From Escherichia phage AV118: a stretch of 64,000 bases of DNA. The notes under the pieces are model-generated. The model did not search any database. It was not told where the DNA came from and saw nothing but the letters and a program-made list of their open reading frames with translations. This document shows positions 1 through 64,000 of the stretch, one piece after another. Made by a program: the position numbers and the translations under genes. The stretch lies in sequence record OR352948.1; one strand, written 5' to 3'. The first letter of the stretch is position 1. Each line of letters starts with the position of its first letter.

Positions 1-325
1 TTGTGAACACATCATGGTTTTGGCAAAGACGAATATAATCCTGTTCATAAACGTCAAGAACCGAGTCCGCATCTTGTCGAATACGTCCGTAAACCCAGTT
101 ACTAATATATCCACGGTCTAACAGATAAATCTTAGTAGGGTCTAAATAATTCAACATCGTTTCGAAACAGCCAACTTCATTTCGAGACTTAACATCGAAA
201 CGTCCATCAACTGTTCGTTTAGGGAAATCAATCTTTACATATCTTTCACTAATTTCCATTATGTCATTAATGAAAGTTGTTTTACCAGCATTATCCGGTC
301 CATCTACTAAAATAATTTTAGCCAT
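1..325 (-). CDS. P-loop nucleoside/nucleotide kinase-like protein (N-terminal part; gene runs off window edge)
   Basis: Manual minus-strand translation from ATG 325..323: MAKIILVDGPDNAGKTT (Walker A) ... LLDRGYISNWVYG (DRY-like kinase motif); truncated at position 1. Confidence 0.5.
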   Translation of the reverse strand, partial: MAKIILVDGPDNAGKTTFINDIMEISERYVKIDFPKRTVDGRFDVKSRNEVGCFETMLNYLDPTKIYLLDRGYISNWVYGRIRQDADSVLDVYEQDYIRLCQNHDVFT

Positions 326-326
326 T

Positions 327-1226
327 TTATTCCTCGATTACGACATCTTCATATTTAGGTATATTATATGGTGAAGAAATTAAAGCATTAAAGTAGATGA
401 ACTCACCAAGACCTGGATGAAATACTTCTTCAGGATTTTCGAAATATTGAATCTTCGGACGTCCTTTAAGAATTTGATAGTACTCGGTTTTAGTTGGTTT
501 AAAAATTCGAATCAACGCTTCTTCAGGATACTTATTTCTGTCAAAGCTATTATTTGGATCTGTTATATAAAGCGGTTGACCTAATTGAATTGCGCATTCA
601 ACAACTTGTTCAAAACGATAGCATGGGTCACTAATTCGAAATGGATGAAAAATACCATCTAGATTAATAGGAGCCAAATCACCTACAAGACGCTGCATGA
701 TGGAAGGACGTATAACTTTCTGCGTTACGATAATCTTATTACCATCTGCACCTGCGTTAACCAGCACTTCTTTTTGACGTTCATTCAACACAGTTGTTTG
801 GATTGAACGATTAACCGACAATATGTCGGTTTTTAAGAATTCGTCAATATAAAAACGTGGTTTATTAGGGTCTGCGGTGATATTGAAATTGAATTCTACA
901 TCAAAAGCGCCGTCATATCCAGTGATATCTGTGATTAGAAAATCACAATCATAATAAGCAATTAATGAATCAACCACAAATTCATTTTCAGACCAGAAAT
1001 ATTTACGAGTGTTATACGCGTTATCTTTATACCATAATGGAACAAACTTAAATTCTGGAAAAAGACGTTCGCATTCTTTAATATCAGATGCATTACGTGG
1101 ATATGTAATCACATCACCCGGATTAGCACGGTGCAAATGAAGTTGGAAGTTGCCATCCTTAAGGATAGCATACTGTCCAGTTTCATAAGACCGCATACTC
1201 AAGATAGGTACGCGGAAAATAGCCAT
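327..1226 (-). CDS. hypothetical protein at the T4 beta-glucosyltransferase position (candidate DNA-sugar transferase, unproven)
   Basis: 299-aa ORF, ATG start overlapping gp42 stop (TAATG); no motif I can assign with confidence; possible DxD-like DCD near residue 93. Confidence 0.5.
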   Translation of the reverse strand: MAIFRVPILSMRSYETGQYAILKDGNFQLHLHRANPGDVITYPRNASDIKECERLFPEFKFVPLWYKDNAYNTRKYFWSENEFVVDSLIAYYDCDFLITDITGYDGAFDVEFNFNITADPNKPRFYIDEFLKTDILSVNRSIQTTVLNERQKEVLVNAGADGNKIIVTQKVIRPSIMQRLVGDLAPINLDGIFHPFRISDPCYRFEQVVECAIQLGQPLYITDPNNSFDRNKYPEEALIRIFKPTKTEYYQILKGRPKIQYFENPEEVFHPGLGEFIYFNALISSPYNIPKYEDVVIEE

Positions 1227-1942
1227 TAGTCAAGGAATCCTTTAACATAATCAAAATCACGTTCAAACACATGGGCACTTACCATGGTATGAGTATAATC
1301 ACCAACTTCTACACCACATTCGTTAGCGATATAATGAAGTAATTTTCCTTGGAGATAAAAATCCAACTGCATAACAACAGCACAGTTCTGAGAACGCATA
1401 TGACAGTGGGTATAAAGCTTACCATCACGAATATAATAAGTCACTGAGTCAGTACATGGATATTCAAGCGTTTCGTCTGAATCAAGCAAAGCCTGATCAG
1501 AACTTTCTAGAATTTGGAACACAACTCTTCGGGAGTTAGGCTTCTCTTTAAGTTCTTTTAGAAGAGCTGGTAATTGAGCCGCAATGCGAGGACCATAGAA
1601 AGTGTTGAAGTTCGCCGGCAAAACATCTGATTTTGGTTTAGAAATAAATTTAGCGACATTAGGATATGCCTTAAACGCTTCTTCTGCATTGGTACCACCA
1701 GAAATCATAAACTTCCAGAAGTCTTCGGCATATTCATAAGAGATGCGGTTAATACGTGGGTCGGTCATTTTGAATGTCGATGGAGTGTCAACAACTACTG
1801 TCATAGACCCAATTTCATTACAACGTCCAATACGAGAATCAGTTACGAATTCCGGGTTTTCTAAAATTTCACGATTGACTGCTTTAAATGCGGCTTGAAA
1901 ATCTGCGGCTTTGATATATTTCATTGTGTTATGTTTTCCCAT
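1226..1942 (-). CDS. 42: dCMP hydroxymethylase
   Basis: 238-aa ORF, thymidylate-synthase-like core with PCTDS catalytic-Cys region; size and position as T4 gp42; SD GAGGTAAAC before ATG. Confidence 0.8.
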   Translation of the reverse strand: MGKHNTMKYIKAADFQAAFKAVNREILENPEFVTDSRIGRCNEIGSMTVVVDTPSTFKMTDPRINRISYEYAEDFWKFMISGGTNAEEAFKAYPNVAKFISKPKSDVLPANFNTFYGPRIAAQLPALLKELKEKPNSRRVVFQILESSDQALLDSDETLEYPCTDSVTYYIRDGKLYTHCHMRSQNCAVVMQLDFYLQGKLLHYIANECGVEVGDYTHTMVSAHVFERDFDYVKGFLD

Positions 1943-2124
1943 GTTTACCTCAATACAATTTATTATATACTCAATTTGTAAAGCTTATTTGAATTTCTTG
2001 ACAATGTTGATATAACGTAAAGCTTCAGCATCGATACTTCCAAGAACACTATGAAGAAATGCGTCAGCGTAGTATTCCAATTGAACAGGTTTCTTTAATC
2101 ACTTTAGCCGCTTTAGTTTTAAAC

Positions 2125-2145
2125 AGGCCCATCAGGGCCTTTTTA
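2125..2145. terminator. GC-rich hairpin AGGCCC-ATCA-GGGCCT followed by T5 (orientation ambiguous)
   Basis: Inverted repeat plus T-run read directly; lies between gp42 and the 391-aa gene. Confidence 0.3.
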
Positions 2146-2221
2146 AGAATTTGTTCGTTAGTGTTCAGTTTAATAGTCAAAATCTCTTCGTTAAGTTTAT
2201 AATTAAAAGTTTTTCTAGAAA

Positions 2222-3397
2222 TCATTCCGGGTACCTCAAAGCGTCATCAGAGTTAGTTATATCAATAATAGATATAGAGTTTTCTGCTAACCCGTTTTTA
2301 GATAATTGACGTTTATAATATCTTTCACAATATGTACACGTCGTCCCGCAGATTTCATTAGCACAATCGAAATCTGGATGTCTGAACCACCTTTTTTCTA
2401 AAAAGCCATCTAACAAAGAGGTTTCAATATTTACTGTATGTGAAAACTCAGTTTCGTTTTCAAGAGTGAAAATGGTCTCTAAAGGCTTCCACAGTTCTAA
2501 CAAATTACCTTCAAACTTTTCAGAAGCGTATGCTTCAAGAACTTTCAAAATGTAGTCTGTGCTACCTGTACGTCCTGAAACTTTGAATTGAGTGATACCA
2601 ATATCATTATAAAGTTTCAAATCTTGAGGACGAACAAAACGAGTTCTCAACCAGTTAAATGGGTCTGTATCACGAGCTTTAATACAGTGCTGCATAGGAT
2701 ATCCGTTTAAGGATTTAGCATCATCAGCTGTAACATCAGTACTATGGAAAATATAGCAAGAGTCACGATAGCTACAATGTGTTGTATACCCTTTACCAGC
2801 ATTAGAACAGAACTCATTTACAAGAACTTCAAATATTATATTGTTCTTATTGCAAAACTCTGCTGCACGCTTCAGGAAAGAAACTGAACGGTTCTTATGA
2901 ATTCCACAGCAGACCTTTTTGATATTATATTGGTCATGCAAGTATTTGATTTGAGTTACAGCATCGACATGTAGAATTGTTGAAACTTCAATCTCAATGT
3001 CTTTATTGACTTCACGAACAATTTCCATAACAACAGGGTTAGCGATAGTAATACGCCATACGCCTATTGACCAAAGATACTGAACATAATCCTGAATAGC
3101 TTTCTTCTTCCACTCAACTAGTTCTCTTTTTGAACCAGGATTTATCGTGTTGAGTGTATAGTTAAAGCAAATACCTAATTCGTTACAACGTTTAACGTAA
3201 TCTTCTAACATCTTTTTGTCAACGTCAGGAAGCCTAAAATCAGGTCTGGCTGCTACAAAAGCCATTTCTCTTGTAGAGCCGTATACTTCGTTTATCAAGC
3301 TATTAGGATAAGTTTTATTGAGCTCTACGATTTTATCAAGAAGAGCTAAATCAAAATTCGTTCCAATTTTAAAAGTATTCATTTTTTTGCATCTCAC
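2222..3397 (-). CDS. Cys-rich protein of unknown function (weak peptidase-U32-like / Fe-S enzyme resemblance)
   Basis: 391-aa ORF; Cys cluster FCSNAGKGYTTHCSYRDSC and C-terminal CANEICGTTCTYC; start may be internal Met (MNTFKIG). Confidence 0.6.
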   Translation of the reverse strand: MRCKKMNTFKIGTNFDLALLDKIVELNKTYPNSLINEVYGSTREMAFVAARPDFRLPDVDKKMLEDYVKRCNELGICFNYTLNTINPGSKRELVEWKKKAIQDYVQYLWSIGVWRITIANPVVMEIVREVNKDIEIEVSTILHVDAVTQIKYLHDQYNIKKVCCGIHKNRSVSFLKRAAEFCNKNNIIFEVLVNEFCSNAGKGYTTHCSYRDSCYIFHSTDVTADDAKSLNGYPMQHCIKARDTDPFNWLRTRFVRPQDLKLYNDIGITQFKVSGRTGSTDYILKVLEAYASEKFEGNLLELWKPLETIFTLENETEFSHTVNIETSLLDGFLEKRWFRHPDFDCANEICGTTCTYCERYYKRQLSKNGLAENSISIIDITNSDDALRYPE

Positions 3398-3438
3398 GTT
3401 AATTGATGCGATGGTTTTTGCAGGTCTTACTTAAATTA

Positions 3439-3840
3439 TTATAGATTCGGTTTATATGATTTAAATGTTTCGAATTCGCCTTTATTCATAAGAGCTTTGA
3501 ATTCGTCAGGACGCATAGCTTTGTCGTCGATAATCCAATCATATACTGGTTTATGTGTTAGCAAATTATGGTACTTCAAACCAATGTTTTCCAAGTTCTG
3601 AATCAGACTTGGGAGAATGTCAATTGCTATACGTCCAGGACCTACTGACTTCATACCGCGAGCAGTGTAAAGCGTTATGGTATGCCCTGCATCATACAGG
3701 GCATTAATGGCAGACACCATTTCGACGTCTGGTTTGAAGTTCACGTAATCACGATTGTTATTCCACTCTGTTATACAATCATCGACATCAAAACAAAGAT
3801 TAAGCATGTTTTCTACACGGTGCATTAGATTCGTTCCCAT
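3439..3840 (-). CDS. HAD-superfamily phosphatase-like protein (putative sugar-phosphate phosphatase)
   Basis: 133-aa ORF; N-terminal FDVDDCIT (DxD motif I-like), LYTARG, HKP, IIDD motifs in HAD order. Confidence 0.55.
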   Translation of the reverse strand: MGTNLMHRVENMLNLCFDVDDCITEWNNNRDYVNFKPDVEMVSAINALYDAGHTITLYTARGMKSVGPGRIAIDILPSLIQNLENIGLKYHNLLTHKPVYDWIIDDKAMRPDEFKALMNKGEFETFKSYKPNL

Positions 3841-5510
3841 TGATGAGTGATATCGCCACCGATTGGACGATAGGAAACACCAGTTTCTTTATCAGTTAGT
3901 ACCCATTTACCAGGATTTTTTGTAATCAGAGTAGCCGTTACAGGTTCTGCTACGTCATAACTAATAGAGCCGTCTTGAAGTACACGGCCCATATTACGTA
4001 ATTGCTTAGTCAGAAGTTCCATACCTTTATAATATGCGGCTACCGCTTTAAGTGGATTATTCTTGAAATAACCACCTAATGCAATCCAGATAATTGCCAC
4101 TGCCAAATGATGATACTCGTTAAACGAACTCATCTTTCCATATTTGTAAACTAATGGATTGATGTTAATAGTCACATTACAAGTTGTTTCATCAATAGTA
4201 AACTGTCCCCAGGTCGGATTAGCATTGAATTCATCATAACCTGAAACAGCATAAAGCACTTTAGCTTCATCATACAATTTTGGCCCGTAAATCTTGGTTT
4301 CGCCAAAATATCCACGAGGGTCGATAAACTTGACTTCGCCGTTATCAGTAATCATAGTATTACTGAAGTTCGGGTCACCATGAATAACAGAGTACTGTCC
4401 CTGAGAACGGTTATGATAACGAATAAGGTGTTCTAAAGCTTGTTTCAGCATTGGCTTCAGACGTCCAATCTTAGTGTAGTTCACATGTGTGATTTTACCA
4501 AATGAATCAATCAATGGTTGAATGCTTTCACAACGATCAATAACTTTCGTATAGAATTCTTTAGTGAAATCACGACGAACAGTTTCAGGACTTACAAAAT
4601 AAGTGTCTGTGCTGAATTTCAGTGCATCTAAAATTGCATCAACAATTTGTGGACGAGCAAGACTTGATTTGGATTTAATATATTCAAATGCCGGCTTACC
4701 TTTAATGCGTTCCATTTCAAAGTTATTTTCATTAACAGAAACTAACTGAGGAACTGAATCTGATTTCACTTTCAAATACCACGAAATCTCATCTTTCTGA
4801 AGAGCTCGACCCTGTTCGGTTAATGCGAATTTAGTTACAGTTTCTTCACCAATTTCAACTGCATTAAAACTACGATTAAGTTCACGAACTTCATGAGCCT
4901 TTTCAAGTTTAGGCATATCACCAAGGTCGATGATATTCATAAGCTCTGATTTATTGAATGCGCCACTGTAAAGGAATTCTACGAAATCACGTCCTTTGCA
5001 GTATTCATGAATTTCCTCATCAGTAGAACCCATATAGAATTCCCAGTCTTTGAACTGATAAATTCCTACAACATTACCACCTGTTGAACCTACGTTAGTG
5101 ATATTTTCACCGTCGAAATTATATCGACATTCGTCACCCTTAACATAGATTGCATTAACATTCCAAGACCATGAACCAAAATCGGGAATAATATCACACC
5201 AGTTAACAATTACGTTATGGCCGTCTAAATCTTTGTGTAATTTAGCAAGAGCATAAGCAGAACCATACGCTTCATCAACTGTACGAATAGTCACATTGAA
5301 CCCTTCTTGCTCACAATAAGCTCGAACAGTTTCAGCAAATTTTGAATGAACTACTACAATAATTTCATCTGCGCCAAGGTCAGAATAAATTGTATACAAA
5401 TTGCTCAGAATAGTGTCTTGTTTATAGTTAACAAGCACCTTAGGAATATGATGCGTTATTGGATACAAACGAGTTGCCAGTCCAGCACCAAGAATAACAG
5501 CTTTTTTCAT
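3825..5510 (-). CDS. bifunctional sugar-1-phosphate nucleotidyltransferase / sugar kinase (APH-like kinase domain)
   Basis: 561 aa; N-term ILGAGLATRLYPIT..PK (GxGTRLxPxT NTase signature); C-term VIHGDPNFSN...FIDPRG (Brenner kinase motif); SD GAGGA 7 nt upstream. Confidence 0.8.
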   Translation of the reverse strand: MKKAVILGAGLATRLYPITHHIPKVLVNYKQDTILSNLYTIYSDLGADEIIVVVHSKFAETVRAYCEQEGFNVTIRTVDEAYGSAYALAKLHKDLDGHNVIVNWCDIIPDFGSWSWNVNAIYVKGDECRYNFDGENITNVGSTGGNVVGIYQFKDWEFYMGSTDEEIHEYCKGRDFVEFLYSGAFNKSELMNIIDLGDMPKLEKAHEVRELNRSFNAVEIGEETVTKFALTEQGRALQKDEISWYLKVKSDSVPQLVSVNENNFEMERIKGKPAFEYIKSKSSLARPQIVDAILDALKFSTDTYFVSPETVRRDFTKEFYTKVIDRCESIQPLIDSFGKITHVNYTKIGRLKPMLKQALEHLIRYHNRSQGQYSVIHGDPNFSNTMITDNGEVKFIDPRGYFGETKIYGPKLYDEAKVLYAVSGYDEFNANPTWGQFTIDETTCNVTININPLVYKYGKMSSFNEYHHLAVAIIWIALGGYFKNNPLKAVAAYYKGMELLTKQLRNMGRVLQDGSISYDVAEPVTATLITKNPGKWVLTDKETGVSYRPIGGDITHQWERI

Positions 5511-5551
5511 GTTGAAGTCCTCATTGGTAAGTAGGAGTATTGTACACTATT

Positions 5552-5695
5552 CTAGTTAAAGCATTCATACTTTGCTTGTAGTCCAATCATAATCCATCCA
5601 ATTACAAGTGTTGGAATCATTACCGGAGCCGTTAAGCTCCAGTAGATAGTCATGACAAGCATCAATAGTAAAAGTCCTATTGTTATTGCTTTCAT
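5552..5695 (-). CDS. small hydrophobic membrane protein (47 aa)
   Basis: Manual translation MKAITIGLLLLMLVMTIYWSLTAPVMIPTLVIGWIMIGLQAKYECFN; ATGA start/stop overlap with upstream SIS gene; below ORF-track size cutoff. Confidence 0.35.
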   Translation of the reverse strand: MKAITIGLLLLMLVMTIYWSLTAPVMIPTLVIGWIMIGLQAKYECFN

Positions 5696-6327
5696 TGTTC
5701 GCCTCGTAACATGGCACCTAGTGCACCGCCTGGATGGAACTTAAGGAAATCATTAGAGGTAAATCCACGTTCAGACGAAAGGTTGATAGCAAACGTATCG
5801 ATAAGCGCTAACAACAATGTAGTGGACATTGTCGGAGCTAAAGAGTTCTCGTCAACTTCTACCGCGATACCAGTACAGAACGTATAATCAAAAAGAGCTT
5901 CGTATTCTTGTGGAATGTCAGGGTTACAATGTAACAGAATCTGTTTAACCTGAGGACGAATCATACGAAGATGTTTAGCAACACCTATCATTTCTTCAGT
6001 CTTACCAGAACGACTGATGTGAACTAATACATCATTAGGTGCAATAAATCCTGCGTCACCATGAGAATAATGCCCAGTGTTCAAGTACATACTTGGGATA
6101 CCGAGTGAAGCAAAAGTCTCGGAAGCTTTAGTTGCGATATTAGCGTTCTTACCAACACCTGTAATAATTACCCGGCTTTCATAATTACTAAGTCCAGGGC
6201 GTCGAAGAGTTTCTAGAATAGCGTTATAACGAGCAGGGTTTTGACTAATTACTTTAGCCATAGTGGCAAGAGATGAAGCTTGTTTTACGATTGCGTCAAT
6301 AGCGATAGTGATTGGTGTAGTTTTCAT
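5692..6327 (-). CDS. SIS-domain sugar-phosphate isomerase, KdsD/GutQ-like arabinose-5-phosphate isomerase
   Basis: 211 aa; ITGVGKNANIATKASETFASLGIPS, SHGD, ISRSGKT, LAPTMSTT, HPGGALG motifs match KdsD SIS domain. Confidence 0.8.
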   Translation of the reverse strand: MKTTPITIAIDAIVKQASSLATMAKVISQNPARYNAILETLRRPGLSNYESRVIITGVGKNANIATKASETFASLGIPSMYLNTGHYSHGDAGFIAPNDVLVHISRSGKTEEMIGVAKHLRMIRPQVKQILLHCNPDIPQEYEALFDYTFCTGIAVEVDENSLAPTMSTTLLLALIDTFAINLSSERGFTSNDFLKFHPGGALGAMLRGEQ

Positions 6328-6367
6328 ATTTCTCTCATTTAATTAGTTGGCCGTCCTTGGCATTATA

Positions 6368-9079
6368 TCAAAAATCAAACATATCGAACAGAGATGCTTT
6401 CTTCTCGTAATCGAGTTTAGCTGCTGATGTGAATCCTTCAAGTGGTTTAATAAATGTCTTCTCAAGGAGAACAGTGTAGTCCATCCAATGAAGTACATCG
6501 TCTTTAATTAAATCTGTGATTTCAGTACCAGAAGGCCATGCGATACATTTATCACCGAATGGGTTTCCTTCACGTAAAGGCAGAACATATACTTTTTCAC
6601 CTTCTACAACTTGCGGTGCATCGATATTACCTTTGATAGCCCGGTTATACGTCAGAATTCCACGAATATGGAACGGGCATTTAGGACCAGGGAATCCACC
6701 GACATCATATTTAGCAATGTTATTCGCAGAAGATACCGACGCGATGCTAATATAATTCAATTGACGGAATTCTTTTTCAAACTCTTTAAAATATTCTTGT
6801 AATGATTCTTCACCTTCTTGAAGCATACGACGAATACATTCTTTAAGAGCTTTCTGTACTGCTTTAGGGGTCGAAGATTTCTGAGTCTCTAGACCCATGA
6901 TTTTGAGTTTAGGCTCAGCGTAACGAGTGCCTTCCATATCCCACACGTTTAATGCATAACGTTTCTTACCAGTCCAGAATCCACCAATACCTTTAGAACC
7001 GAGCGGAGGACCAGCGATAGCTTCTCGGTCCATGAACATTAAGTGTTGTTTATTGTTCATGTATTCACACATTTCACGGAAACCTCTATCAATAGCTGGT
7101 TCCATACGTTCACGTGCAAACTTATCTAAGAAGTCTACCCAATGGTTGGTATCACGGAATTTAGATTCACCAACCTTATCGATAATTTTATCAGCAGATA
7201 CGTAAATAGAGTCTGTATCACCATAAAGAACGAAAGCTTTACCTTCTGTACCACAAACTTCATTCAGATATTCATTAACTTTACGTTCAATCCACTGTAA
7301 AGCCATTTGCCCGAATGTTGTGATTGCAGTAGCATTACGCAAATCATAATAACGGAACCAAACGTTGCCAAGTGCACCATAAAGTGAGTTGATAAGCAAT
7401 TTACGGTTAATTTGTGCAGTCATACCTGCAACTTCAGTACGTTGAGCTCTAAACAACATTTCATTAAGAGATTTAGCAGACAACTTTTTAATCTTTTCTT
7501 TAATCTCATCACTGAAGTCGAAACGATAATCAACATCTAATGGTTCGTCAATAGAAAGATTAGGATTATGCAATGCCTCTTTAATTATTTCACCATTACG
7601 TTGAGCTGCAAGCATGTAACCTTTATGTTCTTTACGTTGATTAAAGACCTTAGTGATTTCAGTTGGAACTACACCATCACGGTCTTTATAATACATCATG
7701 CCGTTAGGAGAGCAACTGTACACATCTGAAGGACGTTCAGCGATTGCGTTAATATAATCATGCAATGGAGCTACTTTAAACGTTCCTGCTATTGTTTCCG
7801 GGCTAATATTCACTTGGCGAATAATACTTGGATACAGAGATGTAAGGTCGAAACTCATTACATATTTGTATCGATTTGGAATAGGTTCCTTAACAAAAGC
7901 GCCAGGATAAGGTTGAACCGGGTGAGAACGACCTTGTGGAATCACCTTGTTTTGTTCTTTAAGGCTATTAAAAATAATAGCATCCCAAGTTTTAATTGGA
8001 CTGAACACAGATTGAATCTGAATTTTAGCATAATAACCCATGTCCAAGCTCAAGTTGATGAACTGACGCTTAGAATCAATTTGCAATACACGATACACGT
8101 CGATAATGTTATAAGAAATATATCGTTGGTGATTGCTTTCACGAAGCTTAGAAATAGGGCCGTCATATTTCAGTTTACCAACGTTCAATTCAAATTCTGA
8201 AATGTAATCCAGAGAATACGACGGTTGATTGGTAAAAGAGAATTTTTTGTAAAGGTCAATGTAATCAAGAACAGAGATACCGAACAATGTAATGATTTCA
8301 CGAGAACCATACATGTTTTCGATAACTTTAACACGAGTTTTACGATGTGGCGATAAACGTTTCGCAGTAGATTCGCCAAAAATATTCTTGATTCGGTTAT
8401 ACACATATGGAATATCAAATGACTCAACGTTCCATCCGGTTAAAATGACAGGAGTTTTCTGTTGCCAGAAATTGAGATATTCCATCAATAATTCTTTTTC
8501 ATTATCAAACGGCATATAAACAATTTTGTCGATAATTTCGGATGGAACTTCATCACCACCTTGTTCTTGAAGCTTAGCCGCAATTTCGATAGACCATTCT
8601 TCTACATTGCCGTATGGAGAATTCAAAAGGTCAAATACGTAGAACCTGTCGTCAATTGAGTCATAATGGGTGATAGCATCAATCGGATGTTTTGCTTGTG
8701 ACGGCTCAGGGAACCCGTCCGGAGATGTTACTTCGATGTCGAAGTTAGCCACACGAATTTTTGTATGGTCGTATTTGATTTCATAGTTATAAGTGTCAGA
8801 CAAATACGCCAATTTGAAATCGTCCATGCCAAGTGCTTCAAGTCCGATATCTTCCATGCGTTTAATCCATTGGGAGGCATCACGCATATTAGCGAACAAC
8901 TTACGAGTACACGGCTTACCGTAGATATCGAAATATTTCGTAGCCTGACTTTCCGGACAATGAGCAAACAGTGATGGTTTATATTCTACTTCACGAGTAC
9001 GTTCACGGCCATTAGAATCGATGTAACGTTCAAAAATTGAATCACCAATCTGTTCAACCGTTAAGTAAAATTCTTTCAT
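6368..9079 (-). CDS. 43: DNA polymerase (family B, T4/RB69-type)
   Basis: 903-aa ORF; exonuclease FDIE, polymerase motifs DLTSLYPSII, KILINSLYG, YGDTDS; SD AAGGAAA upstream. Confidence 0.97.
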   Translation of the reverse strand: MKEFYLTVEQIGDSIFERYIDSNGRERTREVEYKPSLFAHCPESQATKYFDIYGKPCTRKLFANMRDASQWIKRMEDIGLEALGMDDFKLAYLSDTYNYEIKYDHTKIRVANFDIEVTSPDGFPEPSQAKHPIDAITHYDSIDDRFYVFDLLNSPYGNVEEWSIEIAAKLQEQGGDEVPSEIIDKIVYMPFDNEKELLMEYLNFWQQKTPVILTGWNVESFDIPYVYNRIKNIFGESTAKRLSPHRKTRVKVIENMYGSREIITLFGISVLDYIDLYKKFSFTNQPSYSLDYISEFELNVGKLKYDGPISKLRESNHQRYISYNIIDVYRVLQIDSKRQFINLSLDMGYYAKIQIQSVFSPIKTWDAIIFNSLKEQNKVIPQGRSHPVQPYPGAFVKEPIPNRYKYVMSFDLTSLYPSIIRQVNISPETIAGTFKVAPLHDYINAIAERPSDVYSCSPNGMMYYKDRDGVVPTEITKVFNQRKEHKGYMLAAQRNGEIIKEALHNPNLSIDEPLDVDYRFDFSDEIKEKIKKLSAKSLNEMLFRAQRTEVAGMTAQINRKLLINSLYGALGNVWFRYYDLRNATAITTFGQMALQWIERKVNEYLNEVCGTEGKAFVLYGDTDSIYVSADKIIDKVGESKFRDTNHWVDFLDKFARERMEPAIDRGFREMCEYMNNKQHLMFMDREAIAGPPLGSKGIGGFWTGKKRYALNVWDMEGTRYAEPKLKIMGLETQKSSTPKAVQKALKECIRRMLQEGEESLQEYFKEFEKEFRQLNYISIASVSSANNIAKYDVGGFPGPKCPFHIRGILTYNRAIKGNIDAPQVVEGEKVYVLPLREGNPFGDKCIAWPSGTEITDLIKDDVLHWMDYTVLLEKTFIKPLEGFTSAAKLDYEKKASLFDMFDF

Positions 9080-9137
9080 TTAATTTCCTTTAGACGAGTT
9101 ATTGTCTTTTGTTTGTTGATGAACTTATTATACTCCA

Positions 9138-9157
9138 AATGGGACCGAAGTCCCATT
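9138..9157 (-). promoter_or_regulatory. stable hairpin (8-bp stem, UUCG loop on mRNA) upstream of gene 43; candidate translational operator/RNA element
   Basis: AATGGGAC-CGAA-GTCCCATT inverted repeat in regA-43 intergenic region. Confidence 0.35.
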
Positions 9158-9160
9158 GCT

Positions 9161-9529
9161 TTAATTACCAATTGTATATTTTGCTTTCAAAGTCCAGTCA
9201 TCTTTCTGTTTAAAAGAGATAACACGGAAGTTATTAGTAAGGCCAAATAGATCTTCACGAGCAGAGTCTTCAATAACAATCAATCCCCAGTCTTCAAGCA
9301 ACTGGGCAATCGAATCACGTCGCTGATAGTCTTCACCGTCAATATCAACCTGACGTCCATCCATACGCAGCATTTCTTTAAAGTGGACGATGTAGTATTT
9401 ACCTTGCTTTTGGAGGATATGACAGGACTGATAAAGGACTTTATCCTTGTTATTAGCGATGCCCATACGGGTCAGAGTCTCTTTGACTTTCAGAAAATCT
9501 TCAGGGTTCTTCAATTTAATTTCAATCAT
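9161..9529 (-). CDS. regA: translational repressor RegA
   Basis: 122 aa from ATG 9529 (MIEIKLK...); sequence and position between gp62 and gp43 as in T4. Confidence 0.9.
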   Translation of the reverse strand: MIEIKLKNPEDFLKVKETLTRMGIANNKDKVLYQSCHILQKQGKYYIVHFKEMLRMDGRQVDIDGEDYQRRDSIAQLLEDWGLIVIEDSAREDLFGLTNNFRVISFKQKDDWTLKAKYTIGN

Positions 9530-9531
9530 TT

Positions 9532-10095
9532 TTACCATTCCAATGCTAATTTTTTAAATTGTTTTTGTTCTTTCACATTTTTTGTAACTTCTTTGAGAAA
9601 CTCATCAGTGACCATGGCCTTCAGTTCTTTAAGGACTATTGGCAGCTTGTTATTTTTTTCAAGGAGCCGTTTATACTCGGTGGCATCATTCATGTTGATT
9701 GTGTAATGTTTCATCAACAATTTGATAACTAGTAACTCTGAAGTGTCTTCGACTAGTTTAGCCCATTTAGAGAATCGTCGGCCACGTGGAATTGCCGCCA
9801 TCATATAGTTGAAGTGCGCTTCATCACTTAATTCAGAACCGACTAAGTTCATCATGTAAACAGCTGGCATACATTCCTGGAACTGGGATAATGAGTTCTC
9901 AACCATAAATTTTGAGTAGTCGACCTGAGCAATTGACATAGATTTCTTTTCATTAATAGCATTAATGATTTTAAAGAATTCGTTCTCAGGTTTTTCTTTA
10001 AACATGTCAGCACATTTTTGAATCGCATCAGCGTCATTAGACTTCCATGCAATTTGGTGCTCGTTAAGTTGGACGTCATCATCAAATAAGTTCAT
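9532..10095 (-). CDS. 62: clamp loader small subunit
   Basis: 187-aa ORF directly downstream of gp44; size/synteny of T4 gp62. Confidence 0.85.
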
Positions 10096-10096
10096 A

Positions 10097-11059
10097 TTAT
10101 TTCCAAGTCAGTTCGCAGGTCAGTTGAAGAAGCATATACATAACATGTAATTCAATATTACTTGCTAATCCATGAAACTTATTATTTTCGCCTGCAATTT
10201 CATAAAGCGAAATAATACTTTTACCTGGTGCAACTTGGTCATAACATTCTGAAACTAATTTATCGATGAACCATGAATAATCTGCAGCATATTTTGGAGC
10301 TAATGCACGAAGTTGTTTGATATCTTTGTTCTTCATTGCTTCTATGACATCATCTACCGTGCCACGGTCATTAGTTACGATAGACAAAATACCCGCATCA
10401 AGAACACCTTTAGACGAGTACTGGTCTAATTGACCAATTGTACGACGAAAGTCCGGGAAGTTCTTTTTAACCAGAGCTGCAACAACTTTCATATCAGCGA
10501 TTTCGATATTTTCGTTCTTACAGATTTCAACCATACGATGAATCATTTTCTTCATCATCGAGATTTTATCTTCTTCGGTTGGACGTCCGAATTCGATAAC
10601 TCGACAACGACTACGTAACGGTTCGATAATTCCATCGATGTTGTTAGCAGTAATAATAATAGAACAGTTACTAGAGAATTCTTCCATAAACGTACGAAGG
10701 TGACGTTGTGATTCGGCGAGGCCACTACGGTCAAATTCATCGATAACGATAACTTTCGGCTTGCCTTCCATTGAGACTGAACGAGCGAATGCAGTTAATG
10801 GACCACGCACAAAATCAATCTTACAATCAGAACCGTTGACGAACATCATTTCGGCATTAATATCATTACATAATGCTTTTGCTACGGTTGTTTTACCTGT
10901 ACCAGGAGAAGGAGAGTGTAAAATAATATGAGGAAGTTTTCCTTTAGATACTAAAGACTTGAATGTTTCATGGTCATACGCAGGCAGAATACATTCGTCA
11001 ATGGAAGAAGGACGATATTTCTGTTCTAGAATGTGTTCTTTGGAATTGATAGTAATCAT
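10097..11059 (-). CDS. 44: clamp loader large subunit (AAA+ ATPase)
   Basis: 320 aa; Walker [11 protein letters not shown], Walker B VIVIDEFD. Confidence 0.95.
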
Positions 11060-11134
11060 GTAATTTTCCTCATTATCATTAAACTGGAGGATTTCTCCTC
11101 CATAATCGTATCACAATAAACGTAAAGCTTTGAC

Positions 11135-11821
11135 TTAGAAGTCGTGAGTAGAATCGGCTTCCATCGCAATAACATAACTTACTTGAGAGCTTTCAAACTT
11201 GGCTGCAACTTTATCACCAGCTCCCCACAACATTACTTTATAGTTACCTGGCTGGATTTTCATATTAGCCATATTGATTACGAAGTTAAAGTTGTTAGAA
11301 CCATCATAATCGGTAAGAGTCAAAGAATACTTAGGACGAGTTAGTCCTGAATCTTCAACTTTATTATAGCCATTGATAACAATTTTACCATCTTTATTTG
11401 TAATAGCAATTGTATCAATCTGAAGACCACGTGAAACTCGAAGCAATTGTTGAAGGTCTTCAGCTTTAATTTCAGTAATCACAGAAGCTACTGGGAATTG
11501 AATTGGCTTATTAGGAAAAACAATTGTGCTCTTGTCAGCGGCAGGCCAATAAACTGTGGAACGTGTATCTGCAATTTTAATATTGCCATCAGTGTGCATT
11601 GAAATTTCAGCATCATCAGACACTAGACTCAAAATGCTTAAGAAGCTATTCAAATCATAAAGTGCTACGTCAAAATCAATTTCATCAGAGATATTTGCTT
11701 CCGCATAAGTGGTGCCATTAACTGCACGAGTCATAATAAATTTACCTTGACTCAGCAGAATGCCAGAGTTAATAGAAGCGAAGTTTTTCAGAATATTTAC
11801 GGTTTCACGGCTAAGTTTCAT
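11135..11821 (-). CDS. 45: sliding clamp
   Basis: 228-aa ORF; sequence and size match T4 gp45. Confidence 0.95.
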   Translation of the reverse strand: MKLSRETVNILKNFASINSGILLSQGKFIMTRAVNGTTYAEANISDEIDFDVALYDLNSFLSILSLVSDDAEISMHTDGNIKIADTRSTVYWPAADKSTIVFPNKPIQFPVASVITEIKAEDLQQLLRVSRGLQIDTIAITNKDGKIVINGYNKVEDSGLTRPKYSLTLTDYDGSNNFNFVINMANMKIQPGNYKVMLWGAGDKVAAKFESSQVSYVIAMEADSTHDF

Positions 11822-12708
11822 TTAGGTTTCCTATTAGCATAATAATTTGTCCAAGACCGGATAGCACCTTGGTATGATTCATCATTAAAACCATGCTGAA
11901 TTGCATGTTTTCTAAATGTAATATAACTTGGTTTTCCTAAAGCAATCCACAATTCCTTTAATTTTTGTTCATGAAATATCCATGTACCTCTAGCTTTAGA
12001 TTTTCTGAATTTATCCTTAAATTCTTTGGTTGCATTTCTTTTCGAAGCTGCGATAGAGGCCTTTGCTCTATTTTCAGGTTTAGACCAATACAATGTTTTA
12101 GATATTTTTATTTTATCTTTAACATTAGGAGAATTCATTATATCTTTAAATTTTAAAGCAAAATCTCTATCGCTAAACATTTTTTTAGAAAGAATAGAAA
12201 CTTTCTCTCTTCGTTCTTTGGTCCAATATGTTTTTTGAAATTCTCTAATTGCGTTTAAATGATTCTCCGACAATTTGCAATTTTTTCTAACACCGACGTA
12301 ATCTTCGTTTATTTCGTTTTTAGAAAGTTTTACTATTTTGCCTGTTTTTAAATTTTTATACGGTGCATATCCTTTAGCTGATATTCTAGACTTCTCGTTA
12401 GCATAAGCCTTATTAAAATATTTTTCATTTGAAACGGCTTTAACATTGAGTTGGAATAGTCTTTCTATTCTTCTAGGGTCTAATGTGGTTTCGCCTAAAA
12501 TTTTTACAGAATATTCGCCTTGGTCTATTAATCTGGTATATAAAGGAGAATACGAGGAATTAACACTACCGGTATATATTTTACCGGTAGAATCTTCAAT
12601 AATATCCTTTCCATTAAAATGACACGAAACTTTAGAACCTATATAATAACACGGGTATTCATTTTTAATCTCACGATTATAAAAGGTTATAAGATATATT
12701 AAATTCAT
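11818..12708 (-). mobile_element. GIY-YIG homing endonuclease gene (Seg-like), free-standing between rpbA and gene 45
   Basis: 296 aa from ATG 12708; N-term LIYLITF...YYIGSK; basic HTH-like C-terminus; paralogous to ORFs at 16570 and 23522. Confidence 0.6.
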
Positions 12709-12713
12709 AATTA

Positions 12714-13130
12714 TCAAGCAGCAACCATCTGCTTTTTAATAGTTTCAGGCAGTGATTCAATATATTCTGGAATTTTAGAAGCAACAATTTCGCCAGCTGC
12801 AATTAGTTGTTCGTCGGCATCAACACAGTAGGAATCTTCCAGACGCTCAGAACCGTCTTTATCAAGAACGATTTTTGCGCCAGCTTCAATAGAATCGTTA
12901 TAGTGCTTACGCATCAGATGAATCCACATATCAGATACATCGTTATCAATAAAACCATAAATCATAAAACGAGTTTCTTGTGGCAAAGATTGGAGTTTTT
13001 TAGCACTTGCGTCATCACAATGCAGGACCCATGCTTTACGAACACGATTATGGTTATGTGGGTTAGCGTCAGTACGGATAGAAGTAACTTTCAGATCAGC
13101 AGCAGTGAAACCTTTAGCAGTAGTAAACAT
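12714..13130 (-). CDS. rpbA: RNA polymerase-binding protein RpbA (by synteny)
   Basis: 138-aa ORF between gp46/45.2 and gp45 region; start uncertain. Confidence 0.5.
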   Translation of the reverse strand: MFTTAKGFTAADLKVTSIRTDANPHNHNRVRKAWVLHCDDASAKKLQSLPQETRFMIYGFIDNDVSDMWIHLMRKHYNDSIEAGAKIVLDKDGSERLEDSYCVDADEQLIAAGEIVASKIPEYIESLPETIKKQMVAA

Positions 13131-13142
13131 ATTATTTCTCTC

Positions 13143-13343
13143 TTATTCGTAGAAGTCGGTAACTGTCCATGCAGAATTGCGATTAGACATTATTTTATTA
13201 TACTCGTCTTTAAAAGCAGATTTGAGCATTTGTTCAGTAACAATATGTTCTTCACCTGAAAACGTATTGGTCAGAACATATTTTTTAATTTCAGGGACAA
13301 CAAGAAGATGTTGTCCGGTTGAATACTCCATGTTGTTCTCCAT
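13143..13343 (-). CDS. hypothetical protein (45.2-like)
   Basis: 66-aa ORF between gp46 and rpbA. Confidence 0.5.
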   Translation of the reverse strand: MENNMEYSTGQHLLVVPEIKKYVLTNTFSGEEHIVTEQMLKSAFKDEYNKIMSNRNSAWTVTDFYE

Positions 13344-13385
13344 TTAATTTGATGTGGTCATTATAACCACATCGTGTTAAAGCGT

Positions 13386-15074
13386 TTATGAAACAGTCAT
13401 TACCGTAAATCGTCCAACTTTGCTCATTTGAAGATGTTGTCCATAAGCTTGTGGGTCATGGTCTCTGTGACTAATTATAAACACGTTTGCATCGGTTAGA
13501 GAGTTAAGAATTGTTGAAATAGCTTTAATACCTTCAGAATCAGTCGCGGAATCCATGACTTCGTCCATAATTAATGTATTGATTCTAACACCAGAGACCT
13601 TTTCAGCAATATCTCGCCATGTAAACAACAACGCGATATCGATACGTGCTTTTTCACCTTGACTAAATGAAGCATAACTGAACTCTTCACGACCACGTGA
13701 TTTTATAGATTCATTGAATTCTTCGTCAATAGAAAACACGTAATCAGCTTCCATGATTTTAAGATAATGGTTAATCTGCTTGTTGAACAGAGGCACATAT
13801 TTTTTAATGATAGCACCTTTAATACCAGAATCTTTTAACATATCTGTGATAATACCACGATGGTATTTTTCAAGAACGATATCCGATTTTGTTTTAATGA
13901 TTTTATCAAGTTCTTTTTGAAGCAAAGCTATCTCATCGGCATGGTCGATAAATTCCGCTGAGGCTTGTTCTATTGCAGCTTTAACTTTCTTAGCTTTATC
14001 AATAGTGGCAATCATTGCTTGTTTCTTGGTACGAATATCAGATGCAAGGTCCTGTTTAGTCTTAACATTAGCTCTATATTCGTCCACTAGGACACTCAGA
14101 TTATCTCTGTGGCAGGTAAGTTGCTCGAATGAGTGATTACATTCATGAAGCTTATCGGTAATCTTAGAGACAATAGGATCACCCTGGTGCAACTGTGATG
14201 CGCAAGTAGGACATGTACCGCCATCATGATACATCTTAATAACTTTGTTGTATGAGTCAATTTTAGATTTAATCAAGAATGCTTCTTGTCCTATCTTGTT
14301 GAATGCCTCAGTAGGGTCTTCATCAAGAACGATATTAAGTAGTCGCTCATTAGCTTCTTCGATTTCTGCTTTTAATGAACGAGCTTCTTTAGCTAGGTCG
14401 TCATACATATTCTGTAGACGCGCTACATTATCACCAGATAATTTCTTTTGACGTTCGATATTCTCGTTATAAATCTTAATTTGTTGGATAACACCATCTT
14501 TCTTGGCATCGAGAACTTGTCCCTGGGAATTAAGTTCTCGAACTTGAGACTTATTGATTTTATCCATTTCAGCGAGTGTGCCGACTTCTAAAAGGTCTTC
14601 GACAAGTTTTCTACGAGCAGGGGTGCTAAGAGCCATGAAAGGGGTATACCCTGCCGTCCCAAGCACAACGATCTGTTTAAAAGACGCGTATGACATTCCG
14701 ATGCTACGTTCAAATTCTTCTTGGAAGTCACGACTGCTGGCAGATTCATCAAGACGAACACCGTCAACGGAGATTTCGAAAATATTGGGCTTTTGGCCAC
14801 GTTTAATGAAGTATTTTTTATCATCGAATTCCATCCAAAGCTCAACTAAGAGCTCTTTCTTGTTCGTGCTATTAATGATTTGTCCTTTCTTAACATCACG
14901 AAATGGTTTACCGAAAAGTCCGAAAGTAATGGCTTCTAACATCGTAGATTTACCACCGCCATTTTTACCAGTGATTAATGTCTTTTGAACTTTATCTAAT
15001 TGGATATCAATAGGATTCCCACCTACCGACATGATGTTTTGATAACGAACACGATTTAATTTAAATGATTTCAT
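13386..15074 (-). CDS. 46: recombination endonuclease subunit (Rad50/SbcC-like ATPase)
   Basis: 562 aa; Walker A GKNGGGKST, coiled-coil middle, Walker B IMDEVMD. Confidence 0.95.
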   Translation of the reverse strand: MKSFKLNRVRYQNIMSVGGNPIDIQLDKVQKTLITGKNGGGKSTMLEAITFGLFGKPFRDVKKGQIINSTNKKELLVELWMEFDDKKYFIKRGQKPNIFEISVDGVRLDESASSRDFQEEFERSIGMSYASFKQIVVLGTAGYTPFMALSTPARRKLVEDLLEVGTLAEMDKINKSQVRELNSQGQVLDAKKDGVIQQIKIYNENIERQKKLSGDNVARLQNMYDDLAKEARSLKAEIEEANERLLNIVLDEDPTEAFNKIGQEAFLIKSKIDSYNKVIKMYHDGGTCPTCASQLHQGDPIVSKITDKLHECNHSFEQLTCHRDNLSVLVDEYRANVKTKQDLASDIRTKKQAMIATIDKAKKVKAAIEQASAEFIDHADEIALLQKELDKIIKTKSDIVLEKYHRGIITDMLKDSGIKGAIIKKYVPLFNKQINHYLKIMEADYVFSIDEEFNESIKSRGREEFSYASFSQGEKARIDIALLFTWRDIAEKVSGVRINTLIMDEVMDSATDSEGIKAISTILNSLTDANVFIISHRDHDPQAYGQHLQMSKVGRFTVMTVS

Positions 15075-15325
15075 ATGTATTCTCTTCGAATGAAGTCCTC
15101 TACATATTTTAACATGTCATCCCTATCAGCAAAATATTCATCTAGTTCTGCATACATAACAACACCTGGTGCATACTCACAGGTAACATACATTGTTCCA
15201 AAGAAACGAGGAGTTGATTCCTCGTAATTCTCAGTCCATTCAACGATACCAATATAACCGTCACCAATACTAAATTCATGACGATGGATTTCATAATCAG
15301 TCTTCGTCATTATACGCATCCTCAA
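15071..15325 (-). CDS. hypothetical protein (46.1-like)
   Basis: 84-aa ORF between gp47 and gp46. Confidence 0.5.
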   Translation of the reverse strand: MRMRIMTKTDYEIHRHEFSIGDGYIGIVEWTENYEESTPRFFGTMYVTCEYAPGVVMYAELDEYFADRDDMLKYVEDFIRREYI

Positions 15326-15554
15326 TACACGCTTCAGCCATTTTAAGAATAGAGCCAGGAGTATCGTTGTCCATTATATTAAAGCTAAATTCAATAGCCC
15401 AGTCAGTGCAGACATGAACTGCTTTAACTTCATTGCCTTCAACGCGTAATGGCTCAATCCAATACTTGATAGTGTTCTCGAATCCATCGTCATCTTTAAC
15501 GTCCATTTCAACTTCAAGCCTGAGTCCAGCATTGTTAAATTCATCTAAAGTCAT
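15297..15554 (-). CDS. hypothetical protein (46.2-like)
   Basis: 85-aa ORF, overlaps neighbours by a few nt. Confidence 0.5.
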   Translation of the reverse strand: MTLDEFNNAGLRLEVEMDVKDDDGFENTIKYWIEPLRVEGNEVKAVHVCTDWAIEFSFNIMDNDTPGSILKMAEACIEDAYNDED

Positions 15555-16573
15555 TGTGTTGCCTCAATATAAAGTTCGTTGGAATATTTGACCAGCGCTT
15601 CTCTGTCTTCATCTGAGATATCTGGAATCGCGTCAATATATTCTTTAATGATATCTTGAAGTGATTTAATCTCGATTTCCTGGTCGTCATCAGATTCAAC
15701 ACTGTTATCAACTTTAGAAACCATACGAAGAGAGTGAACTACTTTTTCAAGTTCAGATTCAAACTTAGTCAACTCTGAATCAATTTCTGATACTATAACA
15801 CGTACGGCTAGATTAGTATAATCAGAATAATTGATTTTGCCTTTAAATGGATAAGTGATTCGTCGATGCCATGTTGTTTCATTAGGAATAAATTCCATAC
15901 GTTCAACATCAGTGTCAAATACCCAGAATCCGCGAGGGTCGTTCTCATCACCTGCAGTAAGGGTCCATGGTGTCCCAATATATTTGACGTTAGCAGCTTC
16001 AGAGATTGTGTGGAAGTGGCCAGACCAGACTTGTTTATAGGTCTTTAAGAAATCAGGTTCAAGCCCATGAGACTTCATTCCTTTATAGAAATAGAAGCCA
16101 TTTAATTCCCAGTGCCCAACACAATACGCTGCAGAAGAAGTCTTGATGTGCTCTAAGATTTCACCTGTATTTTCTTCACACATCCATGGAATCAAATCAA
16201 TCAAGCACCCATCAAAATCTACTGTAGTTGGCTTATCATAAATTATTACGTTTTTACGATGGCTCAATAATTCTTGAACAGTGTTAGGATATAAGGTTGT
16301 TTTATAAAAGAGATCATGATTCCCAAGTATTGTATGGACTGTTATACCAGCGGCTTCCACCAAATCAAACATTTCACGCGTGAATTCCATACAACGTTGT
16401 GTGGTGTGGGCTCTGACATCAAATGTATCACCATATTGAATCCATGTTGTTATTCCATTTGCGACGGAATAGTCGATCATTTGTCTGAAACCGTCACGTT
16501 GTATAGCTTGAATCCAATCGTCGTCTTTTTTGACGCCTAGATGCAAATCGCCTATATTAAGTATTTTCATCAC
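15551..16573 (-). CDS. 47: recombination endonuclease subunit (Mre11/SbcD-like phosphoesterase)
   Basis: 340 aa; ILNIGDLHLG, GNHD metallophosphatase motifs. Confidence 0.95.
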   Translation of the reverse strand: MMKILNIGDLHLGVKKDDDWIQAIQRDGFRQMIDYSVANGITTWIQYGDTFDVRAHTTQRCMEFTREMFDLVEAAGITVHTILGNHDLFYKTTLYPNTVQELLSHRKNVIIYDKPTTVDFDGCLIDLIPWMCEENTGEILEHIKTSSAAYCVGHWELNGFYFYKGMKSHGLEPDFLKTYKQVWSGHFHTISEAANVKYIGTPWTLTAGDENDPRGFWVFDTDVERMEFIPNETTWHRRITYPFKGKINYSDYTNLAVRVIVSEIDSELTKFESELEKVVHSLRMVSKVDNSVESDDDQEIEIKSLQDIIKEYIDAIPDISDEDREALVKYSNELYIEATQ

Positions 16574-17373
16574 ATACCTTTAAATTTGGAGTAAATTATA
16601 TTGTGGTACGATATATCAGGAAACCCTTTATCGACCGCAATTTTTCTAAACTTATTAGGACTTATTTTACCACACTCCATCCATAATGCAAACAACTCGT
16701 CAAAATGCTCATATGCTGGACCTCGACGAGCTTTTGACACAGCAGCACTTATGCGAGCCTTTTTCTCAGAATCAAGGTTTTTAAGAGAATTACTTATTTT
16801 ATTTTTTTGCTCTTCTGAATTGAAGGTGCCTTTTTCCCAGCCTAAAGGTTGGCTTCCTTCATGGAACATTTTTCTTGAAGTTCCATTGGTATACCATATT
16901 TTACCTTTATTGTGCCCTGATGCTTTATATTTTGGTGAGCGTCCTTTTATAAATCCTTCAGGTATAGTAGGAGCAAATGTTTGTTCAAGGGTTTCTGGGT
17001 TATACGAATGTATGTTATTTTTGGCGTTATGAGACCCATATAATGGGTGATTTTTACCAGAAACATCACGCCCAAAGAAACCAGTTGGTGATGCCAAAGA
17101 CATATTCATATACAAAGGATTTTTATGAGCTTGAACTCTAATTTGATAGTCCTTTTCCACCTTTAAAGCTTCTTCTCGTGTTGGATGTTCGCTCAAAATA
17201 CAAGAATCAAACAACGTAGGATTTTCTAAAAGTTCTTTGTTATAAATTTTACGATAGGCTTTAGATAGAATAGTACCATGATACCCGTTTAAATGTTTTT
17301 CTAAGCTAGTCGAACCTATGTAAAAAGGTGGTAGCTTATCTCCAGAATAAATTGTCAAATAGACTATAAACAT
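16570..17373 (-). mobile_element. GIY-YIG homing endonuclease gene (Seg-like) at the locus where T4 carries alpha-glucosyltransferase
   Basis: 267 aa from ATG 17373 with SD AAAGGAGA; VYLTIYSG..FYIGST; NUMOD3-like GKNHPLYG and GHNKGKIW repeats. Confidence 0.65.
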
Positions 17374-17427
17374 ATATTTCTCCTTTGATTTAAGGAGATT
17401 ATAACACGCCTTTAATGAAGCGTAAAC

Positions 17428-17456
17428 AAAAAAAGGAAGCACTAGGCTTCCTTTTG
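17428..17456. terminator. bidirectional intrinsic-terminator-like hairpin (A7-GGAAGC-loop-GCTTCC-T4)
   Basis: Inverted repeat flanked by A-run and T-run. Confidence 0.5.
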
Positions 17457-17518
17457 ATATCGCCTAAGGCTTATAGGTCCTTAGAAATCTGGATGTTCAT
17501 CTTCAACAAAGCTAGTAT

Positions 17519-17734
17519 TCATCGCTGCCACCATTTTTTAAGTTGATGTGAATCTACCCATACCTTCGCTACAGGCTCAATATTAAAAATACCATCGGAC
17601 GTACGTCCAATCATTTTGTATTCGGTTTCAGATTGCTTGATACAAATATCACCATAAGAGCGAAGTCTAAAAGCGGCTCCTACTAGAAGCCGTTTAAACT
17701 TTGTTTGAACTAGCGCCATTAATGATGTCCTCAA
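17519..17734 (-). CDS. hypothetical protein
   Basis: 71-aa ORF. Confidence 0.45.
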   Translation of the reverse strand: MRTSLMALVQTKFKRLLVGAAFRLRSYGDICIKQSETEYKMIGRTSDGIFNIEPVAKVWVDSHQLKKWWQR

Positions 17735-18017
17735 TAGCCTGACGAGTAGTAACCCACTGGATTTTAATTAACTTGTCATTATATGGTTGTCTTAGAATAT
17801 CCCGAGATTTCTTAATAGCATATTCGTAAGCTTCGAAGTTGTTTTGAATTGCTGCTTCTTGAGCATGAGCATAAAGACGGTTTAGTTCAAAACGATTCTT
17901 TTTAAGAATCTTTTCGGATTTTTTACGTGCTTCAGCTTCATTTTTCTTTTGGATTTCTTGTAGCATTTTAGCTACTGCATCTTCTGCTTCTTTATTTTCA
18001 ATAATCTCGGTAGTCAT
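17694..18017 (-). CDS. hypothetical protein (coiled-coil rich)
   Basis: 107-aa ORF. Confidence 0.5.
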   Translation of the reverse strand: MTTEIIENKEAEDAVAKMLQEIQKKNEAEARKKSEKILKKNRFELNRLYAHAQEAAIQNNFEAYEYAIKKSRDILRQPYNDKLIKIQWVTTRQAIEDIINGASSNKV

Positions 18018-18018
18018 A

Positions 18019-18234
18019 TTATCTCATTAAATTAAAATAAAAACGTCCGTCCTCTTCAATACAGAACTCATACTCAACCGGAGTCCCATTTATCGAAAAT
18101 AACACGTCATGTGGGTTCAAAGGGTCGATGTCAAAATTAATTTTAAATTCACGACCCAACAGTTTTACCAAATAAGGGATTGCTTCGTCAAAAGGTTCTT
18201 CTAAGTAGTTAGAGATGTCAATTGTCATCCTCAT
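18019..18234 (-). CDS. hypothetical protein
   Basis: 72 aa from ATG 18234 (MRMTIDIS...), ORF-track N-terminal extension overlaps gp55. Confidence 0.45.
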
Positions 18235-18793
18235 ATAAAAAATCCAAACTAGGCGAATCGCTAACAACTTCCTTCTTTTCAGCCCCAGGAGCTTTATAAG
18301 CGGATTCTTCATAATGCGTCATTTTATCGTAGATGTCTTGAATAAACGTTTCATCTACCAACGCTACCATATCATCGTCATGACTGTCGTAGACATTATG
18401 AACGAAGTAACTATATTTCTTTGCAACTTCCTTACGTTCTTTTTTGATACGTTGGACAAAAGCATTAAAACAAGCTCGAGTTATGTATGCATGTGGGTTA
18501 TTGTACTTAGTTTCGTCGAAATTATGAAGTCCCTTAATAGAGGCTTCAATCCCATCTGCAATCATCTCCTGCTTCCAAGACTGGGTATATCCTGAAAAGT
18601 TGAAACGTTTGGACAGGCCTTCGGCGATAAGCATAATTGCTAAACCGATGGTATCATTCTGACGAATAATTTTGTTTGGGTCTTTATTATTTAAGAGCTC
18701 CTTTTTCCACTCGATTATAGCGGCGAGAAGCTCTTTATTATTCACATAGTTATTTTTAGGTTTTTGTTCAGTCATAAGTACCTCTTGGCTCAA
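18218..18793 (-). CDS. 55: late-transcription sigma factor
   Basis: 191 aa; sequence and size match T4 gp55. Confidence 0.95.
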
Positions 18794-18930
18794 TTCATAG
18801 GTCTATTATATCATAATATTTAGAGACCTATCTTAAAGCACGAGATACTATCAAAGATACGTAACTTTCATAAAGTTGTCGACTTAAAATTCACCAAACT
18901 TTTCTTCGGTTATAGCGATTCAAGATAGTT

Positions 18931-19158
18931 TCATTCTATTTCCTTTGCTGCAAATAAGGCAGCATCCAACGAATCAAATTGGTCAACAAAATCAATATTT
19001 AACGCATCGTCAACCGTAGCATATAACCACCATTGTTTGAATTCATATTCAAGAATAAATCCAGGCCCTTCAATCTGAGGAAGACCTAGGCTATTTGTAC
19101 CAACTTCGTAACCAGCTAGACGGAGGTCATTAATCAAAGTTTCTGTTAATACGCTCAT
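18931..19158 (-). CDS. hypothetical protein
   Basis: 75-aa ORF. Confidence 0.45.
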   Translation of the reverse strand: MSVLTETLINDLRLAGYEVGTNSLGLPQIEGPGFILEYEFKQWWLYATVDDALNIDFVDQFDSLDAALFAAKEIE

Positions 19159-19487
19159 TTTACCGCCTTAACAATTTTCAAGTCAACGAATTTTTTCTTA
19201 CGTTGATTTTTCATACGACGGATAGTCTTTTCAGAGATTTCATGTTTCTGATAAGCTTTAGATTCAACACCAAATGCAGCAACGTCAAATTCAGAAAGAA
19301 TATATTGTACTAGAATTTCACGAATAGAATTACGTCCAATTTTCTGGTCGTGTTTTTGCATGATTTCATAAAGACGGAATTCCCACGCGTCAAGAACTTG
19401 AGGAGTAACAATATTGCCGGATTCCAGAAGAGCAACAACTTTATCGAAAGCGAAAGAATTAACTACGTTTTTGATTTTAGTAGACAT
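19155..19487 (-). CDS. hypothetical protein
   Basis: 110 aa from ATG 19487 with SD GAGGAAA; follows duplicated early promoter. Confidence 0.5.
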   Translation of the reverse strand: MSTKIKNVVNSFAFDKVVALLESGNIVTPQVLDAWEFRLYEIMQKHDQKIGRNSIREILVQYILSEFDVAAFGVESKAYQKHEISEKTIRRMKNQRKKKFVDLKIVKAVK

Positions 19488-19524
19488 ATTATTTTCCTCG
19501 GTTATTTTATTATCCAATGAGAGC

Positions 19525-19554
19525 ATTATACTCTGCTCTCAAGAGTTTGTAAAT
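19525..19554 (-). promoter_or_regulatory. sigma70/T4-early-type promoter TTTACA-N17-TATAAT
   Basis: On minus strand: TTTACA, 17-nt spacer, TATAAT; 49-bp element identical to 48178..48226. Confidence 0.6.
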
Positions 19555-19556
19555 CG

Positions 19557-19757
19557 TTATCCGAACTTTTTAGCGCCTTTCCAGCCTTCGTACATAACTG
19601 CACAAGTCAGTAGTACAGCATGCTGGCATTCTTTGTATTTGTAAATCCAGAACCAGCGTAAGAAGTCTTCATCCTCAACGCCGTTGAGTTTCATATTGGC
19701 AAAGAATTCGGCACGTTCTTCACGAAGCTTTTGCGATAACATAGATTCAGGATTCAT
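19557..19757 (-). CDS. hypothetical protein
   Basis: 66-aa ORF. Confidence 0.45.
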   Translation of the reverse strand: MNPESMLSQKLREERAEFFANMKLNGVEDEDFLRWFWIYKYKECQHAVLLTCAVMYEGWKGAKKFG

Positions 19758-19981
19758 TTTGTGTTCCAGGCCCCATTTTCATCGATGAACTTAATCCAGT
19801 CATTTACAGACCATTTAGTTGTATCGCCCTTTGGATTAACATTTAAAGTATATAATCCCTGCTTAAAAAGCATTCGTTTGATATTCATAATTTCCTCAAC
19901 TGTAACGATAACATTCGTTAGCTTTACGTTTGGCTTCAGTATGAGAAGTATTATAATCATAATCTTCTTTACTGTAAACAT
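19754..19981 (-). CDS. hypothetical protein (start uncertain)
   Basis: 75-aa ORF; N-terminal part overlaps next gene, real start probably internal. Confidence 0.35.
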   Translation of the reverse strand: MFTVKKIMIIILLILKPNVKLTNVIVTVEEIMNIKRMLFKQGLYTLNVNPKGDTTKWSVNDWIKFIDENGAWNTK

Positions 19982-20188
19982 CTTTTTTCAACTTACGAAC
20001 TTCTTTGCGGAGTTGTCGATTCATTTCATTCTTGACTTCAGAATCAACGCCTTTCATACGTTTCCATTTATCTGAGCGGAAGATGTTTTCAACCATGTCT
20101 TTGTGGCTAACACCGTCAGGAGCTTTACGCTTACCAAAATAGTCGTAATCGCGAACTTTCAAATCTTTACGACGATATGTTTTACCCA
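19896..20188 (-). CDS. hypothetical basic protein
   Basis: 97 aa from ATG 20188 (MGKTYRRK...), SD GAGG. Confidence 0.5.
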
Positions 20189-20196
20189 TAAGTACC

Positions 20197-20445
20197 TCAG
20201 AGGTTGATTGATACAATGCGTTTGATAAAATTCACTTCACTTACTGAAAGGTCTTTAAGACCGATTGATTCTAAACGCTGAGTAAGCGTCAACATCGTGA
20301 TATAGTCCCATTGTGTTTTAGACGTTTGATAAGTACGGACGCCATTAGCAATTTCAACATGCAAATCGGAAATGGTAACGAATACCGGTCGCTCGTCATT
20401 AACTTTAAGGGTTAGAACAACTTTCTTTGAATCTAAACTAATCAT
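20197..20445 (-). CDS. hypothetical protein
   Basis: 82 aa from ATG 20445 (MISLDSKK...), SD GAGGAAA. Confidence 0.5.
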   Translation of the reverse strand: MISLDSKKVVLTLKVNDERPVFVTISDLHVEIANGVRTYQTSKTQWDYITMLTLTQRLESIGLKDLSVSEVNFIKRIVSINL

Positions 20446-20612
20446 TTTATTTTCCTCTGTGGTAGATGGTGTTAATCTTAACATATCTATCGAGGATGTA
20501 AACTGTTTTATGAAAATATTTTTTGATTTGAGAGGGGCACAAGGAGATAGTGAAGTGAAGATTCCAATGGATTATATTAGAAATGAGATAAAGAAGACCA
20601 GGCGGCACCTGG

Positions 20613-20921
20613 TCAATCTTCTATGATATCAGAGTCATATCCTAATGAAATCAAGGACTTTTTAAACTCTGCAATATTCTTTTGTTTCTTATCATTTAAA
20701 AATATGACAGGATAACGAATATTAAGTGAAGTGAATCCTGCACGTTTAGCAAGAGATACGATTAAAGGACGGTCATATTCAATCTTACCATTATTAGTGA
20801 GGACTTTATAAAATGTATAAGGAGCATTGAGCTCCTTTAAAAGTTTTGTAACAGTATAACATCCTGGACAACGTCCAACTTCTTCAGGGATGCCATAAAT
20901 TTCAATCTTGTTGTGTTCCAC
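20613..20921 (-). CDS. nrdH: glutaredoxin/NrdH-like redoxin
   Basis: 102 aa; CPGC redox motif; position downstream of nrdG as T4 nrdH. Confidence 0.6.
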   Translation of the reverse strand: MEHNKIEIYGIPEEVGRCPGCYTVTKLLKELNAPYTFYKVLTNNGKIEYDRPLIVSLAKRAGFTSLNIRYPVIFLNDKKQKNIAEFKKSLISLGYDSDIIED

Positions 20922-20923
20922 AA

Positions 20924-21136
20924 TTATTCCTTGCCAAGAACAGAATTCAGTTTATTAGTAATTTTGTCCAAACGTTCATTGAATTCGCTGGAGGATAAAC
21001 CCTTTTCCGGAGAAATTAAACTAATCACGAAAAATACAACAGTAAAAGGAATAAGAAAAATAGCTCCAACTGCCATAAATGAAAAGAACGTTACAGTTGT
21101 AAGAAAATCAGCTAAACCTTTACGAAATTTATACAT
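20924..21136 (-). CDS. small membrane protein
   Basis: 70-aa ORF with two hydrophobic segments. Confidence 0.45.
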   Translation of the reverse strand: MYKFRKGLADFLTTVTFFSFMAVGAIFLIPFTVVFFVISLISPEKGLSSSEFNERLDKITNKLNSVLGKE

Positions 21137-21246
21137 ATTTGCCCTTAATTAACTAAGCATTGATAAGCACTAAACTATATTGCGAATAAAATTCTGGACC
21201 AAAACGAAAAATCATATCATTTATAGTATCCATAATGTAATTCAAT

Positions 21247-21717
21247 TTAATCATGTTTCCACACCCCATCGGTATTTGACCAAAGTCGCTGATTATCTGA
21301 TCCTCGCCACAGCTTTTTAGTCGGAAGATTTTTCTCATACTTCCCATCAATAATAACATCAACATATTTAAGCATTTCTAGTTGTTTAATATCTTCAAAA
21401 TTATATCCTGTCCACAACCAAATGCTTTTATTGGGATAAAGATTTTTAATAGTTTGAACCACAGAGTGAATCACATCTCTGTTATCAGGATAGAGAGGGT
21501 CACCTCCGGTTATAGTCAATCCTTCTATATAATCATTATTCAAACATTCAATTAATTGTTCTAGTGTTTCACCAGTGAATGGAATACCATTTCTAGCATT
21601 CCATGTTGATTTATTATAACACCCTTCGCATTTATGCAAACAACCCGTAACGAAAAGAACGACCCTGCAACCAGGGCCATTCACAAAATCGCAAGGATAA
21701 AATCTATCATAATTCAT
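21247..21717 (-). CDS. nrdG: anaerobic ribonucleotide reductase activating protein (radical SAM)
   Basis: 156 aa; CLHKCEGC (Cx3Cx2C) motif; ATGA coupling with nrdD. Confidence 0.9.
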   Translation of the reverse strand: MNYDRFYPCDFVNGPGCRVVLFVTGCLHKCEGCYNKSTWNARNGIPFTGETLEQLIECLNNDYIEGLTITGGDPLYPDNRDVIHSVVQTIKNLYPNKSIWLWTGYNFEDIKQLEMLKYVDVIIDGKYEKNLPTKKLWRGSDNQRLWSNTDGVWKHD

Positions 21718-23531
21718 TGGTGTTTAACCCTATGCATGATTTCTTTATTTTTACCGAGATTAAATCCGCGTTCGTTCGGATTTCCCAAATAACCGCATGT
21801 TCTTCTTATGGTGTTCATCTTTTTAGGATCAGTTTCTCCACAGATAGAACAAACAAATCCGTTTTCAGTAGGAGTCATTTCATGGGTACTTCCACATGTA
21901 AAACATTTATCTACTGGCATATTAACACCAAAATAATCTAAATGTTGTGCAGCATAATCCCACACGGCCTCAAGTCCTTTTAAGTTATTTTTCATATCAG
22001 GAAGTTCAACATAAGAAATGTGACCACCTGTCGCAATGAAATGATATGGCGCTTCACGAGAAATCTTTTCAAACGGAGTAATATTTTCTTCTACTGAAAC
22101 GTGGAAACTGTTAGTGTACCAGCCTTTATCGGTAACATCTTTTACACTTCCATATTTTTCTGTATCGAGTTTACAGAAGCGATAACAAAGGTTTTCAGCA
22201 GGAGTCGAATATAAACTAAAAGCAAATCCAGTTCTTTCGGTCCACTGCTTAAGATGAGCATTCATTTTAGTTAAAATTTCTTGCCCAATATCACGACCGA
22301 CAAGAATATTCAATTCGTGAATACCAATGTATCCTAAAGACACTGAACTTCTACCGTTTTTAAATAACTCAATTATGTCGTCATCAGGTTTAAGACGAAC
22401 CCCGAATGCACCTTCTTGGTAAAGAATAGGAGCTACAGTTGCTTTAACACCCTTTAAAGAACTAATTCTACACATCAAGGCTTCAAAACACAGATCCATT
22501 CGTTCATTGAATAATTCAACAAATTTCTGTTCATTGAACTGTGTTCCAATATAAGAATCTAATGCGATACGAGGAAGATTCAGTGTTACAACGCCGAGAT
22601 TATTACGACCGTCAAGAATTTCATTTCCAGTTGAATCTTTCCATACGCTCAAGAAACTACGGCAACCCATCGGAGAAACTGGAACTGAAGAACCGGTAAT
22701 AGCTTTATTATTCTTAACTGAAATAATGTCAGGATACATTCTTTTGCTTGCACATTCTAACGCAAGTTGTTTAATATCATAGTTTGGATCATCTTTATAA
22801 AGATTAACACCTTCTTCAAAAAACATAACAAGCTTAGGGAAAATAGGAGTTATTCCATCACGTCCAAGGCCTTTAATGCGGTTTTTAAGAATTGCCTTCT
22901 GAATCATTCGTTCAGTCCAGTCAGTTCCTGTACCAAATGTAATTGTTACAAAAGGTGTTTGTCCGTTTGAACTAAAGAGAGTATTTACTTCATATTCATA
23001 AGCTTGGAATGCATCGTATACATCTTTTTCTGTTTTAGATTGAGCATAATTCAACGCATCAGCGATTTGCCATTTTTCTGCATCCTCAATATGTTTTGCA
23101 TAGGTGCGTTTAACATAAGGAGAAAGTACTTTATCTACATTAGCAAAAGTCGTTCCGCCGTATTGATGGGAAGCAACCTGTGCAGTAATTTGTGCCATAA
23201 TTGCAGTAGCAACACCGATTGATTTAGGAGTTTCAATCTGTGCATTACCAAGCTTAAATCCATTCTCAAGCATTCCTTTTAAATCTACTAAACAGCAATT
23301 AGTAAAAGGCAATGATATACTGTAATCTAAATCGTGAAAATGAATTAATCCGACATTATGAGCATTTACAATATGGCTCGGAAGAATACTACAAGCGATA
23401 TGTTTAGAAACAATACCGGCCATTAAATCTCTTTTTGTTGGAAAGACACGAGAATCTTTGTTGGCATTTTCGGTATTTAATTCTTTATCTTTATTTGAAA
23501 TAAAATTTAAAACATCTTTCTCTAAAGACAT
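21714..23531 (-). CDS. nrdD: anaerobic ribonucleoside-triphosphate reductase (class III)
   Basis: 605 aa; C-terminal glycyl-radical motif RRTCGYLG; uninterrupted ORF. Confidence 0.95.
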   Translation of the reverse strand: MSLEKDVLNFISNKDKELNTENANKDSRVFPTKRDLMAGIVSKHIACSILPSHIVNAHNVGLIHFHDLDYSISLPFTNCCLVDLKGMLENGFKLGNAQIETPKSIGVATAIMAQITAQVASHQYGGTTFANVDKVLSPYVKRTYAKHIEDAEKWQIADALNYAQSKTEKDVYDAFQAYEYEVNTLFSSNGQTPFVTITFGTGTDWTERMIQKAILKNRIKGLGRDGITPIFPKLVMFFEEGVNLYKDDPNYDIKQLALECASKRMYPDIISVKNNKAITGSSVPVSPMGCRSFLSVWKDSTGNEILDGRNNLGVVTLNLPRIALDSYIGTQFNEQKFVELFNERMDLCFEALMCRISSLKGVKATVAPILYQEGAFGVRLKPDDDIIELFKNGRSSVSLGYIGIHELNILVGRDIGQEILTKMNAHLKQWTERTGFAFSLYSTPAENLCYRFCKLDTEKYGSVKDVTDKGWYTNSFHVSVEENITPFEKISREAPYHFIATGGHISYVELPDMKNNLKGLEAVWDYAAQHLDYFGVNMPVDKCFTCGSTHEMTPTENGFVCSICGETDPKKMNTIRRTCGYLGNPNERGFNLGKNKEIMHRVKHQ

Positions 23532-24343
23532 AATTCTAATTTATCCTTTTGAAATTCTTCGTCTAAATATGGGTTCCAACCCATTTTAAACCTTTTGATG
23601 AAATTATCAATTCTAAATTTCGGTAAATTTAACTCCGCAAAAATAGATGATTTACTTTTAAAATCTGGACCTAAATAATCATATAAAATTTCTGCGTATT
23701 TTAACCATAATATATAAGTACCAGATTTAATTGCTCTAGGAGTTTTCCAAGGTTTTACGCCGTACATCGGATTTCCACTTCCTTTATGCCTGATAGAAGA
23801 TGAAATTCCAATTTTAATTTTAGCTTCCTTTGTGTGCGAAAATCCATGATGTGGATTTTCTTTCCAGTATTTTTTAGAAGCTTCTGATATTTTCTTTCTG
23901 GCTAAATTAGTATGATGCTTTCCATAAAATCCATGATTTTTACCTTTATTACGATTTCTTTTAATCATGGTTATTGATTGCTTTTCTCTAGTTTCTTTAG
24001 AAGGAGAAACACCGTACGTTGTAAATTGACCATTAGCATATGCTAAATTAAAATACTCTTTATTCCATATATCTTTTTCTATATTCTTTTGAAATTCAGC
24101 TTCAATGCTAGTTATTTGTTCATCTCCGACTAATTGAAAATATAATATTTCAACTTTCGGTGTTTCTTTCAACAGAGCTTTTTGAAATTCGGAAGATGAC
24201 GAAGACGAATAATAAAATTTACCATTTTTATCAATAATATTCGTTCCGTCAAAAGTGCAATTGGTTTTACTTCCAATATAATAATATGGCGGGGTTTTAG
24301 CATTAATTCTACTAATAAATGATAGTTTATATACTACATTCAT
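23522..24343 (-). mobile_element. GIY-YIG homing endonuclease gene (Seg-like), free-standing between gene 49 and nrdD
   Basis: 273 aa; VYKLSF..YYYIGSK; NUMOD3-like GKNHGFYG, GSGNPMYG; paralog of 11818 and 16570 ORFs. Confidence 0.65.
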
Positions 24344-24813
24344 TTTAAACTCTTTCTAAGCTGCTTCTTAAATGAAGCTATTAATTGTGTTTTGGTGTCA
24401 GATTCATTATATTCAAATCCTCTTTGAAGCATCTCGGCCATCATTTCCTCTTTTCCTAAACGAGAAAATTCCTTTGATTTATCTCCAACGAAGTTAGGGT
24501 GAATATTATTTTGGGTGTAATCGGATTTTAAATAAGTAAGTAAATTTTCTAACCATTCAAGATAATCAACGCCTTGTCCCTTTAAACCAGAGCGATTAAA
24601 TTTATGTTTCATTTGACCTTCTGCAGCATTGCAGAGATTACAAAGCAATCCACGTACCTTTCCTGCTTTTGGTCCATTTAATTCATGGTCATGATCGAGG
24701 TGATTAGCTTGAACATCAGGATTTAGTTCTCGTTGGCAAATTAAGCATTTACCGTTTTGTGCATCATAAAATTTCTGTTTTTCTTCTTTATATAATTTGC
24801 CAGTCAATAACAT
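24340..24813 (-). CDS. 49: endonuclease VII (Holliday junction resolvase)
   Basis: 157 aa; Zn-binding CLICQ...HLDHDH...CNLCN; sequence matches T4 gp49. Confidence 0.95.
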   Translation of the reverse strand: MLLTGKLYKEEKQKFYDAQNGKCLICQRELNPDVQANHLDHDHELNGPKAGKVRGLLCNLCNAAEGQMKHKFNRSGLKGQGVDYLEWLENLLTYLKSDYTQNNIHPNFVGDKSKEFSRLGKEEMMAEMLQRGFEYNESDTKTQLIASFKKQLRKSLK

Positions 24814-24819
24814 AATAAA

Positions 24820-24852
24820 ACCCTTACCTTAAATAGATAAGGGTATTTATTA
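24820..24852 (-). promoter_or_regulatory. hairpin sequestering gene 49 SD, preceded by late-promoter-like AATAAATA
   Basis: ACCCTTA...TAAGGGT inverted repeat 7 nt upstream of ATG; AATAAATA on minus strand at 24852..24845. Confidence 0.4.
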
Positions 24853-24855
24853 TTT

Positions 24856-25341
24856 TCAAGTATTGTAAAACATTTGATGCAATCGCTTATATTGCCGAAT
24901 CATTTGGTCAGAAAAAGAAATTTGAGTTTCAAGCCATTCAATGTATTCTGCGGCAGCTTGCATCAGGTTACCTTCATAGCCATCGTTATTTTCTTGTGCA
25001 GCTAATTTAGCTAATGCGTATGAAATACGTTCACCTTGAAAATCGGCTTTAGGCTTCTGAACAACTTGATTAGTTCGCTCTACAACTTCTTCAATTTCGC
25101 CATTTTCGACTGATTCAGTATTCCACAAACACCAATACGTAATTGGCTTATCGTAGATGTTAATAATCTTTCCATCAGAAAGTTCAATTTCAATAATTCC
25201 AGTATCAGGTTCTATATCATCTTCACATTCTTTTGCAAGTTCACGAACTTTAAAGACAGTACCTGCACTAAGTTCCGGCCAGTAATTACACAGCCCTGTA
25301 TCAGCACGATTAATTCTAAACCACTTATCTACTGTAATCAT
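24856..25341 (-). CDS. hypothetical protein (pin-like by position and size)
   Basis: 161 aa from internal Met; lies where T4 pin lies; no motif support. Confidence 0.4.
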   Translation of the reverse strand: MITVDKWFRINRADTGLCNYWPELSAGTVFKVRELAKECEDDIEPDTGIIEIELSDGKIINIYDKPITYWCLWNTESVENGEIEEVVERTNQVVQKPKADFQGERISYALAKLAAQENNDGYEGNLMQAAAEYIEWLETQISFSDQMIRQYKRLHQMFYNT

Positions 25342-25464
25342 GTCCCATCTCCATATCAATTAAGTCATTTATCGTTGGTTCATTATACACCGTTTCTTCA
25401 TCAGTGTAAACCGGTTCTTCCGGCTCTGGCTCTACAGTTTCCCATCTAGCCGCCCACCAAGGTT

Positions 25465-25785
25465 TTATAGCGTAATCCATTCTCTTACTGTCTGAGTTAC
25501 TACACGTTCTCGAAGCTCAACCAGTTCAACGGTAGGAACTGCATAATACCAATCAGAATGGTAAGAACCTGAGCGAGATTCATTTACAGCCACATGTACA
25601 TTATGTTTTGGACTAAAATAAACACACTGACGATATTGGCATTTACCATCTTGCACCCAGTCTTCTATTTCGACAGGTTTAAGATAATCGGAAAAATCGA
25701 AATCATAGTTTTCTGAAAATGCATCATGGTCTTCAATGATTTCACTCAGAACTGCATCAACATCTAATTTATTTTCAATAGTCAT
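25465..25785 (-). CDS. hypothetical protein
   Basis: 106-aa ORF. Confidence 0.5.
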   Translation of the reverse strand: MTIENKLDVDAVLSEIIEDHDAFSENYDFDFSDYLKPVEIEDWVQDGKCQYRQCVYFSPKHNVHVAVNESRSGSYHSDWYYAVPTVELVELRERVVTQTVREWITL

Positions 25786-25795
25786 TTTTCACCAA

Positions 25796-26005
25796 TTAAT
25801 TTCGCAATTTATTAAGTTCTTCATAATCAATCCAGGATTCTAATCCTGATGGCAAATCAGATTCAATTTCCCAAAGAAGTTCTTCAATTTTATGAAGACG
25901 ATCTAGTTCTTCAGCAGGAATAGTAACCATTGACGGAGCTTTTGCTACATTAATATCGTAAATCATATTTACCCCAGTTTGACCATACAATCGCCGTATT
26001 TCCAC
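25796..26005 (-). CDS. hypothetical protein
   Basis: 69-aa ORF. Confidence 0.45.
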   Translation of the reverse strand: MEIRRLYGQTGVNMIYDINVAKAPSMVTIPAEELDRLHKIEELLWEIESDLPSGLESWIDYEELNKLRN

Positions 26006-26184
26006 TTAGAAATAGACTTTTCACCGTTAGAATAATAAACTTCAAGTTTAGCACGATTATTTTTAATTTGAATAACCTTTGCTGTCATCAAAGTTCCATA
26101 CCCATAATAAACTGCAACTTCATCACCTACATATACCGCGCTTCCGCGGTAATCGTGAATATAGTCAGTTCCTTCGAGCATCAT
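25969..26184 (-). CDS. hypothetical protein
   Basis: 71-aa ORF. Confidence 0.45.
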   Translation of the reverse strand: MMLEGTDYIHDYRGSAVYVGDEVAVYYGYGTLMTAKVIQIKNNRAKLEVYYSNGEKSISKWKYGDCMVKLG

Positions 26185-26444
26185 TTAAAATATTCTCGCA
26201 GTTGGTCAAATCCACCAATATGACTTCCATCAGGAGCAAATACTTGTGGCATTGTCAAACCAATTTGAGTATCACGACCTAGTTTAGCCAGAAGCTCAGC
26301 GATTTTCTCATCATCAAAAACACCTTTTTCCGGCATAATGTTGATAAATTCAAACGGCTGTTTCTTCACGGTCAAAAGACGTTTTGCATTATCGCAATAC
26401 ACACATTTATGAATGTTGCTATCATAACCATATACTTTAAACAT
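26181..26444 (-). CDS. nrdC: thioredoxin (glutaredoxin-like)
   Basis: 87 aa; CVYC active site; sequence matches T4 NrdC. Confidence 0.9.
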   Translation of the reverse strand: MFKVYGYDSNIHKCVYCDNAKRLLTVKKQPFEFINIMPEKGVFDDEKIAELLAKLGRDTQIGLTMPQVFAPDGSHIGGFDQLREYFK

Positions 26445-26466
26445 ATTATTCCTTAATTCCTAGTAC

Positions 26467-26688
26467 TCATTTAAAAGTCTCGTCGTAATCAAGACTTTGG
26501 CCCGTTTGTTCTTTATGTTTGTATATAATATCACTTACTTCTGATAGCATATTTTTATATGAACGAGTTAAAGCAGATTTAAGCACGCTGTATCTATCAG
26601 GAAATTTACCATGTTCATTATAATACGCTATTGCTAATTCACGGACTGCCTTTTCAGCAGTCTCCGTATATTCTTTACGCTTTGTCAT
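26467..26688 (-). CDS. hypothetical protein
   Basis: 73-aa ORF. Confidence 0.45.
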
Positions 26689-26690
26689 TT

Positions 26691-27080
26691 TTAATCCAAA
26701 ATATTATTAGGCATTGGTTGAACACTCACAAGTTCTTTAAAGAACTCAGTAGAATCAGGCAATTTAACCATTTCCGGAGCATGCTTACTGAATTTATGTT
26801 TACATTGACGGCATTTATATTCAAGCTCTGGTTTACGCCAGTTAATCAATTGAACTTGTTCAGTACCGCATTCAGGGCAATTAGGAACGTTTTTAGAAGC
26901 TCTTTCACGTCGTTCAACCATAGCCATAATAGCATCCCATGCTGGAGGTTTAAAATCTAAATCGTCGCAGCCGTGAATCTTTCCACGCATTTCCATATCA
27001 TCTTCCTCACCAGCCATAATAATTTTAATTAAACTGGAATTACTTGAAGCTGCAATGTCTTCTAATAAACGCTTTTTCAT
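26691..27080 (-). CDS. zinc-ribbon protein
   Basis: 129 aa; CPECG...CRQCKH Cys4 pattern. Confidence 0.5.
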
Positions 27081-28027
27081 TTCAATACCTCAATAGCATT
27101 ACGTAAACCATTTGCTTTTGCATTAAGAGCTTTTAACAATTTGGTGTGTTCTGCAATTTGGGCTTCAACTCCAATCAAACGGGCATTGAGATATTCACGT
27201 TCTTCACTCAGATTATCAACCTTTTCTACTTTAGGCTCTTTTACAACTGTCTTATATGTATTAGGGTTCTTCAGTTTAATTAGAATGCGTGAACTGTACA
27301 GCATTGAATCATTATCTTCGGATTCGTCGAACGTTTCAACAACATCCATAGTCTCTAACAATGTAATAAGTTTATAAGACAACGAACGAATAGTTTTGTT
27401 GTGCTTATTAATTTCTTCGGCTTTCATGGTACCGAGATTACGTGAGTAATAATAAGGAACCTGGATATCAATTGATAATGATGCGTTACCATTACCGGTT
27501 GGTTTGAATACTGCAGTAACCCAATCTTTAACATGAACTTTATTTGTACGACCATCACCGCCTGTGAATAATTTACGAGAATGTTTAAAAAGCATATTCA
27601 CTTGTTTATTGAATTCACAAGCAAATTTATCAGCGAATTTAGTTTCAGGAATGGTAGATAACCAATCAGCCAAATGAGTCTTTTTAACATCATTAACAAT
27701 AGTGAATTCAACCAAATCGGTTTTAGATGTCACAGATTTAATAAAGCTCGGCTTCATAAAGTTTTTAATGTTATCGCGAGCTACAGTAGAAGATAATAAA
27801 CGAGAACGTTTGAACCATTGAAGCAGTGTCCCTAATGAATGAGAATACGCATTCTGAGTATCTTTACAGATATGATTTTCTTGGCCTGTATATGTACCAA
27901 AATCTCGAAGAATACCACTTACTACATCTCGGTGTGGAACATCAAATCCTAGTGCACCAGAAGCGCGCTGAGCATGAACGTTAGCGATAAGACCGGCAAA
28001 GTATTCAATGTAATGTGAACGTGTCAT
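27077..28027 (-). CDS. hypothetical protein with C-terminal coiled coil
   Basis: 316-aa ORF. Confidence 0.55.
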   Translation of the reverse strand: MTRSHYIEYFAGLIANVHAQRASGALGFDVPHRDVVSGILRDFGTYTGQENHICKDTQNAYSHSLGTLLQWFKRSRLLSSTVARDNIKNFMKPSFIKSVTSKTDLVEFTIVNDVKKTHLADWLSTIPETKFADKFACEFNKQVNMLFKHSRKLFTGGDGRTNKVHVKDWVTAVFKPTGNGNASLSIDIQVPYYYSRNLGTMKAEEINKHNKTIRSLSYKLITLLETMDVVETFDESEDNDSMLYSSRILIKLKNPNTYKTVVKEPKVEKVDNLSEEREYLNARLIGVEAQIAEHTKLLKALNAKANGLRNAIEVLK

Positions 28028-28054
28028 AATATTTTCCTCTCGTTAAGATAGAAA

Positions 28055-28083
28055 GATTATACTCCAACCATCCTTGGTTGTAC
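28055..28083 (-). promoter_or_regulatory. sigma70/T4-early-type promoter TGTACA-N17-TATAAT
   Basis: Hexamers and 17-nt spacer read on minus strand; spacer contains small inverted repeat. Confidence 0.5.
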
Positions 28084-28084
28084 A

Positions 28085-29080
28085 TCATTCCTTAAGAAGT
28101 TTTACTACCTGAATAAGATTAGCTCGTTCTGTTTTATTTTTACCGTTTAAGCCTGCTAATCGTGAGATTTCATCGTCGGTCTGTTGAATAGTTACATTAA
28201 GTTCGTTAATCAAAGCTTCAAAGTATTTGATTTGCTCAGCATGTTTTGATTCAAATTTCTGAACCGGAATAACGTCTTGGTTTAGTTCATCAATAAGGTC
28301 TTTAAGAGCATCTTCTTGGTTGATATCATATTCAACTTCTTTTATTTCTTCAACAAGCTCGTCTTTATATCTAACGTCTTTTAGTCCTGGGATCGGGCCT
28401 AAAATCTCTTCTTTAAGAGTACAAACATATCCAATACGGTATCCAATGCCGTCTCGCTTGATATCAACTTCGTCGATAAATCCACAATGTTTAAAACCAG
28501 AGCCGATTAGGTCAAAATATCCTTGACGTCGTCCTTCAAACGTTACACGAACTACTAAGATGGTTTTGCCACCAACCTTTTGAAGCTCACATTTATAAAA
28601 GTCTGTTGAACCTGAATAACGTGGATGAGTTTTAAAGTTCATCTGACGATCTAGGCCCATTTGTAAACGTGCTGTTACGGCCAGAAAACGTGTTTGGTTC
28701 TCGTTAAGATGAGCAACAATCCATTTCAAAGGCATTTTACCATGTTCACGACCGAACAAATCAGTACGTCCTAAATTACGCAGGATATTGTTAGAGTTAA
28801 TCATCGACAGAACGTTAAGTTTATTCAGCGCGCTGAAGATTCCATCGGCCATTGATTTTCCGTAACCTTTACATGCTTTAATAAGCGCTCGCGGTAGATT
28901 AGTATAGATTTCAGACGGCATATGAAAATCAAATTTACTAGTCAGTAATTGATGAACTTGGATAGCAATTTGTTCATAATTAAGTGCTCTGCGATCGTTA
29001 TGGTCTTTAAACCACACTTTAATCTGTGAAGCACATAAACCGTTAATTTCATGTTTTACCGCATCAGATGTAATGCTCAT
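28085..29080 (-). CDS. hypothetical protein with C-terminal coiled coil
   Basis: 331-aa ORF. Confidence 0.55.
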   Translation of the reverse strand: MSITSDAVKHEINGLCASQIKVWFKDHNDRRALNYEQIAIQVHQLLTSKFDFHMPSEIYTNLPRALIKACKGYGKSMADGIFSALNKLNVLSMINSNNILRNLGRTDLFGREHGKMPLKWIVAHLNENQTRFLAVTARLQMGLDRQMNFKTHPRYSGSTDFYKCELQKVGGKTILVVRVTFEGRRQGYFDLIGSGFKHCGFIDEVDIKRDGIGYRIGYVCTLKEEILGPIPGLKDVRYKDELVEEIKEVEYDINQEDALKDLIDELNQDVIPVQKFESKHAEQIKYFEALINELNVTIQQTDDEISRLAGLNGKNKTERANLIQVVKLLKE

Positions 29081-29142
29081 AACTATTTCCTCAGATTGAA
29101 TTGGAATTCAAAACCATTATAACCCGTCCTTGGGTAAAGCGT

Positions 29143-29670
29143 TTATGCGTGAACCGTCTTTAAACGTTCTTCAAATTTCCGAAGAGTACTAATACGTTCT
29201 GCTTTCTGTTTTGTATAGTTTGCAATACGTTCTGAAGTGAGAGCGTATCGTTCGTTTACTGATTCTTTCATGAAGTCAGGGATTTCACGAGAAGCTTTAA
29301 TTTCATCAAACTTATCGAGTACTGCCTGGTCTTCAGCGATTAAATTTTCGTACATCTCGATATCTTTCTTGATAAACTCGATATCTTCCTGGGTTACTTT
29401 GGATAAACGAGATGCTTTATCCTTTTTGTACTGCTCGTTAGTTTCACGAGACCAGAATAATGTACGTTTTTTGTTAGTGTTTTTGTAGACTTCCACAATT
29501 CCAACTGAATCGATGATAACAATCCAATTCCAGCGAGATTTGAAAATCTGACCTCCGTCCACGGTAATCTCGTTACCATAAGCAATGTCATTAAAGAACT
29601 TACTTTGTGCTTCAGATTTAAATTTACCGTCGTTATAATTTACCAGGTTGAAAATATCTTTAGCGTTCAT
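29143..29670 (-). CDS. hypothetical protein
   Basis: 175-aa ORF, SD GGAGG. Confidence 0.55.
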   Translation of the reverse strand: MNAKDIFNLVNYNDGKFKSEAQSKFFNDIAYGNEITVDGGQIFKSRWNWIVIIDSVGIVEVYKNTNKKRTLFWSRETNEQYKKDKASRLSKVTQEDIEFIKKDIEMYENLIAEDQAVLDKFDEIKASREIPDFMKESVNERYALTSERIANYTKQKAERISTLRKFEERLKTVHA

Positions 29671-29697
29671 GTTTTACCTCCAGTAGTTGATAGGTCT

Positions 29698-29726
29698 ATA
29701 ATAACATAACCATAGACCTTGTAAAC
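29698..29726 (-). promoter_or_regulatory. T4-early-type promoter GTTTAC-N17-TATTAT in palindromic element
   Basis: Member of repeated GATAGGTCTAT...ATAGACC family. Confidence 0.5.
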
Positions 29727-29728
29727 AA

Positions 29729-30016
29729 CTAAAAGAAACTTTTTTCGGTATTTTTTCCACTGAACCAAACAGACTTCGGGATTTTTTGTAATTTTTCAGA
29801 TTTAAGTTTCTCTTCCTGTTCTTTCTTATATACACCCTTGTCGTACTGGAGCATCTCTATGGCATTCTTTTGCAAACGATCTAAGGTAATTAAGGCTTTA
29901 GTTTTTCCTTTCAAGGAAGAGTCTTGGCGAACCTCCTCGCTATATTGCATCGTAGAACTAACCATACGATGAGCATACAGTTCTACTGCGGCTTTAATTT
30001 TTTGCATAAAATCCAT
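29729..30016 (-). CDS. hypothetical protein
   Basis: 95-aa ORF. Confidence 0.45.
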   Translation of the reverse strand: MDFMQKIKAAVELYAHRMVSSTMQYSEEVRQDSSLKGKTKALITLDRLQKNAIEMLQYDKGVYKKEQEEKLKSEKLQKIPKSVWFSGKNTEKSFF

Positions 30017-30192
30017 AACATATCCTCTTTGATTTGTACATCATTATTTTTAAATATTTCTATGCCCTCAGTAGGTTCCTGGTGTCCTTCTTTGAGGTAA
30101 GCCATATGATTATTCATCTTTATGGCTTTTGTTACCTCAGAACTTCCTATAAAGCTTATTTCAGTAAAGTAACTTCCGAGATTTCTTCCCAA
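29983..30192 (-). CDS. hypothetical protein (start uncertain)
   Basis: 69-aa ORF overlapping both neighbours; likely shorter. Confidence 0.3.
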   Translation of the reverse strand: MGRNLGSYFTEISFIGSSEVTKAIKMNNHMAYLKEGHQEPTEGIEIFKNNDVQIKEDMLWILCKKLKPQ

Positions 30193-31157
30193 CCATCTTT
30201 ATCAGTTGAAATAAAATCTGCTACATAAAGAGCCGTACGTAATGATACATTGCGAAGACGAGATACGTTAGCCTTCATCCAGGACAATGCTTTGTACGTT
30301 TCTGCATCCGTCAGGCCACGTTTCTGCATCATGTCAGTAGATAATATTACATCTTCAACTCGAACCATAATCTCTTCATTAGAGTGTACTCCAAGGTCGA
30401 GATACACTGAACGAGATACTAAAGCTTGAAGGTGTGGAGCAAGTTTCGAACCCCGTTCTAACTCTTTATCGATATCAACGTTTGTAATGAAAACGATAGT
30501 ACCTTCAAACTCAAATTCTTTATCAATACCCTTATCCTCGAGATAAGATGACGCAGTGCTCCAACAAACTTTGCGTTTATCGCCGGTATCTAATGCTGCT
30601 TTAAGAAGGTTCAAGATGTCCATATCTGAGAATACGTCAACGTCGTCGATTAAGAGAACGCTGTCTGCATCACGGTTGAGCCAAAGTTGTTCGTAAAGGC
30701 CAATACCAGAGATTTTACCATTAATGCTTTTGTATTTGATGAAACCATTATCATTAGCGTTATTAAGTGCTTTATCCAGAGAATACGTCTTACCAATACC
30801 GGCTGCACCTGAAATAATGAGTGAACGAATTTTGCCATCGATAATGCCATTCGTCATCATGTTCATTACTTTAAAGCGTTTGTTGATACGAGTTTTCATA
30901 TCTTCAGTGCTTTCAATAACTGCAACTGGTGACGTCCCAACTCCTTCCATTACGATGTCTGATTTGAAGACCCATACTCCACGTTCAGAACCATCAATCA
31001 TAACGAAAATTTTACCATCACCTAAGTGGGAACATTCAGGATTAAGCTTTGCCGGGAACCATGTCTTTGTGGCAACATAAGAACCAGAGATTTCGTTATT
31101 ACGATAGATACCTTTTTTGATTTGAACGTTGAACATTTTATTCTCCAATTTACTCAT
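30156..31157 (-). CDS. AAA+/P-loop ATPase
   Basis: 333 aa; Walker A GAAGIGKT, Walker B VLLIDDVD. Confidence 0.7.
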   Translation of the reverse strand: MSKLENKMFNVQIKKGIYRNNEISGSYVATKTWFPAKLNPECSHLGDGKIFVMIDGSERGVWVFKSDIVMEGVGTSPVAVIESTEDMKTRINKRFKVMNMMTNGIIDGKIRSLIISGAAGIGKTYSLDKALNNANDNGFIKYKSINGKISGIGLYEQLWLNRDADSVLLIDDVDVFSDMDILNLLKAALDTGDKRKVCWSTASSYLEDKGIDKEFEFEGTIVFITNVDIDKELERGSKLAPHLQALVSRSVYLDLGVHSNEEIMVRVEDVILSTDMMQKRGLTDAETYKALSWMKANVSRLRNVSLRTALYVADFISTDKDGWEEISEVTLLK

Positions 31158-31174
31158 TTCGTTTCGATAGGTCT

Positions 31175-31203
31175 ATAATAACATGTTTAAAGCAAAAGTA
31201 AAC
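31175..31203 (-). promoter_or_regulatory. T4-early-type promoter GTTTAC-N17-TATTAT
   Basis: Palindromic promoter-family element. Confidence 0.5.
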
Positions 31204-31205
31204 AA

Positions 31206-31424
31206 TTATTTGCGACGAGATTTTTTGGTAAGAGGTTGAAAGAACACTGCTTTACCGGCTGGGGTTAAGGTGACCCGTAATGCATTACCGATTCCTAAGG
31301 ATGCTTTAACTAGACCTTTAGCTTTCAGTTCACCGAATGCTTGACATTGGTCTGCATCACGAGTGTTAACCATAAGACCTTTATCACCGGCTTCACGAAT
31401 CATTTCTAACATTTTGGTTTTCAT
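31206..31424 (-). CDS. hypothetical protein
   Basis: 72 aa from ATG 31424 (MKTKMLEM...), SD AGAGGAG. Confidence 0.5.
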   Translation of the reverse strand: MKTKMLEMIREAGDKGLMVNTRDADQCQAFGELKAKGLVKASLGIGNALRVTLTPAGKAVFFQPLTKKSRRK

Positions 31425-31452
31425 TTTGTTCTCCTCTTGTTTTGATAGGTCT

Positions 31453-31481
31453 ATAATAACATATCCTAAAAGCATGTACAC
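31453..31481 (-). promoter_or_regulatory. T4-early-type promoter (GTGTAC-N17-TATTAT)
   Basis: Palindromic promoter-family element, one -35 mismatch. Confidence 0.4.
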
Positions 31482-31529
31482 TACTTTTTAAAAATATTTT
31501 AACCCCCTAAAGGGACCCGAAGGCCCTTA

Positions 31530-32519
31530 TCATTTATAGTATGAATTGTGGTTTTCTAAGTAGACTTGTTCAAGGAAATCATCCCAGAAACTCATATCTA
31601 CTTTTTGTTGCATACCGTTCTTAGCGGCTTGTTCCGATGCTTGTTCAACTTGGTCAACGATATCTTCTAGGAATTCTTGTACAGTTTTAAACGTATGTTT
31701 ACCAAGCTTAACATCGAGAATAAATGGAGCATCCTGAAGTGGGTAAACCAGGTCGCCGGTTTTGTAAATTTCCAATAATTGAAGTCCACCACGACATGCA
31801 TGACTCAATGCTTTCCAGTCAATACCTTCGTTGGCTTCAGCCTTACGAGCACGTTCACCATAGTTCTCTTCCAGTTTAACCAGGATGGCATTGAACTCTT
31901 TGTTAGTTAACGTATCTTGGAATTTACGGTCCAACAGACTATAAAATGTTTGCTTACCTGTTTTCTCGTTTTCGGTTTCAACCCATGAAGCAAATTCACC
32001 TACAGGCAGAACATTCTTCATATGTGATAAACGAATTACTGCACCATTATCAAAGTATTGTCCCCATTCATTAGAACGTTTAAGGGCTTGACGAAGAACA
32101 GCCAGTCGAGAACCCTTGACACCGTATTTAGAAGCTTGCTTACGGACATACCCTAAATAAGATTTCATGTTAGTAGTATAGAAACGAGACCTGTTATCTT
32201 GAATATACTTCCATACATCAGGCAAATCAGATTTAACTACTAGACTTTGTGGAGTGTGAAGCATATCTAATGCGACGGTTTCACCATCCGCAGCTAGTTT
32301 AAAGAAATATTTGAGACTGTACAACTCATGGTCCACGTCGTCTTTTGTGTTCTTAGAAGATGTGTTATTCGTGTTCTTGCTCATGTGTTCTTTAACGTTA
32401 CCGGTCAAAATATCACGAGCATGAGGGACATAAATTTCTTTAAAATCGATGTCAGATTCAGGAGTAGACGTTCCATAAAGGTGGCTGCCAAAGTAGCCTT
32501 TCATAATTGTTTTCATCAT
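31530..32519 (-). CDS. nucleotidyltransferase-fold (Pol-beta-like) protein
   Basis: 329 aa; N-terminal GSHLYGTSTPESDIDF matches hG[GS]x9-13DhD NTase motif. Confidence 0.6.
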   Translation of the reverse strand: MMKTIMKGYFGSHLYGTSTPESDIDFKEIYVPHARDILTGNVKEHMSKNTNNTSSKNTKDDVDHELYSLKYFFKLAADGETVALDMLHTPQSLVVKSDLPDVWKYIQDNRSRFYTTNMKSYLGYVRKQASKYGVKGSRLAVLRQALKRSNEWGQYFDNGAVIRLSHMKNVLPVGEFASWVETENEKTGKQTFYSLLDRKFQDTLTNKEFNAILVKLEENYGERARKAEANEGIDWKALSHACRGGLQLLEIYKTGDLVYPLQDAPFILDVKLGKHTFKTVQEFLEDIVDQVEQASEQAAKNGMQQKVDMSFWDDFLEQVYLENHNSYYK

Positions 32520-32989
32520 TTAGCCTTATATTCAAGAGTAGGACAGACTTTTTCTTTACGAGCTTTAAGGTATTCGCCTATTAATGATTTCTTACGTTCA
32601 ATAGGCTCAAGTCCATTTTTAATTCGTTCTTGGTTTTGTGCAATGAGCTCAATTTCTTTATAATATTTTCTGTCGTTATATTTGTCTAACAACCAAGACG
32701 GACCAATTACCAACCCGGTAGCAATAAAAGCCATGACTGCTACCATTAAAATGCCTACACCAATTGAAGCTGGAACTAATGTCCATAGACTGCTAAAAAC
32801 AAAGAATTTAGTTAAAATTTCCTGGCCAATGATTGTGACTGCTGCTAAAATAGCAAATCCAATAATTGAAACGGCCAATACCGGGATTAACGTTTTCCAA
32901 AAATAAGCACACAACGTTTTCGGCCGATTCCATGTACTATTGAACGCGGCATAAATTTTAAAATGCCAAGAGTTTTCATTGATAATCAT
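32516..32989 (-). CDS. integral membrane protein
   Basis: 157 aa; at least three hydrophobic helices. Confidence 0.55.
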   Translation of the reverse strand: MIINENSWHFKIYAAFNSTWNRPKTLCAYFWKTLIPVLAVSIIGFAILAAVTIIGQEILTKFFVFSSLWTLVPASIGVGILMVAVMAFIATGLVIGPSWLLDKYNDRKYYKEIELIAQNQERIKNGLEPIERKKSLIGEYLKARKEKVCPTLEYKAK

Positions 32990-32998
32990 AATAATTCC

Positions 32999-33529
32999 TT
33001 ATTTCAAAGTCGGGATAATGGAATCAAGATAAGCTTTAAGAGCAACTGCTTCATCTTTGTCTAATGTAATGATATGTTGACGAAGGTCATCAATTTGACG
33101 AATAACTACGACATCACCGTCTTCATAAGAAGGATTAACGCCTAGGACTGTTGTATAGTCAGGGCGGTCCTGATTTGTAATAAAAGCATTACGGCATTTA
33201 GCCCATTGAAGTTTGGCCTTTTTGGCTGTTTCAGATTCAATGAATTCTTTCACCTTAGCGACAAATGTTTTCCAATTATTAATATAAAAACATTCATCTT
33301 CGGTTTCGATATTAACCCCACTATAAAGTCCGTGATAAAAACGAACTTGAAGGTCTTCATCAATGTTAATTACAGATGCATGACCAGGTGGATTGAGTTT
33401 CAAAATCTTGTCTAGTTCCATAGGAAGAATAGTAACAACATCATCTTCTTGCGTCAGAACATACGCATAACCACGTTTTTCGATACATAAATCGCCAAAC
33501 AACTCGGTTGTTTCAATTACAGTTTTCAT
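32999..33529 (-). CDS. hypothetical protein
   Basis: 176 aa from ATG 33529 (MKTVIET...). Confidence 0.55.
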   Translation of the reverse strand: MKTVIETTELFGDLCIEKRGYAYVLTQEDDVVTILPMELDKILKLNPPGHASVINIDEDLQVRFYHGLYSGVNIETEDECFYINNWKTFVAKVKEFIESETAKKAKLQWAKCRNAFITNQDRPDYTTVLGVNPSYEDGDVVVIRQIDDLRQHIITLDKDEAVALKAYLDSIIPTLK

Positions 33530-33530
33530 A

Positions 33531-33710
33531 TTATTCACCAATTAAAGTTTCAACAAAATTCACCAAAGCATCCTGGCAAGCATCAACCTGATTTTCATAA
33601 AAGTCTCCGTTATCATTTACCGCGTGATAAGCTACAACATTCAAATCTGAATCGGCTTCACGTAGGTCACGGATAAGGTCCATCAATTTATTAGCTTGTT
33701 CACGGGTCAT
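33531..33710 (-). CDS. small hypothetical protein (59 aa)
   Basis: Manual translation MTREQANKLMDLIRDLREADSDL...; below ORF-track cutoff. Confidence 0.35.
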   Translation of the reverse strand: MTREQANKLMDLIRDLREADSDLNVVAYHAVNDNGDFYENQVDACQDALVNFVETLIGE

Positions 33711-33845
33711 TTTACCATACTCGTTTCAATAAGATTCACTATGCCGTTTACCATGTTATAAGTAAACATCGGATAATTGTATTGTATCACAACGTATACG
33801 ATAAGCAAAAGTTTCATTTTGTTCTCCATTTGTTTTGATAGGACT

Positions 33846-33874
33846 ACTATAACATAGTCCTATCAAGATGTAAA
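33846..33874 (-). promoter_or_regulatory. T4-early-type promoter TTTACA-N17-TATAGT inside inverted repeat GATAGGACTA/TAGTCCTATC
   Basis: Palindromic promoter-family element. Confidence 0.5.
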
Positions 33875-34081
33875 CTACCGATTATGTTTTAAATGTTGAT
33901 AAAGTTCTTCAACTTGTTTAGGGTCCAAAACAATTAGGTCATTTTCTTGGCGAAGATAAATCCATCCCTTATCTCCAGGACCATTTTTACAAAACATCAC
34001 CGCCATATCATCATCTTCAGCGCTTTCAGGTAAAAGTTCAAGTACACCGTCTTCAGATTTTCCAGTATAATCGTAAAGCAT
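33875..34081 (-). CDS. hypothetical protein
   Basis: 68 aa from ATG 34081, SD GAGGA. Confidence 0.45.
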   Translation of the reverse strand: MLYDYTGKSEDGVLELLPESAEDDDMAVMFCKNGPGDKGWIYLRQENDLIVLDPKQVEELYQHLKHNR

Positions 34082-34088
34082 AATATCC

Positions 34089-34268
34089 TCACATAATCTC
34101 GTTAACATACATTTGCAATTCGGTGTGGGCGTCAGCCATCTTTTTCATAGCTCTGTTAATGTCGATGTCTCCATCTTCGCAACCATGAGCATTTTCCCAA
34201 TCAGATACCGCATTAGCGTACTCTTCAATCAAAAACATTAACTTAGAAATTTTTTCTTTACGTGACAT
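34089..34268 (-). CDS. hypothetical protein
   Basis: 59 aa from ATG 34268 (MSRKEKIS...), SD AGAGGAG. Confidence 0.45.
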   Translation of the reverse strand: MSRKEKISKLMFLIEEYANAVSDWENAHGCEDGDIDINRAMKKMADAHTELQMYVNEIM

Positions 34269-34295
34269 AACGTTCTCCTCTAGTAAGTAAGGTTT

Positions 34296-34324
34296 ACTAT
34301 AACACAACCTGAGGAGAAGTAAAC
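34296..34324 (-). promoter_or_regulatory. T4-early-type promoter GTTTAC-N17-TATAGT
   Basis: Palindromic promoter-family element. Confidence 0.5.
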
Positions 34325-34333
34325 TGATAGATG

Positions 34334-34363
34334 CCAAAAAGCCCCGACCTTTCGGAAGGGGCT
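34334..34363 (-). terminator. intrinsic terminator hairpin + U-run
   Basis: AGCCCC...GGGGCT stem with GAAA-type loop followed by T5 on minus strand; 34-bp element identical to 49455..49488. Confidence 0.55.
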
Positions 34364-34369
34364 AGTAAA

Positions 34370-34672
34370 TTAGATAGATGTAGGCTCTAATTTTATTTTC
34401 ATGAACTCGGCAAATTGTCTGGCAGTTTTTATGCCTTGTTCATGACATTCAAATGCATCATCACAGGGACTATTTTTGTAATGCTTTGCCATATACTTAT
34501 AGAATTTTTCAGAATTCTCGACATTTTGAATTTCAAACAAAGTATATACGTTTTTAATCCCTGATTCCATAAAGTTATCAAAATATGGGTCGATATATGC
34601 AGTACCAACGATAGGAGTTGTTGCTGCAAAAAACCCCAGCATCGCCATGACAGCTATCGCTCTTAAGGCCAT
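34370..34672 (-). CDS. rI: lysis-inhibition regulator RI-like periplasmic protein
   Basis: 100 aa; N-terminal signal/anchor MALRAIAVMAMLGFFAA; position next to tk as T4 rI. Confidence 0.6.
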   Translation of the reverse strand: MALRAIAVMAMLGFFAATTPIVGTAYIDPYFDNFMESGIKNVYTLFEIQNVENSEKFYKYMAKHYKNSPCDDAFECHEQGIKTARQFAEFMKIKLEPTSI

Positions 34673-34684
34673 ATAGGCCTCCTG

Positions 34685-34897
34685 TTAATTTTGGCCAGTA
34701 TTTATTTTTCGCCTTTGGACGGCCTTAACATCTGTGAGGTATTTTTCCAGCTTGCGCTTGCGTGTATAATCAGCTTTAGAACCAGTTTGACGGATATCCT
34801 CGTTTAAATGAGAAATAGAATGTCCTAATTCTCTTCGGATTTCATCCAATTGGGTTACAGTAAGATTACGAAGTTGTCTTTCGTTTAATTGCTGCAT
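34685..34897 (-). CDS. hypothetical protein
   Basis: 70-aa ORF between tk and rI. Confidence 0.5.
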
Positions 34898-34924
34898 ATA
34901 TACCTCTTGGTTAGATATTAGTAT

Positions 34925-35506
34925 TTATAACAACCCTGTCAAATCGTTCCAATGCTTCCGGCATAATGACACATATCTATCGGTATCACCAATTTCAATT
35001 TGACTGCCATCTGTAATTGGAAGTCCGTCTTCCGTGACTCTAGCTACCATTGTGGCCTTTTTACCACAATGACAAACACCTTTAAGTTCAACAAGTTTAT
35101 CGGCAATAGCCATTAATGCTTGAGAACCTTCAAATAGATTACCTTTAAAATCTGTTCGTAGTCCATATGCCATTACCGGCACATTGTACACGTCAACAAT
35201 ACGACTAAGTTGATACACCTTTTCAGTAGTTAAGAACTGAGCTTCGTCAACAAATACACAATGAATATCCTTTTGTGCTGCAGCCCATTTATAAAATTCA
35301 AAGATATCCATGTCTTTTGTAATTATATTGGCATCCTGACGAATACCAATACGAGAGACTATTTCACCTTTTGAATCACGAGTATCAATAGCCGGTTTAA
35401 GAACTAATACACCCATGCCACGTTCTTTATAGTTATGTGCGGCAGTAAGTAATGAAGCAGACTTACCAGCGTTCATAGCGGCATAGGTAAAAATTAAACT
35501 AGCCAT
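34925..35506 (-). CDS. tk: thymidine kinase
   Basis: 193 aa; P-loop NAGKSASL, Zn-binding CHCGKKA...C motifs. Confidence 0.95.
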   Translation of the reverse strand: MASLIFTYAAMNAGKSASLLTAAHNYKERGMGVLVLKPAIDTRDSKGEIVSRIGIRQDANIITKDMDIFEFYKWAAAQKDIHCVFVDEAQFLTTEKVYQLSRIVDVYNVPVMAYGLRTDFKGNLFEGSQALMAIADKLVELKGVCHCGKKATMVARVTEDGLPITDGSQIEIGDTDRYVSLCRKHWNDLTGLL

Positions 35507-35515
35507 AAGAGTCCC

Positions 35516-35698
35516 TTATAGTGAATTCACGTAGTCAATGAGTTCTTGTTCTTTCCTGTCAAATGATTCCAACAATGCTTGATATTCTTCGTCCGTCAAA
35601 GGAGCATATTCATCATACGCATTGGTGGCTGCTTGCTCATCCAATAGGTCATGGATAAGTTCAAACAGTTTAGTTTTCTCTTCTTTAGTCAATTTCAT
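35516..35698 (-). CDS. hypothetical acidic protein
   Basis: 60-aa ORF. Confidence 0.45.
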   Translation of the reverse strand: MKLTKEEKTKLFELIHDLLDEQAATNAYDEYAPLTDEEYQALLESFDRKEQELIDYVNSL

Positions 35699-35922
35699 TT
35701 AGGTTCACCTTCTTTAACGAAATCTGGGTAAGGGTAAAATCCTGAGTAAAACCCTTCACCTTTATGATTGCTACAACCTTTGTTCGAACAGTAACACCAA
35801 TAATCAAAATCACAAGCCATTTCGTCATTGCATAAAGCAAAAACTACAGGCCATTCGCATTTTTCGCATTTAGCACCTGTAAGAATTTTTGTTTGACTCA
35901 TAGCCATGTCACCTTTAAGCAA
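35695..35922 (-). CDS. Cys-rich small protein (putative Zn-binding)
   Basis: 75 aa with about 10 Cys (CEKCEW, CYCSNKGC). Confidence 0.5.
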   Translation of the reverse strand: MLKGDMAMSQTKILTGAKCEKCEWPVVFALCNDEMACDFDYWCYCSNKGCSNHKGEGFYSGFYPYPDFVKEGEPK

Positions 35923-36125
35923 TATTCTTCTACATGTTGTTTACGGCCTTTCTTATCAATAAAGGTATATTCAACGAATGTTCCGATGTAGTCTTTATCT
36001 ACATCATGTGGACTATTAATTGGACATTTAGTACGACAAATGCGTTCCCATTGACGAATAATTACTGCCTTATTCTTTGGATCATATGGATGTGGATAAT
36101 GTATATTCATAATAACGGTTCCCAA
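35898..36125 (-). CDS. hypothetical protein
   Basis: 75-aa ORF. Confidence 0.45.
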   Translation of the reverse strand: MGTVIMNIHYPHPYDPKNKAVIIRQWERICRTKCPINSPHDVDKDYIGTFVEYTFIDKKGRKQHVEEYCLKVTWL

Positions 36126-36604
36126 TCAACAATCACAATTTCTAGTTTAGTGGAATACGTATCTAAAATCTCTTCGATGACATCCCAGTTTCCACCACCA
36201 ATACCTGCACCAATTCTTGGCATATAAATTACAGGCTTTGTTATCTTATTCTTTCCGAATTCATTTAATTCTATTATACAATTCATTAAAGCAGAGTACT
36301 CAAAATTAGGTCCCGGCTCAAACTGTGTATAAAGATTAAAGCAATAAGCTTTATGGGTCTTAAAATATTTTTCATAAACCGAATAAGTCCCGAGTTTAGA
36401 CTTGTCTCCGAATTCGGTTTGAAGTTTATCGGCTTCTAAAATTTTTGGATAAGCCTTTGCTAATTGGCCTGCTACACCGGCGCCCATTGTATGAAAACAA
36501 TTACACCCATGAGCAATATTATTACCTTTAGAAAACAGGGCGACAATATCGCCCTTGATATAGTTTTTAATCACTTGCTGCAAGTCCTCTATTATAAGAG
36601 TCAA
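36107..36604 (-). CDS. macro-domain protein (ADP-ribose binding/processing)
   Basis: 165 aa; GDIVAL...HGCNCFHTMGAGVAGQLA and YMPRIGAGIGGG motifs typical of macro domains. Confidence 0.6.
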   Translation of the reverse strand: MTLIIEDLQQVIKNYIKGDIVALFSKGNNIAHGCNCFHTMGAGVAGQLAKAYPKILEADKLQTEFGDKSKLGTYSVYEKYFKTHKAYCFNLYTQFEPGPNFEYSALMNCIIELNEFGKNKITKPVIYMPRIGAGIGGGNWDVIEEILDTYSTKLEIVIVDWEPLL

Positions 36605-36914
36605 CTAGACGGTCCACCATAGAATTGCATGCTGCCTTATCTTTAGGTTCCGCCACCGAGCATTCTAATATTTGCCATTTTTTATAGTATCTTTTAATTA
36701 AGGTAGACGCCTTGAACCTACTAGACGCCCCATCTTTTTCTCCGTCTTTATACGCGTATAACAATTTTTGTGAAAAATCTACTTTACACTCTTGACTTTT
36801 ACCACAATAATCAGACGCCGTTCTGTTTGTATACTCCGTTACATCAGTATATGTAGTATTAGCAAGAGCGTTAAATGAAACCAAGCTAACTATTAAAGCC
36901 AACATTTTGGTCAT
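36567..36914 (-). CDS. secreted/periplasmic protein with signal peptide
   Basis: 115 aa; N-terminal MTKMLALIVSLVSFNALA signal-like segment, 4 Cys. Confidence 0.5.
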   Translation of the reverse strand: MTKMLALIVSLVSFNALANTTYTDVTEYTNRTASDYCGKSQECKVDFSQKLLYAYKDGEKDGASSRFKASTLIKRYYKKWQILECSVAEPKDKAACNSMVDRLVDSYNRGLAASD

Positions 36915-37453
36915 TCTTTTATTTCCAGTAGTTTATTTGATTTAAGGTAATTAGCCTTTTCTAGGACTTCAGAAGCATATTTACTTCCAGCACTTGTCTT
37001 CCATCCTGCATTATATGAGGATATAGCTTTTCTTATATCCCCATTATGTATATTTAACCAATAAGAAAATTCGATATAAGCCCATCTGGCTGAATTAGAC
37101 CGCTTAGATAGCATTTTCTTAATTTGGGCATCAGACATATTATAACCAAGCTGGTTAATTCTTGCCCTCATTGTTGGTAGATAATTTTGGAACATTCCAT
37201 ACGCATGGTGACCTTTCTTATCTTTAAGATTAATACCGGCAGATGATTCCTGCCATAGTATTGCGGCCATTATGTATCCAAGTCCTTTCTTATGCATATT
37301 TTCATGCGTTTTAAATTTTCCGTCCTTAGAAAACTGTTCCCCAAACTGATAAGCATAATTCAAGTTATCGAGTTGGACATTACTAAAAGTATGCTCGGAG
37401 CTATGTGCTGATAACGAAAGAGCAAATAGACCAGCGAGTAGTGCTTTTCTCAT
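36911..37453 (-). CDS. secreted lytic transglycosylase (SLT domain)
   Basis: 180 aa; signal peptide MRKALLAGLFALSLSAHS; catalytic-region motif AAILWQESSAG...YGMFQ. Confidence 0.7.
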   Translation of the reverse strand: MRKALLAGLFALSLSAHSSEHTFSNVQLDNLNYAYQFGEQFSKDGKFKTHENMHKKGLGYIMAAILWQESSAGINLKDKKGHHAYGMFQNYLPTMRARINQLGYNMSDAQIKKMLSKRSNSARWAYIEFSYWLNIHNGDIRKAISSYNAGWKTSAGSKYASEVLEKANYLKSNKLLEIKE

Positions 37454-37461
37454 GTTTACCT

Positions 37462-37920
37462 CTAGATTTTAATCACTGCTTTAGAAGCTTTTCCTGGTAG
37501 TCGTTTACTGTTAATAATAGCCATTCTACATTGAAGAGTCTTCATTTTGAATGCCGGATTTTCGCGACAAACTGTAAGTCCTAACCAAAGATTTCCGTCA
37601 GTTATTTCTAAACGGCCTGGGCGATATTCGACACCTTCGACAAAATCTTCATCAACATCCGGACGTGCCGGCATTGATAAAAATTCTGCAACTTCTTTAA
37701 CGTGATTTTTTACTTTATGAAATAATTCAAAAACGTAATTCTCATCTATTTCTCTCTGGATGGCACGATCTAAGAGATGTTGAGAATACTTGATATGAAA
37801 GCCTGGTAGTCCAAGAGACTTTGCAGCATCTTTTATACCGGCATTTATTTTGCGGAACTCCGTTTCAAAGATTCGACGGAGTTTATTACGGCGGATAAAA
37901 ACATCCGAATTGATAGTCAT
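37462..37920 (-). CDS. regB: endoribonuclease RegB
   Basis: 152 aa; sequence/size as T4 RegB, position relative to tk and e. Confidence 0.75.
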   Translation of the reverse strand: MTINSDVFIRRNKLRRIFETEFRKINAGIKDAAKSLGLPGFHIKYSQHLLDRAIQREIDENYVFELFHKVKNHVKEVAEFLSMPARPDVDEDFVEGVEYRPGRLEITDGNLWLGLTVCRENPAFKMKTLQCRMAIINSKRLPGKASKAVIKI

Positions 37921-37948
37921 TTTGATTTCTCCTCTAGTTGACAGGTCT

Positions 37949-37977
37949 ATAGTAACACAACTAGAGGAGAAGTAAAC
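37949..37977 (-). promoter_or_regulatory. T4-early-type promoter GTTTAC-N17-TACTAT
   Basis: Palindromic promoter-family element. Confidence 0.5.
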
Positions 37978-37981
37978 TACT

Positions 37982-38197
37982 TTATTGATAAAATGGAGTT
38001 AAAGCCCAGGATTCTTTAGATACTATATTGGCGAAATGCCTCATCTCTTCGATTTGGCGACGACGCTGGTCAGCATAGTCTTCTTCGCCTTCTTCCTTAC
38101 AGTCTTCAAGGTCTTCTTCAAGATACTTTAAGTATTCACTACAAATTTTGTTGACCTTTTCTTGGAAGTCCAATAACCCAGTAATAGTAGAAGCCAT
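37982..38197 (-). CDS. hypothetical protein
   Basis: 71-aa ORF. Confidence 0.45.
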   Translation of the reverse strand: MASTITGLLDFQEKVNKICSEYLKYLEEDLEDCKEEGEEDYADQRRRQIEEMRHFANIVSKESWALTPFYQ

Positions 38198-38463
38198 TAG
38201 TATTTTTCCTCAGGTCGAAATACCGCACGACATGCCCACATACTGGCTTCTTTTAGATGTTGCTTAGCGTACTTAAGAGCCTGCACTGCATCCATATCTT
38301 CTTTGGTTTGTTGCTCTGTTTCATTTTCTTTCAAGATATATGCTTCTTCAATCAGAGCATCAAACAACAATCCAAGACGGACTTCAGCATCTTTAATAGC
38401 GTTCACTTTACCAATTTTATCATCGGTATGCGGCTTGTAACCTTTAATATCTTCAATCGACAT
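38197..38463 (-). CDS. hypothetical protein
   Basis: 88 aa from ATG 38463 (MSIEDIKG...), SD GAGGAAA; ORF-track extension overlaps upstream gene. Confidence 0.45.
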   Translation of the reverse strand: MSIEDIKGYKPHTDDKIGKVNAIKDAEVRLGLLFDALIEEAYILKENETEQQTKEDMDAVQALKYAKQHLKEASMWACRAVFRPEEKY

Positions 38464-38677
38464 AAGGAATTTCCTCATCTGTGGCAAGGTCATATTCGAC
38501 CAATTGGATAGGCTCATTAATACCATATCCACGTACAGTGATATCAGTTGTCGGATAGTTTCCAGTAATATCACCCGTTCTAAATGCTTCAATGAATGAT
38601 TGCTCGCCTGAGCAACTAAACCAGGCGGCAAAACATTTTAAAACATCTTCAGACCCTTCTATAATCAATTTAGCCAT
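38453..38677 (-). CDS. hypothetical protein
   Basis: 74-aa ORF. Confidence 0.45.
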   Translation of the reverse strand: MAKLIIEGSEDVLKCFAAWFSCSGEQSFIEAFRTGDITGNYPTTDITVRGYGINEPIQLVEYDLATDEEIPYVD

Positions 38678-39039
38678 TATAGACTCTCAGTAAAGGTACG
38701 AGCGATAACGTCGCGTTGCTGTTCCGGAGTCAGAGAGTTAAAGCGAACTGCATATCCGGATACACGGATGGTCAGCTGCGGATATTTTTCTGGATGCTTA
38801 ACTGCATCTTCCAAAGTTTCACGACGCAGAACGTTAACGTTCAGATGTTGACCACCTTCAATTTTAACTTTAGGTTGATGTTCAATTTCAATTTCACGGG
38901 CATTCAAACCGTAGAAAATTTCCGGGTCTACAATAGCGTCTTCTTTAAAAGTCTTAGAGACAATAATCCGGGCTTGAGTACCGTCTTCAAAATAAATAGT
39001 GCCTTTATGTGCACCTTCAAGAATTTGATATGCTTTCAT
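38677..39039 (-). CDS. hypothetical protein
   Basis: 120-aa ORF. Confidence 0.5.
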
Positions 39040-39045
39040 ATAACC

Positions 39046-39354
39046 TCAGTTAGAAAATAAATTTATCCAAGTTTTTTCTTTAATCAAAAATGGGTCGGAA
39101 TTAAACGCCATTAAACTTTGAGTGATTAATCCCTTAAATGGCCCATCAATAAATTCCATTTTGAAATGCGGAATACTAGTCATCAACCGTGCATTAGGAG
39201 CAGTACAAAGAACCTGCTGCCCTGCGAACGGTCCTTTAGTCAAACGGTATCGTTTAGGTTTAAAATGGTAAATCTCGTAATTTTCTACAAGAGCCATTTT
39301 ATTGCATACTGGGCTGTTATAACAATATTCAAAAACTTCAATAGTGGTCATCAT
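39046..39354 (-). CDS. hypothetical protein
   Basis: 102-aa ORF. Confidence 0.5.
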   Translation of the reverse strand: MMTTIEVFEYCYNSPVCNKMALVENYEIYHFKPKRYRLTKGPFAGQQVLCTAPNARLMTSIPHFKMEFIDGPFKGLITQSLMAFNSDPFLIKEKTWINLFSN

Positions 39355-39890
39355 TGCATTCCAATCACAAAAAATTGAGGACGAGCATTACCGCCGATGC
39401 AATATTTGCTTTTGCAACAGTGTTGGACTGTTTTAATATGTACATTGTAAATCTTATCCATATCAGGAGCTTTAATAGGCTCGTCAATTATGTACAGAAT
39501 ACGAGAAAGCGTTAATCCACGGAATTTAGAACCTTCATTGCCAATAAAACTACGAACAGAATCAGTAAATAAACGGAATCGAATATCGTCGCTAGAATAA
39601 CGAGAAAATTCTTTTTTAATGTTGCCGGCAGAAATTTTAGCATAAGCTGAAGTATTAGAAAGAACAATAACTGTTCCACCATCATACAGCCAATTAACAG
39701 CAAAATTAGTTACTGCGGTCGATTTACCTGATTGTCTGCCGCCGTCTAAACGAAGTGTACAGTACTGCTTGAGTACGTCTTCAAATGGTGGGACATAACC
39801 GTTCTTACAAATTTCTTCTACTCTAGCATCAGAATGGTGTGTAAAAGCATTCATCAGGGATAGATAAGGACCAGTTAAAAATGTTCTCAT
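39351..39890 (-). CDS. P-loop NTPase-like protein
   Basis: 179 aa; Walker A GGRQSGKST. Confidence 0.55.
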   Translation of the reverse strand: MRTFLTGPYLSLMNAFTHHSDARVEEICKNGYVPPFEDVLKQYCTLRLDGGRQSGKSTAVTNFAVNWLYDGGTVIVLSNTSAYAKISAGNIKKEFSRYSSDDIRFRLFTDSVRSFIGNEGSKFRGLTLSRILYIIDEPIKAPDMDKIYNVHIKTVQHCCKSKYCIGGNARPQFFVIGMQ

Positions 39891-39972
39891 TTAGTTTCTC
39901 TTTTAGGTTGGGCCATTCCGTGGCGCATGAATTGTCCATTTCTGTATTTACCCCTCCAAGTAATTATGAATA

Positions 39973-40001
39973 TACTATCACAATTCTAGGAGAAAGTAAA
40001 C
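39973..40001 (-). promoter_or_regulatory. T4-early-type promoter (GTTTAC + TAnnnT)
   Basis: Promoter-family element upstream of internal-protein gene. Confidence 0.4.
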
Positions 40002-40003
40002 TG

Positions 40004-40306
40004 TTATTTACCTTTAATTACTTTAGCTGCTTCGATAGCCGCTTGCTGAAGGTCATCCATAGACATACCAAATTTAGAAGCAAAGTTATCAATTTTCTTT
40101 TCGACAGCATTCAAAGGCTTGGCCTGTTTACCTTCATTAGCGCCAGGAAGAGCGAGAATACGCTCTTTGTCAATATAAAGGCTTACAAGTTTCTTACGGT
40201 CTTTATCGGACAAATCATGAAATGAATGGGCCTTTTTATTTATAGCGGCTTCTAATTTACCTGCACTCACTCGCGCTTCAGTAATAAATTCTTGATATGT
40301 TTTCAT
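40004..40306 (-). CDS. capsid internal protein with capsid-targeting sequence (IPII/IPIII-like)
   Basis: 100 aa; N-terminal CTS MKTYQEFITEA. Confidence 0.8.
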   Translation of the reverse strand: MKTYQEFITEARVSAGKLEAAINKKAHSFHDLSDKDRKKLVSLYIDKERILALPGANEGKQAKPLNAVEKKIDNFASKFGMSMDDLQQAAIEAAKVIKGK

Positions 40307-40336
40307 TTTTGTTTCCTTGTTTGTTTTGATAGAGTA

Positions 40337-40366
40337 ATTATACCATATTAATACTTAAGCGTAAAC
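40337..40366 (-). promoter_or_regulatory. T4-early-type promoter (GTTTAC-N18-TATAAT)
   Basis: Promoter-family element. Confidence 0.45.
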
Positions 40367-40369
40367 AAT

Positions 40370-40630
40370 TTAAGCTTTACCGCCAGAAATAATTCCGAAG
40401 TTGTTAAAATCGTATCCAATATCGTCAACATCTACTTTAGGACTTACTACAACATAAGCAATTTCACTACGTTTTGCATAGGTGTTGATTTCTTTACCAT
40501 CGCCACCTAAGAAAGAATACCCATTACGTTTTAATGAGCCAAAGTCTTCGGCATCACCAATGAAAGCTTTAACTTTAAATTTAGGACCTTTGGCATCTGC
40601 TTCAGCGATAAATTCTTGATACATTTTCAT
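40370..40630 (-). CDS. capsid internal protein with capsid-targeting sequence
   Basis: 86 aa; N-terminal CTS MKMYQEFIAEA. Confidence 0.75.
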   Translation of the reverse strand: MKMYQEFIAEADAKGPKFKVKAFIGDAEDFGSLKRNGYSFLGGDGKEINTYAKRSEIAYVVVSPKVDVDDIGYDFNNFGIISGGKA

Positions 40631-40636
40631 TTTTCC

Positions 40637-41050
40637 TTAGTAAATTGATTTACCATAGTATTTGTACCAAGTCGGACGTTGAGCAATTTTTTCATCTAAG
40701 CGTGCTTGACTTATCGCAATGGACGCTTCAGACGGGACGTAATTATTACGAAATTCTATAGGAATGTCGGAAATATCCTGGACAGTCGTGTCCTTGATTT
40801 TGAAACCACGTTTCAAGCATTCAGCGATTAGTTCGATTTGACGTAAACGTAAAAATTCGAGTTTGTCGTAAAAGAATGTTACGTGACCTGTGCCTAAGAT
40901 AAATGTTGGAGAGATTTTAAAATCCTTTACACGTTTACCGTTTTGAACATGTTTACGGACTGCACCAAATACGCGTGGTAATTCACGATACTCAGCCATA
41001 AGATGTTGGTCGGTCAGTTCAGAAACAAGTGTTAAATTGATACGGGTCAT
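40637..41050 (-). CDS. denV: endonuclease V (pyrimidine dimer DNA glycosylase)
   Basis: 138 aa from ATG 41050 ([12 protein letters not shown]...), SD GGAGGAAA; sequence matches T4 DenV. Confidence 0.9.
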
Positions 41051-41077
41051 AATTTCCTCCAAGTAGTTGATGAATGT

Positions 41078-41107
41078 ATAGTATCAAAGTCCTTGGAGGA
41101 AGTAAAC
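41078..41107 (-). promoter_or_regulatory. T4-early-type promoter (GTTTAC + TACTAT)
   Basis: Promoter-family element. Confidence 0.45.
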
Positions 41108-41108
41108 A

Positions 41109-41390
41109 CTATTTTTCTGAAGCGCCTGAAATATATTTTTCAAGACGTTGTTTCATTAGCGAGCCGTTCTTAGCGATTTCTTCCGGTTTATCGCACATAC
41201 GTAACAAGGCTTCAAGCTTAGCGATATCGCTGGTACGTTCAAATTTGCGAGTATCTATCTTACTAGCAAGTTCAGAAATACGTGCTAATAGACTTTCAGC
41301 TTCAACCAAAGCTGCACCTAGCTTAGTTGCAAATGTGTCAGTAGCTTCATTAAGAATAGATTCTGATAAAAATTCATTGTATGTTTTCAT
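41109..41390 (-). CDS. capsid internal protein with capsid-targeting sequence
   Basis: 93 aa from ATG 41390; N-terminal [14 protein letters not shown]. Confidence 0.7.
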
Positions 41391-41875
41391 ATATACGCTT
41401 TCCAAGTTCCTGTTTTAAATGTTGAGATTACGCGTTTCGCGCGATTAGGTGTCTGACGATACCATTTAGATTGGGCTAGATTTACTGCCGCTTCGTCCCA
41501 ACGTTTCTGTTGAAGCATACGAAGAGAATTAGTAAAACCGGCGACGCCTGCTACACCCATTTGGAAGACCATATTGACCAATGCACATCGACGAACCGCA
41601 TCTAAAGAATCATATACCGGTTTAAGTTTAGCATTACCCAAGATTCCGCGAACGGCTTTATCAACGTCTTCATTAAATAGCTTTTCAGCCTCATCGAGGG
41701 TAATTGTACCGTTGCATTTACGTCCGATCATTCTGTCAAGTTCAGCTTTAGCTACGGCTAAAGACGGGTTCTTTGTTACTAAATGGCCTATGCCAATCGT
41801 CCAAAAGCCTTCAGTGTCTTTGTATAAAGTTAGTCTAAGACCTTCGTCATTACGAAGCATTTCAAATATATTCAT
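41387..41875 (-). CDS. e: endolysin (T4 lysozyme)
   Basis: 162 aa from ATG 41875 (MNIFEMLR...); catalytic E11/D20 region [14 protein letters not shown]; matches T4 e. Confidence 0.95.
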
Positions 41876-41877
41876 AA

Positions 41878-41907
41878 TACCTCCCACGTTTATAGGAGGT
41901 ATTTATT
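41878..41907 (-). promoter_or_regulatory. hairpin sequestering the endolysin SD, with late-promoter-like AATAAATA at its 5' side
   Basis: TACCTCC-loop-GGGAGGTA inverted repeat; SD GGAGG in 3' arm 5 nt before ATG. Confidence 0.5.
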
Positions 41908-41909
41908 AC

Positions 41910-42368
41910 TTATAGGAGGGTAGTGAGCACCTTATATAATGATTTGCCCATTACATATTCCCATTGAGAAGGTTTAATTAAAGCGAATGCATCAAATTCA
42001 GGAATCTGACGTCCGTCTGGGAATGTATGATAGGAATTACAAACACTGTTTCTGAATTGCTCGTGCTCTACAGGGATGGTATATAGGAACAGATGAATAT
42101 TCTTATTATCTGAGTAATGATGTTCACCTAGGTCTTTCAGGAAGGCAGGGTCATATTGTGTAAACCCAGTTTCTTCTTCGCATTCACGAATAGCGGCTTC
42201 AATAGGAGATTCGCCAGGTTCGACATGGCCTTTAGGAATATCCCACCGATGAGCTAAAGAACCTTTAGGACGAGAACCAGTTACACGCCCCATGAATAAT
42301 TCTTTATCTTCGGTAAGGAAAATAATACCGGCTGATAGTTCTTTCACTTTATTTTTCTTACTCATCAT
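41910..42368 (-). CDS. nudE: Nudix hydrolase
   Basis: 152 aa; Nudix box GHVEPGESPIEAAIRECEEETG. Confidence 0.9.
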   Translation of the reverse strand: MMSKKNKVKELSAGIIFLTEDKELFMGRVTGSRPKGSLAHRWDIPKGHVEPGESPIEAAIRECEEETGFTQYDPAFLKDLGEHHYSDNKNIHLFLYTIPVEHEQFRNSVCNSYHTFPDGRQIPEFDAFALIKPSQWEYVMGKSLYKVLTTLL

Positions 42369-42609
42369 CTCGGTCCCATGATTTGGCCATTAATTCGGAC
42401 ATAAATTCTTCAATGCGCGTTTCTTTAGATGGACTTTCACTATTAGAGACCGCAAGTTTGTAATCTGCAATAGGACAGAACATATCAAGGTCCATATTAA
42501 GGTCGTCTTTGATTTTTTCTTCTGACACATCTTTATCGTATGTGTACAGATAACTATCACATGATTCTGATTTAATGTAAATTGCTATACTCATCTCAAA
42601 TTCCTGCAT
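42358..42609 (-). CDS. hypothetical acidic protein
   Basis: 83-aa ORF. Confidence 0.45.
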   Translation of the reverse strand: MQEFEMSIAIYIKSESCDSYLYTYDKDVSEEKIKDDLNMDLDMFCPIADYKLAVSNSESPSKETRIEEFMSELMAKSWDRDDE

Positions 42610-43070
42610 TCGGTAATAAAACGTTCAACTTCATTATTCTTGGCTTTTATCTTGTCTTTATGTTCTTGTAAACTACTTTTAATAAGATTAATAATGATAG
42701 CGACAGTGCCGCCGCCAATGATGCCACCAATAATACTTACGATAGTAGATGCTAATAAGATAGCAATAATATCAACAAAACCGAAAGAACTCACCTTAGT
42801 ACTAAAAAACCATATAGACGGTACAAATATAATCCATCCTGTTATCCATTGGCACTTATTGAAAAACTTTTCAAGCTCAGCTTGAGTTGTTCGTATTACT
42901 TCATCGATAGGTTGATATCCGTTAATGTATCTGTTCACGATAATACCTGCTGACTGGTCGATTTTAAATTCTTGGCAAATATGTTTCACTAAGTATGATG
43001 GACATCCTGTCCAATCTACTGAATAGTATGAAATACCTTCATTGCCGTCGTCTATATTATTGTTAATCAT
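42591..43070 (-). CDS. membrane protein with C-terminal ERFITECR motif (FIKECR family)
   Basis: 159 aa; hydrophobic core segments; C-terminus ...EVERFITECRNLR. Confidence 0.6.
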   Translation of the reverse strand: MINNNIDDGNEGISYYSVDWTGCPSYLVKHICQEFKIDQSAGIIVNRYINGYQPIDEVIRTTQAELEKFFNKCQWITGWIIFVPSIWFFSTKVSSFGFVDIIAILLASTIVSIIGGIIGGGTVAIIINLIKSSLQEHKDKIKAKNNEVERFITECRNLR

Positions 43071-43756
43071 TACCAGCCTTCCATAGGGAATTCCAGATAA
43101 ACTTGAGCATTGACACGAATTTCATTGGTAATCTTTTTAACTCGGTCTGTATTACGAGATACACGTCCGAACCAACGCCATCCGTTACTAATTGCACGAG
43201 AACCAGTGTGCCATGTTTGCCAATCAAATTGAAGAAGAGTACGGTCTGGAGCTTCCCATTTCTCTAGTTCGCCTTTTTCGATTTTTTCGAGGACTTCTTT
43301 GTGCCACTGGCGATAGATAAGTTTGCCATCAGGAATCTGACTGAACTCTGCAGTTCCTGTTGCAAAATGAGTAGGACACACATCAGCGTTAACAAGACCA
43401 AGAATATGTTCAGACAAATAGCGAGGATTGTCATAGTCAGGTTGTCCTGCAGTAATAAAGTGTTGACCAACTGGAATATCAGGGCGTGGAACATCGTCAT
43501 GGTGATATCCAGGAATAGCAGGGTACCAGCCAGGCATCAGCATGTGGACTCGTGAATCAAATACAACATCCGAGTCTTTCCAATCGTCAGGGAGATTTTG
43601 GATAAAGCTACGAGTAATTGGACCGCCATTATCAAAAGCAAAATTCAAATCGCAATTAAAGAACATAGGCTCGTTTTTAATCTGGCCATTTTTAATCGCA
43701 TGAGCAAAACCACCTACTGCACGAGCTTGACTATTAAACACTTTAGAACTATTCAT
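43070..43756 (-). CDS. hypothetical protein
   Basis: 228-aa ORF, His/Asp-rich central region, SD GAGGAAA. Confidence 0.55.
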   Translation of the reverse strand: MNSSKVFNSQARAVGGFAHAIKNGQIKNEPMFFNCDLNFAFDNGGPITRSFIQNLPDDWKDSDVVFDSRVHMLMPGWYPAIPGYHHDDVPRPDIPVGQHFITAGQPDYDNPRYLSEHILGLVNADVCPTHFATGTAEFSQIPDGKLIYRQWHKEVLEKIEKGELEKWEAPDRTLLQFDWQTWHTGSRAISNGWRWFGRVSRNTDRVKKITNEIRVNAQVYLEFPMEGW

Positions 43757-43757
43757 A

Positions 43758-44063
43758 TTATTTTCCTCGGCATTCTTTAATGAAATTTTCTAGATTGGTA
43801 GATTCAATAGCTTTTTTACGAGCTTCTGCATGTTCTTCTTCGGACAATTTACATTTATAATTGACCCAGACATTATGGTCGAAACTAGTCGTGGCATATA
43901 ATAACAATGCTCCAACGAATAGCAAAAACGGTGATAAGAATACAAAACCAGGAACACCATCCATACTGTAAGCCTTTTGTAATACTGCAACAGAAAGAGC
44001 TGCGTAAAAAGGTGATGCAAATATTGTTAAAAGACCAATTCGGTTGGTTTCGCCTAATTTCAT
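43758..44063 (-). CDS. membrane protein with C-terminal ENFIKECR motif (FIKECR family)
   Basis: 101 aa; two hydrophobic helices; C-terminus ...LENFIKECRGK. Confidence 0.6.
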   Translation of the reverse strand: MKLGETNRIGLLTIFASPFYAALSVAVLQKAYSMDGVPGFVFLSPFLLFVGALLLYATTSFDHNVWVNYKCKLSEEEHAEARKKAIESTNLENFIKECRGK

Positions 44064-44091
44064 AATATTCTCCTCATGTTTTAATAGGACT

Positions 44092-44121
44092 ACTATAACA
44101 TAATCCTATAATTATGTAAAC
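44092..44121 (-). promoter_or_regulatory. T4-early-type promoter in palindromic element
   Basis: GTTTAC + TATAGT inside GATAGGACTA-type inverted repeat. Confidence 0.45.
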
Positions 44122-44133
44122 AGTTTTGCGAAA

Positions 44134-45090
44134 TTATTTGAAAGGTTTTACCATATGAAAATTTTCTTTAAACCGTTTGATGTAATCATTTTTGCCGAGC
44201 TTATGATACATAGCCACTACTTCATAATAGTTCTCGTATGCGTACTCACGGAACCAACCGGAGGTGATGCTTGTGCAGACTTTTTCTAATGCCATCATGA
44301 AACTGGCTTCAGGGTTAATTTTAAAGTCATTAGGAATTTGAGAACGTTCTAATGCTAGTACACATGATTCTTCATATACACCAGCCAGTTTAATCATTTC
44401 GGGTAACGATTCGAACTTCTCGCGTGAGGTCATGACTTCAGAACCGTCTTTCATATAAAATGTATACGCTGGACGGTCTGTTAGTGCAATGGCTTCATGA
44501 ATAGTATCATGGTCATATGTATAGATGTCATCTTTAAAGAACGCACTTTTAGAAGTGTCAAGAACTGGGTGAGCATAGTTCAAGGTTTCTTTCTGGCGTT
44601 TCAGCATAATTTCAGTAAGTTCATCGTTCAGTGTAACACCTTTACCACGAAGATACTGAATATGGTTCATAGTCTTTAAAAAGAATGGATTATTTTTCTT
44701 GAAACGATGAGACATCTTAATTGCAAGACCTATCTCAGGAGTTGCCCAGTAAAACCCGTTCAAACGGTCTTTAGTCAAATTTTTCTTGGCGTATTTTAAA
44801 AGGTCATAAGAAGACGTGAAATCTTCAGGAGTGAGTTCACCGACTAATTCACGGACATTAGTGATTGCCGGAACAATATATGCTTCAAAATGAGTTTCGC
44901 GTCCATTATGGAAGCATTTGAAAACTTGGACATCAGGGTTATCTTGGTGAACATATACACCCATCATTTGATTTTTGAATGCATTCCAAGAACCTTGGTC
45001 CGCAATAAAGTCCCAATCACTATTTTTGATAGCGCTAGAATCAATAAGACCGTGATAGTGAAGTGCACGAGAACCAATAACTAACATCAT
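44134..45090 (-). CDS. hypothetical protein (possible divergent nucleotidyltransferase-like N-terminus)
   Basis: 318 aa; N-term GSRALHYHGL...SDWDF loosely resembles GS...DxD. Confidence 0.5.
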   Translation of the reverse strand: MMLVIGSRALHYHGLIDSSAIKNSDWDFIADQGSWNAFKNQMMGVYVHQDNPDVQVFKCFHNGRETHFEAYIVPAITNVRELVGELTPEDFTSSYDLLKYAKKNLTKDRLNGFYWATPEIGLAIKMSHRFKKNNPFFLKTMNHIQYLRGKGVTLNDELTEIMLKRQKETLNYAHPVLDTSKSAFFKDDIYTYDHDTIHEAIALTDRPAYTFYMKDGSEVMTSREKFESLPEMIKLAGVYEESCVLALERSQIPNDFKINPEASFMMALEKVCTSITSGWFREYAYENYYEVVAMYHKLGKNDYIKRFKENFHMVKPFK

Positions 45091-45115
45091 AATAATTTCC
45101 TCGAATTTAGATTAC

Positions 45116-45367
45116 TTAAATTTCGCGACATGCGATATCATATTCATCCCAGAGGTCATCATGTGAAGCCTCTACCAATGGAACGATTGTACCGTTTATG
45201 TCTTCATTATAAGGGCAAATTGTACAGTGCGCATCTTCGAATCGGATGCCTTTGTGTTCAGATTTTTTATAACGCATATCGAATATCTTTGCAAACTTTT
45301 CACGAGTAATGGTTTTAGCAACCACTTTGGTTCCAATACTTTCATAATAAATCATCGTGGACTCCAT
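45116..45367 (-). CDS. hypothetical protein (C-terminus ...DIACREI)
   Basis: 83-aa ORF. Confidence 0.5.
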   Translation of the reverse strand: MESTMIYYESIGTKVVAKTITREKFAKIFDMRYKKSEHKGIRFEDAHCTICPYNEDINGTIVPLVEASHDDLWDEYDIACREI

Positions 45368-45383
45368 TTAATTTGATAGGACT

Positions 45384-45413
45384 ACTATAACATAGCCCTA
45401 TCTTGTTGTAAAC
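45384..45413 (-). promoter_or_regulatory. T4-early-type promoter in palindromic element
   Basis: GTTTAC + TATAGT inside GATAGGACTA-type inverted repeat. Confidence 0.45.
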
Positions 45414-45417
45414 TGTT

Positions 45418-45615
45418 TTAGCAAGAATAACTAGATGATACCCAGCCTTGAACAGTGATACTATTGTGGGATAATGAGATCGCGTCCTGGAGATTCAGAC
45501 CTGCGTTATCTTCAATCCATAATGTAACTTCTTCGCGTTCTTCTGTTGCAATTTGGAACAGGTTTTCCAGGGCAGCTACTGCCGTACGTACAGCACAATC
45601 TAATTCACGAGACAT
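45418..45615 (-). CDS. small protein ending ...GWVSSSYSC (WVSSSxxC family)
   Basis: 65-aa ORF; last tandem paralog. Confidence 0.55.
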   Translation of the reverse strand: MSRELDCAVRTAVAALENLFQIATEEREEVTLWIEDNAGLNLQDAISLSHNSITVQGWVSSSYSC

Positions 45616-45624
45616 ATCGTTTCC

Positions 45625-45897
45625 TTAGCAAGTGTGAGAAGATGCGACCCAACCACCAGTTTCGAGGCTCAGGTTGTAGTCGTATTGGTAAACGTCAGCC
45701 CATTCAGCATAGCCGTTTTTTGTACAACGTTCAAGATCGGCTTTAAGATGTCCGGGTGAATGATAGGTTCCACCCATACCATAAGCTGGGTACAAGTCGA
45801 ATGTTGTGTTTTGTTTATCAGCAATTTCTTTGGCAGCCTCAATAGCTGCATAGATTTTTGCTACAGCTTCAGCCAGTTCGGTTTGTTCTTTAGACAT
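45625..45897 (-). CDS. small protein ending ...GWVASSHTC (WVSSSxxC family)
   Basis: 90-aa ORF; SD TAAGGAA overlaps upstream stop. Confidence 0.55.
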   Translation of the reverse strand: MSKEQTELAEAVAKIYAAIEAAKEIADKQNTTFDLYPAYGMGGTYHSPGHLKADLERCTKNGYAEWADVYQYDYNLSLETGGWVASSHTC

Positions 45898-45906
45898 AAT
45901 GATTCC

Positions 45907-46212
45907 TTAGCACAACGCAGAAGACGAAACCCAAGCACCTTCAGTAATAACGTAACCATTACCTTCACGCTTAACATCGCCACCGTTATTTTCAATTTCA
46001 TTTTTCATCCACTGGGATACGATTTCACCCTTAGGATAATAAGTACGACCGCTACCATAATCACCTACAGAAAATGATACGGCATATTGGTCTGCGATCT
46101 TTGTTGCTTCTTCTTCGATACGTTCAGATTGATTCAGAAGTTTATAAATTGCATCTGAAGCAGATTTGGCATCATTAAACTCTGGTACTTTAATTTCAAT
46201 AATCTTACTCAT
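45907..46212 (-). CDS. small protein ending ...AWVSSSALC (WVSSSxxC family)
   Basis: 101-aa ORF; ATGA coupling with upstream membrane-protein gene. Confidence 0.55.
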   Translation of the reverse strand: MSKIIEIKVPEFNDAKSASDAIYKLLNQSERIEEEATKIADQYAVSFSVGDYGSGRTYYPKGEIVSQWMKNEIENNGGDVKREGNGYVITEGAWVSSSALC

Positions 46213-46568
46213 TTTCTACATTCCTTAATAAAGTTTTCGATTGTTTCATTTTCACGTCTAGCTAGGAGTTCATTATAACTAATCATTTGAGAAGCGTAAA
46301 TCTTTTTATTTTTCTTGTTATGGTAAATAAAGTCATAGTAAAAATAGACTACAGTACAAAATGATGCGATGGATGCAAAGGCTTGGGTATACCGTAAGTC
46401 CTGCCATTGGTCTGTGAATCCGCCAGTGTTCCCTATAAATCCTAACACAACGCCGTCAATAAGAAATCCAACTAATCCAAAGGCAAATCCCATGCCAATA
46501 CTCATAATAAAAATTAGAATGTTCTCACCAAGAGAAGGCCATACGGTTAAGAGTTGAGGCTTTTGCAT
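46209..46568 (-). CDS. membrane protein with C-terminal ENFIKECR motif (FIKECR family)
   Basis: 119 aa; hydrophobic N-terminal half; C-terminus ...IENFIKECRK. Confidence 0.6.
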   Translation of the reverse strand: MQKPQLLTVWPSLGENILIFIMSIGMGFAFGLVGFLIDGVVLGFIGNTGGFTDQWQDLRYTQAFASIASFCTVVYFYYDFIYHNKKNKKIYASQMISYNELLARRENETIENFIKECRK

Positions 46569-46909
46569 CTTATTTCCTTAACGAATTCCATAGCTTCTTC
46601 ATATTCATACTTTTTAACAACTTCATCATACTGAGCTTGGGCTTTTGCGCACTGAACTTTCCATTCACGAACTCGAGCTCTGTGATGACGGCCTTGGTAC
46701 CAATATCCCACTCAGTTAATAGGCATTAATAAAAATGGCACAATAAACGACCCGGCTATAATAAGTAAAAACACTGCATCAGACGATATAACTTTATTGG
46801 AATCTAAAATAGCTCCTATAATCATAAAGATTAAAAATGCTAAAGCTAAAATAGGGCCAAATAATACTTCGTTTGGGATTAATTTACGTTTGTATTCGTA
46901 TGCCCAGGC
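46569..46909 (-). pseudogene. putative decayed FIKECR-family membrane-protein gene
   Basis: No ATG; hydrophobic reading frame interrupted by TGA, followed in another frame by ...EEAMEFVKEIR tail; no ORF-track call. Confidence 0.3.
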
Positions 46910-47533
46910 TTAATTGGCATGTACAGGGTTGGCTTTGACATATTCTCTACATTCCATAATAAATTGCTCAAGGATTAAATTGTTAGTGAAATTAGGACTA
47001 ACAACCATAGTTTCATAAAGCGCATCAATAGCACTTAAAGCATCAACTCTTTTAAGCAAAGGCTTGCCTTCATACATAGTTTCAGAATCGACGATTAAAG
47101 TGAAGTAGTATTTTTTATTATCGACTAGAACTTCTGTATCGATATAAAACATATTAGACCTCAGAAGCTTATCTCTAAAACCATAATAATCTTTAGAGCG
47201 TTCGCTGATATATTCCCATTCAGTGTTTAAACAACAAACAGACCATGTAGGAGCAACGAAATCGGTGAATCTAATATCATGGTCTGCAACTAGTTTAGCA
47301 ATAGCTCCGATATCATGAATCATAATACCTGGGGCTAATAAAGATTTTCTGCTATGGCTAGCCGTTTTCTCAGTAGTCTCATAAGAAGACGACCAGTACC
47401 ATTTACGTCCAGTTGCAACATATCGTAATGAATCAACTAAAGACGTAGGTGGATTTACCTTATCTCGGAACTCTTCGAACATTGAGTCAATATCATTATT
47501 TTGGTTTCGCATGTTAACTCCTTTATTATCCAA
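46910..47533 (-). CDS. hypothetical protein carrying EQFIMECR motif near C-terminus
   Basis: 207-aa ORF, not obviously membrane-embedded. Confidence 0.55.
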   Translation of the reverse strand: MDNKGVNMRNQNNDIDSMFEEFRDKVNPPTSLVDSLRYVATGRKWYWSSSYETTEKTASHSRKSLLAPGIMIHDIGAIAKLVADHDIRFTDFVAPTWSVCCLNTEWEYISERSKDYYGFRDKLLRSNMFYIDTEVLVDNKKYYFTLIVDSETMYEGKPLLKRVDALSAIDALYETMVVSPNFTNNLILEQFIMECREYVKANPVHAN

Positions 47534-47554
47534 AAGGAGGACCGGAGTCCTCCG
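47531..47554 (-). terminator. intrinsic terminator hairpin + U-run
   Basis: GGAGGAC-CGGA-GTCCTCC followed by T4 on minus strand. Confidence 0.5.
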
Positions 47555-47561
47555 TATTATT

Positions 47562-48155
47562 TTATTTCAAAGAGTTAATATATTCTTGTACATCAGCAGA
47601 AGTGGTTTCGACACCAGCTGGAGTGCCATTGAACGTTTCAACACGAGTCAGAGTGTCTTCGATATCAACCTTAGTCAGTGCAGCGATTTCAATTACATCA
47701 TCGGCCGTAGAGATACCAAGGGCATTAGCTGCTCGAGTTTCACGAATGTATTCGAGTTTGATTGCCAGATTCTGACGAGCATCATCAAGTTCAACCACCT
47801 TACGAGCAATTTCAATTCGCATAGCGGCATACCCGTCAGCTTTTGTATTAAGTTGTTCGGCAGTTCGACGATACAGAAGACCAAGCTTAGCATGCATGGT
47901 AACATCTTGTCCTTCAGCCAAGAGCTTACGAATTTCACGTTCCTTAGAAGCGGCTTGCTTGTTCTTTTCATTAACAAGTTCGCGAATACGTTTTTCTTCA
48001 TTAATAGATTTAACAGAAGCCGTTTTTAGTTCTTTGATTTGGGTAATCAACTTATCTGCAGCTGCGTTATACTGTTCTTCGACAGTCAGATTTTTAGCCA
48101 TAGCAGTACCCAGTTTAGTGCGGATGAATTCAACAAGTTTTTTCAGTGTGTTCAT
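47562..48155 (-). CDS. coiled-coil protein (weak PspA/IM30-like resemblance)
   Basis: 197 aa from ATG 48155; long heptad-rich helices; follows duplicated early promoter. Confidence 0.5.
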
Positions 48156-48196
48156 ATTATTACCTTTCAATTGGTGGTTTATTATCCAATGAGAGC

Positions 48197-48226
48197 ATTA
48201 TACTCTGCTCTCAAGAGTTTGTAAAT
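48197..48226 (-). promoter_or_regulatory. sigma70/T4-early-type promoter TTTACA-N17-TATAAT
   Basis: 49-bp element identical to 19506..19554. Confidence 0.6.
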
Positions 48227-48453
48227 TATTTTTTAATCAAATTGACATAAAACTCGGCGTCTTCCGGGTGCATGCCTTCACAGTATTCTTCAACCATGAA
48301 CTTCTTAACGGCTTCATAAGGACCACTCAGATTAAGCTCAGTTGTCCAGAACTTGGAATCTTGGACTGAATCGATACGAACTTCAGGGTGACGGTTGCGA
48401 ATAACTTCTTCAGTGTATTCATAATCAACGACATCAATACTAACTGTAGCCAT
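48226..48453 (-). CDS. hypothetical acidic protein
   Basis: 75-aa ORF. Confidence 0.5.
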   Translation of the reverse strand: MATVSIDVVDYEYTEEVIRNRHPEVRIDSVQDSKFWTTELNLSGPYEAVKKFMVEEYCEGMHPEDAEFYVNLIKK

Positions 48454-48520
48454 TTTGTTTCTCCTCTGTAGTTGATAAGTCTATAGTATCATAGACCATA
48501 GTTGTTGTACATCATTATTT

Positions 48521-48826
48521 TTAATTTTTCCAACTTAACAACTTGTAGTGTCCTTCATTAATACGTGGTTTATCCCAAGAAATACTAATATATGATTCAC
48601 TGTCAATAGAAGTCGTTTGGTTTTTCTCTACCGTAAGACCTTCACTTTCCAGCCATTCAATAGTATTTGCGCATAAATCAGAAGAACACCTCATTGGAAA
48701 CCGGCAAGATTTTTCACCTTTAGCTGCAGTGTTATACATCTTTTCTAAAATACGCTTTTGCACGTTTTTAAAAATAGTTTCAGCAGATTCTTCAGATTTT
48801 TTATTCAGTTCAGTGTAAAGACTCAT
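48521..48826 (-). CDS. hypothetical protein
   Basis: 101-aa ORF. Confidence 0.5.
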   Translation of the reverse strand: MSLYTELNKKSEESAETIFKNVQKRILEKMYNTAAKGEKSCRFPMRCSSDLCANTIEWLESEGLTVEKNQTTSIDSESYISISWDKPRINEGHYKLLSWKN

Positions 48827-48854
48827 AACATTTTCCTCTATGGTTGATAAGTCT

Positions 48855-48883
48855 ATAGTATCATGTCCTTAGAAGAAGTAAAC
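48855..48883 (-). promoter_or_regulatory. T4-early-type promoter GTTTAC-N17-TACTAT
   Basis: Promoter-family element. Confidence 0.5.
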
Positions 48884-48949
48884 ATCTTTATGAAATATTT
48901 TTATGCCCTAGATACCAAAAGGCCCCAACCATAAGGAAGGGGCATTCTA

Positions 48950-49414
48950 TTATTTAATTTGTTTAGCAGACCAGATACGGTCTTTAATAAGTTTTTGGAT
49001 ATCTTCAACATACTCAAGGCTATGAGCGTGAGGATTATCTTTGAAGCTATGTGCTCGTGCCAGTTTCTGTCCTTCTGTTTTGATTACTAAAAGCTCTTTA
49101 AGAATTGCTTCATACTTAGAAATAATTCCTTTGGCGATATTTTTTTCTTGAGCTGCTTTAGGGTCCACTTTTGGCGCAGGTGCTTTACCTGTAGCTTTCT
49201 GGAACAATTCACCTGATGCAGCTAGGCTTTTAAAAACTCGGCTAACAGTATTAGCATTAGTAAAACCTTCGGCTTTAAAATCTCTAATAAAACGGAAACG
49301 TTCTTCATCAGAGGCGTCTTTGTAAGAATATTTACCTGCTTGAATTGCTGCAATCGCAGCGGCTTTTACATCTGAACTAGATTGTTCAGTCAAAAATTCA
49401 GCGTATGATTTCAT
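48950..49414 (-). CDS. capsid internal protein with capsid-targeting sequence
   Basis: 154 aa; N-terminal CTS MKSYAEFLTEQ. Confidence 0.7.
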   Translation of the reverse strand: MKSYAEFLTEQSSSDVKAAAIAAIQAGKYSYKDASDEERFRFIRDFKAEGFTNANTVSRVFKSLAASGELFQKATGKAPAPKVDPKAAQEKNIAKGIISKYEAILKELLVIKTEGQKLARAHSFKDNPHAHSLEYVEDIQKLIKDRIWSAKQIK

Positions 49415-49457
49415 GTTGCTTTTCCTAAGTTAATTAACTTATCTATTTATTATTATG

Positions 49458-49487
49458 CCAAAAAGCCCCGACCTTTCGGAAGGGGCT
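49458..49487 (-). terminator. intrinsic terminator hairpin + U-run
   Basis: Same 34-bp sequence as at 34331..34364. Confidence 0.55.
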
Positions 49488-49798
49488 AAGCCTTGCGGCA
49501 ACCTTGTCGGGGTTCCACCTGCTAAGGCAAGTGTTTGTACGAAACGCCGGGATTCGAACCCGGTTATTAAGCAGTTGACGCTACTCAATATTTTTAAAAG
49601 GCCATATCTCGACCATATCCGAACGTTCCGTCAAAAACGCTACTCGGCTTACGGCAAAGATATTTCCTCGAATCGATAATTCGGTGCGCCGTTTCTGCTG
49701 TGATATAAGGGGGCATTAACAAAACATAAAGATTTATTAATGCCAGTCCTTACTCAGGGAACATCAGTCCGACGACTTACCGGTAGCGACCCGGCTTC

Positions 49799-50143
49799 TT
49801 ATTTTGACATATCATCAATTTGCTCTCGACGCCGACGCCATAGATTAATCGCTTCATAAACACATTCTGCGTTTGGTATATGACGGCAATAATATAATGA
49901 TTCGCGTTTCTGGAATCGATGTTGCAATTGGATTTCGTTTAAAAGGTCTTTACGGTCAAAGTATTCAAAACTAGTTAACCTGGAACGGTTTTTAATGAAC
50001 TTCCAATGACCAAATTCATTTTGAACATAGATGTAATCTGCATGTTGGTATAACAAATTAATCAATCGGTCTGAAATAACTGTATCATGTTCGTTAAAAT
50101 AAAACGTTAAATCATGAACTACTAAGTAAACATTACCTTTCAT
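49799..50143 (-). CDS. hypothetical protein
   Basis: 114 aa from ATG 50143 with SD GAGGAAA; ORF-track extension would overlap tRNA-Arg. Confidence 0.5.
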   Translation of the reverse strand: MKGNVYLVVHDLTFYFNEHDTVISDRLINLLYQHADYIYVQNEFGHWKFIKNRSRLTSFEYFDRKDLLNEIQLQHRFQKRESLYYCRHIPNAECVYEAINLWRRRREQIDDMSK

Positions 50144-50161
50144 ATTTTCCTCACTTAAAAT

Positions 50162-50238
<77 letters not shown>

Positions 50239-50338
50239 ATGATGCGGCTTTGGGTGTTTCAGTGTTACTCGTTTGTAGGTTCTACTTTTAACCCTTATTC
50301 GAACAACTTACCTACCTAAGAGCGTACTCACCGCGAAT

Positions 50339-50413
50339 TGGTGGCCCTGGCTGGTTTCGATCCAGCTACCTATCAGTTATGAGCTGACAGCTCTCCCATT
50401 GAGCTACAGGGCC
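50339..50413 (-). tRNA. tRNA with anticodon CAU (elongator Met or Ile2/lysidine)
   Basis: Manual cloverleaf: acceptor GGCCCTG/CAGGGCC, D-stem GCTC/GAGC, anticodon loop CTCATAA, T-stem GCTGG/CCAGC, encoded CCA. Confidence 0.75.
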
Positions 50414-50509
50414 TAAATAACTTTCTATTATGAAAGGCACTTGAGGGAGCACCTTTGGTAATAGAGGGTAGATTAATAATAACACATAATTCTTAAAGCA
50501 AATTACGTT

Positions 50510-50800
50510 TTACCGTACCATATTAATGTAGTTATATTCAATGCAACGTAATTTCAAAGGGTTCTTGAAAATATCATATTCAAGAGGGCCTTTTTCTGTT
50601 TCAATAAAGAAATCAAAGTTAACTGTGTTAAATTTAACGTCTTCACAGAGTAATTTAACTTGTGAAGATGAACGGTCGATATAAACCTTTTCAACCTCAA
50701 AGATAGTCAGAATACCGTAGTCATTAACCAGTGCTTTAGCTGCACGTTGGTCGCTTTCATATCCGTTCTCAATGGACGATACTTTAGCATAAAGAATCAT
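50510..50800 (-). CDS. hypothetical protein
   Basis: 96-aa ORF. Confidence 0.5.
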   Translation of the reverse strand: MILYAKVSSIENGYESDQRAAKALVNDYGILTIFEVEKVYIDRSSSQVKLLCEDVKFNTVNFDFFIETEKGPLEYDIFKNPLKLRCIEYNYINMVR

Positions 50801-51159
50801 GAATGTTCCACCATTTCAAAGGTATGAGCATCAACAATATGATACCAGTCAAAATTTTCTTCCGCGTTTTTATAAATTTCGCGAAGAGCTTCAACAGTTT
50901 TTCCTGTAGCAACAAGATCGTCAATACCACCAAGAGGATAACAGTAATAACCAGCAAACAGAAGGAAATTAATAGTTTCTGTAGGTTCTGGATGCAGAAC
51001 ACCGTTATCATCTACCACTTCAAAGAAAGTGTAAGAAGGAGTACAAGTTTTAATCCAAGCCCATGCTTGGGCTGCTGAATCAAATGGACTGCGTATCAAA
51101 CGACAATCAGGGTCTTTAGAAGGATTTGCTTCAAAATCCGCATATACGTGATATTTCAT
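50797..51159 (-). CDS. hypothetical protein
   Basis: 120 aa from ATG 51159, SD AGGTGA. Confidence 0.5.
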   Translation of the reverse strand: MKYHVYADFEANPSKDPDCRLIRSPFDSAAQAWAWIKTCTPSYTFFEVVDDNGVLHPEPTETINFLLFAGYYCYPLGGIDDLVATGKTVEALREIYKNAEENFDWYHIVDAHTFEMVEHS

Positions 51160-51160
51160 T

Positions 51161-51367
51161 TTACTCACCTTTTGCAATTTTATCCATAACGATAGCGATT
51201 AAGCCGATTAGAAATGCTACTACCAATGAGATAGAATTTTCTGTTGTTGTCAGTAGTCCACAAATGAATCCTACAAACATCGAAAAACTAAAAGCCATTG
51301 AAGCAATTACTACAGCAACATTACGAATCAGTTCAGCGCGTTTCATTTTATTTCTCCATTTACTCAT
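51161..51367 (-). CDS. small membrane protein
   Basis: 68 aa; two hydrophobic helices. Confidence 0.5.
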   Translation of the reverse strand: MSKWRNKMKRAELIRNVAVVIASMAFSFSMFVGFICGLLTTTENSISLVVAFLIGLIAIVMDKIAKGE

Positions 51368-51383
51368 TTGTTTTGATAGGACT

Positions 51384-51413
51384 ACTATAACATATCCCTA
51401 TAGGCTTGTATAC
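51384..51413 (-). promoter_or_regulatory. T4-early-type promoter-like palindromic element (weaker -35)
   Basis: GATAGGACTACTATAACAT element; -35-like GTATAC. Confidence 0.35.
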
Positions 51414-51415
51414 CT

Positions 51416-51679
51416 TTATTTCAAATATATTGCGTATTTTTTATAGCCACCAGGCTCGTGTCGAAGACCTTTATCATTCGCAAAACGTTGAATGTTATTG
51501 AACTGATTTTCATCAAGTTCGGATGTGTCAAATACGAAAAAGTTTCGTTTGTTACCAAGCGTGATATGCGGAGTTAAGTCAATGTTATACAAATTAAGAA
51601 TATCAGCAATAACCTGATTGACCGCTTTGTTAATTTTCACACCAGATGATTCTGAGATGAATTCGTTGAAAGTTTTCAT
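51416..51679 (-). CDS. capsid internal protein with capsid-targeting sequence
   Basis: 87 aa from ATG 51679; N-terminal CTS MKTFNEFISES. Confidence 0.7.
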   Translation of the reverse strand: MKTFNEFISESSGVKINKAVNQVIADILNLYNIDLTPHITLGNKRNFFVFDTSELDENQFNNIQRFANDKGLRHEPGGYKKYAIYLK

Positions 51680-51711
51680 TTTAGGTTCCATTTGGTTGTT
51701 TTGATAGGACT

Positions 51712-51741
51712 ACTATAACATAGTCCTATCGTGTTGTAAAT
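51712..51741 (-). promoter_or_regulatory. T4-early-type promoter-like palindromic element
   Basis: GATAGGACTA/TAGTCCTATC inverted repeat with TATAGT and ATTTAC. Confidence 0.4.
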
Positions 51742-52052
51742 TATTTTATGCCTTTAGAAGAAATGGTATTTTGGCGTTTGACCCCTGTTTGTGAAAAATC
51801 GTGGTTATCGATTTGGTCGACTCGCATAACACCAAATGCAGATTTAATTTTAGCCTTTGAACCTTTTTTAATACTAATTACCATATAAGTATCATTTTTC
51901 TTATATTCGAAATTTGTTACTTCAACGCCTTGATTAGAAATTGACTTAATAATAGCATTAGCGTATTCATCATCTAACGGACCGGTGGTGTTAATAATAA
52001 AATTTTTATCGGCTTTAGTAGCTTCAGCGATAAACTCTTGATAAGTTTTCAT
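51741..52052 (-). CDS. capsid internal protein with capsid-targeting sequence (IPI-position)
   Basis: 103 aa; N-terminal CTS MKTYQEFIAEA; adjacent to 57B as T4 ipI. Confidence 0.75.
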   Translation of the reverse strand: MKTYQEFIAEATKADKNFIINTTGPLDDEYANAIIKSISNQGVEVTNFEYKKNDTYMVISIKKGSKAKIKSAFGVMRVDQIDNHDFSQTGVKRQNTISSKGIK

Positions 52053-52097
52053 TTTATTTCCTTGAGGTTGTTTATTTGATAGGATGATAGTAACACA

Positions 52098-52127
52098 CCA
52101 TCATCCTTATGTAAACTGTTTTGTGAA
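52098..52127 (-). promoter_or_regulatory. T4-early-type promoter (GTTTAC + TACTAT)
   Basis: Palindromic promoter-family element. Confidence 0.45.
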
Positions 52128-52129
52128 AA

Positions 52130-52815
<686 letters not shown>

Positions 52816-52819
52816 TTTA

Positions 52820-53554
52820 TTACCTTAAGATTGTTTCAATTTTAGAATAAAGCTCTTCTAAAGAGCCGTCGTTTGTAATAACTAAATCGCCTTCTTCAAT
52901 AGGCAACCCAGCTTCTGTAATATGTTTATCTGTGGATTCCGTACCAGAGCGAACCACATGAATAACTGTAGCACCCATCGCTCTAGCGGTTTCCATTTCA
53001 TGGACTTGGCGTGTATCGGTCACAACATAGTAATCGAAATCACTTCCAATATAATCCATATAGTTTAATGCAAAAAGTTTAACCCAATACATACGGTCAA
53101 ATAAATTAACGACAACATCCGTACCGAGGGCTTGCATAAGACGGCGGATTGACCATGTGTCGTTGATATTATTTATAGCTTCACGCAGGGCTTCATATGG
53201 TTTAATATCTAGATACGAATATCCACCTTCTAACGATGATAATACTTTAACATTATTAATTGGTAAATATTGACTTTGCAAATAAATTAGCGCTTCTTCC
53301 AATAATTCAATAACATCCAACTTATTGATATTTAATGGCGTTTCACGGTCATATCCGATACCTTCAAAGTATTCGTATTTCAACTCTGTGAATACATCAG
53401 GATTTTCAGCATGCCTACGTCCCCAGGCTATTGCTAGAGAGTCTTTAATTGGATATGCTAATTGGTATTTTACGGATTTAAAGTTTGAATTGATGTAATC
53501 AGCAGTAGTGTCTTTACCACTACGTTTGATGCCACTTAAAAAGATTAGCTCCAT
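52820..53554 (-). CDS. 1: deoxynucleoside monophosphate kinase
   Basis: 244 aa; P-loop GIKRSGKDT; matches T4 gp1. Confidence 0.9.
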   Translation of the reverse strand: MELIFLSGIKRSGKDTTADYINSNFKSVKYQLAYPIKDSLAIAWGRRHAENPDVFTELKYEYFEGIGYDRETPLNINKLDVIELLEEALIYLQSQYLPINNVKVLSSLEGGYSYLDIKPYEALREAINNINDTWSIRRLMQALGTDVVVNLFDRMYWVKLFALNYMDYIGSDFDYYVVTDTRQVHEMETARAMGATVIHVVRSGTESTDKHITEAGLPIEEGDLVITNDGSLEELYSKIETILR

Positions 53555-53607
53555 AGGTTTTCCTCATATAATTTATGAGTGATTATAACATACGGAGCTA
53601 GAAGCGA

Positions 53608-54198
53608 TTAACGCAAGGAAGGGTGTCTAGAAATGGATTTAGATTCGACCGCTTGACGTGGTTGTTGAGATACAATGACTTCACCATCCTTTTCTATCGT
53701 CATATACGCATAGTGAATAGTTGCTACGCACGTAACGGCAGGGTCAGAATCTTCAGTGTAACTAAATTCAATTTCACTCAAATCAGAAATCCATGGTTTA
53801 TAGAAATTTGCCGTCAAAACTACTTCTGTCTTATTGTTGTTTAAAATGTGCAAAGTAACAAACTCAGGACCATCGGAGTGGGCCGTATTATGCCCAGTTA
53901 TATAGTTATTAGTGCTGAGCATCCATTTATACATGTTCATCCAGGACGTCATGTCTTCATCAACTATAAATCGTACAACAAAAGGGTCATATTCAAATGT
54001 GGTGCCTGCACGCATTGCACGTCCTAACCCCATCGTGCCTGTCACAGTTTCAACAACAGGAATTCTCACACCTGGCAACGGTGCCGTTTGGGCATTGAGC
54101 ACAAAACCTGAAGTTCGTGTACTATCTGGGATATCCACAACAAAGTTTGTTATATTTGTTTGGTTAAAAATCTGTCTCGTTGGACGAGTCATAAGCAC
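53608..54198 (-). CDS. 3: tail completion / sheath stabilizer protein
   Basis: 196-aa ORF (start may be internal) at T4 gp3 position. Confidence 0.7.
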   Translation of the reverse strand: MLMTRPTRQIFNQTNITNFVVDIPDSTRTSGFVLNAQTAPLPGVRIPVVETVTGTMGLGRAMRAGTTFEYDPFVVRFIVDEDMTSWMNMYKWMLSTNNYITGHNTAHSDGPEFVTLHILNNNKTEVVLTANFYKPWISDLSEIEFSYTEDSDPAVTCVATIHYAYMTIEKDGEVIVSQQPRQAVESKSISRHPSLR

Positions 54199-54294
54199 CT
54201 CAAAAACGCTTTAATAAAAATGCAGTATAATGGTTTTAGGTCTCTTCCATTAATCTGGTTCAACAGAATATCAGAAGAACGGAAGAGAATAGAA

Positions 54295-55116
54295 TTAAGA
54301 TTTCCAAACAGTATTCGCAGAGAAACGTTTTCCTTTTGACATAAACTGCTGAGTAGGTAACATGATTATGTTAGCCCAGTCTTTAGGAGCTATTTCTGTT
54401 ATTGTTCCTCTAATGTGGCCTGGCAGGTATGCTTTAATCATTTTGTCAGCACCTTGAAATCCTTTCACCTTGCTCCAGTCTATCTTCAACTTTGTGTTAT
54501 TAGTAATAGTAGTTGTGCTAGCATATTGCTTCAGCAATTCTTCAAGAAACTGTTGTCGTGCTTTAGGTGGGATATAGTGCAAGTTTAACCCATACATCAA
54601 ATTATGTTTACCTAATCCTAAATAAATAATCAAAGGATAACGGTCCCAGTATGGCAGAGTATCTTTATGTTTAGCATCATACACGTAAGTATAAATTTTG
54701 CCTGGCGTAGGCTTGACTACTTTATGACCTTTTACACTTTTCTTAATTGTTTCAACAAACCACTTAGATGATTTGTTGTTTACTGCTGCGCCTTCATTTC
54801 TAATCTTTTCTCGTATTGAACTGCGAAACGAGTTTATCATCAGAAGTTGACGTTCTTGCTTATTGAGTTTATTTTTAGGTTTAGATTCAAGCGTTTCAAT
54901 TTTCTGTGCAGTCTTAATAGATGATGCATATCTAGACATTGCAGATGTAAACGACGAGTATTTTATTCCTTTTGATTCTGCAAATGCTTTTGCGGTGATT
55001 CCTTTCTCTTTAGCTTTCTTGTATTCTAATCCTATCTCAATCCATTTTCTTTCATTCATAGACTGAGCAATCTTAGGGGCTTGTGCGCCTTCAGATATAA
55101 TTTGGAATATGCTCAT
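54295..55116 (-). CDS. 2: DNA end-protector protein
   Basis: 273-aa ORF, size/position of T4 gp2. Confidence 0.8.
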
Positions 55117-55118
55117 AA

Positions 55119-55568
55119 TTACCCCTTGTATCCGAGTTTTCTAAGTCCGTCTTCGGTTAGAACTCGAAATTTTATATTTCTCTTTTCAGCAACAGCTGAG
55201 GCAGCTTTCCATTTGTCACAGTTCACAGACCAGGTATATATTTCATTCATATAACGTTTCTTTGCTGCGGTCGTAAGATTTGCGGGCTTAATAGGTGGCT
55301 GAGTTTCTTTCTTTGGTTTTATTTCTACAAAAAACTCTTGACCTGATGCATCTTTCATCCATATGTCCATATAGTATCGACGTTTCTTACCTTCAGCATT
55401 ACAAAAATATGGAATTACTGCTGTTTCACTACCCCATGCAATAATTTCTGGATTTTTATCCAACCATTCGAAAAAGAATTTTTCCCAGTTTGAACGATAC
55501 GTTATTTTGGTATGGTCTCCACGGTATTTTTTTAAATTTTTTGGGACCCATTTACCAGAGTAGGCCAT
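55119..55568 (-). CDS. 4: head completion protein
   Basis: 149 aa from ATG 55568 (MAYSGKWVP...), SD AAGGAGG; ORF-track extension overlaps gp53. Confidence 0.8.
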
Positions 55569-55579
55569 GTTGTCCTCCT

Positions 55580-55587
55580 TATAAATA
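55580..55587 (+). promoter_or_regulatory. T4 late promoter TATAAATA (gene 53)
   Basis: Exact TATAAATA about 50 nt upstream of gp53 start. Confidence 0.6.
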
Positions 55588-55594
55588 GTATTAT

Positions 55595-55602
55595 TATTTA
55601 TA
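55595..55602 (-). promoter_or_regulatory. T4 late promoter TATAAATA (gene 4), divergent from the gene 53 promoter
   Basis: Exact TATAAATA on minus strand about 27 nt upstream of gp4 ATG. Confidence 0.6.
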
Positions 55603-55629
55603 CCAATTTCATATTGGAAGGAGACTATC

Positions 55630-56205
55630 TTGTTATTTACATTCTTCGACCCAATAGGATATAGTGCTAAAACAGTTAATAAGAATGCACCTACTATTCC
55701 TATGACAGACATATTTCGTAACTATAAAGAGTACTTTAAGCGTGTGGCTGCCAATTATAGATTACGTTCTTATTACATTAAAGGCTCTCCACGTCCTGAA
55801 GAACTAGCGAATATCATTTATGGCAACCCGCAATTATACTGGGTTCTTTTGATGTGCAACGATAACTACGACCCGTATTATGGTTGGATTACATCTCAGG
55901 AAGCAGCGTATCAAGCTTCTATTCAGAAATATGCTAATGCTGGTGGAGACCAAATTCTTTACCATATTAATGAGAACCGTGAGAAATTTTACAATTTAGT
56001 TTCATATCCTGATGAGCCTTTAGTGTGGTACGATAAAGGTGATGAAGCTCGTAAGTATCCGCAATATAAAGGACCTTTAGCTGCAGTAGATACTTATGAA
56101 GCGGCAGTATTAGATAATGAAAAACTTCGTAAAATAAAAATTGTTGCAAAAGAAGATATAAACTCGTTTATCACAGATTTGATTCGTGAGATGGAGATTG
56201 CATAA
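55630..56205 (+). CDS. 53: baseplate wedge protein
   Basis: 191-aa ORF; apparent TTG start with SD AAGGAG 7 nt upstream; precedes gp5. Confidence 0.85.
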   Translation: MLFTFFDPIGYSAKTVNKNAPTIPMTDIFRNYKEYFKRVAANYRLRSYYIKGSPRPEELANIIYGNPQLYWVLLMCNDNYDPYYGWITSQEAAYQASIQKYANAGGDQILYHINENREKFYNLVSYPDEPLVWYDKGDEARKYPQYKGPLAAVDTYEAAVLDNEKLRKIKIVAKEDINSFITDLIREMEIA

Positions 56206-57938
56206 TGGAAATGATTAGCAGTAGCCTTAATTGGTTCGTGGGTGTTGTCGAGGACAGAATGGACCCATTAAAACAAGGGCGAGTTCGAGTTCGAGTCGTT
56301 GGTCTTCATCCGGCACAGAGAGCACAAGGTGATGTACAAGGTATTCCTACAGAAAAACTTCCATGGATGACTGTTATTCAACCTATTACGTCTGCATCAA
56401 TGTCAGGTATTGGTGGTTCTGTTACAGGTCCTGTTGAAGGAACTCGAGTATATGGTCATTTCTTAGACAAATGGAAAACAAACGGGATTGTACTTGGTAC
56501 GTATGGCGGAATTGTACGTGAAAAGCCTAATAAACTTGAAGGTTTTTCAGACCCGACAGGCCAGTATCCGCGACGTTTAGGTAATGATACGAACGTATTA
56601 AACCAAGGTGGTGAAGCTGGTTATTATTCGAACTCTAACGTAATTCAAGATAACAACTTGGATTATGGTATAAACCCAGACGATACAGATTTAGCAAATA
56701 TTCCAGAAGATGATGACCCTAATTTTACAATAACAGAAATGTTACGTCGTGACGAAGGTCTTCGTGATAAAGTGTATTGGGACCATCTCGGATATCCTAC
56801 CGTAGGTATTGGTCACCTTATCGTAATGGAAAAGACCCGAGATATGTCTCGAATTAATAAATTGTTATCTGATCAAGTAGGGCGTGAAGTAACAGGAAAT
56901 CCCGGAACTATTACATTAGAAGAAGCAACAGCGTTATTTGAGAAAGACCTTGCTAAGATGCAGAAAGACATTCGTTCTAATTCTAAAGTAGGTCCTGTTT
57001 ATGCTAAAATGAACAGGTCTCGTCAAATGGCATTAGAAAACATGTGCTTCCAAATGGGTGTTGGTGGTGTAGCAAAATTCAATACTATGCTTAAAGCAAT
57101 GGCCACAGGCGATTGGAAAACTGCATACAAATCTGGACGCGATTCATTATGGTTCCAACAGACTAAAGGACGCGCTTCACGTGTAACAACAATTATTTTA
57201 ACCGGTAATATGGAATCATACGGTGTTCCTGTTAAAACACCGCCTTCACCAGGAGTTGGTGCCGATTTAGTTACTAGAAATACCGATCCAGAAGACCCGG
57301 CCGGTCCTCCTGTTCCATTAGATTCACGTATCCTTTTTAAAGAACCAGAATCAAGTTATCGTGGTGAGTATCCATACGTTCATGCTATGGAAACAGAAAG
57401 TGGTCATATCCAAGAATTTGACGATACTCCAGGTAATGAACGTTATCGCTTAGTTCATCCAACAGGGTCATATGAGGAAGTTTCTCCGTCTGGGCGTCGT
57501 ACTCGTAAAACTGTAGAAGACCTTTTTGACATCACTAATGGTGATGGGAACTTCTTGATTTCTGGCGATAAGCTTGTTAACGTTGGTGCTAATGAAATAT
57601 ATTATAACATGGCAGACCGCCTCCATCAAATAGACGGCAATGACACAATCTTTATTCGTGGTAACCAATCTAAAACTGTTGAAGGCGATGGAACTCTTTA
57701 CGTTAAGGGTAATATCAAAATAGTTGTTGACGGAAATGCAGATATTCTTGTTAAAGGTGATGCTAAAACTCAGGTCGAAGGGAATCATGATTACACCGTC
57801 AACGGAAACGTTAAATGGACTGTTAATGGTAATGTTGATATGACTGTTGCCGGGGATTGGGCAGAAACAATGTCTACAATGAGCTCAGTAGCTTCAGGAC
57901 AATACACTGTTGACGGATCTCGTATTGATATTGGGTAA
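56205..57938 (+). CDS. 5: baseplate hub + tail lysozyme (cell-puncturing device)
   Basis: 577 aa; central lysozyme domain EGLRDKVYWDHLGYPTVGIGH; C-terminal beta-helix VxGxxxxx repeats. Confidence 0.95.
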   Translation: MEMISSSLNWFVGVVEDRMDPLKQGRVRVRVVGLHPAQRAQGDVQGIPTEKLPWMTVIQPITSASMSGIGGSVTGPVEGTRVYGHFLDKWKTNGIVLGTYGGIVREKPNKLEGFSDPTGQYPRRLGNDTNVLNQGGEAGYYSNSNVIQDNNLDYGINPDDTDLANIPEDDDPNFTITEMLRRDEGLRDKVYWDHLGYPTVGIGHLIVMEKTRDMSRINKLLSDQVGREVTGNPGTITLEEATALFEKDLAKMQKDIRSNSKVGPVYAKMNRSRQMALENMCFQMGVGGVAKFNTMLKAMATGDWKTAYKSGRDSLWFQQTKGRASRVTTIILTGNMESYGVPVKTPPSPGVGADLVTRNTDPEDPAGPPVPLDSRILFKEPESSYRGEYPYVHAMETESGHIQEFDDTPGNERYRLVHPTGSYEEVSPSGRRTRKTVEDLFDITNGDGNFLISGDKLVNVGANEIYYNMADRLHQIDGNDTIFIRGNQSKTVEGDGTLYVKGNIKIVVDGNADILVKGDAKTQVEGNHDYTVNGNVKWTVNGNVDMTVAGDWAETMSTMSSVASGQYTVDGSRIDIG

Positions 57939-57941
57939 TAT

Positions 57942-58457
57942 ATGGCACAAATACTTCCTTTAAATACCGACTTAGGAGAAGACATGGAAGGGGCGTCTAT
58001 TGACGTCCTTTTTACTCCGCAGTTAGAAACAACCGAAACTTTAGTGTCAATAAATATAACAGATTATGAACCGACACAAGGCATTACGGTAGATGGTAAT
58101 CGTTTATATGGAACATATGAAAGTGTGTTTAGCTTTTCTTCGGACGCATTGAAATACCGATTAAATGATGATTTTGAAACCGCATCTTCATGGGATGATT
58201 TACCAAAAGATGAGTCCACACAGTTATATTTGTGGAGAGCTCCTCAGAATCTTCGTAAAGTGTTTAGTTATACGGTTGAAATGATTTATAACTACCAAGA
58301 AGAAAGTTCATCAGGCGGTTCTAGAAGCGACTCTGGTACAGAACCTCCACCGGCTCCAGTACAAAAAACTCTTACTAAGGTTTATACAAAAACTATAGTA
58401 GGAAATTGGAGCAAATGGGCTCATCAATTACGAAACTATGTTTATGAGAGGCCGTGA
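57942..58457 (+). CDS. 5.1: baseplate-associated protein 5.1
   Basis: 171-aa ORF between gp5 and PAAR gene. Confidence 0.6.
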
Positions 58458-58753
58458 AAATGTCTGGCTTAAGTTACGACAAGTGCGTTACAACAGGTCA
58501 TGAAGCATGGCCTCCTACTGTAATAAATGCTTCCCAATCTAAAGTGTTCACCGGCGGTATTCCTGTTCTTGTGGCAGGAGACCAAATAACACCTCATACA
58601 GAAATTAAAAAACCATACGAGACTCATGGAGGTGTTACTGAACCTCGTACATCTAAAGTATACGTCACCGGTAAAAAGGCCGTTCAAATGGCTGACCCAA
58701 TTTCATGCGGGGATACTGTTTCTCAGGCCTCGTCAAAAGTCTTTATAAAATAG
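58454..58753 (+). CDS. 5.4: PAAR-repeat spike tip protein
   Basis: 99-aa ORF with Cys/His-rich PAAR-like core at T4 gp5.4 position. Confidence 0.7.
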
Positions 58754-58761
58754 GAATTAAA

Positions 58762-60735
58762 ATGGCAAACACTCCTGTAAATTATCAATTAACCCGAACA
58801 GCGAATGCTATTCCCGAGATTTTTATCGGGGGCACATTTGCCGAAATCAAACAGAACATTATCGAATGGCTTAATGGGCAGAATGAATTTCTTGATTATG
58901 ATTTTGAAGGTTCACGCTTAAACGTATTGTGCGACCTTTTAGCATATAACACTCTTTACATCCAACAGTTCAGTAATAGTGCAGTGTATGAAAGTTTTAT
59001 GCGTACTGCAAACTTGCGTAGTTCTGTTGTACAAGCGGCTCAAGATAACGGATATCTGCCTTCATCTAAATCAGCAGCACAAACAGAAATTATGCTAACA
59101 TGTACAGATGCATTAAATAGAAACTATATCACCATTCCACGTGGCACTCGTTTCTTAGCATACGCTAAAGATACTTCTGTTAACCCGTATAACTTTGTTT
59201 CTACTGAAGATGTCATTGTAGTTAAAGACAAAAATAACCAATATTTTCCACGTCTTCGATTAGCTCAAGGACGTATTGTTCGCACTGAATTAACATTTGA
59301 TAGATTAAAACCTATCATTATTCGTGATAAGAATATTGACCGTAATTTGGTTAAGTTGTATGTTGACGGAGCAGAATGGATTAACTGGACTCGTAAGTCG
59401 ATGGTTCACGCTGGTTCTACGTCAACAATCTATTATATGCGTGAAACAGTTGATGGGAACACCGAATTTTATTTTGGTGAAGGCGAAATCTCTATTAACA
59501 CGTCAGAAGGTGCGTTAACATCTAACTATATTGGTGGCCTTAAACCTGTTCAGGGTTCTAAAATCGTAATTGAGTATATTTCTACTAATGGCGCAGATGC
59601 TAACGGTGCTGTAGGATTTTCTTATGCTGATACATTAGCTAATATCACGGTAATCGATATTAATGAGAACCCTAGCAATAACCCAGACTTTGTTGGGGCC
59701 GACGGCGGTGGTGACCCTGAAGATATTGAACGTATCCGCGAATTAGGCACAATTAAACGCGAAACTCAACAACGTTGTGTAACCGCTTCCGACTATGACA
59801 CATTCGTTTCTGAGCGGTTTGGTTCTATTATTCAAGCGGTTCAAACATTCACAGATTCATCTAAACCAGGGTACGCCTATATTGCTGCTAAGCCTAAATC
59901 TGGATTGTATTTGACTTCTGTCCAACGTGATGATATCAAAAACTATTTGAATGATTATAACTTAGGGACTATTACACCTGTTGTTATTTCGCCTGATTAT
60001 TTGTTTATCAAAATGAATATCAAAGTTACATATGCGTTGAATAAACTCCAAGAATCAGAACAATATCTTGAAGGGCAAATTATTAATAAAATTGACCGAT
60101 ATTATATTGAAGATGTAGAAATTTTTAACTCATCGTTTGCAAAATCTAAAATGCTAACTTATGTCGATGATGCAGATATTTCTATTATTGGTTCTTCAGC
60201 TACTATTCAAATGGTTCGCGAAGTACAAAACTTCTATAAAACGCCTGAGGCCGGTATTAAATACAATAATCAGATTAAAGATAGATCGATGGAATCTAAT
60301 ATATTCTCGTTTGATTCGCACAGACCTAATCCGGAAAATGCAAACGAAACTATTAAATACGGTGTTCGCATAGTATCTTCTGACCGTAATGACCGTGGCA
60401 TAGGTCAAGTTATTATTGGTCCATTTGCAGATGGTGATGTTGTTGAAAACGAAAATATACAACCTTATACAGGTAATGATTTTAATAAACTTACTGTTAC
60501 TGACGGACGAAACAAATACTATTCAATTGGTGAAGTGAATTATCCTGCCGATTCGATTTATTGGAACATTGCTAAAATTGACCTCACTTCAGACCGTTTT
60601 GAAGTTCAAACAATTGAACTTTATTCCGACCCTGCAGATGATATTATTTTTACAAAGGATGGTTCTTTAATCGTATTCGAAAATGACTTACGTCCTCAGT
60701 ACTTAACTATAGATTTGGAGCCTATTTCACAATGA
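58762..60735 (+). CDS. 6: baseplate wedge protein
   Basis: 657 aa from ATG 58762 (MANTPVNY...), SD AGGA. Confidence 0.9.
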   Translation: MANTPVNYQLTRTANAIPEIFIGGTFAEIKQNIIEWLNGQNEFLDYDFEGSRLNVLCDLLAYNTLYIQQFSNSAVYESFMRTANLRSSVVQAAQDNGYLPSSKSAAQTEIMLTCTDALNRNYITIPRGTRFLAYAKDTSVNPYNFVSTEDVIVVKDKNNQYFPRLRLAQGRIVRTELTFDRLKPIIIRDKNIDRNLVKLYVDGAEWINWTRKSMVHAGSTSTIYYMRETVDGNTEFYFGEGEISINTSEGALTSNYIGGLKPVQGSKIVIEYISTNGADANGAVGFSYADTLANITVIDINENPSNNPDFVGADGGGDPEDIERIRELGTIKRETQQRCVTASDYDTFVSERFGSIIQAVQTFTDSSKPGYAYIAAKPKSGLYLTSVQRDDIKNYLNDYNLGTITPVVISPDYLFIKMNIKVTYALNKLQESEQYLEGQIINKIDRYYIEDVEIFNSSFAKSKMLTYVDDADISIIGSSATIQMVREVQNFYKTPEAGIKYNNQIKDRSMESNIFSFDSHRPNPENANETIKYGVRIVSSDRNDRGIGQVIIGPFADGDVVENENIQPYTGNDFNKLTVTDGRNKYYSIGEVNYPADSIYWNIAKIDLTSDRFEVQTIELYSDPADDIIFTKDGSLIVFENDLRPQYLTIDLEPISQ

Positions 60736-63700
60736 CAGTAAAAGCGCCAGCAGTCACAAGTCTCAGAATATCCAAGTTGTCCGCTAACCAAGTTCAAATA
60801 CGCTGGGATGACGTTGGTGCTAATTTCTACTATTTCGTAGAAATCGCTGAGACTAAAACGGCAGACGGGGGAATAATTCCCACTGCCAGCTACAGATGGA
60901 TAAATTTAGGATATACTCCTAATAGCAACTGGTTCGAAAGTAGCTTAGACCCATTAACTTCTTATATTATTCGTGTATCAACTGCCGCCGAAGGCTTCGA
61001 GAGATCTGATTGGGTATATACCGAAATATTTGAATCATTTCAGACTAACGCGTATACATTTCAACATATGATTGAAATGCAATTGGCTAACACTTTTATT
61101 AGAGAAAAATTTACAAATAACAACATGTCTTATGTCGATTTTAATAACGACACTATAATGGCAGCTCTAATGAATGAATCGTTCCAATTTAGCCCTGCTT
61201 ATGCGGATATTTCATCTATTAAAAATTTCATTATTGGCGAAAATGAGTATCATGAAATTCAAGGTTCGATTCAACAGGTGTGTCATGATATAAACCGTGT
61301 TTATTTGATGGAATCCGAAGGAATTCTTTATTTGTTTGAACGGTATCAGCCTGTGGTTAAAGTCTCTAATGATAAGGGACAAACCTGGAAATCGGTTAAA
61401 TTGTTTAATGACCGTGTAGGATACCCTGTATCAAGAACAGTGTATTACCAGACAGATTACACCACGTATGTTCTTGGGTATGATAAATTATTTTACGGCC
61501 GTAAATCAACAGATGTTCGTTGGTCTGCTAATGATGTGAGATTTAGTTCTCAAGATATAACATTTGCTAAAATTGGTGACCAGTTAAATTTAGGATTTGA
61601 TGTAGAAATATTTGGTAACTACGCATCATTACCTGCTAACGTATCACGTATTGCAGAAGCTATCGTTTGCAATGACGATTATGTATACGTTGCTGCTCGA
61701 GATAAAGTTCGTTTTATTAAAACTAGTAATGCCCCTATTGATTCAGACCCGTTATCTCCGACATATTCCGAACGTTTGTTTGAACAAGAAACATTTAACA
61801 TCACAGGTAACCCTAAGGCAGTTTGCTATAAAATGGATTCTGTCGGCGGTAAAATATTTGCACTGATTATTGGTGAAGTTGTTAATCTTAATGACGACCC
61901 GAGGACCACTCCTATTGTTGATTCTGTTGATAAGGGTGTTTACGTTCTAGACCATGATGCTGGCACATTTAAACGTGTGTTTGGTAATACTGAAGAAGAA
62001 CGCCGTCGTATTGAACCAGGGTACACCAGTATGTCTACTGATGGTGTTGAGTTATCTATTTCATCTAGTAATTTTAAATTTCTAGAATCGGATATTGTTG
62101 GTGACCCGAAAACACAAGTCAAGTATGGTTTAATCGGTGCTGTTAAATATGAGTATCCTCGTGAATGGCTGGCTGATAAACATTATCATATGATGGCATT
62201 TATTTCAACTGAAGACTCTCAATGGGAATCGTTCACTCCCCAACCAATGGAATACTATGCTGAGCCATTCTTTAGTTATTCTAGAAAGTCTGGTACTCGT
62301 TGTTGGATTAATAACTCAGACAAGGCCGTTGTAATTTATTCTGATTTACTTTACACTAAAGTTATTGAGAATCGTCCGCTTAGTTCTTCAGATCGAGAAG
62401 TTCATGAATATTGGAAGGATGGCGACTGTACAATAGTGATGCCTAACGTAGATTTCACCGGATTTAAAAAATATGCATCCGGCATGATTTTCTATAAAGC
62501 ATCAGGTGAGATTATTTCTTATTATGATTTTAGTTATCGTGTTAGAGATAATGTTTCTATAATTTGGAAGCCTACTAATATATTCTTAACAGCATCGTTA
62601 CAAAACCAAGAAAAAGATACCACATGGACTCCTGTAGAAGAGAACGGCATTGCAGACCCAGATTTACGACCATTGCTCACTACAATGATGCCGGAGTCTT
62701 ATCTTTTAGATAATACAAACTTCGAAGCATTCTGCGAGGCTTATATTCAGTATCTTTCTGACGGTTATGGGACCCATTATAACAACCTTTTGAATCTTAT
62801 TAAAAATCAATATCCGCGCGAAGAACATGCGTGGGAATACTTATGGTCTGAGATTTATAAACGAAACATTTACTTAAACGCCGAAAAACGCGATTTAGTG
62901 TCTCGTTTCTTTGAATCAAGAAGTTATGACTTCTATTCAACTAAAGGAACTGAAGCATCATATAAATTCTTGTTTAAAGTGCTTTATAACGAAGATGTTG
63001 AAATTGAAATTGAATCTAGTTCCGGGACCGAATATGATATCATCATTGAATCTGATTCGTTGACAGAAGATTTGGTCGGACAAACCATATACACCGCGAC
63101 AGGGCGTTGTAATGTGACGTATATCGAGAGAAGTTACTCTAAAGGTAAATTACAATGGACAGTAACAATTCACAACCTCTTAGGTCGTTTAATCCAAGGA
63201 CAGGAAGTTAAAGCTGAAAGACTCCCTGGTTTTGAAGGTGAAATTGTTCGTGGTATTAAAGGTAAAGAGCTTTCTCAGAACAACATTGATTACATAAATC
63301 GTGGTAGAGCATACTACGTAATGAAGATTAAATCTAAACTTCCATCATCTCGTTGGAAATCAGACGTATTACGTTTTGTTCATCCGGTTGGATTTGGATT
63401 TATCGCAATTACACTTCTCACAATGTTTATTAACACTGGATTAACACTTAAACATGTTGAAACCATTATTAATAAATACAAAAACTATAAGTGGGATTCT
63501 GGATTACCGACTAAATATGCAGACCGAGTGGCTAAATTAGACCCACAAGGAAATGTTGAGTTTGACCCTATTACAGGTAAAGCGATATATGAAATAGGCC
63601 CTATGGCTGGTCAAGATTATCCATTGCCTGAAGATTATAACGCTGAAAACAATAACTCCATATTTCAAGGTCAACTTCCATCGGAACGACGTAAACTGAT

Positions 63701-63830
63701 GAGCCCGTTATTTGATGCTTCCGGAACAACATTCTCTAGATTTAGAGATTTGGTTGAACAACGGTTAATCGATAATGTGGGAAATCCAAGAGACCCCGTG
63801 AATCCACCACAGGTTAAATTAGATGAATGA
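60732..63830 (+). CDS. 7: baseplate wedge initiator protein
   Basis: 1032-aa ORF, size and position of T4 gp7. Confidence 0.9.
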   Translation: MTVKAPAVTSLRISKLSANQVQIRWDDVGANFYYFVEIAETKTADGGIIPTASYRWINLGYTPNSNWFESSLDPLTSYIIRVSTAAEGFERSDWVYTEIFESFQTNAYTFQHMIEMQLANTFIREKFTNNNMSYVDFNNDTIMAALMNESFQFSPAYADISSIKNFIIGENEYHEIQGSIQQVCHDINRVYLMESEGILYLFERYQPVVKVSNDKGQTWKSVKLFNDRVGYPVSRTVYYQTDYTTYVLGYDKLFYGRKSTDVRWSANDVRFSSQDITFAKIGDQLNLGFDVEIFGNYASLPANVSRIAEAIVCNDDYVYVAARDKVRFIKTSNAPIDSDPLSPTYSERLFEQETFNITGNPKAVCYKMDSVGGKIFALIIGEVVNLNDDPRTTPIVDSVDKGVYVLDHDAGTFKRVFGNTEEERRRIEPGYTSMSTDGVELSISSSNFKFLESDIVGDPKTQVKYGLIGAVKYEYPREWLADKHYHMMAFISTEDSQWESFTPQPMEYYAEPFFSYSRKSGTRCWINNSDKAVVIYSDLLYTKVIENRPLSSSDREVHEYWKDGDCTIVMPNVDFTGFKKYASGMIFYKASGEIISYYDFSYRVRDNVSIIWKPTNIFLTASLQNQEKDTTWTPVEENGIADPDLRPLLTTMMPESYLLDNTNFEAFCEAYIQYLSDGYGTHYNNLLNLIKNQYPREEHAWEYLWSEIYKRNIYLNAEKRDLVSRFFESRSYDFYSTKGTEASYKFLFKVLYNEDVEIEIESSSGTEYDIIIESDSLTEDLVGQTIYTATGRCNVTYIERSYSKGKLQWTVTIHNLLGRLIQGQEVKAERLPGFEGEIVRGIKGKELSQNNIDYINRGRAYYVMKIKSKLPSSRWKSDVLRFVHPVGFGFIAITLLTMFINTGLTLKHVETIINKYKNYKWDSGLPTKYADRVAKLDPQGNVEFDPITGKAIYEIGPMAGQDYPLPEDYNAENNNSIFQGQLPSERRKLMSPLFDASGTTFSRFRDLVEQRLIDNVGNPRDPVNPPQVKLDE

Positions 63831-64000
63831 TTCAAGTGTTATCTATCGTGCAATAGTTACATCAAAATTTAGAACAGAGAAAATGCTGAATTTTTATAAT
63901 TCAGTTGGGGATGGAGATGATAAGAACTCCATTTATATTACGTTTGGACGTTCAGAGCCTTGGGCGTCAAATGAAAATGAGGTGGGCTTCGCCCCACCTT
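63823..64000 (+). CDS. 8: baseplate wedge protein (5' part; continues beyond window)
   Basis: ATG 63823 overlapping gp7 stop; translation MNDSSVIYRAIVTSKFRTEKM... open to window end. Confidence 0.8.
   Translation, partial: MNDSSVIYRAIVTSKFRTEKMLNFYNSVGDGDDKNSIYITFGRSEPWASNENEVGFAPP

Follow-up and report, generated by a model that had tools for sequence, protein, structure and literature searches.

Arabinosyl-5-hydroxycytosine gene island of Escherichia phage AV118, with a U32-family protein as candidate oxygen-independent hydroxylase

Which DNA modification do the genes beside the DNA polymerase gene of Escherichia phage AV118 serve, and what is the role of the Cys-rich protein encoded among them? 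A sequence-only reading of the window (the whole 64,000-nucleotide stretch that was analysed, record OR352948.1) had described an island of co-oriented sugar-nucleotide genes with a small membrane ORF, had proposed a pathway from an arabinose-5-phosphate (A5P) isomerase to NDP-arabinose for glycosylating hmC in DNA, and had left open whether this gene set was already characterised. We confirmed all five of these ORFs on the minus strand at the coordinates given below. The island also extends to the left of position 2222, where it takes in a 53-aa ORF, a ThyA-family gene, a GT-B glycosyltransferase and a partial P-loop kinase. The features are as follows.

1..325, minus strand: partial P-loop nucleotide kinase, homologue of RB69 gp45 ('thymidylate kinase'), running off the left window end
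327..1226, minus strand: glycosyltransferase, 299 aa, homologue of RB69 gp46:47, assigned by its GT-B fold and its place next to the ThyA homologue
1226..1942, minus strand: predicted thymidylate-synthase-family dCMP 5-hydroxylase (5hodCMP synthase), by Pfam, PDB near-identity and residue signature
2064..2225, minus strand: 53-aa ORF, truncated copy of RB69p049 (79 aa), matching phrog_8601 positions 1-52 of 79
2222..3397, minus strand: peptidase-U32 family Fe-S-type protein, RB69 gp50, by Pfam, AF2 model, hhalign and conserved Cys
3439..3840, minus strand: HAD-superfamily phosphatase, 133 aa, RB69 gp51 / HY126 AfhF, by PDB 9IQW, EcbF/BcbF and RB69 identity
3825..5510, minus strand: bifunctional nucleotidyltransferase/kinase, 561 aa, RB69 gp52:53 / HY126 AfhE, by domains, motifs and RB69 identity
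5552..5695, minus strand: 47-aa hydrophobic (membrane) ORF, RB69 ORF054c family, matching phrog_3610 over its full length
5692..6327, minus strand: SIS-only D-arabinose-5-phosphate isomerase, 211 aa, RB69 gp55, by profile and PDB matches
6368..9079, minus strand: DNA polymerase gp43, a 903-aa ORF that every matching genome annotates as DNA polymerase

The window belongs to a Mosigvirus, and over 9.1 kb its DNA shares 98-99% identity with about 150 genomes of that genus. In RB69 the island corresponds to gp50-gp55, with protein identities of 96.7-99.5%. Its GC content (0.34-0.41) is no different from that of the flanks, and at the SIS/47-aa, AfhE/HAD, U32/53-aa ORF, ThyA-like/GT and GT/kinase junctions the stop codon of one gene overlaps or almost touches the start codon of the next. 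The polymerase gene gp43 forms the right-hand flank and lies outside the pathway. The 47-aa ORF has counterparts in the same place in Erwinia phage Virsaitis27 and Escherichia phage JS98, to which it is 56-60% identical; 16 residues are invariant. Alignment with RB69 places a frameshift in the 53-aa ORF, one extra A at about 2090-2092; RB69 and phiE142 have the unshifted form. This ORF was ruled out as a chorismate mutase.

The island is the published RB69-like cluster, in which activated arabinose is made and then attached to 5-hydroxycytosine in DNA. The suggested link to RB69-like arabinosylation therefore held, the cluster being one of RB69-like phages (PMC6024577, PMC13326640), and the gene set has been characterised before with the exception of the U32 protein. 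The proposed NDP-arabinose pathway feeding DNA glycosylation had likewise been published in outline (2018, 2025, 2026): Thomas et al. 2018 put it forward for RB69-like phages (PMC6024577), and Lee et al. 2026 described the cluster, with a summary of the phage HY126 biochemistry of He et al. 2026 (PMC13326640). The core pathway, whose chemistry and enzymology come from PMC6024577, PMC13326640 and PMC13390438, is demonstrated elsewhere for near-identical proteins; here it is predicted from the sequence, which shows no feature at odds with it.

Profile searches bore out the family assignments, with SIS, NTP_transferase, Peptidase_U32 and HAD matches far above chance. The SIS protein, 96.7% identical to RB69 gp55, scored 39 bits with Pfam SIS, 110.7 bits with KpsF/GutQ and 105.3 bits with KdsD, and its best PDB matches were the SIS-only isomerase 3ETN (E 9.5e-25), 5UQI and the KdsD SIS domain 2XHZ. 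The AfhE homologue is 99.1% identical to RB69's corrected single ORF; it matched Pfam NTP_transferase (39 bits over residues 3-99) and, weakly, kinase families at residues 344-409, and its translation contains the motifs GAGLATRL and HGDPNFSN/FIDPRG. The HAD protein is near-identical to PDB 9IQW (E 4.5e-87), related to 1XPJ, 98.4% identical to RB69 gp51 and matched by the NCBIfam EcbF/BcbF phosphatase model (50.5 bits).

As summarised in PMC13326640, the C-terminal kinase of AfhE converts A5P to arabinose-1,5-bisphosphate, AfhF converts arabinofuranose-1,5-bisphosphate to arabinofuranose-1-phosphate, and the N-terminal nucleotidyltransferase of AfhE converts arabinose-1-phosphate to UDP-arabinofuranose (UDP-Araf). 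In that summary no free arabinose occurs along the route, and AfhE and AfhF suffice for the conversion of A5P to UDP-Araf. The order first suggested for AV118, from A5P through arabinose to arabinose-1-phosphate, thus gives way to kinase first, then HAD, then uridylyl transfer. In AV118, ribulose-5-phosphate would be diverted to D-arabinose-5-phosphate by the SIS isomerase, the C-terminal kinase domain of the 561-aa enzyme would form arabinofuranose-1,5-bisphosphate, the HAD phosphatase would take off the 5-phosphate, and the N-terminal domain of the 561-aa enzyme would yield UDP-arabinofuranose.

On the acceptor side, the neighbouring gene had been taken for a dCMP hydroxymethylase. Its product scores 56.9 bits with Pfam Thymidylat_synt, is about 97% identical to PDB 9IQC/9IQU, and is 98.3% identical to RB69 gp48, for which 5hodCMP synthase activity has been demonstrated experimentally (PMC13326640). 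Aligned to E. coli ThyA, it carries the signature L143E, C146, D169N, N177D. By this signature and these identities, the neighbouring 'gp42' is a predicted flavin/O2-dependent dCMP 5-hydroxylase and no hydroxymethylase. The structures 9IQC/9IQU (hydroxylase) and 9IQW (phosphatase) appear to come from phage HY126, since the neighbouring entry 9IQZ is labelled 'phage HY126 glycosyltransferase'. The absence of a glycosyltransferase at the T4 positions was not borne out either, as the GT-B transferase at 327-1226 occupies the T4 beta-gt position; this homologue of RB69 gp46:47 is the proposed first arabinosyltransferase on 5-hydroxycytosine. The partial kinase, whose translation starts MAKIILVDGPDNAGKTT, matched a local HMM of gp45-like kinases (E 1e-53) and has the same gene order in RB69.

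These results bear on the view that the locus is a pentosyl-hmC system, with gp42 as a dCMP hydroxymethylase, A5P passing through free arabinose to a C1 phosphate and activation, and all four enzymes, the Cys-rich one included, acting on the sugar. Ara-hmC was indeed the modification originally reported for RB69 by Thomas et al. 2018 (PMC6024577), and the HAD and kinase steps still appear in Table 1 of PMC13326640 as A5P to Ara to Ara-1-P. However, NMR and MS place arabinofuranose in ether linkage on the C5-O of 5-hydroxycytosine, and the hmC assignment is called erroneous (PMC13326640); in the text of the same source, which follows He et al., the route runs through the 1,5-bisphosphate, and the ThyA homologue with the D169N signature is near-identical to proven hydroxylases. 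For RB69, published NMR and LC-MS data have already refuted pentosyl-hmC, and we regard it as highly improbable for AV118.

For the U32 protein, labelled only 'sugar or heterocycle reductase' in Table 1 of PMC13326640, we infer a function as an O2-independent, prephenate-dependent pyrimidine C5-hydroxylase. The combined reading, an arabinosyl-5-hydroxycytosine donor-half island with the U32 protein as a second, O2-independent pyrimidine-nucleotide 5-hydroxylase, has in our estimate a probability of roughly 0.8. The ORF encodes 391 aa from a GTG and 386 aa from the ATG at 3382, the latter being the likely start because the family alignment begins there. It matches Pfam PF01136 (42.2 bits, cutoff 22.4), and the best PDB match of its AF2 model (pLDDT 93.5) is the U32 protein 5D88. 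Profile comparison took in E. coli RlhA, UbiU and TrhP and left out UbiV. Only RlhA gave an alignment over the catalytic motif (hhalign probability 86%, E 5e-6), in which E190, C203 and C209 pair with E161, C169 and C176, residues essential in RlhA, a maker of 5-hydroxycytidine (PMC5727448). Ten Cys are invariant or nearly so among 112-121 family members. Three points count against the hydroxylase reading. The matches to UbiU and TrhP were not significant; the Cys spacing, C-x10-C-x5-C-x23-C plus a C-terminal C-x4-C-x3-C-x2-C, is unlike the canonical U32 pattern C-x6-C-x15-C-x3/4-C; and no U32 hydroxylase has so far been reconstituted in vitro (PMC10990095).

Gene neighbourhoods argue for prephenate, the oxygen donor in U32-dependent hydroxylation (PMC10990095, PMC5727448). 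In three of four U32-carrying T4-like lineages, a type II chorismate mutase confirmed by Pfam follows U32 downstream at a distance of 0-369 nt; of 30 other phage lineages, 7 have, within 700 nt of U32, a chorismate mutase, a DAHP synthase or the two fused. Against the hydroxylase reading, chorismate mutase is absent from the window and from all Mosigviruses, so host PheA/TyrA would have to be relied on. Of these 30 lineages, 21 have a homologue of the 299-aa transferase within 10 kb of U32, and in 10 the two genes directly abut or overlap, as part of a kinase-GT-U32 module; the 10 kb examined around these modules held no arabinose-synthesis genes. A D169N ThyA homologue was found in none of the 30 in the DNA examined, the sole ThyA being canonical; for metagenomic homologues this DNA covered 7-10 kb per side, so that these genomes could encode a ThyA-type hydroxylase at another place. 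The adjacency to transferase and kinase, with no D169N ThyA in the DNA examined from these lineages, links U32 to the acceptor side and not to the sugar side.

Given that linkage, U32 is unlikely to work on the sugar, whether by reduction, epimerisation or other tailoring of arabinose or UDP-arabinose, with chorismate mutase an incidental neighbour. Such a role would suit the gene's place between the HAD phosphatase and hydroxylase genes, the reductase label quoted above, the phage Bas47 annotation 'putative enzyme involved in UDP-arabinose biosynthesis' and a TIM-barrel fold weakly resembling aldolases and sugar isomerases. But JS98 (Dhakavirus) has the arabinose genes and lacks U32, and none of 57 Acinetobacter phage records with AfhE is among the 221 U32 matches; together with the sufficiency of AfhE and AfhF, by which UDP-Araf synthesis is complete without U32 (PMC13326640), this makes the sugar pathway independent of U32. 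Moreover, the recurrent chorismate mutase or DAHP synthase has no role in pentose chemistry, and no sugar-acting U32 member is known. JS98 also counts against the hydroxylase reading, because it does without U32 although its E. coli host is a facultative anaerobe.

Somewhat less probable still is that U32 hydroxylates RNA, as a phage version of TrhP (tRNA ho5U34) or RlhA (23S rRNA ho5C2501) fed with prephenate by chorismate mutase. Among U32 enzymes that act on nucleic acids, RlhA and TrhP are the characterised ones, both prephenate-requiring (PMC10990095, PMC5727448), and T4-like phages encode tRNAs. The phage protein, however, is missing the additional C-terminal domains that RlhA (653 aa) and TrhP (453 aa) possess; U32 is found only in phages with 5hoC glycosylation genes, always within the 5hoC cluster or beside nucleotide kinases, dCMP deaminase, dUTPase or replicative polymerase; and tRNA-carrying Tequatroviruses are not among the U32 matches. 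We give even less credence to a redox partner that supplies the ThyA-like hydroxylase's flavin with electrons, a role which the conserved Cys clusters would suit, or to a genuine peptidase, as databases annotate it. U32 is present in 30 lineages whose examined DNA contains no ThyA-like hydroxylase with D169N, neither role accounts for the chorismate mutase linkage, and proteolysis by this family has no known mechanism, characterised members being tied to hydroxylation.

Between phages, U32 is 81-84% identical, DNA polymerase 66-75% and AfhE 56-72%. Since synonymous-codon identity of U32 (about 50%) equals that of neighbouring genes, its conservation indicates purifying selection rather than recent transfer. 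Among T4-like phages, U32 was found only in those of facultative anaerobes (Enterobacterales, Shewanella) and in none infecting Acinetobacter; host oxygen lifestyle is a weak and phylogenetically non-independent correlate.

Under the preferred reading, the ThyA-family flavin/O2-dependent enzyme would make 5-hydroxy-dCMP, the kinase at 1..325 would help raise it to the triphosphate, and the GT-B transferase would put arabinose on the 5-hydroxyl. U32 would 5-hydroxylate a pyrimidine nucleotide, most likely dCMP, without O2, by means of an Fe-S cluster and with prephenate as the oxygen source, in line with proposals for RlhA, TrhP and UbiU/V. If this is true, U32 lets the phage make its modified base in hosts growing without oxygen. 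The SIS, kinase-nucleotidyltransferase and HAD route is analogous in its logic to the GmhA/HldE/GmhB route to ADP-heptose, and the pairing of ThyA-like enzyme and U32 would parallel the paired E. coli routes UbiI/H/F and UbiU/V in ubiquinone synthesis and TrhO and TrhP in the formation of tRNA ho5U.

All substantial ORFs to the left of the DNA polymerase gene lie on the minus strand and are tightly packed, in the following layout:

1-325, minus strand, P-loop kinase, start only
327-1226, minus strand, 299-aa protein
1226-1942, minus strand, thymidylate-synthase (ThyA) homologue
2064-2225, minus strand, 53-aa ORF
2222-3397, minus strand, Cys-rich U32 ORF of 391 aa, with the ATG at 3382 as the likelier start (386 aa)
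3439-3840, minus strand, 133-aa HAD-like protein
3825-5510, minus strand, 561-aa fusion protein
5552-5695, minus strand, 47-aa hydrophobic ORF
5692-6327, minus strand, SIS protein
6368-9079, DNA polymerase gene, the right-hand flank

The sequence-only reading had placed a sugar-nucleotide island at 2222-6327. Its genes are real: they are ORFs with domain matches, the SIS, NTP-transferase, U32 and ThyA profiles score well over curated cutoffs, and the base composition of the island is that of the flanking genome. The genes lie where they had been placed, but the island is larger and extends to the left. We found that over its first 9.1 kb the window shares 98-99% identity with some 150 Mosigvirus genomes, among them APCEc01, JS09, Bas47 and NicPhage, and that the gene order matches RB69 gp45-gp56. 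Protein identities to RB69 are 96.7% for SIS, 98.4% for HAD, 99.5% for U32, 98.3% for the ThyA-like protein and 99.1% for the fusion protein (RB69 ORF53_52c). PDB structures nearly identical to two window proteins are available (9IQC and 9IQU for the ThyA-like protein, about 97% identical to 9IQC; 9IQW for the HAD protein) and apparently derive from phage HY126, and entry 9IQZ carries the label "phage HY126 glycosyltransferase". Scans for sigma-70 promoters and terminators gave matches no more frequent than in shuffled sequence.

RB69 DNA contains arabinose, and the SIS protein and fused ORF53_52c were proposed as UDP-arabinose enzymes (Thomas et al. 2018, PMC6024577). Mass spectrometry and NMR identified the RB69 base as 5-hydroxycytosine (5hoC) with one or two ether-linked D-arabinofuranoses, and 5-hydroxy-dCMP is made by RB69 gp48, a flavin binder (Lee et al. 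2026, PMC13326640). For phage HY126, the work of He et al. 2026, as summarised in PMC13326640, gives O2 as the oxygen source and has AfhE turning arabinose-5-phosphate (A5P) into arabinose-1,5-bisphosphate, AfhF taking off the 5-phosphate, and AfhE then forming UDP-Araf. An independent study of the Mosigvirus NicPhage reported the same base and called the hydroxymethylcytosine (hmC) assignment erroneous (PMC13390438). Mono- or di-arabinosyl-5-hydroxy-dC replacing dC has been measured in virion DNA of RB69, NicPhage and others (PMC13326640, PMC13390438).

When aligned to E. coli ThyA, the ThyA-like protein (the RB69 gp48 homologue) has Glu143, Cys146, Asn169 and Asp177 (L143E, D169N, N177D), a set that is diagnostic of 5hodCMP synthases (PMC13326640). 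The Asp of the folate-dependent, T4-type dCMP hydroxymethylases is not retained at position 169; this Asn169 signature, and the near-identical RB69 enzyme, which makes 5hodC and binds flavin, overturn the earlier assignment of the gene as gp42, a dCMP hydroxymethylase. The hydroxylase gene is adjoined by that of the 299-aa GT-B glycosyltransferase (the RB69 gp46:47 homologue), a candidate DNA arabinosyltransferase, although no transferase had been recognised at the T4 positions. The 211-aa SIS protein has a SIS domain only, with no CBS domains; its nearest structures are 3ETN, 5UQI and the KdsD SIS domain, and it scores 110.7 bits against the KpsF/GutQ model. On these sequence matches it groups with the SIS-only isomerases 3ETN/5UQI and is predicted to catalyze a KdsD/GutQ-like reaction. 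The fusion protein carries a GxGxRL nucleotidyltransferase motif and HGDxxxxN and IDxxG kinase motifs. It and the HAD protein are homologues of AfhE and AfhF, a predicted kinase/uridylyltransferase and bisphosphate phosphatase.

The island is almost certainly the core arabinosyl-5-hydroxycytosine pathway, and it is an already known, published system rather than a novel one. The outline first proposed, an NDP-arabinose pathway for DNA glycosylation, matches the published RB69/HY126 system. Its chemistry had to be revised: the base is 5hoC and not hmC, as the RB69 data show, and the published order is kinase, giving arabinose-1,5-bisphosphate, then phosphatase, the reverse of the order suggested. 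The island shows how RB69-like phages swap every cytosine for arabinosylated 5hoC, a modification that blocks many restriction and CRISPR defences, and the window adds one further member.

The 47-aa hydrophobic ORF, between the isomerase and fusion enzyme genes, has counterparts in Erwinia phage Virsaitis27 and Escherichia phage JS98 that occupy the same place, with 16 invariant residues across the three (motif TIYW..P.MIPTL..W...Q.K..CFN). Virsaitis27 also has a Seg-like homing endonuclease gene (L001, 5352-5990) inserted between the HAD phosphatase and U32 genes, which marks the cluster as an insertion site for mobile elements. Among the compared ORFs of JS98 (L009) and Shewanella phage Thanatos-2 (L010) there is no SIS isomerase homologue, while the other arabinose genes are kept; these phages presumably rely on host KdsD/GutQ for A5P.

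The remaining value of the island lies in its U32 gene, for which comparative evidence gives a specific, cheaply testable hypothesis. The literature lists the RB69 homologue, gp50, under "sugar or heterocycle reductase" in the table of a paper which also states that the two other known pyrimidine hydroxylation pathways (RlhA, TrhP) use no 5hodCMP synthase homologues (PMC13326640); its text does not mention membership of gp50 in the RlhA/TrhP family. A full-text literature search for U32, chorismate mutase or prephenate together with phage DNA modification, with He et al. 2026 and Mahler et al. 2025 outside its coverage, returned nothing relevant. Characterised U32 proteins are linked to O2-independent hydroxylation (PMC10990095, PMC5727448). 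RlhA forms 5-hydroxycytidine in 23S rRNA (ho5C2501) and needs prephenate, Fe-S, E161, C169 and C176 (PMC5727448); TrhP forms ho5U34 in tRNA, and UbiU/V act in the hydroxylation of ubiquinone precursors, for which prephenate donates the oxygen (PMC10990095).

The phage protein matches Pfam PF01136 at 42.2 bits (cutoff 22.4). Its AF2 model (pLDDT 93.5) has a TIM-barrel core, and the top Foldseek match is the U32 structure 5D88 (E 4.9e-7). A profile built from 112 family members aligned with RlhA over the catalytic region by hhalign (probability 86%), with invariant E190, C203 and C209 (numbered from the ATG at 3382) falling on RlhA E161, C169 and C176. Alignments of the profile to UbiU and TrhP, which with RlhA made up the comparison, were not significant, and a PDB sequence search with the U32 family profile gave no match. 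Across the family ten Cys show little or no variation, among them an invariant C192-x10-C203-x5-C209-x23-C233 and a second group, C340-x4-C345-x3-C349-x2-C352; this is enough Cys for the canonical U32 4Fe-4S site (C-x6-C-x15-C-x3/4-C), but the spacing differs. The subfamily is small and distinct (1,713 representatives at E<=1e-3 among 1.84 billion, and 488 at E<=1e-30) and was seen in phage-like contexts only.

The gene is strongly constrained. Between the window and Virsaitis27 or Thanatos-2, U32 is 81-84% identical, compared with 66-75% for the polymerase and 56-72% for the fusion enzyme, and all of the 221 phage records with a U32 gene are at least 80% identical. Recent horizontal transfer could produce such conservation; synonymous-codon identity is about 50% in all genes compared, U32 included, and this equality with its neighbours at conserved residues led us to reject transfer as the cause.

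In its gene context, U32 is also linked to prephenate supply. In Virsaitis27 the gene after U32 encodes a type II chorismate mutase (CM_2, 44.6 bits), and in Thanatos-2, where U32 sits elsewhere in the cluster, the mutase has moved along with it (32.8 bits). By tblastn, the Virsaitis27-type mutase occurs in 54 phage records, all T4-like with a U32 gene as judged by organism name and neighbouring annotation. The mutase is absent from Mosigviruses, including the window: a weak tblastn match to the Virsaitis27 enzyme (E 0.004) at 36138-36305 is antisense to a 165-aa ORF and was dismissed as noise, and the 53-aa ORF that separates the U32 and hydroxylase genes was rejected as a diverged mutase, since its RB69 counterpart RB69p049 resembles CM_2 neither by BLASTP nor by Pfam.

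Clustering at 90% identity defined the 34 lineages that we compared (4 T4-like and 30 others), with flanks of 7-10 kb on each side of the metagenomic U32 homologues. A chorismate mutase and/or DAHP synthase adjoins U32 in three of the four T4-like lineages and in 7/30 others, where one of these enzymes, or a protein fusing the two, is encoded within 700 nt (Pfam CM_2, 39-72 bits; DAHP synthase models, 216-237 bits). A KDO-8-P synthase, which uses A5P, was considered for the DAHP_synth_1 neighbours and rejected, as DAHP models score 237 and 216 bits against 63 for KDO8P synthase. DAHP synthase-chorismate mutase fusions with the mutase C-terminal stand beside U32 in four uncultured large phages (L042, 8411-9433; L045, 7302-8357; L055, 11079-12197; L043, 3-971), so that such phages themselves encode the enzymes at the start and the end of the shikimate route to prephenate.

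Outside the T4-like group, a homologue of the 299-aa transferase lies within 10 kb of U32 in 21 of 30 lineages, and in 10 of those 21 it abuts or overlaps U32 behind a small kinase, without arabinose-synthesis genes in the 10 kb covered; the fusion enzyme is present in 11/30. No D169N ThyA homologue was found in the 7-10 kb flanks of these 30 lineages. The sole ThyA near a non-T4 U32 (locus L032) was rejected as a 5hodCMP synthase, since it has the canonical L143, D169 and N177.

JS98 has the arabinose genes and no U32, and none of the 57 Acinetobacter phage records with AfhE is among the U32 matches. Judged by gene content, U32 is dispensable for sugar synthesis in these phages. A strict rule that an anaerobe host implies U32 fails on JS98, an E. 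coli phage whose host is a facultative anaerobe.

Several contigs showed U32 in other settings. One (L006, 8001-15428) has a pair of U32 genes that share 49% and 22% identity with that of the window, near genes for a 5'-nucleotidase, an NMN transporter, a deoxynucleoside kinase, a radical SAM/SPASM protein and a nucleoside deoxyribosyltransferase-like protein, and next to a dockerin-bearing glycoside hydrolase gene; the locus may belong to an anaerobic Firmicute, or to a prophage of one, and serve another kind of nucleoside modification. On two contigs from large phages (L005, 7447-9086; L012, 6504-8083), of which one measures 466 kb, U32 comes right after a dCMP deaminase and a DnaE-type polymerase with no transferase nearby, a context in which the product could possibly be 5-hydroxyuracil instead of 5-hydroxycytosine. 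A further phage contig (L013, 8098-9000 and 12073-13179) has a kinase-GT-U32 module with a TAGT-like second transferase, a dUTPase/dCTP-deaminase family gene and a UDP-galactopyranose mutase, a set resembling the galactofuranose-based 5hoC modification of Rhizobium phage RL38JI.

Together, the residues, the constraint, the mutase linkage, the context in other phages and the dispensability for sugar synthesis make a hydroxylase the simplest account of U32. At a probability of about 0.5 or slightly higher, we propose that U32 is a hitherto unrecognised enzyme that hydroxylates C5 of a deoxypyrimidine nucleotide in a prephenate-dependent reaction needing no O2. The subfamily would place the 5-hydroxyl on the pyrimidine without O2, taking the oxygen from prephenate. 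In phages of facultative anaerobes such as Enterobacterales, it would supply an anaerobic 5hoC route beside the O2-dependent ThyA-type enzyme. It would take the place of that enzyme, as the only encoded hydroxylase, in many uncultured phages that carry kinase-GT-U32 modules, some of them with a chorismate mutase or DAHP synthase of their own. The substrate is probably a mononucleotide, because T4-like phages clear dCTP before replication, because the neighbours include nucleotide kinases, dCMP deaminases and dUTPases, and because the RNA-binding extensions of RlhA and TrhP are missing.

If this is true, U32 would be the first member of its family with a small soluble substrate. The published hydroxylase needs O2 though these phages infect gut bacteria, and an O2-independent route would explain phage DNA synthesis in the anoxic gut. 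Host range would then be predicted to depend on oxygen and the aromatic pathway, which matters for therapeutic coliphages of the genus. U32 hydroxylases have never been reconstituted (PMC10990095), as their substrates are ribosome precursors, tRNAs and membrane-bound quinone intermediates; a U32 enzyme using dCMP and prephenate would offer a simple assay for chemistry so far inferred. Many uncultured phages would also be recognisable as carriers of glycosylated 5-hydroxypyrimidine DNA by their kinase-GT-U32 module, whether or not a chorismate mutase or DAHP synthase accompanies it.

Compared with the RB69 gp45-gp55 and HY126 Afh clusters, the window has the same set of genes in unchanged order and orientation; the cluster is also known from Bas46/Bas47, NicPhage, Serratia LC53/92A1 and Acinetobacter DLP3. 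The split ORFs 46/47 and 52/53 of the RB69 record are intact, as in the corrected RB69 sequence. The 53-aa ORF differs: it is the RB69p049 homologue (79 aa, phrog_8601; intact in RB69 and phiE142) truncated by a one-base insertion, an extra A at about 2090-2092 in an A-run. IMG/VR contains no exact copy of the shifted 26-mer, and the frameshift reflects either a genuine pseudogene or an error in sequencing.

In T4, gp42 makes a hydroxymethylated base and the sugar is glucose from host UDP-glucose, whereas the base of this phage is predicted to be hydroxylated (D169N, flavin, O2) and its sugar to be arabinofuranose, whose donor is not a host metabolite and must therefore be made by the phage. 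T4 alpha-gt and beta-gt are absent from RB69 (PMC6024577, PMC13326640), and the transferase of the window has only the GT-B fold in common with alpha-gt. KdsD/GutQ are strongly similar to the window isomerase in the SIS domain (105-111 bits), with the same reaction predicted. They have two CBS domains and 328 aa, and it is the lack of CBS domains that puts the window protein under the NCBIfam equivalog cutoffs (KdsD, 105 bits against 505; GutQ, 79 against 481).

The ADP-heptose pathway (GmhA, HldE, GmhB), a route of LPS core biosynthesis, has the same four-step logic and folds as the island (SIS isomerase, bifunctional kinase/nucleotidyltransferase, HAD acting on a sugar bisphosphate), a likeness that accounts for recurrent mis-annotations as "phosphoheptose isomerase" and "GlmU"; the HAD protein matches GmhB in the AlphaFold database (PMC13326640). 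The island differs in using a pentose and a uridine nucleotide, and its kinase is of the aminoglycoside/choline-kinase type, unlike the ribokinase-type HldE kinase, with the domain order reversed.

RlhA and TrhP share with the phage protein the U32 domain; the Glu and two Cys that RlhA cannot do without are conserved in the phage protein, and pyrimidine C5-hydroxylation, to which RlhA and TrhP are linked, is likewise predicted for it. The phage subfamily differs from RlhA, TrhP and UbiU/V in its Cys spacing and C-terminal four-Cys cluster, and its presumed substrate is a free deoxynucleotide, unlike the RNA of RlhA and TrhP.

Follow-up and report, generated by a model that had tools for sequence, protein, structure and literature searches.

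UbiU and UbiV, two proteins of the U32 family, are the O2-independent ubiquinone hydroxylases, each holding one [4Fe-4S] cluster and using prephenate as the oxygen donor. Two further U32 proteins, of a family that Kimura et al. divide into 12 subfamilies, act on RNA. RlhA (YdcP) is the synthase of 5-hydroxycytidine at C2501 of E. coli 23S rRNA and needs prephenate and Fe-S cluster biogenesis; tRNA ho5U34 is reached by dual routes, one through the O2-dependent TrhO and the other through the prephenate-dependent TrhP (YegQ). [quoted passage not shown] Residues E161, C169 and C176 of RlhA and E162, C170 and C177 of TrhP are essential for formation of ho5C and ho5U. Hydroxylation in vitro has not yet been demonstrated in the literature for any U32 protein.

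DNA hypermodification based on 5-hydroxycytosine (5hoC) was described only in 2025-2026, and the sole known 5hoC hydroxylase, a thymidylate synthase (TS) homolog, requires O2 and incorporates 18O from it (Lee et al., 2026). The base in RB69 DNA is arabinosyl-5-hydroxycytosine (ara-5hoC), not arabinosyl-hmC (Lee et al., 2026; PMC13326640). NMR identified the RB69 nucleoside as beta-Araf-(1->3)-alpha-Araf-O5-dC; its two sugars are those that come first in the DLP3 product. The only non-canonical bases in RB69 and DLP3 DNA are cytosine derivatives. Arabinosylated 5hodC has been reported for DLP3 and Maestro, and phages of Acinetobacter, an aerobe, make the same modification without a U32 gene. 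By the account that Lee et al. give of the HY126 AfhE/AfhF work, an isomerase, a kinase/nucleotidyltransferase and a phosphatase account for the route from Ru5P to NDP-Araf, so that the supply of arabinose nucleotide is complete without a U32 protein.

We analyzed a stretch of 64,000 nucleotides from Escherichia phage AV118 (sequence record OR352948.1; hereafter, the window). On its minus strand, genes for DNA polymerase, arabinose-5-phosphate isomerase, a kinase/nucleotidyltransferase and a HAD phosphatase are followed by a U32-family gene, a small p049-like open reading frame (ORF), a TS homolog and a glycosyltransferase (Table 1). Gene order and products are those of RB69 gp46-gp55, and the locus is syntenic with the RB69 gp45-gp55-type ara-5hoC cluster. 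An earlier reading of the same DNA from its letters alone (the sequence-only reading) had placed a cysteine-rich 391-aa enzyme at 2222-3397, inside a sugar cluster; we recovered exactly these coordinates, and the genes on either side bear out the placement. The premise that hmC is the arabinosylated base is outdated, the base being 5-hydroxycytosine; the TS homolog of the window shows the D169N and N177D signature in MRSQNCAVVMQLD, as read by the rule of PMC13326640.

Table 1. Features of the window that bear on the U32 gene and its cluster.
Feature	Coordinates	Strand	Basis
U32-family Fe-S protein (predicted), RB69 gp50 counterpart	2222..3397	minus	ORF call, Pfam, PHROG 5757, AF2 model, Cys/Glu mapping
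Arabinose-5-phosphate isomerase, SIS domain, RB69 gp55 counterpart	5692..6327	minus	Pfam, PHROG
Bifunctional sugar kinase and nucleotidyltransferase, RB69 gp52:53 / AfhE-like	3825..5510	minus	Pfam, family profiles, cited AfhE work
HAD phosphatase, RB69 gp51 / AfhF-like, NDP-arabinose supply	3439..3840	minus	PHROG, family profiles, cited AfhF work
p049-like small ORF	1986..2225	minus	RB69p049 DNA/protein comparison; PHROG 8601, function not assigned
TS homolog, flavin/O2-dependent 5-hydroxy-dCMP synthase, RB69 gp48 counterpart	1226..1942	minus	Pfam Thymidylat_synt, 56.9 bits
Glycosyltransferase, RB69 gp46:47 counterpart, putative first arabinosyltransferase on 5hoC in DNA	327..1226	minus	PHROG 3891; PMC13326640 Table 1
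nrdG	21247..21717	minus	Pfam Fer4_12 and Radical_SAM
nrdD	21714..23531	minus	Pfam NRDD (567.6 bits) and Gly_radical

The 391-aa U32 ORF opens at a GTG codon. Because residue 6 (MNTFKIG) is where every homolog and PHROG 5757 start, the true start is probably the ATG at 3382, which has a weak GAG upstream and would give a protein of 386 aa. The encoded protein is 99.5% identical to RB69 gp50. Coverage of the U32 gene is 80% or more in all 221 phage records that have it, and in 152 of them protein identity is at least 99%, which together point to purifying selection on the gene. A scan of positions 1..6500 for promoters and terminators gave no signal above shuffled expectation. The start of the p049-like ORF overlaps the U32 stop codon (ATGA), and in the window this ORF is split by a +1 A insertion near 2095, its first 53 aa running from 2225 to 2064 and the remainder continuing in another frame to about 1986. 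We considered whether RB69p049 could be a degenerate CM and rejected the idea, given an hhalign probability of 0.3% against the CM family, a different conserved motif, and the presence of both p049 and CM genes in Yersinia phage TG1. The window also carries nrdD and nrdG, for anaerobic ribonucleotide reductase and its activase, as contextual evidence of phage DNA replication in anoxic hosts.

By both family profile and fold, the protein is a member of the Peptidase_U32 superfamily, to which the sequence-only reading had noted a loose resemblance. Pfam PF01136 (Peptidase_U32) matches residues 99-291 with 42.2 bits against a gathering score of 22.4 and is present in nearly all listed homologs. 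The AF2 model (pLDDT 93) predicts a (beta/alpha)8, or TIM, barrel, as in the solved U32 structure. Neither the single protein nor a profile of 116 sequences found a meaningful match among PDB sequences, the sole hit being a chance one to BIM1.

The protein has 14 cysteines among its 391 residues, including F-C197-SNAG and H-C208-SYRDS-C214, both as previously described, and a C-terminal motif that had been given as CxxxCxxxCxxC; the motif is real, and its first spacing is x4 rather than x3 (C345-x4-C350-x3-C354-x2-C357). Nine cysteines are invariant in 116 homologs down to about 46% identity (C163, C197, C208, C214, C238, C345, C350, C354 and C357), and C182 is invariant in a set of 23 sequences and at least 90% conserved in the set of 116. 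E195, likewise invariant in the 116 sequences, aligns together with C208 and C214 with the essential Glu and Cys residues of RlhA and TrhP listed above, so that the motif Glu and two Cys of U32 hydroxylases are kept in the phage protein, with a spacing of Cx5C instead of Cx6C. C208, C214 and C238 further align with C169, C176 and C193, three of the four [4Fe-4S] ligands of UbiU. Within the canonical ligand set CX6CX15CX3/4C, these three positions are retained and the fourth, the CxxxC partner, is absent; we would guess that invariant C197 or C163, or else C182, substitutes for it, and ligand relocation has precedents in C232 of UbiU and C39 of UbiV. On these alignments with UbiU ligands and with essential RlhA and TrhP cysteines, the clustered cysteines probably form an Fe-S site, as the sequence-only reading had suggested. 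The C-terminal Cx4Cx3Cx2C is perhaps a second metal site or cluster, which might serve electron transfer.

Judged by sequence, the phage family is very distant from the characterized U32 enzymes. Family HMM scores were 15.1 bits for TrhP, 9.4 for RlhA, 6.1 for UbiU and -1.4 for UbiV, and the NCBIfam UbiU model scored 18.4 bits against a cutoff of 440; neither comparison reached equivalog-level similarity to the TrhP, UbiU or UbiV subfamilies. Similarity to RlhA was marginal (hhalign probability 79%), and hhalign comparisons with other single E. coli sequences were weak. PF01136 was the only domain detected, with no DUF3656, which places the protein outside the RlhA subfamily; it is RlhA-like in its working at most.

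Comparative evidence does not support a requirement for U32 in the modification as such. The cluster is otherwise entire in phages JS98, Maestro and DLP3, which lack the U32 gene, and because such clusters still yield the same product chemistry, U32 is best regarded as an accessory or conditional gene. These genomes, together with the arabinose route that Lee et al. describe as complete, count against the earlier suggestion that the protein is the transferase or a sugar epimerase. The related idea that it makes the final modification more complex also fails, since the two sugars of the RB69 nucleoside are those with which the product of U32-free DLP3 begins.

A connection with prephenate emerged from the neighboring genes. 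A CM_2 gene adjoins U32 in Entb_45, Klebsiella, Yersinia TG1, Proteus, Thanatos-2 and PM2-type phages, overlapping the U32 stop codon in four of six T4-like loci; CM_2 was detected by Pfam in five of the six (33-47 bits, gathering score 27), and the PM2 copy by tblastn and a home-made profile. The CM gene occurs in 51 phage records, in every case at this locus, and the U32-CM pair is kept together where the cluster is rearranged. CM_2 also adjoins U32 in jumbo phages, and among unrelated uncultured phages the U32 neighbor is a CM (L051, L056), a DAHP synthase (L007, L033) or a DAHP synthase-CM fusion (L045, L048, L050). The DAHP_synth_1 neighbor in L007 was also considered as a KDO8P synthase using arabinose-5-phosphate, which was rejected on scores of 237 bits for DAHP synthase and 63 bits for KDO8P synthase. 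The phage CMs, proteins of 79-128 aa, keep residues matching Arg11, Arg28, Lys39, Ser84 and Gln88 of EcCM. This gene link between U32 and prephenate is new in this analysis, and the association suggests that the CM and DAHP synthase neighbors supply prephenate for use by the U32 protein. The CM gene is absent from the window, from its genus Mosigvirus and from some Klebsiella phages; in the window, prephenate would therefore come from host PheA/TyrA.

We examined 32 distant U32 clusters. A homolog of the 5hoC-DNA glycosyltransferase was found in 23 of the 32, a Tmk-like kinase in 22 and a MazG-type pyrophosphatase in eight; in BLASTP, the window glycosyltransferase itself matched genes adjoining U32 in L007-L010 (E 6e-9 to 3e-17). 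A TS-type hydroxylase was found in none of the 32 within 10 kb on either side of U32. The home-made TS profile used for this search is weak, giving canonical ThyA just 19 bits, and the TS absence is therefore backed by Pfam scans of 150 neighbors and by pre-computed Pfam lists. In these distant clusters, U32 holds the slot of the base-modifying enzyme, and the existence of TS-free clusters is new in this analysis. Ten distant clusters have the glycosyltransferase homolog near U32 without SIS or NTK sugar genes, and most of the ten also have the Tmk-like and MazG-type genes. Radical-SAM/SPASM neighbors occur in three of the 32 clusters; they are generic MoaA- or maturase-like matches and were dropped as a clue to function.

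U32 was seen only in phages of facultative anaerobes, with none of the 221 records coming from Acinetobacter, and 57 Acinetobacter phage records carry the sugar-activating gene without U32. This correlation with host oxygen holds in one direction only, and its counts ignore phage phylogeny. A gut coliphage does not require the gene, since U32 is missing from the arabinose cluster of some 40 E. coli phages, those of the JS98/Dhakavirus group. The genome bins that hold the U32 subfamily are all from anaerobic lineages, and in many uncultured phages in such anaerobe-associated bins U32 seems to be the sole hydroxylase.

From sequence and gene context, we propose, with a probability of roughly 60%, that the U32 protein is a [4Fe-4S] enzyme for the prephenate-dependent, O2-independent C5 hydroxylation of (deoxy)cytosine to 5-hydroxy-dC. 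Prephenate rather than O2 would donate the oxygen of the C5-OH, and the product would be the base that receives sugars from the phage arabinosyltransferases. In RB69-like phages, U32 would then be the anaerobic counterpart of the adjacent flavin/O2-dependent TS-like 5-hydroxy-dCMP synthase, a pairing that would parallel those of UbiI/H/F and UbiU/V and of TrhO and TrhP in cells. A role at cytosine C5 fits, since RlhA makes 5-hydroxycytidine and the phage base is 5-hydroxycytosine. Given the nucleotide-metabolism neighbors, dCMP is the likeliest substrate, with dCTP or cytosine in DNA as other candidates. The proposal builds on the match to U32 proteins in sequence and fold, on the conserved Glu and Cys residues of the catalytic motif and on the genomic associations, for all of which the support here is direct; Fe-S binding, the use of prephenate, the substrate and an anaerobic role are what we infer from them. 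More tentatively, at slightly worse than even odds, U32 could form a self-contained O2-independent module that hydroxylates dCMP (or a related deoxypyrimidine nucleotide) with prephenate, often with a phage CM or DAHP synthase raising the prephenate supply of the host.

A sugar or heterocycle reductase or epimerase, tailoring the arabinose donor or the attached sugar, would suit a TIM-barrel protein whose gene separates the sugar-activation genes from those for the TS homolog and the glycosyltransferase, and published labels lean this way on structural similarity alone ("Sugar or heterocycle reductase" in Table 1 of Lee et al., 2026, PMC13326640; an "epimerase" among the cluster genes in PMC13390438). 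We consider it improbable, as the RB69 product has D-Araf units on 5hoC and nothing further, matching that of DLP3, which lacks the gene; the three enzymes from Ru5P to NDP-Araf, in the account cited above, leave no step to fill; the ten distant clusters have U32 and the glycosyltransferase without SIS/NTK genes; and the association with CM and DAHP synthase would have no role. Moreover, we know of no U32 member that acts on sugars. The sequence-only reading had also allowed for an oxidoreductase tailoring the sugar or the base; its base-directed half comes closest, although the evidence favors a hydroxylase producing the very base that accepts the sugar. Activity as a true peptidase or collagenase, the function implied by the family name and by most database records ("peptidase", "collagenase-like protease"), is very improbable indeed, given that all U32 members that have been worked out genetically serve hydroxylation, that the invariant Cys/Glu motif matches the Fe-S/hydroxylase motif, and that the genomic context is unrelated to proteolysis.

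Hydroxylation of RNA deserves comparison because the characterized pyrimidine-hydroxylating U32 enzymes use RNA, TrhP and RlhA score marginally better with the phage family than UbiU and UbiV do, and the prephenate link would be accounted for equally. Such an enzyme would place ho5U in tRNA of the phage or the host, or ho5C in rRNA, and tune translation during infection. However, U32 is embedded among DNA-modification and dNTP genes, often overlapping them, in T4-like and unrelated phages, and it co-varies with the 5hoC glycosyltransferase and not with tRNA genes; in the protein, PF01136 alone is detected, and neither DUF3656 nor any other extra C-terminal domain of RlhA/TrhP; and the host already encodes TrhP, TrhO and RlhA. 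We therefore judge it as improbable as sugar tailoring. Less remote, if still unlikely, is that an enzyme of the same class takes another step or substrate in T4-like phages: dUMP/dU, repair or back-up of cytosine in DNA, or support of the TS hydroxylase, for example by electron transfer. RlhA and TrhP act on polymers, and genes for dCMP deaminase, dUTPase and UDG adjoin U32 in several distant loci; yet the restriction of non-canonical bases to cytosine derivatives in RB69 and DLP3 DNA speaks against this reading, and a helper-only role leaves the glycosyltransferase-positive, TS-free loci and the CM and DAHP synthase genes unexplained.

An O2-independent route to 5-hydroxy-dC would account for the replacement of every cytosine in anoxic hosts. 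The hosts of ara-5hoC phages are gut and sediment bacteria, and the phages encode anaerobic ribonucleotide reductase. If the proposed hydroxylation is correct, this would be the first U32 hydroxylase acting on DNA precursors, the shikimate-pathway genes of phages (CM, DAHP synthase) would be explained for the first time as cofactor supply for DNA hypermodification, and a large uncultured group of anaerobe phages would depend on U32 alone to reach glycosylated 5-hydroxypyrimidine DNA. The annotations "peptidase", "collagenase" and "sugar reductase" are probably wrong. In uncultured phages of anaerobes, U32 together with a glycosyltransferase would mark DNA likely to carry glycosylated hydroxypyrimidines, with a bearing on restriction and CRISPR evasion, sequencing artefacts and phage therapy. 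As a small, single-chain soluble enzyme whose substrate is likely a mononucleotide, the phage protein would be far easier to reconstitute than UbiUVT or the ribosome- and tRNA-bound RlhA and TrhP, and could allow the first in vitro reconstitution of a U32 hydroxylase.

Among known systems, the proposed aerobic partner lies in the cluster itself. The TS-type enzyme (RB69 gp48, DLP3 gp80, and that of HY126) has the same proposed product, 5hodCMP, and in the window is encoded about 280 bp downstream of the U32 gene; it differs from U32 in fold, cofactor and oxygen source and occurs throughout the ara-5hoC T4-like phages, of which only some carry U32. Among U32 proteins, RlhA performs the chemistry proposed for the phage enzyme at the same base and position; phage HCSYRDSCYIFH aligns with RlhA LCVAYSGQCYISH, and RlhA, like the phage protein, has a C-terminal group of cysteines, which in RlhA is functionally important. 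RlhA is nevertheless a protein of 653 aa with DUF3656, whereas the phage protein has 386 aa with the U32 core alone detectable, Cx5C in place of Cx6C between its first two cysteines and no CxxxC fourth ligand, and its proposed substrate is a deoxynucleotide or DNA instead of a ribosome precursor (rRNA). The TrhO/TrhP pair follows the very logic proposed for the phage, an O2 enzyme and a prephenate-dependent U32 enzyme making one 5-hydroxypyrimidine under aerobic and anaerobic conditions, and the phage family keeps the TrhP residues E162, C170 and C177. The aerobic partner, by contrast, is a flavin-dependent TS homolog in the phage and a rhodanese in TrhO, the substrate is tRNA in the one case and would be DNA-directed in the other, and the phage pair is adjacent within one operon. 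In the alignment, three of four UbiU Cys ligands fall on cysteines of the phage protein, and the sufficiency of the PheA CM domain for UbiUV function recalls the monofunctional CM encoded by phages; UbiUV, however, works on a lipid as a heterodimer aided by UbiT, whereas the phage enzyme is a single chain whose extra C-terminal four-Cys motif might replace the second cluster. The U32 "peptidase" Mk0906 of Methanopyrus kandleri (PDB 5d88) is 14% identical in sequence, with no sequence-level match, and the likeness to it lies in the predicted barrel.

The window belongs to a Mosigvirus, an RB69-like T4-type coliphage, and its nucleotides 1-6400 are 98-99% identical to those of many Escherichia and Shigella phages. 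Genes for an A5P isomerase, a kinase/nucleotidyltransferase (NTK), a HAD phosphatase, a U32 protein, a small ORF, a thymidylate synthase (TS) homolog and a glycosyltransferase (GT) follow one another on the same strand. The U32 protein, 99.5% identical to its RB69 counterpart RB69p050 (gp50), matches Pfam Peptidase_U32 at 42.2 bits (gathering score, 22.4); a PDB sequence search found no relative at the sequence level. Homologs and PHROG 5757 begin with MNTFKIG, so translation probably starts from the ATG at 3382, giving 386 aa. Each of the 221 phage records carrying the gene has it intact. Among the protein's 14 cysteines, C163, C197, C208, C214, C238, C345, C350, C354, and C357 are invariant across 116 homologs (down to ~46% identity), and C182 is nearly so. 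This confirmed the Cys-rich layout noted in the sequence-only reading, with the C-terminal spacing corrected by one residue to Cx4Cx3Cx2C.

Coordinates of the U32 gene, its neighbors and related loci
Feature	Locus	Position	Strand	Remark
Family-B DNA polymerase	window	6368..9079		903-aa ORF
A5P isomerase	window	5692..6327	-	
Bifunctional NTK	window	3825..5510	-	
HAD phosphatase	window	3439..3840	-	
U32 ORF	window	2222..3397	-	391 aa from GTG
p049 counterpart	window	1986-2225	-	79-aa ORF; own ATG overlaps U32 stop codon
TS homolog	window	1226..1942	-	
GT	window	327..1226	-	
nrdG and nrdD, homing-endonuclease-like ORF, endonuclease VII	window	21247-24343	-	in this order; homing-endonuclease-like ORF 273 aa with NUMOD3 motif
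Chorismate mutase (T4-like phages)	L011	6158-6397		
	L015	5378-5671		
	L016	5399-5785		
	L017	5134-5391		
	L018	5158-5403		
Canonical ThyA	L035	5509-6360		
Two-paralog U32 island	L002	10001-17428		Bacillota MAG
Radical-SAM/SPASM	L001	1314-2249		
	L009	7972-9000		
	L002	14160-15185		

MAFFT and hhalign aligned the phage HCSYRDSCYIFH onto LCVAYSGQCYISH of E. coli RlhA. E195, C208, and C214 align with RlhA E161/C169/C176, essential for ho5C2501, and with TrhP E162/C170/C177, essential for ho5U34 formation. C208, C214, and C238 align with the UbiU ligands C169, C176, and C193; the fourth canonical cluster ligand is absent from the phage protein in this alignment, and C197, C163, and C182 are candidate stand-ins. 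The earlier proposal of a U32-like protein with a putative Fe-S site is supported. Judged by its scores against the E. coli paralogs (TrhP 15, RlhA 9, UbiU 6, and UbiV -1 bits), the phage family is a separate, deep U32 subfamily, far from all four.

RB69 DNA carries beta-D-Araf-(1->3)-alpha-D-Araf ether-linked to 5-hydroxycytosine (5hoC), not hmC (Lee et al., NAR 2026, PMC13326640). In RB69 the TS homolog gp48, a flavin-binding protein, produces 5hodCMP and takes up 18O from O2 (PMC13326640). In the window, the TS homolog shows both diagnostic residues, D169N and N177D, within MRSQNCAVVMQLD. Many GenBank records name it dCMP hydroxymethylase or thymidylate synthase; given its 5-hydroxy-dCMP synthase signature, these annotations and the hmC idea for these phages are outdated. 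PMC13326640 confines gp50 to a table, where it is labeled 'Sugar or heterocycle reductase' on the basis of structural hits, and the text is silent on it; the Discussion names RlhA and tRNA hydroxylation pathways, unconnected to gp50. Our literature search, with some key papers outside its reach, found no paper joining U32, phage, and prephenate.

The best explanation, to which we assign a probability of about 0.6, is that the U32 gene lets the phage make 5-hydroxy-dC by a prephenate-dependent route that needs no O2. [quoted passage not shown] In Enterobacter phage Entb_45, a 79-aa CM gene (Pfam CM_2, 40.9 bits; gathering score, 27) overlaps the U32 stop codon by 4 nt, and its homologs occur in 51 phage records, every one at the U32 locus. 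CM_2 was confirmed by Pfam in a Klebsiella phage, Yersinia TG1, Proteus Pm5461, and Shewanella Thanatos-2; in the last of these, U32 and CM still adjoin and overlap despite a rearranged cluster. R8, R25, K36, S71, and Q75 are invariant in the phage proteins, with the spacing of EcCM Arg11, Arg28, Lys39, Ser84, and Gln88. Short monofunctional CMs (79-128 aa) adjoin U32 in T4-like phages whose hosts span at least 12 genera; PHROGs (phrog_10027) and most GenBank records label them hypothetical. Mosigviruses, including the window, and some Klebsiella phages have no CM gene.

The association extends to U32 homologs at 40-58% identity, all from uncultured viral contigs or MAG contigs. Here CM adjoins U32 in L051 and in L056 and its relatives (L051 and L056 Pfam-confirmed) and in L066, L070, and L071 (by our own CM profile). 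DAHP synthase (DAHPS) adjoins it in L033 and L007; the L007 gene scores 63 bits as KDO8PS but 237 bits as DAHPS. In L045, L048, L050, and probably L069, the adjoining gene is a DAHPS-CM fusion.

Within 32 dereplicated distant clusters (loci of at most ±10 kb, several shorter), U32 was accompanied by a GT homolog in 23, a Tmk-like kinase in 22, NTK in 13, A5P isomerase in 10, CM and/or DAHPS in nine, MazG-type NTP pyrophosphatase in eight, and dCMP deaminase in six; a TS-type hydroxylase was found in none within these spans. The GT homologs include the ~300-aa unannotated gene beside U32 in the distant phages L007-L010. A Pfam census of 150 neighbors shows a similar pattern, with Thymidylat_synt absent from the frequent families. 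Of the distant loci, only L035, a 230-kb viral contig, has any TS-family gene nearby, a canonical ThyA (Pfam, 244 bits) directly upstream of its GT, Tmk, NTK, and U32 module. Complete pre-replicative base replacement classically relies on a pyrophosphatase, a base-modifying enzyme, a dNMP kinase, and a DNA glycosyltransferase in combination. In the distant clusters, U32 holds the position that the TS homolog has in T-even phages.

A transferase or epimerase role, raised in the sequence-only reading, gained no support. Ten clusters pair U32 with the GT homolog and have no arabinose-pathway genes, tying U32 to base and transferase rather than to sugar synthesis. The idea that the final modification is more complex fared no better: the RB69 product corresponds to the first two sugars in the product of DLP3, a phage with no U32 (PMC13326640), so no contribution of U32 is visible in product made aerobically. 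Radical-SAM/SPASM genes lie near U32 in three of the 32 distant clusters, with only generic, MoaA- or maturase-like matches. One of these, L002 (likewise L003 and L067), is an island with two divergent U32 paralogs, the second keeping the C-terminal Cys motif and partly missing the central one. The L002 island also holds 5'-deoxyribonucleotidase, deoxynucleoside kinase, nucleoside deoxyribosyltransferase, and NMN-type transporter genes and may provide a route for salvage or modification at the nucleoside level.

U32 is an accessory gene of the cluster, which occurs without U32 or CM in JS98 (E. coli), Maestro (Acinetobacter), and DLP3. The hosts in the 221 U32 records are all Enterobacterales or Shewanella; none is Acinetobacter, while NTK occurs in 57 Acinetobacter records. 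The subfamily was found in only seven of 185,579 species genomes, all MAGs of anaerobic lineages. NrdD and NrdG are encoded in the window; NrdD is common among phages of facultative anaerobes, with Acinetobacter outside the top ten names. The correlation of U32 with oxygen is one-directional and uncorrected for kinship among phages; some 40 JS98-group (Dhakavirus-type) E. coli phages have the arabinose/5hoC cluster without U32, CM, and p049. The p049 family, the small ORF beside U32, shares the motif YY.DAF.HS..G.I..E..R.IN. In the window, one extra A near 2095 ('attaaagAaacc' versus 'attaaag-aacc' in RB69) splits the p049 ORF between two frames, 53 aa and the remainder; a few other Mosigviruses (JS09, 172859UKE1) also give two-piece matches. 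Either a sequencing error within an A-rich stretch or a real pseudogene could explain the extra A.

The analysis shows homology, motif conservation, and gene associations for the U32 enzyme; which cofactor, oxygen donor, and substrate it uses, and what it does for the phage, is inferred. It would bind a [4Fe-4S] cluster via C208, C214, C238, and one further Cys and oxidize the pyrimidine ring by two electrons. Hydroxide from prephenate decarboxylation would quench the ring cation, yielding the 5-hydroxy base, phenylpyruvate, and CO2. Phage kinases would next phosphorylate the hydroxylated product, probably 5hodCMP, which would then enter DNA and be arabinosylated. If true, this would add a new substrate class to the known U32 hydroxylases, plus a phage-encoded cofactor supply. 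The prephenate scheme is one already proposed for UbiUV, and the C-terminal four-Cys motif, a possible site for zinc or a second cluster, is reminiscent of the C-terminal Cys cluster of RlhA.

Follow-up and report, generated by a model that had tools for sequence, protein, structure and literature searches.

In the ADP-heptose pathway, a ketose phosphate is isomerised to an aldose phosphate by the SIS isomerase GmhA, converted to a C1 bisphosphate, relieved of its distal phosphate by the HAD phosphatase GmhB and nucleotidylylated. The two non-consecutive steps, kinase and nucleotidyltransferase, are carried by one bifunctional protein, HldE, whose kinase is of the ribokinase/PfkB type and whose adenylyltransferase is of the cytidylyltransferase (HIGH-motif) type. 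AmgK and MurU in MurNAc salvage and LicA and LicC in phosphocholine activation are separate proteins that act consecutively on unphosphorylated substrates. The fucokinase/GDP-fucose pyrophosphorylases (FKP) and the trypanosomatid arabinokinase/pyrophosphorylases unite a kinase and an NDP-sugar pyrophosphorylase in one polypeptide, some of them acting on D-arabinose; these proteins have a kinase of the GHMP fold, start from free pyranoses, have GDP as their nucleotide and serve salvage.

The closest described system is that of the RB69-like phages. DNA of RB69 and of Mosigvirus carries mono- and di-arabinosylated 5-hydroxycytosine. The donor sugar, UDP-D-arabinofuranose, is not made by E. coli, and RB69-like phages depend on it for the arabinosylation of all cytosines in their DNA. 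This modification influences how far the phages withstand restriction enzymes, CRISPR and type IV systems, and it is relevant to phage therapy and engineering. Thomas et al. (2018; PMC6024577) recognised a fusion gene that a sequencing error had split into two ORFs in the RB69 GenBank record, and proposed the resulting ORF53_52c (gp52:53) as a UDP-arabinose gene. Lee et al. (NAR 2026; PMC13326640) equated ORF53_52c with AfhE of phage HY126, which, according to He et al. (Nat Chem Biol 2026) as relayed by Lee et al., is a bifunctional D-arabinose-5-phosphate kinase/UDP-D-arabinose pyrophosphorylase. The function of the enzyme is thus already known biology, predicted in 2018 and characterised biochemically in 2025-2026 for the counterpart of a near-identical phage. 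AfhE, RB69 gp52:53 and DLP3 gp82 are all two-domain proteins of 561 aa, encoded between a SIS isomerase and a HAD phosphatase next to DNA polymerase gp43. The more distant TH1_060 of phage Thanatos (54% identical to the protein described below) is essential to phage propagation and showed no activity on xylose-1-phosphate.

A two-domain fusion protein of a Mosigvirus

The window analysed here is a stretch of 64,000 nucleotides from Escherichia phage AV118 (OR352948.1), a member of Mosigvirus, the RB69-like T-even phages. On its minus strand, a single ATG-initiated ORF (3825..5510, stop codon included), preceded by a Shine-Dalgarno-like GAGGA about 8 nt 5' of the start, encodes a protein of 561 aa. 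The protein shares 99.1% amino acid identity over 561 aa with RB69 ORF53_52c and 100% with its counterpart in vB_EcoM_G2285, and the gene is about 99% identical at the nucleotide level to that of Bas46, where the label reads 'putative enzyme involved in UDP-arabinose biosynthesis'. PHROG 4098 aligns with positions 1-561 (E = 1e-294), so that full-length homology to the AfhE/RB69 gp52:53 family extends across both domains; we see no substantive difference from these proteins and regard the copy in the window as another Mosigvirus allele. Database annotation lags behind the known function: the identical sequence stands in the databases as 'hypothetical protein' (QBO62479.1/QZI79976.1), and other phage records give nearly identical copies the name 'GlmU'.

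The N-terminal part (residues ~1-205; 4896..5510, minus strand) is a predicted sugar-1-phosphate nucleotidyltransferase domain. It matches Pfam NTP_transferase with an E value of 8.4e-10 and a score above the gathering threshold, and it carries the G-x-G-x-x-(T/S)-R-L...PK signature together with the acidic metal/NTP ligands of the PF00483 superfamily (RmlA/GalU/LicC/MurU fold). The motif itself, at 5454-5489 on the minus strand, translates to GAGLATRLYPIT. This is a near-match to the GxGTRLxPxT pattern that an earlier note, made from the sequence alone, had described, except that position 12 is Ala instead of the Gly of canonical enzymes such as LicC (AAGLGTRL). In the family alignment this position varies (A/G/S), with G10, R14, L15 and K24 invariant.

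The C-terminal part (residues ~210-507; 3990..4883, minus strand) is a predicted kinase domain of the APH/choline-kinase-like, eukaryotic-like kinase fold, with the bilobal fold, beta3 Lys, alphaC Glu, HxDxxxxN catalytic loop and Mg-binding Asp of that superfamily. Its motif, noted earlier as HGDxxxxN...D, is exact: positions 4320-4382 (minus strand) translate to HGDPNFSNTMITDNGEVKFID, corresponding to H377-G-D379-x4-N384...D397. Invariant Arg and Lys residues of the region include R213, R326, R399, K417 and K488. A single-sequence phmmer search of the fusion protein against the PDB returned nucleotidyltransferase matches only and no kinase; a kinase match came with the kinase-domain profile, which found APH(2'')-IIa (E = 1.6e-7) and aligned the VxK, HGD and IDP motifs in register. 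Matches of the fusion protein to three Pfam kinase models, Fructosamin_kin, EcKL and RIO1, stayed below the respective cut-offs and were not counted as evidence by themselves.

The domain-wise profile searches that the earlier note had suggested therefore support both halves of the fusion it had read from the ORF, as does structure prediction: the AlphaFold2 model has a pLDDT of 92 and a pTM of 0.88, and Foldseek assigns a probability of 1.00 to each half. Moreover, an alignment of 30 homologues, reaching down to 29% identity, shows no change in the catalytic-type residues of either domain, at odds with the degenerate, non-catalytic copies that had been named as a possible refutation. With motif and fold matches far above chance, profiles and model together confirm the protein as a real two-domain enzyme, a predicted sugar kinase joined to a predicted nucleotidyltransferase.

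Family membership is less informative about the substrate. None of the curated NCBIfam models reaches its cut-off against the fusion protein, so the substrate cannot be assigned in this way, and the GenBank annotation 'capsule biosynthesis protein' was rejected on the same profile search. GlmU was rejected on score (TIGR01173, 22 bits against a cut-off of 366.85; PRK14353, 22.7 against 505) and because the C-terminal half is a kinase fold rather than a left-handed beta-helix acetyltransferase domain. The MurU models reach 20-25 bits against cut-offs of 250-370, so that MurU was rejected as well, and HldE was dismissed since neither Pfam nor NCBIfam gives a PfkB or CTP_transf_like match and the folds differ.

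Gene cluster and proposed route to UDP-arabinofuranose

The genes expected of such a pathway lie on the same strand within 327..6327. The HAD-type phosphatase gene (3439..3840, minus strand; counterpart of RB69 gp51/AfhF) follows immediately downstream, its ATG overlapping the final 16 nt of the fusion gene; the product carries a DVDD motif, matches NCBIfam TIGR01689 (EcbF/BcbF phosphatase-like; E = 1.9e-13) and differs from PDB 9iqw (134 aa) by one mismatch over 129 aligned residues (E = 4e-87). On the other side lies a SIS-domain arabinose-5-phosphate isomerase homologue (5692..6327, minus strand; counterpart of RB69 gp55), KdsD/GutQ-like without CBS domains, which matches Pfam SIS (E = 8e-10), PHROG 5670 'arabinose 5-phosphate isomerase' and the structures 3etn (E = 1e-24) and 2xhz, as well as NCBIfam KpsF/GutQ (E = 8.8e-32) and KdsD (E = 3.8e-30), both under their cut-offs. 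A thymidylate-synthase homologue (1226..1942, minus strand; Pfam Thymidylat_synt) would supply the acceptor base as a 5-hydroxy-dCMP synthase, a function demonstrated for RB69 gp48 (PMC13326640); it is about 97% identical over 238 aa to PDB 9iqc/9ir2/9iqu. The putative GT-B-like DNA arabinosyltransferase 1 (327..1226, minus strand; counterpart of RB69 gp46:47; PHROG 3891; PMC13326640 Table 1), which would consume UDP-arabinose, gave no Pfam match and no PDB sequence match. The cluster also contains a Peptidase-U32-family protein (2222..3397, minus strand; Peptidase_U32, E = 7.5e-11) with a weak UbiU match and with counterparts of 80% identity or more in 221 phage records; Lee et al. (PMC13326640) list its counterpart RB69 gp50 as 'sugar or heterocycle reductase'. 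We found no solved structure for the fusion, the glycosyltransferase or the U32-like protein. A scan of 1..9500 for sigma-70 promoters and terminators gave counts at the shuffled expectation (32 against 35.6 and 5 against 5.2), with no signal above background.

The adjacent PDB IDs of these matches (9iqw and 9iqc/9ir2/9iqu, 97-99% identical to the phosphatase and the thymidylate-synthase homologue) most likely denote HY126 proteins, which fits the HY126 structures of He et al. The phage in the window and HY126 are probably very closely related, and the fusion protein would be the orthologue of AfhE, as these matches of neighbouring proteins suggest. The linkage is also conserved elsewhere. The order SIS, fusion, HAD, thymidylate-synthase homologue, glycosyltransferase is kept in Bas46 and JS98, and in Thanatos the fusion, thymidylate-synthase-homologue and glycosyltransferase-like genes remain adjacent. 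In Tenacibaculum phage PTm5, whose protein is 27.5% identical, a histidine phosphatase (His_Phos_1, E = 9e-23) takes the place of the HAD enzyme after the fusion, with the thymidylate-synthase homologue next, so that a phosphatase partner is retained despite the swap of fold. Rosetta-stone fusions combine HAD, SIS, nucleotidyltransferase and kinase in single polypeptides (P0084, P0091, P0093).

Taken together with the published work, the fusion is very probably the Mosigvirus counterpart of AfhE, acting on a route from host ribulose-5-phosphate to UDP-D-arabinofuranose. We propose the following steps, in which (i) the SIS isomerase would convert ribulose-5-phosphate to D-arabinose-5-phosphate; (ii) the C-terminal APH-like kinase domain would use ATP to phosphorylate the anomeric C1-OH of D-arabinofuranose-5-phosphate, giving arabinofuranose-1,5-bisphosphate; (iii) the HAD phosphatase would take off the 5-phosphate to leave Araf-1-P; and (iv) the N-terminal domain would catalyse Araf-1-P + UTP -> UDP-Araf + PPi. 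The product would serve as donor for the phage glycosyltransferases, and arabinosylation of 5-hydroxycytosine in the phage DNA blocks host restriction enzymes. Domain identities, catalytic-residue conservation, gene linkage and Rosetta-stone fusions were computed here; substrates, step order and UDP specificity are taken second-hand from PMC13326640. As relayed there, the published work on the RB69 and HY126 counterparts agrees with the activated pentose, and with the guess of arabinose, in the earlier note.

By this scheme, the phosphatase acts between kinase and nucleotidyltransferase, and the two activities of the fusion are not consecutive. From carbohydrate chemistry we infer that starting from a 5-phosphate blocks O5 and forces furanose closure, and that phosphorylation at C1 then locks the ring form, which would explain the bisphosphate route and make a pyranose/furanose mutase unnecessary. 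The logic is that of ADP-heptose synthesis, and like HldE the fusion is one bifunctional protein for two non-consecutive steps with SIS and HAD partners. However, it differs from HldE in its APH/ELK-fold kinase and RmlA/LicC-type nucleotidyltransferase, in the order nucleotidyltransferase-kinase, in its pentofuranose sugar and in the use of UDP; the likeness is convergent, not homologous. In contrast to AmgK/MurU and LicA/LicC, both domains sit in one polypeptide, the kinase receives a sugar that already bears its 5-phosphate, and a phosphatase acts between the two steps. The likeness to fucokinase/GDP-fucose pyrophosphorylase drawn in the earlier note holds for the architecture but not for the kinase fold, and no FKP-like structure was among the matches listed from fold searches of the fusion protein.

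Alternative routes and substrates

The same four domains would also serve a salvage route, in which the HAD enzyme releases free D-arabinose from Ara5P, the kinase makes Ara-1-P and the nucleotidyltransferase activates it, the two activities then being consecutive as in AmgK/MurU. Consecutive activities are the commoner reason for a fusion, and gene linkage and Rosetta-stone fusions, like everything else computed here, are compatible with both Ara5P and free arabinose as the kinase substrate. Free D-arabinose in solution, however, is mainly a pyranose. The product in the pathway of Lee et al. (PMC13326640) is, by contrast, a furanose (NDP-Araf). That paper disagrees with itself: Table 1 gives 'dephosphorylates Araf5p to Ara' and 'phosphorylates Ara to Araf1p', a route over free Ara to Ara1P, whereas the text, citing the HY126 biochemistry, has AfhE convert Araf5P to Araf-1,5-P2 and AfhF dephosphorylate the bisphosphate. 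The relatives of the HAD phosphatase mentioned there, which include heptose-1,7-bisphosphate 7-phosphatase-like HADs, also point to a bisphosphate substrate, and we consider the route over free arabinose quite improbable. On the HY126 biochemistry as relayed in PMC13326640, the route is a de novo synthesis from ribulose-5-phosphate. This departs from the salvage-type pairing and the two steps from free sugar envisaged in the earlier note, since the kinase substrate is D-arabinose-5-phosphate and AfhF intervenes; the corrected mechanism runs through phosphorylated sugars and a bisphosphate, with the phosphatase acting in between.

Still less probable is that the protein handles another sugar or nucleotide (a CDP- or GDP-pentose, or a phospho-alcohol as in LicA/LicC) or that one domain is a catalytically dead scaffold. 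Such readings could draw on the sub-cut-off scores of all curated family models, on the inactivity of TH1_060 in the single assay tried and on the Ala at position 12 of the P-loop-like motif. Against a dead domain, however, stand the invariance of the catalytic-type residues of both domains across the 30 sequences and the variability of position 12 in a family that fixes G10, R14 and K24. The sugar found in RB69 and Mosigvirus DNA is arabinose, other phage-specific sugars not being reported, and the gene is linked to an arabinose-5-phosphate isomerase homologue; as for the nucleotide, structural relatives of the glycosyltransferases use UDP-sugars (PMC13326640). We therefore retain the bisphosphate route to UDP-arabinofuranose as the preferred reading.

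Distribution, C-terminal tail and giant-virus-like contigs

Such a fusion had been called unusual in a phage, but a search of 50,697 phage records gave homologues in 373 of them, among Straboviridae of many hosts and some unrelated phages, with identities of 73% in Serratia phage X20, 56% in Acinetobacter DLP-type phages and 54% in Thanatos TH1_060. A C-terminal tail of about 54 aa (residues 508-561; 3828..3989, minus strand) is restricted to a subgroup of T4-like phages: alignment A1 shows it in sequences down to about 36% identity (P0077), and P0082 and those after it lack it. It holds the conserved pattern T(K/R)xPxKWxLxDxE...Y...W and is modelled by AlphaFold2 as short strands with pLDDT 73-86. 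The tail could dock the separate phosphatase or isomerase and thereby channel the bisphosphate intermediate.

Giant-virus-like contigs encode related single polypeptides with the architectures HAD-SIS-nucleotidyltransferase-kinase (P0084 is an example), HAD-nucleotidyltransferase-kinase or nucleotidyltransferase-kinase-cupin. That the module extends beyond phage DNA modification, as these fusions hint, and that the phage tail docks the phosphatase or isomerase, seems to go beyond the accounts consulted here, and we offer it tentatively, as a possibility that we would on balance not expect to hold. If true, eukaryotic viruses would use the same bisphosphate logic to obtain an NDP-pentofuranose, or some related sugar, for the glycans of their virions. 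A literature search on giant viruses and the UDP-arabinose pathway returned just one lead, a product of TetV-1 annotated generically as 'arabinose 5-phosphate isomerase'. Among the giant-virus-like contigs, one (L002) encodes the RNA polymerase subunit Rpb2 and a MutS-HNH protein, and others encode PIF1 or DSHCT helicases, a RING finger protein or a dUTPase; some of the fusion genes adjoin glycosyltransferases and NDP-sugar epimerases.

Architecture and annotation of the fusion protein

The fusion gene (3825..5510, minus strand) consists of one ATG-initiated ORF of 561 aa, preceded by a Shine-Dalgarno-like GAGGA and overlapping the start of the next gene by 16 nt at its 3' end. Neighbouring ORFs belong to the T4-type replication set, namely gp43 DNA polymerase, RegA, the gp62/44 clamp loader and gp45. 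The 1686-nt gene shows 98.6-99.1% nucleotide identity to the Mosigvirus genomes among the matches listed, and nucleotide search found it at least 95% identical in 153 phage records; at the protein level, identity is 100% with vB_EcoM_G2285 and 99.1% with RB69. On translation, the N-terminal nucleotidyltransferase (NTase) motif reads GAGLATRLYPIT and the kinase motif HGDPNFSN-x12-D; the description of both in an earlier note is accurate, with the sole exception of position 12, where the protein has Ala and canonical enzymes have Gly.

Profile search by domain and structure prediction, the computational checks proposed in that note, both agree with a two-domain protein. Pfam NTP_transferase matches residues 3-99 (E = 8.4e-10), Pfam kinase matches are sub-threshold only (around residues 344-409), and a profile built from only the kinase half matches APH(2'')-IIa with the motifs in register (E = 1.6e-7). 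From 317 homologues gathered, 30 spanning 29-73% identity were aligned, and this alignment yielded a confident AlphaFold2 model (pLDDT 92, pTM 0.88). Invariant columns of the first half include G10, R14, L15, K24, D106, D195, G197, D198 and K201, matching RmlA/LicC-type enzymes at their signature and acidic positions; those of the second half include K227, E241, H377-G-D379, N384 and D397-P-R-G, the full Lys/Glu/catalytic-loop/Mg-Asp set of APH-type kinases. Judged by this invariance of catalytic-type residues across the 30 homologues, neither domain is a degenerate copy, which the note had named as grounds for rejecting its reading. The C-terminal tail (residues 508-561; 3825..3989, minus strand) carries a conserved T(K/R)xPxKWxLxDxE..Y..W pattern, is modelled with lower confidence than the remainder and gave no family match; in the alignment it is confined to a subgroup of T4-like phages and missing from more distant homologues and multi-domain forms.

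Public annotation of the fusion lags behind the literature. The exact protein sequence is recorded as 'hypothetical protein', near-identical copies as 'bifunctional protein GlmU', 'nucleotidyltransferase' or 'capsule biosynthesis protein', and the phosphatase neighbour often as 'phosphoheptose isomerase', while the RB69 reference record still divides the fusion gene between ORF052c and ORF053c. Against curated NCBIfam models the fusion scores far below every cut-off, and the 'GlmU' labels of the GenBank records are therefore wrong.

Probable role of the fusion in arabinosylation of phage DNA

The function of the fusion is already known, having been predicted in 2018 and characterised in 2025-2026 in a near-identical phage. 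Thomas et al. 2018 (PMC6024577) reported that RB69 ORF053c and ORF052c are a single 561-aa gene, which they expressed, and proposed that its product and the SIS protein ORF055c jointly generate UDP-arabinose. Lee et al. 2026 (PMC13326640) showed mono- and di-arabinosylated 5-hydroxycytosine in RB69 DNA, with 5-hydroxy-dCMP made by the thymidylate synthase (TS) homologue, and modelled gp52:53 as NTase plus kinase; 5-ara-dC and 5-ara-ara-dC were shown independently in phage NP, another Mosigvirus. The Thanatos homologue (54% identical) is required for propagation and has no activity on xylose-1-P.

Proteins encoded near the fusion provide a link to phage HY126. The phosphatase (3439..3840) differs from PDB 9iqw (134 aa) at one residue over 129 aligned, and the TS homologue (1226..1942) is about 97% identical to PDB 9iqc, 9ir2 and 9iqu. 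Because these identifiers are adjacent and the HY126 hydroxylase structure with flavin comes from He et al., as stated in PMC13326640, the four entries are very likely HY126 proteins; judging by these neighbours, the fusion in the window would therefore be orthologous to AfhE, with an identity in the same range.

The supported pathway starts from Ru5P, in which (i) the SIS isomerase (5692..6327) would convert Ru5P to Ara5P; (ii) the kinase domain of the fusion would form Araf-1,5-P2; (iii) the HAD phosphatase would release Araf-1-P, as stated for its Mg2+-dependent HY126 counterpart AfhF in PMC13326640, citing He et al. and Mahler et al.; (iv) the NTase domain would use UTP to produce UDP-Araf; and (v) glycosyltransferases, including that at 327..1226, would transfer arabinose to give arabinosyl-5-hydroxycytosine DNA. 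Since the phosphatase acts between kinase and NTase, the fusion would join two steps that do not follow each other, the very arrangement of HldE in the GmhA/HldE/GmhB pathway to ADP-heptose; the folds of HldE are unrelated to those of the fusion, and the likeness would therefore be convergent. We propose that starting from a 5-phosphate forces the furanose ring, which the anomeric phosphate would then lock, yielding a furanose nucleotide sugar without a mutase.

A route from free arabinose, as implied by the earlier note and still included in Table 1 of Lee et al., has a low probability, because the HY126 biochemistry, to the extent that PMC13326640 cites it, weighs against it. Comparative evidence supports the pathway in general but does not discriminate between this and the bisphosphate route: neither the HAD, SIS, NTase and kinase domains found in that order in polypeptides of 890-955 aa (P0084, P0091, P0093), nor the gene order kept around the fusion in Bas46, JS98 and Thanatos, nor the arrangement in PTm5, a Tenacibaculum phage outside the Straboviridae. 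In PTm5, the genes that follow a fusion relative (27.5% identical) encode first a histidine-phosphatase-superfamily protein in place of the HAD (L006 6571-7275; His_Phos_1, E = 9e-23) and next a TS homologue. The requirement for a phosphatase is therefore conserved despite the changed fold, which looks like non-orthologous displacement of this step, and from the PTm5 gene set it would follow that cytosine or another pyrimidine is glycosylated in Shirahamavirus.

The observation in the earlier note is confirmed and, with the bisphosphate route as the supported one, its interpretation is partly supported. Kinase and NTase activities and a pentose were guessed correctly (the domains by profile and model, the arabinose pathway from the literature). 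The substrate on that route, however, is Ara5P rather than free sugar, the start from Ru5P does not fit a salvage framing, and activation in 'two steps' overlooks the intervening phosphatase; nor is the protein 'unusual in a phage', a homologue being present in 373 phage records.

Multi-domain relatives, the U32 neighbour and additional ORFs

Multi-domain relatives suggest NDP-pentose synthesis for eukaryotic-virus glycans. The HAD-SIS-NTase-kinase polypeptide P0084 (926 aa, L002 8001-10781) is encoded alongside the giant-virus hallmarks RNA polymerase Rpb2, RNA_pol_N and MutS-HNH. The HAD-containing P0119 (892 aa, L008/L009 7001-9679) and the NTase-kinase P0107 (786 aa, L010 7001-9361), whose C-terminus weakly matches a mannose-6-phosphate-isomerase (cupin-type) domain, lie on contigs that likewise bear giant-virus hallmarks, here PIF1 or DSHCT helicases, RING finger and dUTPase. 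GT2 and NDP-sugar epimerase/dehydratase genes stand beside some of these relatives; P0091 comes from a eukaryote transcriptome.

Between the phosphatase and 5hodCMP synthase genes lies a Peptidase-U32-family protein (2222..3397, minus strand; 391 aa), the counterpart of RB69 gp50, with clustered cysteines (FCS-x8-HCSYRDSC...HC and a C-terminal Cx5Cx3Cx2C). Its conservation is unusually high: the copies of E. coli phages and Shewanella phages are 82% identical, compared with 54% for the fusion. It occurs in 221 phage records; the gene was not seen in the inspected JS98 and PTm5 neighbourhoods, and no Acinetobacter phages are among the matches listed. Among the members of the U32 family are RlhA (ho5C2501 in 23S rRNA), TrhP (ho5U34 in tRNA) and UbiU/UbiV, which contain Fe-S clusters and hydroxylate without O2. 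A candidate role for the phage protein is O2-independent hydroxylation, in a phage whose 5-hydroxycytosine enzyme is O2/flavin-dependent. Lee et al. (PMC13326640) describe gp50 only as a 'sugar or heterocycle reductase', and the literature, as far as accessible, did not connect the phage U32 protein to hydroxylation.

Between the isomerase and fusion genes, a strongly hydrophobic 47-aa ORF (5552..5695, minus strand; MKAITIGLLLLMLVMTIYWSLTAPVMIPTLVIGWIMIGLQAKYECFN), whose ATG overlaps the isomerase stop codon (ATGA), is likely a small membrane protein inside the sugar-nucleotide operon; Bas46 annotates it as hypothetical (bas46_0147), and orf054c of RB69 is mentioned as a similar gene in the JS98 record. 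A 299-aa ORF (11818..12717, minus strand) separates the gp45 sliding-clamp gene from the genes upstream. At its N-terminus, NLIYLITFYNREIKNEYPCYYIGSK resembles a GIY-YIG homing-endonuclease (Seg-like) motif, and the ORF may thus have entered the replication gene block as a mobile insertion.
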